From the NCBI GenBank assembly GCA_050012475.1, contig JBEKHC010000122.1, positions 1-12,878 on the forward strand: a DNA stretch of 12,878 nucleotides, written 5' to 3'. The notes under the pieces were generated by a model, which was given only the letters and a program-made list of their open reading frames with translations, was not told the origin of the DNA and did no database searches. Shown one piece after another: positions 1 through 12,878 of this stretch. Source of the stretch: Candidatus Velthaea sp. GTDB lineage: Bacteria; Vulcanimicrobiota; Vulcanimicrobiia; Vulcanimicrobiales; Vulcanimicrobiaceae. The translations under genes were made by a program, and so were the position numbers. Position 1 is the stretch's first letter. Each line of letters starts with the position of its first letter.

Positions 1-1
1 C

Positions 2-523
2 CCCGAAACGATCGTGGAACGCTGCGTCGATGCCGTCGCCGAGATCGTCGAGCGAACGGAGCAGCGGGCCGGCCTCCGACACGATTGCTTGGAGCAGCAC
101 CTCGCCCTCGCCGATCCGCGAGCGCAGCAGGCCAGGCACGATCGCCAGGGCGCGCGCGCTTGCCGCACAACCCCCTGCGCACAGCATTCGCGTCGCATCG
201 CTCGTCGCGGCTTTTTCGCCGAAGTTGCGGTAGATCGCTTGGCCGATCGCCTCGAGAAACAGTCCCTGTGCGATGAGCACGCGCGCTTCGCGGGCGCCCA
301 TTACGCTTGCCAGGACGGCCGCGATCGGTGCCTCGAGCGCGGTTCCGGTCAGATATTCGTCGGTCTGCACGCGCGTGCGCAGCAGGGCCATCGCGCGCTC
401 TTTCTCTGGCGTGAGCAGCGCGGGCGCCGACACGGCGTATTGTTTCACTGCCAAGGACTCGAAGCGGGCCAGGATCGTCCACAGCAGCGCTTCGCTGCGG
501 TCGATCTCCGTGCTGACGTTCAT
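2..523 (-). CDS. Partial (runs off left edge) helical protein; probable degenerate ferritin-like/ADO-like paralog lacking ExxH iron ligands
   Basis: Not in the ORF track; translated by hand. ATG at 523-521, 16 nt after the stop of 540..1280, open to the window edge (174 codons): MNVSTEIDRSEALLWTILARFESLAVKQYAVSAPALLTPEKERAMALLRTR...RVLIAQGLFLEAIGQAIYRNFGEK...LLRSLDDLGDGIDAAFHDRFG. FESLAVKQY and IAQGLFLEAIGQAIY mirror GEKVAAKIY and VVQGFIVESLAIATY of the upstream protein. Confidence 0.8.
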   Translation of the reverse strand, partial: MNVSTEIDRSEALLWTILARFESLAVKQYAVSAPALLTPEKERAMALLRTRVQTDEYLTGTALEAPIAAVLASVMGAREARVLIAQGLFLEAIGQAIYRNFGEKAATSDATRMLCAGGCAASARALAIVPGLLRSRIGEGEVLLQAIVSEAGPLLRSLDDLGDGIDAAFHDRFG

Positions 524-539
524 GCGTGTGCTCGACCTG

Positions 540-1280
540 CTACTTGGTTTTCTCGCCGCGGCGATACTTGCGAATGAGCGGCATGAACATCGCGACGACG
601 TGTTTGGTCGCGTCTTTCTGTTCGAACCCGACCGTCTCGAGCAGGCGGGTGTAGCCGTCCATCATAGCGCCCGCACAGTAGGCGCCGGACATGCCGATCT
701 TGTCGAGATACTCCGAAATGTTCATCATCGTGCCGCCGATGCAATCGATGCCCTGAACGTTGACGCGCTCGGCCAGCCCGCGGAACTCGTCGACCGCATC
801 GAAATAGCGCAGCCGCAAGTAGCGCACGACCCAGTCGACATGATAGTGTTCTTCTTCGAGCGCCTTGCGGAAGATGTCGTGGGTGCCCGGATACTTGTGC
901 GCGATCGGCAAAAACGATTCGTACGTCGCAATCGCCAGGCTTTCGACGATGAAGCCCTGCACGACGATGAGCGCGTCGAAGTCGCGTTTGGCGCCGTGCT
1001 CGTCGACTTGGCGAAGCAGATAGCTCAATTCGTTGTCGGCGAACGCGCGGTCGGGTTCGATTCCGTTGGCCCGGCTTACGTCGAGGAACCACGCGCCGTG
1101 GTTGGCCTCCATCTTGCCGAACTTGGTGAGCAGCGGCCCGTACTGCGGCTGCAGCTCGGCGCACAGCAGGTAAATTTTCGCCGCGACTTTCTCACCGAAG
1201 ATGGCAAGCGCCATCAGCTTTTCGATCGACTCCTGTTCCTCTCGCGGGCGCGGCGCAGTCAGGATCGTTACGTTGTCCAC
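540..1280 (-). CDS. Ferritin-like diiron protein, aldehyde-deformylating oxygenase (fatty aldehyde decarbonylase)-like, 246 aa
   Basis: GTG start preceded by a GAGGA RBS. Ligand set E30, E58xxH61, E113, E144xxH147 matches ADO spacing. ADO-type context motifs: GExxAxxxY, KMExxH, PDxxFA, QxxIxExxAIAxY..P.A, YxxxLExxGF. Confidence 0.85.
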   Translation of the reverse strand: MDNVTILTAPRPREEQESIEKLMALAIFGEKVAAKIYLLCAELQPQYGPLLTKFGKMEANHGAWFLDVSRANGIEPDRAFADNELSYLLRQVDEHGAKRDFDALIVVQGFIVESLAIATYESFLPIAHKYPGTHDIFRKALEEEHYHVDWVVRYLRLRYFDAVDEFRGLAERVNVQGIDCIGGTMMNISEYLDKIGMSGAYCAGAMMDGYTRLLETVGFEQKDATKHVVAMFMPLIRKYRRGEKTK

Positions 1281-1383
1281 TCGGGTTCCTCGTCAGGGCA
1301 AGCGATAAGCGGGCGGTCGATTCGGCGCGGGAGCGGTGCCGGGAGGGCCGTCGTGTTCGACCTGCCGGGATTGCAGCCGAATG

Positions 1384-1408
1384 CGTTCGACGCCTCAGAC
1401 GTCGAACG
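1384..1408. promoter_or_regulatory. Perfect 9-bp inverted repeat CGTTCGACG-N7-CGTCGAACG (operator or hairpin) between htrA-like and ADO-like genes
   Basis: Arms at 1384-1392 and 1400-1408; extra GTTCGAC half-site at 1355-1361; no U-tract. Confidence 0.4.
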
Positions 1409-1478
1409 TGCTCCATTCTTCCTGCTCTTGTCGATGGATTCGCCCCGAACCCCTGCGCCGCACTGACGCCGACCCCGT

Positions 1479-2468
1479 TCAGTTGGTGCGCGCAAGCGCT
1501 TCCGACGGAATGATCGTCCGCTCGACCCGCTCGTTGCGGCGGAGCAAGCCGACCGTCGTGGGCGCGTCGACCCGGTCGTGCCCGGTCAGCACGCGGTGCA
1601 ATCCATCGACGCCTTCCACGGCCTGCGCTCCCAGCGCGATGACGATGTCGCCGGGTTCGATCCCCGCGCGCGAGGCCGGACTCGACGGCTCGACGCTCTG
1701 GACGAGAATCCCGCGCTGCTGCGCGAGCCCGTGCAGACGTTGAAGAAAACGCGGGATATCGACGTCACTCCCCGCGATCCCGACATAGCCGCGATGGATC
1801 TTGCCGTCGCGGATGAGCAAGCTGGCGATATGCTTGGCGGTATTGGCCGCGATGGCAAAACAGATACCTTGGCCGGCGGCCACGATCGCGGTGTTGACGC
1901 CGATGACCTGGCCGCGGGCATCGACCAGCGGGCCGCCGCTGTTGCCCGGATTGAGCGCGGCGTCGGTCTGGATGATGTTGTCCATCAGGCGGCCGGATTG
2001 CGAGCGCAGCGTTCGTCCCAGCGCCGAAACGATGCCCGCCGTCACGGTCGTTTGCAGGCCGAAGGGATTGCCCAGCGCGATGGCCAGCTGGCCGGGCCGG
2101 ATCGCGGCCGAATCGCCGAAGGCGATCGGGGTGAGATCGTTGGCGCTGATGCGAATCACCGCTAAGTCGCTGTCCGGGTCGTCGCCGACGAGCAAAGCGC
2201 GGTAGCGCCGGCCGTCGAGCAGCGCGGCCTCGATCTCGCGCGCACCGTGGACGACGTGGCTGTTGGTGAAGATAAAGCCGTCGGGCGTTGCGATCAACCC
2301 GGATCCGCTGCCCGCCTGGCGGCCGCCGGCGCGGACCTCGATCCCGACAACCGACGGCGAAGCGCGGTCGACGGCGGCAGTGACGACGCTCGAGTACGAA
2401 TCTGCGCCGGCCGCGTCGTCGGCGACGAACCGGGCAAGGGAGGAGAGACTGGACATGGTGCAGATCAT
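1479..2468 (-). CDS. HtrA/DegP-like S1C serine protease with one C-terminal PDZ domain, no signal peptide (~329 aa)
   Basis: Catalytic triad motifs TNSHVV, DSDLAV and GNSGGPL, plus GSGSG and IQTDAALN; PDZ motif SPASRAGIEPGDIVIAL. Start placed at ATG 2468, which overlaps the upstream stop (ATGA); ATG 2456 is an alternative. The ORF-track extension to 2705 lies inside the upstream gene. Confidence 0.92.
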   Translation of the reverse strand: MICTMSSLSSLARFVADDAAGADSYSSVVTAAVDRASPSVVGIEVRAGGRQAGSGSGLIATPDGFIFTNSHVVHGAREIEAALLDGRRYRALLVGDDPDSDLAVIRISANDLTPIAFGDSAAIRPGQLAIALGNPFGLQTTVTAGIVSALGRTLRSQSGRLMDNIIQTDAALNPGNSGGPLVDARGQVIGVNTAIVAAGQGICFAIAANTAKHIASLLIRDGKIHRGYVGIAGSDVDIPRFLQRLHGLAQQRGILVQSVEPSSPASRAGIEPGDIVIALGAQAVEGVDGLHRVLTGHDRVDAPTTVGLLRRNERVERTIIPSEALARTN

Positions 2469-4078
2469 TGACCCGCCGGCCGGTCTGCCGGTTGCGTCGC
2501 CGCCGGTGCGCCCCCGGGTTTGGGGAAACAGCCGTCGGCGGCCGAGATCGGCGGGGTCGCCGCCAACGGGGCGGTCGTGGTCACCCCGATTTCGAGCGGA
2601 TAGTTCGATCCGCCGTCGGTCATCGTGAGCACGTCGAGCGTCCCGCTGGCATGGGGTGCCAGCTCGAAAGGCGCGATCAGGTAGCGTTGGGGAACGCGCA
2701 CGCACCCGAGGTCGACCGGCGTGCCGTTGACGACGAAGCTGCTGCGGACCACCCCGCCCAACGGTTTCTCGTACAAGTACACCGTCGTCGATCGGTCGCC
2801 CGGATTGTCGAGATCGAATGCGATCTGCTGGAGCACGCCGTAGTCGCCGTAGTCATGGCCGGGGTCGACCGGGTCCAGGTTGCGCGGCGTTTGCTGCCGG
2901 CTGCCGTAGACGTAGCCAGCATCCGGGCCGCCGGCCGAATACGCGATGATCCGCTGAGCAAAATCGCCGACTGCGAAGCTGCCGTGGCGGGTGTGGCCGT
3001 CGGCTGGCAGCTTGGATGCGTACAGATAGGCAGCGGGGTCGGCGTCGAGCGGGATCGCCATGACCGTCGCCGTGACCGGGCCGCCGTCGAGCACGCGGAG
3101 ATCGAGCGCCCCGACGATCCCGTCGCCGGGCCCCGCAATGACGTCGCGTTCGAGACTTGGTTTCCCGCCCACGATCGTCGCCACGACGCCTTCGCCGTGC
3201 GGTTCGACGGCTAGAAACGATTTCGACACCGCGTGGCCGACGCTCATCACGTCGATGTTCGGCCCGGCTGCCGCGCCGACGAGCTGCACGCGGGTGCGCA
3301 CGCTGTCGTTCGCGCTCAGCACGACGCAGAAGCGCCGCCGTACACCCACGTTCTGATGATAATAGTACAGGCGCGTCGGTTGTCCGGCGCTCACGGTCGT
3401 GCGGGAAAGGACGCCGTCGGCGATGATGCGTTCGGGATCGTCGGCGAACGCGAGCAGCGCCGGAGCGCCGTCCGGAACGGCGGCGTTGACGACGTCGACG
3501 GTGGTCGAACCGCTGACGGGGGCCGTTCCGGGACCGGGTTCGATGGCGACCGCGACGCTGAAGCTGGTCAGAAAGCCGCGCTCGAGCTGTTGCGGCTGCG
3601 GCACGATCGCGCCAGGGTGCACCGAACTGCCCGGTGCGAGCGTGGGTGCGACGGCGGCGGTGACGGCGGCTTCCAGGCGCGAGGCCAGAAAGCCAGCCGC
3701 CGCGGGATCGCCCGAGATGGTGAGTCCGAGGCGGGCGGGCACGCTACCCGCCGGCGGCCGGACGTCGACCGGGATGTCGAGCGTCGTACCCGCCGCGTCG
3801 CTGACGTGCAGAACGAACTCGCCCAGGCGCGTTCCGGCCGCGACGGTCAGCGTGTGCGTTTGCGGGTCCACCGTGACGGCGATCTGCGGGTCCGATGCGC
3901 TCGCCGCGATCGCGCCTGACGTTCCGTCCAGCACGATTGCCGCGCGCCCCTCGGGCGGAAGCGTGATCGCGGCCGGCACGGCGCCGATCGCGTTTTGGGC
4001 GCCCACCGGGCCGCCGCTGGCGCCGTAAACGGCGCCGAGCAGGGCGAACCCGAGGATCGCGCGGCGTTCAGGCCGCGT
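2465..4078 (-). CDS. Secreted hypothetical protein with N-terminal beta-rich region and DUF3370-like C-terminal region; start uncertain (first canonical start GTG 4006)
   Basis: 513-aa ORF from GTG 4006. The frame stays open upstream to TGA 4096-4094 and encodes a signal-peptide-like RPERRAILGFALLGAVYGA after ACG 4078. Motifs FADDPE..DGVL, LYYYHQN and GDYGVLQQIAFDLDNP recall the SNSPE..GIL / GNYGVxY..NP pattern of DUF3370-type proteins (from memory). Confidence 0.7.
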   Translation of the reverse strand, partial: TRPERRAILGFALLGAVYGASGGPVGAQNAIGAVPAAITLPPEGRAAIVLDGTSGAIAASASDPQIAVTVDPQTHTLTVAAGTRLGEFVLHVSDAAGTTLDIPVDVRPPAGSVPARLGLTISGDPAAAGFLASRLEAAVTAAVAPTLAPGSSVHPGAIVPQPQQLERGFLTSFSVAVAIEPGPGTAPVSGSTTVDVVNAAVPDGAPALLAFADDPERIIADGVLSRTTVSAGQPTRLYYYHQNVGVRRRFCVVLSANDSVRTRVQLVGAAAGPNIDVMSVGHAVSKSFLAVEPHGEGVVATIVGGKPSLERDVIAGPGDGIVGALDLRVLDGGPVTATVMAIPLDADPAAYLYASKLPADGHTRHGSFAVGDFAQRIIAYSAGGPDAGYVYGSRQQTPRNLDPVDPGHDYGDYGVLQQIAFDLDNPGDRSTTVYLYEKPLGGVVRSSFVVNGTPVDLGCVRVPQRYLIAPFELAPHASGTLDVLTMTDGGSNYPLEIGVTTTAPLAATPPISAADGCFPKPGGAPAATQPADRPAGQ

Positions 4079-4093
4079 AGCGCGCGCCGCCGG

Positions 4094-5290
4094 TCAATCC
4101 CGTTTGCGCGGAACGAGTCCGTTCTTGACCACGATCGCGGCCCCGTCGCTCGACCGCGCGTAACTCAGCAGACCCGAGGTCGCGGCGTTGTCGTGCGTTG
4201 AAGCGGCCCGCACCGCGATCGACAGCGTGTAGGGATAGCGCCCCGACGCGATCGAGAGCACGTTGGGCACCGGCAAATAGGTGAGCGGGACGACTTTGGC
4301 CGCGGCGGCTTGACTGAAGGCCACCAGGCCAATGGCGTTGCGGCTGTCGGAGTCGCCCGACGTCACCTCCCGGGCAACTGCGGCGCTCGAACGGCTGCGC
4401 CGCACCGCGCGATCGATCGTCACACCGAAGAACAGCGATGACTCGAGCGCCTTGGCTTCGTCGGTGCCGGCTGCGGGAAGCATCGCGACGATCGGACCCG
4501 GCGGCAGACCCAGCTCCGACCAATCGTGAATCGAACCGCTGAAGATCAGCCGCAGCTCGGTTTCGCTGATGCGCGCAATGGGATTCTGGGGGTTGACCAC
4601 GGCCACGATCGCGTCGTGGGCGATCACGTCGTCGGGAGTTTCCGGCGTCATCGAAAAACGGACGTCGCACGTTTTCGCGGTGGTGAAGCTGAAGCGGTTG
4701 GCGCGGGTCGCGCTCTTGGCGGCGTAGCCGCGCACGAGATCGGCGGCCAGCTGCGGTGCGCTCGAAATCGTGCAAACCGTGATGCTGTCGGCCTGCGCGC
4801 GCTGCATCCCAACGTCGGGACGCGCCGCGTACACGATCGCGGCGCTCGCACCCAGGGCGGCCGCGACGATCCAAAACCAGCGCAAGGGAATGATAAACTT
4901 CGCGCGCGCCGCGCTCGCGGCCAACCTGCTCGCCGTCTGTCGCGGGGCGGGTGCGGGTATCGGAGCAGACGCCGGCACCGGAGCGGATGCCGCCGGCCCC
5001 GGCGCCGGCGCGGACTTCATTGCCGCGCGCTCCGCGGCGGGCGCGGGTGCCGAGACGGCGGCCGCCGGTGCGGCGACGGCCGCTCCGTTGCCGTTCGAGG
5101 ACGATGGCGCAGCCGCGGGATCACCCGGGACGAGCGCTTCGCCGCATTCCGGGCAGTATTCGCCGGCGCCGAGATACCACTCGACAGCTTTGCCGGTCTC
5201 GCCCGTCGTGCAATTTGCCCGATTGACGCAGTGCGCCGTGCGGCCGACGCTGTCACGCTTCAGGCGGGTCGCGCCCTCAGTGGATAACAT
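4094..5290 (-). CDS. Membrane-anchored protein: N-terminal Cys4 zinc-ribbon-like domain, Pro/Ala linker, TM helix, PstS-like (PBP_like_2) substrate-binding domain (~398 aa)
   Basis: CVNRANC...CPECG; AP-rich linker; TM WFWIVAAALGASAAIVYAA; PstS-family motifs IAHDAIVAVVNPQNPI..ISETELRLIFSGSIHDWSELG, NAIGLV and IASGRYPY. ATG 5290 overlaps the end of the upstream gene. Confidence 0.8.
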   Translation of the reverse strand: MLSTEGATRLKRDSVGRTAHCVNRANCTTGETGKAVEWYLGAGEYCPECGEALVPGDPAAAPSSSNGNGAAVAAPAAAVSAPAPAAERAAMKSAPAPGPAASAPVPASAPIPAPAPRQTASRLAASAARAKFIIPLRWFWIVAAALGASAAIVYAARPDVGMQRAQADSITVCTISSAPQLAADLVRGYAAKSATRANRFSFTTAKTCDVRFSMTPETPDDVIAHDAIVAVVNPQNPIARISETELRLIFSGSIHDWSELGLPPGPIVAMLPAAGTDEAKALESSLFFGVTIDRAVRRSRSSAAVAREVTSGDSDSRNAIGLVAFSQAAAAKVVPLTYLPVPNVLSIASGRYPYTLSIAVRAASTHDNAATSGLLSYARSSDGAAIVVKNGLVPRKRD

Positions 5291-6020
5291 GGTTGCGCGC
5301 CAGGTCGGACGCTCGGCGCTCCGCTGCGCGTTTCGCCGCCTCGGCACGAAGCGCGACGCGCGTTTCGAACAGACGCAGTTCTTCCACGCCTTCGAGGGAA
5401 GGGCTGTTCACGAGATCGTCGCCGGCGCCCAGCGCGCGGGCACGTTCCTCCGCTTCGGCCGAGGCGCTTTCTGCCCGTTGGCGGGTCGCGCGGTATTCGG
5501 CCAAGTCGGCTGCTGCGGCTGCGGCTTCGGTGTCGGCGGCCGCGCGGGCGGCGCCGATTTCCGCATGGTGTGCGTCCGTTTCACCGGCTGCGCGGGAGGC
5601 TTGGGCGAGTTCCGCGCGCGCTGCCTCGAGCCGCCGCTCGCACTCCGCCACCGCCGCCGCCGCATTGTCGCGGGCTGTTCGGGCGGCGGCCGAGGAGTTG
5701 TCGAGCGCCATCTGCCGGTCGGTCAGCTCGGCGATTCGGCTCGCGCACGCCTCGACGCGGAGGATCGCCTCGTGCTCGAACTGGGCCGCGGTGACCGCGG
5801 TTGCCGCATGCTCGCGCGCCGTAGCGCGCTCCACGGCGATGCGCGCCGCGAGCGTTTCGCCGGCGAGCCGTTCTTCGAGCGAGCGCGCCTCAGCGAGCAA
5901 TTCCTCGACGGCACGTCGCTGTTCGACGGCACGCGCTTGGGCCGCCGCCAAGATCGCAGCGAGCTCCGCCGGGGGGACGGATTCGGCGGACGCGGAGCTA
6001 GGGTCGACGAACTGGTCCAT
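5277..6020 (-). CDS. Ala/Glu/Arg-rich coiled-coil hypothetical protein (247 aa)
   Basis: ATG at 6020 with AGAAGG upstream; long stretch of helix-favouring A/E/R residues with no Pro in the core; no signal peptide or TM segment. Confidence 0.75.
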   Translation of the reverse strand: MDQFVDPSSASAESVPPAELAAILAAAQARAVEQRRAVEELLAEARSLEERLAGETLAARIAVERATAREHAATAVTAAQFEHEAILRVEACASRIAELTDRQMALDNSSAAARTARDNAAAAVAECERRLEAARAELAQASRAAGETDAHHAEIGAARAAADTEAAAAAADLAEYRATRQRAESASAEAEERARALGAGDDLVNSPSLEGVEELRLFETRVALRAEAAKRAAERRASDLARNHVIH

Positions 6021-6024
6021 TCTC

Positions 6025-6070
6025 GAACCGCCTTCTGGGCAGACGAACACCGGCTATTCGAAAGCGGTTC
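6025..6070 (-). promoter_or_regulatory. Leader hairpin (11-bp stem, one G-U pair) overlapping the putative RBS of the coiled-coil gene
   Basis: In mRNA sense GAACCGCUUUC (6070-6060) pairs with GAAGGCGGUUC (6035-6025), ending 4 nt before ATG 6020. Confidence 0.4.
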
Positions 6071-6232
6071 ATCTCGCTCGGTTACCGGGTACGGCGTTGA
6101 CACTCGCGCTTGTCGTAGCCAAATTTTTACGTCGGCACGTTCTTTCGCCCTGCCGCTCAAAAGTGGCGCGGCTCCGGACTTTCGGCCCTGCCCCTTCGAT
6201 TGTCTCCATCTTGGCTTGGTCAGCAAGTGAGC

Positions 6233-8962
6233 TTACATGGTGATCCGACGGCGCCGGTACCAGTCGGCCTGTTTTCGCGCCCGCGCGTCCGGCGCTCGGT
6301 AGATCGCTTGAATCGTCGGATAGCTCGGGTCGGTCGTCAAGCCGTACATATTGCCGCTGTTGTCGAGCACGAAGACCCAGTTGCCGTCGATCGTCGCGGG
6401 CATCCGCAGGTTGGCGCTGGTCGGCAAAAGCGGATTGCCGCCATTGAGGACGGCTCCCGTCGACGCGTCGATCGCCCACAGATCGCCGCCCGTGCCGTTC
6501 ACGGTTCCGGCGAAGACGACTCCGCCCGCGCTCACCGCCGGGACGCTGCGCGGCGTGCCGATGCTGCTCGAGTCCGAACCGAACGCGGCGTGCCAGGTCA
6601 CCGACGGCGTGCCGCAGCCCGGGTTGATCGCGACGAGCCCGGCAGGAATGAGGGTCGGGCTCGCGCTCGTTGCGACCGGCGCGTAGATCAGCCCGGTAAT
6701 GGGCGAAAATGCCGGATCGCCCAGGTAGGAGTCATCGAAGCCCGGCGGCGACATTTGATATTGAACGACCGGTCCATTGCCGATCGTGGCTTCGTTGTAG
6801 AGGCTGAGGTCGCCGGATTTTCCTTGAATTGCGACCATCGGGGCGCAGCCCGTTCCGTTCGGCTGAAAAACCAGCGGCGTGCCTTGCAGGTCGAGGTCAC
6901 TGACGGTTTGGCTGTAGGTGCCCGTCGGGATCGGATGATTGGCGGCAACGACGCTTCCCAGGCTCGAGGACAGCTCCAAGAGTGTCTCGGCGTAGCCGCT
7001 GTACTCGGTGGGAGCCGCCGCGAACGGCGCAACGATCGCTCCGTAGGGCGTGGTGCCGTTGTCGGCGTTCCCAACGCCGGTCAGGACGTTTCCGGAGAAG
7101 TCGACCGAGACGCCGCCCCAGCCCCAGACGCCGGCACCGCTCCAGGGCTGCATTCCCGCGCCGCGCGTATTCTGCGGATCCCACACGGTGAAGAAGCGAT
7201 TGGCGACCGTCATCCCCGGCACGCTGACGGCGACCACGCTGCCGCGCCAGGGTGAGATGTCGCACGACGAACTCGTGCCGACGTAAGCGATGCCGTTGTT
7301 CAAGGCAACGGCGGTGTGGGAGAAATTGAGCTCGCTCGCAGCCGCCGCCGCGGGCGCGAAGTTCACGCGGCCGAGGATCGAGCCCGTCGTTCCGTCGAGG
7401 CGATAGAGGGTGTTCGCCGCGTACGTATCGGCCGCCGGATTGGAATTGCCGATGACGTACAGCGATTTCGTCGCCGCGTCATACGCGACCGTGCCGCCGA
7501 CGCCGAAGTACGACGTTCCGCCGCAGGCCGTGTAAAGTTCCTGGCCCAGCGACGTTTTCCAGAGCAGCGTTCCCTTCAAAGCATCGTAGCCGTAGACGTT
7601 GCCCGTGCCGCCGCCGACGAACACGACGCCGGCGTGGCCGGATATCTCCGTAGCGAGAACCGGCTGCGTTTGGGTGTTGTAATCGCCCAGCGACGCCTGC
7701 CAAGCCAGGTGGAGCTTCGGTATGCCCGCCGGCGCGAGCGCCGTCGAGTTCGGATTGAAAACGTCGTGCTGAACGTCGTAGCCGAAGCTCGGGTAGTCGT
7801 TGAAGGCGGCCGTCGTCGGCGTGGGCGTGGGCGTCGCCGAGCCGCCGCCGCTGATCTCGATCCCGTTGATGGCGGCGTTGTCGGTTACCGAAGTCAACGC
7901 GATGGTGATGGTGCCGCTTGCGTTCGCGGTGGCGCTGAACGTTTGGGCGACCGCCTTGAAACGTGCGCCGGCCGTGGCGTAAACATCGAAGTTGCTCAGC
8001 ACTTTGGTCGCGTTGATGCTGACGTTGAAGACCCGCTGGCCGGCCGCCGTCCACCACAGTTCGGCGAAATCCAGGCGCACGGTATACGGCGCGCCGGCAG
8101 TGAGTCCAGGAATCGAATACGAGATGGTCTTGCCTTCCCGTTCGGATTGATATACGGCCTGCGGCGCCGGATTCGCTACGCCGCTAGTGTCGATCGGATT
8201 GGCAACGACGTAGGTCCAGGTTCCCGCGGCGACGACGTCTTCGTCGGCGGCGAAATTCCCGGCAGCGGCTCCGCCGGCGTCGATCGCAAGCGTCGTTCCC
8301 GGTCCTGCGGTCCCGGTGGCGGTCGGGGCCGGCGTCGGTGTCGGCGTGCTGCCGCCCGACACGATTTCGATTGCGTTGATCGCTGCGTTGTCGGTGACGG
8401 CGTTGAACGTAATGAGGATGACGCCGGCGGAGTTCGCGCTGGCCGTGAACGATTCGCTGACGGCTTTGTTGCGCGCGCCGGCGGCGGCGAAAACATCGAA
8501 ATTGCTCAGCGCGTTGCTGCCGTTGATGGCGATGTTGAAAACGCGCTGGCCCGCTGCACTCCACCACAGTTCGGCGAAGCTCAGGCGCACCGTATAGGCT
8601 GCGCCCGCCGTCAGCCCCGGGATCGAATACGAGATCGCTTTTCCTTCGCGTTCGGTTTGATAGACCGCTTGCGGCGCGGGATTCGCAACGCTGCTGGTAT
8701 CGATCGTGCTGGTGCTCTTATACGTCCAGGTGCCCGAGGCGCCGTAATCTGTGTCGGCGCTGAAGGTTCCCGCCGCACTTCCGCCGGCGTCGAGTGCAAC
8801 GACATCCGTGCCCGCAGCGGCAGCCGCGGCATGCGCTTTTGCAACCGGAACGGGCGGCAGGCTCGATTGTCCGCCGCTATGCGATCCGCTGCACGCGCTC
8901 ACGAGGGCAGCGGCAACAAGCACTGCCCAAAAACGGCGCAGTGTGTGACCATGATCGAACAC
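6233..8962 (-). CDS. Lipoprotein A: 2x malectin (CBM57-like) domains + PQQ-like beta-propeller (909 aa)
   Basis: GTG start with a GGAGG RBS; lipobox LVSA-C24. Two malectin repeats (~8806-8360 and ~8293-7850) with YQ(T/S)ER, YTVRL(S/D)FAE, GQRVF, NFDV..AG and DNA.INxIEI; Pro-Thr linkers. Propeller motifs GNVYGYDALKGTLLWK, LWAIDASTG, GVWGWGG and DLDLQGTP. Confidence 0.88.
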   Translation of the reverse strand: MFDHGHTLRRFWAVLVAAALVSACSGSHSGGQSSLPPVPVAKAHAAAAAAGTDVVALDAGGSAAGTFSADTDYGASGTWTYKSTSTIDTSSVANPAPQAVYQTEREGKAISYSIPGLTAGAAYTVRLSFAELWWSAAGQRVFNIAINGSNALSNFDVFAAAGARNKAVSESFTASANSAGVILITFNAVTDNAAINAIEIVSGGSTPTPTPAPTATGTAGPGTTLAIDAGGAAAGNFAADEDVVAAGTWTYVVANPIDTSGVANPAPQAVYQSEREGKTISYSIPGLTAGAPYTVRLDFAELWWTAAGQRVFNVSINATKVLSNFDVYATAGARFKAVAQTFSATANASGTITIALTSVTDNAAINGIEISGGGSATPTPTPTTAAFNDYPSFGYDVQHDVFNPNSTALAPAGIPKLHLAWQASLGDYNTQTQPVLATEISGHAGVVFVGGGTGNVYGYDALKGTLLWKTSLGQELYTACGGTSYFGVGGTVAYDAATKSLYVIGNSNPAADTYAANTLYRLDGTTGSILGRVNFAPAAAAASELNFSHTAVALNNGIAYVGTSSSCDISPWRGSVVAVSVPGMTVANRFFTVWDPQNTRGAGMQPWSGAGVWGWGGVSVDFSGNVLTGVGNADNGTTPYGAIVAPFAAAPTEYSGYAETLLELSSSLGSVVAANHPIPTGTYSQTVSDLDLQGTPLVFQPNGTGCAPMVAIQGKSGDLSLYNEATIGNGPVVQYQMSPPGFDDSYLGDPAFSPITGLIYAPVATSASPTLIPAGLVAINPGCGTPSVTWHAAFGSDSSSIGTPRSVPAVSAGGVVFAGTVNGTGGDLWAIDASTGAVLNGGNPLLPTSANLRMPATIDGNWVFVLDNSGNMYGLTTDPSYPTIQAIYRAPDARARKQADWYRRRRITM

Positions 8963-9077
8963 GACGGATCCTCCATGAAGCGGCGTACTCGCGGCGACTC
9001 AACGACAAAAAAGCCGGTCGGTATCGCGCCGCGCTGCCTGACTCCTATCCAGGACTACGGTATCGTTTCAATCAGCA

Positions 9078-9101
9078 AACCGACATGCCCAAAGGTCGGT
9101 T
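9078..9101 (-). promoter_or_regulatory. 7-bp stem-loop in the leader of lipoprotein A, overlapping the shared GACCTTTGGG motif
   Basis: AACCGAC (9078-9084) / GTCGGTT (9095-9101); plus-strand CCCAAAGGTC at 9088-9097 recurs at 12059-12068. Confidence 0.35.
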
Positions 9102-9162
9102 CGAACGCGTGACTATTTGATCGCGAGCGCGGTACTTGGGTGCAAGACCCGGGCCAAATGGG

Positions 9163-11856
9163 CTAAGGGCGCATCAAACGGCTCAGCGGTTTGCTCGAAC
9201 GCGGATCCGGTGCGTGATACGCCGGTGTGATGGTCGGATAGCTCTGATCGGTCGTGAGACCGTACAAGTTGCCGCTGTTGTCGATTACGAACACCCAATC
9301 GCCGTCGATGGTCACGGGCATGCGGATGTTGGCGCTGGTCGACAAAATCGGCTTGCCGGACACGGCGCCGGTCGAAGCGTCGATCGCCCATACGTCGCCG
9401 CCCGTGCCGTTCACGGTTCCGGCAAAGACCACGCCCCCCGCGCTCACCGCGGGAACGCTGCGCGGCAGCCCGCTGCCGCTCGAATCGGCACCGAATGCGG
9501 CGTGCCAGGCGACGGACGGCGTGCCGCAGCCCGGATTGATCGCGACCAGACCGGCGGGGAAGAGCGTGGGGCTCGCGCTCGCCGCAACGGGCGCATACAT
9601 CAGCCCGGTGGCCGGCGAGTAGGCCGGATCGCCCAAGTACGCGTCATCCGAACCGGGTGCGGACATTTGGTATTGCGCGACCGGGCCGGCGCCGATGCTG
9701 GTTTCGTTATAGAGGTTGAGTTCGCCGGACTTTCCTTGGAGTGCGACCATCGTGCTGCAGCCGGCGCCATTGGGATGAAAGATCAGCGGTGTGCCTTGCA
9801 CGTCGAGGTCGTCGACGGTTGCGCTGTAGACGCTGGGCGGTATGGGATGATTGTCGGCGACGACGCTTGCCAGACTCGGTGAGAGCGACAGCAGCGTTTC
9901 GGCGTAACCGCTGTACTCGGTGGGCGACGCCGCGAACGGCGCAACGAGTTTGCCGTTCGAGGTGCCGTCGTCGGCGTTCCCCACGCCGGTAAGCACGTTC
10001 CCCGAAGCGTCGAGCGAAACGCCGCCCCAGCCCCAGACGCCGGCGCCGCTCCAAGGCTGCGCTCCCGCGCCGCGCGTGTTCTGCGGATCCCAGACGGTGA
10101 AGAAGCGATTGGCGACCGTCATCGCCGGCACGGTGATGGCAACGATGCTGCCGCGCCAGGGCGAGATGTCGCAGGTCGATCCGGTCCCGACGTAGGCGGT
10201 GCCGTTATTCAAGCTGACAGCGGTGTGGGAGAAGTCGAGTTCGCTTGCAGCGGCAGCCGCGGGCGCGAAGTTTACTTTCCCGAGCACCGTTCCCGTCGCG
10301 CCGTCGAGCCGATAAAGCGTGTTGGCGGCGTACGCGTTGCTCGCCGCGTTCGCGTTGCCGACGACGTACAGCGCTTTTGTCGCGGGGTCGTACGCCGCCG
10401 AGCCGCCGATGCCGAAATACGATGTCGTGCCGCAGCCGGTGTAGGTGAGCTGACCGGTCGATGTTTTCCAGAGCTGCGTTCCTTTGAGCGCATCGTAGGC
10501 GTAGACGCTGCCCGAACCGCCGCCGACGAACAGCACGCCGGCATGACCGCTGATTTCCGTTGCGAGAATCGGCTGCGTTTGCGTGTTGTAGTCGCCCACC
10601 GTCGCCTGCCAGGCGAGATGCAGTTGCGTTAGGTTCGCCGCTGCGATCGCCGTCGAGTTCGGGTTGAACACGTCGCGGGCGTTGTCGTAGCCGTAGGTCG
10701 GATAATCGTTGAAGGTCGGCGCCGGCGTCGGTGAAGCGCCGGCGGGAGCGATCTCGATGCCGTTGACCGCGGCGTTGTCGGTCACCGCCGTCAGCGTGAT
10801 CGCGATCGTTCCGCTCGTGCTCGCGGTCGCGCTGAACGATTCGGCGACGGCCTTGAAGCGCGCGCCGGCCGTAGCGAAGACATCGAAGTTGCTCAGCACT
10901 TTGGTCGCGTTGATGCTGACGTTGAAGACCCGACGGCCGGCTGCCGTCCAATAGAGCTCGGCGAAATCCAAGCGTACGGTGTATATAGCGCCGGCCTTCA
11001 GCCCGGGAATCGTATACGCGATCGTCGGGCCTTCGCGTTCGTCTTGATAGACGGCTTCCGGAGCGGGATCCGACACCCCGCTCGTAACGATCGTGTTGGC
11101 AACTTTGTACGTCCAGGTCCCGGCGGTCACCAGATCTTCGTCGGCGGTGAAACCGCCGGTTGCCGTGCCGCCGCTATTGATCGCGATGCTGTTCGCGGGA
11201 GTCGGGGTCGCGGTGGGAGTGGGCAGCGGTGTAGGCGTGGCGCTGCCGCCCGACACGATCTCGATCGCGTTGATCGCGGCGTTATCGGTTACGGCCGCGA
11301 ACGCGATCGTGATCGTGCCGGCGGAACTTGCGGTAGCGGTGAAGCTTTCGATAACGGCTTTATTGGCTGCGCCGGCGGCGGCAAAGACGTCGAAATTGGC
11401 GAGCACGTTGCTGCCGTTGATGCTGACGTTGAACACGCGCTGACCGGCTGCCGTCCACCACAACTCGGCGAAACTCAAGCGCACGGTATATGGCGTGCCT
11501 GCCGTCAGACCCGGGATCGAATACGAGATGGTTTTGCCTTCGCGTTCCGTTTGATAGACGGCTTGCGGTGCGGGATTCGTCACGCCGCTGGTCGCGATCG
11601 TGGCCGTGCTCTTGTAGGTCCACGTGCCGGACGCGACATAGTCCGCATCGGCAGCGAAACTGCCGGCGGCTGCGCCCCCGGAGTCGAGGGCCACGACGTC
11701 GGTAGCGGCTGCGATCGCAGCGGCCGCGTGCAGCTTCGCGGCGGGAAGCGGCGGCAGCGCCGATTGCCCCGTCGGGTGCGACGCGCCGCAGGCGCTCAAC
11801 AGGGCTGCGACAATGGCCGCGATCGCGATTCGGAATAATCGCTGACGATGGAGCAC
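9163..11856 (-). CDS. Lipoprotein B: 2x malectin domains + PQQ-like beta-propeller (897 aa), paralog of 6233..8962
   Basis: Start reassigned to GTG 11856 (GGGAGG 5 nt upstream), giving MLHRQRLFRIAIAAIVAALLSA-C23 lipobox. Same domain order and colinear high similarity to lipoprotein A. Confidence 0.88.
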   Translation of the reverse strand: MLHRQRLFRIAIAAIVAALLSACGASHPTGQSALPPLPAAKLHAAAAIAAATDVVALDSGGAAAGSFAADADYVASGTWTYKSTATIATSGVTNPAPQAVYQTEREGKTISYSIPGLTAGTPYTVRLSFAELWWTAAGQRVFNVSINGSNVLANFDVFAAAGAANKAVIESFTATASSAGTITIAFAAVTDNAAINAIEIVSGGSATPTPLPTPTATPTPANSIAINSGGTATGGFTADEDLVTAGTWTYKVANTIVTSGVSDPAPEAVYQDEREGPTIAYTIPGLKAGAIYTVRLDFAELYWTAAGRRVFNVSINATKVLSNFDVFATAGARFKAVAESFSATASTSGTIAITLTAVTDNAAVNGIEIAPAGASPTPAPTFNDYPTYGYDNARDVFNPNSTAIAAANLTQLHLAWQATVGDYNTQTQPILATEISGHAGVLFVGGGSGSVYAYDALKGTQLWKTSTGQLTYTGCGTTSYFGIGGSAAYDPATKALYVVGNANAASNAYAANTLYRLDGATGTVLGKVNFAPAAAAASELDFSHTAVSLNNGTAYVGTGSTCDISPWRGSIVAITVPAMTVANRFFTVWDPQNTRGAGAQPWSGAGVWGWGGVSLDASGNVLTGVGNADDGTSNGKLVAPFAASPTEYSGYAETLLSLSPSLASVVADNHPIPPSVYSATVDDLDVQGTPLIFHPNGAGCSTMVALQGKSGELNLYNETSIGAGPVAQYQMSAPGSDDAYLGDPAYSPATGLMYAPVAASASPTLFPAGLVAINPGCGTPSVAWHAAFGADSSGSGLPRSVPAVSAGGVVFAGTVNGTGGDVWAIDASTGAVSGKPILSTSANIRMPVTIDGDWVFVIDNSGNLYGLTTDQSYPTITPAYHAPDPRSSKPLSRLMRP

Positions 11857-12010
11857 GCCGACCTCCCGTCCGCACCAACGCCCGGCGCGCGTCGATCGTC
11901 GCGGCGCGACGTCAAACCGCCGCGGCCGATGCACGCTTTGCGCTGACCGGACGGCGAGTTGCGTCGCGTTGAGCAATTCGTCCTACGCGGAACGTCTAAA
12001 GGCGGGGTTC

Positions 12011-12047
12011 GGACGACGATCGGCGCTCGGCCTTCCGATCAACGTCC
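12011..12047 (-). terminator. GC-rich hairpin ~45 nt after the kinase stop; possible terminator or leader structure
   Basis: GGACG/CGTCC plus GATCGG/CCGATC stems with a 2x2 internal loop; no adjacent U-tract, so termination is uncertain. Confidence 0.3.
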
Positions 12048-12092
12048 GCGCCGCTATCCCCAAAGGTCTCTTGCGCCCAAGGTCCAGGCGTT

Positions 12093-12878
12093 TCAGTCGG
12101 CCGACCGCACCGCCTGGGGATCGGGCATCGGTGAAGTGAGCACGCTGCGGCCTGACCAGCGCTCGATCATGGTGCGCAGATCCGCGAGGCGCACGGGCTT
12201 GGCGAGATAGTCGTCCATTCCCGCCGCGATGCACGCGTCGCGGTCCTCGGCGAAAGCATTCGCGGTCATCGCCGCGATCGGAACATGACCGCCGGTGCGC
12301 CGTTCTTCTTCACGAATGGCTTTGGTCGCCGCAATGCCGTCCAAGTTGGGCATCTGACAATCCATGAAAACGAGCGAATAGTGCTCGCGCTGCAGTGCTT
12401 CGATCGCCTCCAAGCCGTCGGAAACGAAGGTGACCGGCACGCCGAGTTCGTCGAATTGCAGCTTGAGCAGGCGCAGCAGCCGTGTGTTGTCTTCGGCGAC
12501 GAGGATTCGTCCGTTGGTTAGCGGCACGGCGTCCGGCTCGATGCGTTCGGTCTCGAAGCGCGACCGTGCGCGTTTGATGTCGATGACGTTGGTGATCGCA
12601 TCGAAGAGTGAGGAGGCGCGGATCGGTTTGCGCAGCGGACCGTCCCTGCCGATCGCGATGACGCGATCTGGCACGATCGCTCGCAGCGCGTCGATCTTGA
12701 CGCCGATGTCGGGCCAACCGATATCGTCCAGGTCGGCGACGACGACCCAGGTCGGTCCATCCGCCGAGCGCAATGCGTGCGTCACGTCGCTGCGGCTCTG
12801 CACCCGGCGGCTCTGCATCGACCACGACGTCATGTAGCGCTCGACGATCTGGGCGAAGAGATCGTCGCCCGAAACGAT
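12093..12878 (-). CDS. C-terminal part of a hybrid sensor histidine kinase/response regulator (degenerate receiver + canonical receiver); 5' end outside window
   Basis: Frame open to the right edge (IVSGDDLFAQIVERYMTSWSMQ...). The final receiver has ILVAEDN, VFMDCQMPNLDG, MTANAFAEDRDAC.AAGMDDYLAKPV, typical of hybrid kinases. The kinase core is not visible here and is inferred. Confidence 0.88.
   Translation of the reverse strand: MVSGDDLFAQIVERYMTSWSMQSRRVQSRSDVTHALRSADGPTWVVVADLDDIGWPDIGVKIDALRAIVPDRVIAIGRDGPLRKPIRASSLFDAITNVIDIKRARSRFETERIEPDAVPLTNGRILVAEDNTRLLRLLKLQFDELGVPVTFVSDGLEAIEALQREHYSLVFMDCQMPNLDGIAATKAIREEERRTGGHVPIAAMTANAFAEDRDACIAAGMDDYLAKPVRLADLRTMIERWSGRSVLTSPMPDPQAVRSAD

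Follow-up and report, generated by a model that had tools for sequence, protein, structure and literature searches.

A divergent aldehyde decarbonylase-like diiron protein encoded with a ligand-poor twin and a predicted thioester reductase in Candidatus Velthaea and other bacteria

The locus

The window, meaning the whole 12,878-nucleotide stretch of DNA analyzed here, is contig C122 of a 5.36-Mb genome (93.8% complete) of the genus Candidatus Velthaea (Vulcanimicrobiota). The first-pass annotation of this DNA described a gene, here called A, that resembles the alkane-forming aldehyde decarbonylase (ADO) of cyanobacteria (cADO), and it overlooked both gene B, which lies in the window directly behind A, and gene C (Table 1). 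B starts 16 nt after A and runs to the contig end, and C follows B with a 4-nt overlap. A metagenome contig that is approximately 99.5% identical, L028, bridges C122 to contig C145 over a 41-nt gap, and A, B, and C are contiguous on it. Neither a sigma-70 promoter nor a significant terminator was found in L028. RNA libraries gave near-identical contigs, in which A is covered in all four runs, the A-B boundary in one, and a portion of C in two or more; these libraries come from one study of low depth in which DNA carry-over is possible, and their coverage is no evidence of cotranscription.

On either side of the cassette, degP precedes A and PaoABC-like molybdoenzyme genes follow C; both were rejected as further cassette members, being neighbors in Velthaea only. 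The rest of the window contains an unannotated 513-amino-acid open reading frame (ORF) at 2465-4006(-), which several Velthaea loci retain on the upstream side of A, a gene for a PstS-like protein at 4094-5347(-), an Ala-rich coiled-coil ORF at 5277-6050(-), and tandem paralogous genes for secreted proteins or lipoproteins at 6233-8962(-) and 9163-11976(-), which are 75% identical and have malectin domains and a PQQ-like beta-propeller.

Table 1. Features of the A-B-C locus
Feature	Location	Strand	Details
Gene A, ADO-fold diiron enzyme	window 540..1280	-	246 aa, GTG start
GAGGA, ribosome-binding-site-like	window 1287..1291	-	6 nt upstream of the GTG start codon; from sequence
Gene A, diiron ligands			E30, E58, H61, E113, E144, H147
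Gene A, second-sphere residues			Y37, Q108, Y120
Gene A, family-specific residues			E84, W150, C180
Gene A, positions without AAR-docking acids			A200, G204, A205 instead
Gene B, ADO-fold paralog	window 1..523	-	5' 174 of 214 codons, cut by contig end
Gene B, remainder	G000:C145:1-81		last 26 codons and stop
Gene B, whole gene	L028:2210-2854		
Gene C, predicted thioester-reductase SDR	G000:C145:78-1220		380 aa; outside window, on next contig

Gene A and the cyanobacterial ADOs

A was compared with an alignment of 90 homologs (the A family) and with a reference set of 35 cADOs; Synechococcus elongatus ADO numbering was read by hand from the alignment and then checked column by column. All of the diiron ligands that had been claimed for A (Table 1) and the five ADO-type motifs that had been quoted are present in its translation. 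The six ligands are invariant in the A family (90/90) and share alignment columns with the six ligands of the cADOs (35/35). Their spacing is indeed 28, 55, and 31 residues, versus 28, 55, and 29 in ADO, with the difference caused by a two-residue insertion before helix 5. Two substitutions that had been placed by eye also hold in the alignment: Val68 lies at ADO Cys70, where the family has Ala in 59 and Val in 25 of 90 members, and Trp64 lies at ADO Gly66, where 75 of 90 members have Trp. The richness in Met and Cys that had been ascribed to the C-terminal helices is real, with a family mean of 7.7 such residues in the C-terminal region versus 4.3 in cADO, but its extent is modest, at 9 of the 61 residues in positions 175 to 235.

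Among Pfam families, the best match to A was PF11266 (Ald_deCOase; E = 1.6e-18, 67.8 bits, cutoff of 28), while the rubrerythrin family PF02915 barely exceeded its cutoff (23.2 versus 22.8 bits) and COQ7 (15.6) fell below its own. The sole NCBIfam match was TIGR04059, whose 65.6 bits lie below the equivalog cutoff of 222.65, and the first 20 of 34 matches in a sequence search of the PDB were cADOs. A model of A, predicted with AlphaFold2 from the 90-sequence alignment (pLDDT of 90.5), has eight helices and aligned to ADO 5UX2 over 218 residues with a Z score of 31.9 and an rmsd of 1.6 A, compared to a Z score of 19.5 for the best non-ADO structure. R2lox (19.1), PaaA/C (15.9), the soluble diiron monooxygenases (14.7 to 17.8), and AurF (11.7) scored lower, and MiaE was not among the fold matches listed for the model. 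Foldseek gave ADO an E value of 1e-10 and the family ranked next one of 3e-3, the ESM Atlas also supported an ADO fold, and TM scores to ADO were 0.8 to 0.9 across the fold comparisons. Automatic annotation has named some of the homologs listed "fatty aldehyde decarbonylase" and many of them "rubrerythrin." By sequence and modeled fold, A is a member of the ADO structural family, as the first-pass annotation had proposed, and no other family matches it better, yet it is not a cADO equivalog: it falls short of the TIGR04059 score, lies outside cyanobacterial hosts and the normal cADO clade, has no nearby aar, and lacks the acidic docking residues of helix 7. Its identity to the 35 cADOs is 19 to 23%.

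The A equivalents of ADO Y39, Q110, Y122, G31, F67, and A118 are invariant (90/90), and several channel positions differ conservatively from ADO (I24L, I27L, V28A, C70V/A, F87L, F117L/M, Y125F, and V184I). Seventeen channel residues are listed in PMC5007808, and at 15 of these 17 positions A has a nonpolar or aromatic residue, with E84 and T119 as the exceptions. Throughout the family (90/90), the channel residue ADO F86 is replaced by E84, ADO F150 by Trp, and ADO L176 by C180; ADO L198 is replaced by C202 in 84 of 90. The position of ADO R62 has Gln in 51 of 90 members and Arg in only 10; in cADO, loss of this residue (R62A) lowers kcat by 91%, according to PMC5356278. Gao et al. (PMC7089970) describe the ADO variants E196A, E200A, and E200A/D201A as abolishing detectable binding of the acyl-ACP reductase AAR. 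At these three positions, all 90 A proteins have A or S, G or A, and (mostly) small residues, respectively, which fits a loss of AAR.

Genes B and C and their linkage to A

A pairwise BLASTP comparison of A and B found no similarity (E = 66), a Pfam search of B returned no convincing family, and the kinship of the two proteins is visible only by profile and fold comparison. The B profile matched that of A over 160 columns (probability of 89, E = 2e-6), whereas its match to the cADO profile was weak (probability of 2, E = 0.02), so B is probably the product of a gene duplication within the A lineage; against the PDB, the B profile reached an E value of 0.057. The closest structure to the predicted model of B (pLDDT of 94.1) was ADO 5UX2 (Z score of 18.9, rmsd of 3.4, 200 residues aligned), with the next non-ADO structure at 14.5, and Foldseek also ranked ADO first. 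E22, Y29, Q86, E91, and Y98 are invariant in B proteins (30/30) and are read as the equivalents of ADO E32, Y39, Q110, E115, and Y122. B has neither ExxH motif and of the ligands keeps only E22 and E91. The only column of B with His in at least 10 of 30 rows lies just before a QG motif and is no ligand site. Position 41 is always basic (Lys in 28 and Arg in 2 of 30), and this residue might fill the metal site. B is under purifying selection, with dN/dS values of 0.10 to 0.27 in five of six pairs and the sixth pair saturated. Its helix matching ADO helix 7 carries D179 in 30/30 proteins and acidic residues at 183 (D/E) and 187 (E/D), likewise in 30/30, and because of these invariant acids B may dock C. 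By its residues and modeled fold, B is likely a noncatalytic partner of A.

For C, the best Pfam match was PF07993 and the best family overall was TIGR01746, at 63.9 bits against a cutoff of 213.35. All 18 C proteins matched both TIGR01746 and PRK07201, in every case below the cutoffs, and weaker matches to epimerase models were seen in some (GalE in 8 and HpnA in 9 of 18). When the C profile was searched against the PDB, all five matches at E values of 1e-6 or lower were terminal reductase domains of NRPS/PKS enzymes, with MxaA first (2e-15); a single-sequence search returned UDP-glucose epimerases at 3e-4. The GxxGxxG motif (G7/G10/G13) and residues S131, T132, Y158, and K162 are invariant (18/18). 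These best matches suggest that C is a stand-alone MxaA-type thioester reductase, and it is predicted to reduce acyl groups. Thioester reductases of this type can go on to alcohols. The first-pass annotation had suggested that A may draw on another aldehyde source, for which a candidate can now be named in the coinherited C.

In all 16 carrier genomes, which belong to Vulcanimicrobiota, Vampirovibrionia, Myxococcota, and Stellaceae, B follows A and C is in the cluster, after B in 14 and upstream in 2. Nine metagenome loci, some of them redundant, had B in eight and C in seven, with the misses at contig ends. Neither B nor C was found at any of the 35 cADO loci (flanks of approximately 1.5 kb). 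Conversely, 29 of the 35 cyanobacterial loci have aar close to ADO, compared to 0 of 23 loci with the cassette. The reported absence of an adjacent aar holds for the window, and a search of the 93.8% complete genome for aar gave a best score of 80.6 bits against the TIGR04058 cutoff of 449.7. Pairwise identities of A, B, and C correlate across 19 loci (Spearman coefficients of 0.86 to 0.89 from pairs that are not independent), and dN/dS in five of six pairs, the sixth being saturated, was 0.04 to 0.11 for A and 0.09 to 0.17 for C. No gene fusion was found in a weak search among proteins of 476 to 2,000 amino acids, which are longer than an A-B fusion is expected to be (432 to 475), and a plasmid search gave no match.

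In three loci (L020, L035, and L036), genes for a fatty acyl-AMP ligase-ACP (FAAL-ACP) and a desaturase flank A-B, and in L020 and L035 the FAAL-ACP lies between C and A. A desaturase is found at the cassette in L021 and L016, FabH- and FabD-like genes in L019, and an MMPL transporter in L018. No lipid genes were found beside the cassette at most carrier loci (Velthaea, five of six Vampirovibrionia, and Stellaceae), and a FAAL like that of L035 was found neither in the host genome (best match of 26%) nor in any of the five other carriers tested. Two irregularities were seen at these loci. The copy of A at L021:9971-10702 is broken by one in-frame TAG, with B and C intact, and is a pseudogene or an assembly error, which shows that A can decay or be misassembled. 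Between B and C, L018:7990-8200 holds a short tandem repeat of approximately five copies of a 33-nt unit.

Hosts and phylogeny

The noncyanobacterial setting that had been ascribed to A is borne out. All three same-genus relatives of the host carry A at 83 to 84% identity, and some of them share the neighbors degP (upstream) and cheC/cheY/motAB (downstream), so the contig is no stray fragment of cyanobacterial DNA. Among 680 candidates, 311 proteins were homologs of A at E values of 0.001 or lower, with identities of 60 to 100% among the 120 matches listed. The distribution is patchy: within the host phylum, 5 of the 301 genomes are carriers, as are 6 of 301 (a count that includes a record labeled Chloroflexota) in the class of Obscuribacterales L015, which we take to be Vampirovibrionia, and 2 of the 182 from the class to which L020 belongs; full-strength matches were seen in 2 of 401 genomes in the phylum of Myxococcales L019, and A also occurs in one Stellaceae genome.

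In a tree of 62 rows, a branch with 100/100 support and a stem of approximately 4 changes per column separates the A proteins, along with three degenerate relatives, from 20 cADOs, which places A on a branch of its own in the phylogeny that the first-pass annotation had called for. The tree is unrooted, its long branches meet, and the support for cADO monophyly is 73/29; a sister group and a long-branch offshoot of the cADOs both fit. Together with the identity of 19 to 23% and the score of 65.6 of 222.65 bits, the long stem suggests that the function of A may have shifted. Degenerate proteins of the A lineage, P0170, P0178, and P0185, are on long branches. Because several ligands have been lost in P0178 and P0185, A may have given rise to other dead copies in events separate from the origin of B. 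The host genome has a second PF11266 match on contig C8 (E = 2e-4), which is below the cutoff and has no NCBIfam match. It also has a locus (G000:C15:45288-47330 and 53679-55787) in which an AAR-like protein, the best TIGR04058 match of the genome and closest to the PigE N-terminal region, is encoded near a START/cyclase gene and a class III aminotransferase gene, and which may make fatty amines.

The A clade is not alone in carrying ADO-like genes outside cyanobacteria. A second such clade includes P0210, P0217, P0220, and P0225 as well as L101:1132-2049(-) and L062:6813-7613(-), with TIGR04059 scores of 54 to 72 bits, and several of its members carry a C-terminal CxxCxxxC motif. The ADO-like gene of L062 lies directly before an AAR-like gene, L062:5722-7125(-) (TIGR04058, 148 bits), and the two are possibly a noncyanobacterial ado-aar pair. 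Within cyanobacteria, a divergent second ADO at L094:3397-4176 is found amid a rubrerythrin-domain gene, presumably acsF, a heme oxygenase gene, and a radical-SAM (HemN-like) gene, neighbors that suggest a low-oxygen operon.

Velthaea is described as a putative phototroph in PMC9758169. Type II reaction-center genes were found in 26 of 301 genomes of the host phylum, including all five carriers of A (G000:C88:4690-6351 in the host and also G001 to G003 and G199). Phototrophy as a requirement for the cassette was ruled out, since reaction centers were found in 0 of 10 carriers tested outside the host phylum. Any link between phototrophy and the cassette within the host phylum is weak, as it involves two genera and nonphototrophic carriers occur in other phyla.

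Proposed pathway, alternatives, and known systems

We lean slightly toward a pathway in which C makes a fatty aldehyde, A deformylates it to an alka(e)ne and formate, and B serves as a structural or docking subunit. This pathway builds on the predicted-model folds, the residues, the gene linkage, the purifying selection, and the absence of aar at the loci, and from these we infer catalysis and binding. C would reduce acyl-ACP or acyl-CoA with NAD(P)H to the fatty aldehyde; in L020, L035, and L036 the FAAL-ACP would load a free fatty acid and the desaturase would add a double bond, and in carriers without FAAL-ACP the acyl group would come from host fatty acid synthesis. A, with two irons, O2, and electrons from a host ferredoxin, would then convert the aldehyde to the Cn-1 alka(e)ne and formate as cADO does. 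The host genome has 14 Fer2 matches, none of them assigned. B would be noncatalytic; it may pack on the small-residue helix 7 of A, use its own acidic helix 7 to dock C, or do both. Several observations count against this pathway: the invariant Glu84 at the position of channel Phe86, the invariant Cys180 and near-invariant Cys202, the mostly lost R62, the scores of C below every family cutoff and its epimerase matches, the lack of a lipid gene beside the cassette in most carriers and of an L035-like FAAL in the genomes searched for it, and the interrupted copy of A in L021. In addition, as cADO functions without a second subunit, simple analogy does not account for B. A more specific and tentative possibility is that an ADO, its dead twin, and a thioester reductase form a channeling complex, which would be a second natural ADO pathway. 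In this AAR-independent hydrocarbon synthase, the pseudoenzyme would have taken over the docking surface from the enzyme; on the same tentative reading, this system would be shared by anoxygenic phototrophic Vulcanimicrobiota, nonphotosynthetic Cyanobacteriota (Vampirovibrionia), Myxococcota, and Alphaproteobacteria.

The main alternative is different oxygenase chemistry on a lipid. In PaaA/PaaC and the soluble monooxygenases, which are alpha/beta-type diiron oxygenases, the metal-free paralog has a role. A and B could likewise be an oxygenase of this type, acting on an acyl chain by hydroxylation, desaturation, or shortening, either ahead of its release by C as an aldehyde or alcohol or afterward. 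The product would then be a modified lipid or signal instead of a plain alkane, and the obligate, ligand-less nature of B would suit it, as would the invariant E84, W150, and C180 of A, the loss of R62, the long stem, and a FAAL-ACP/desaturase context like that of small lipid natural-product clusters. According to PMC5356278, cADO itself yields n-1 aldehydes and alcohols as side products. We nonetheless regard this as rather unlikely, because the fold of A is far nearer to ADO than to PaaA/C or the monooxygenases, the aldehyde-end residues G31, A118, Q110, and Y122 are invariant in its family, and the second ADO-like clade also adjoins an aldehyde-generating gene of AAR-like type, which suggests that aldehydes are the substrate of the family.

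The remaining alternatives concern the partners and the identity of A. The GalE and HpnA matches and the UDP-glucose epimerases returned from the PDB would be expected if C were a sugar-nucleotide or hopanoid-type extended SDR and the cassette acted on a non-acyl substrate, but thioester reductase models score best for C in Pfam, NCBIfam, and the PDB, and in two loci, L020 and L035, the FAAL-ACP gene separates C from A, making such a role quite improbable. Still less credible is an arrangement in trans, in which the AAR-like protein G000:C15:46221-47330 supplies A as an ordinary ADO and B and C are passengers: G000 to G003 do have an AAR-like gene (80 to 95 bits, TIGR04058), but its product scores higher against the N-terminal region of PigE (182 bits) and is encoded near the aminotransferase III and START-like genes, the gene was not found at E values of 0.001 or lower in six of seven other carriers tested, A lacks the docking acids, and B and C travel with A over several phyla. 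Equally hard to credit, and largely refuted, is the idea that A is some other ferritin-like protein (rubrerythrin, Coq7, MiaE, AurF, or R2lox) for iron or peroxide handling. The automatic "rubrerythrin" names and the marginal PF02915 score point that way, but the eight-helix ADO architecture with its TM scores, the Z scores below 20 for all others, and the fixed linkage of A to a reductase argue against it.

Mak et al. in 2020 reportedly described ferritin-like proteins with ADO activity. The PDB titles of 5UXG, 6D9F, and 8FHC name ADO activity in noncyanobacterial ferritin-like proteins, which are distant from A (Z scores of 12.8 to 19.5). ADO is called exclusive to cyanobacteria in PMC5699528 and PMC3903477, and a lake study reports an ADO-like ("fatty aldehyde decarbonylase") gene in Flavobacteriaceae (PMC10176705). 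No account of the A-B-C cassette was found in the open-access literature searched, and the three genes likely make up a pathway, not described so far, that leads from fatty acids to hydrocarbons. It may be an unrecognized bacterial source of hydrocarbons, missed by surveys that count ADO as cyanobacterial. When microbes are engineered to make alkanes, ADO is the slow step (PMC5356278), and a conserved, distant ADO clade with its own reductase would offer new enzymes and a ready three-gene test for bio-alkane production. B would be a case of a pseudoenzyme subunit arising by duplication inside the ADO family, the A clade could serve as an outgroup for the origin of cADO, and with the phototrophic carriers of the host phylum, the reason for alkane production by phototrophs could be tested in organisms other than cyanobacteria, though that link is weak.

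Compared to the cyanobacterial AAR/ADO system (PF11266, TIGR04059; 4RC5, 5UX2, 5UWZ, and 6JZU), the cassette shares the eight-helix ferritin-like fold, the six ligands, Y39/Q110/Y122, a mostly hydrophobic channel, and a gene placed beside an acyl-thioester reductase gene, which in the cassette is predicted. It differs in its noncyanobacterial hosts, the low identity of A, an extended-SDR reductase in place of AAR, the absence of the AAR-docking acids, an extra ligand-less paralog, and E84, W64, W150, C180, and C202 in A. With the NRPS/PKS terminal reductase domains (MxaA R 4U7W and AusA R; TIGR01746 and PF07993) and the PRK07201 acyl-CoA reductases, C has in common the GxxGxxG motif and the S/T-Y-K triad, but it is stand-alone, scores below all cutoffs, and is largely unmatched in its C-terminal half. 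PaaA/PaaC and the soluble diiron monooxygenase pairs likewise place a catalytic diiron gene beside a same-fold paralog without full ligands, whereas A and B are both closest to ADO and the cassette lacks the reductase and regulatory subunits of those systems. An engineered alkane route combines a carboxylic acid reductase with ADO. The FAAL-ACP, reductase, and ADO of L020, L035, and L036 would follow the same adenylation-carrier-reductase-deformylase logic, but in a natural cassette made of separate genes with B and a desaturase in addition.
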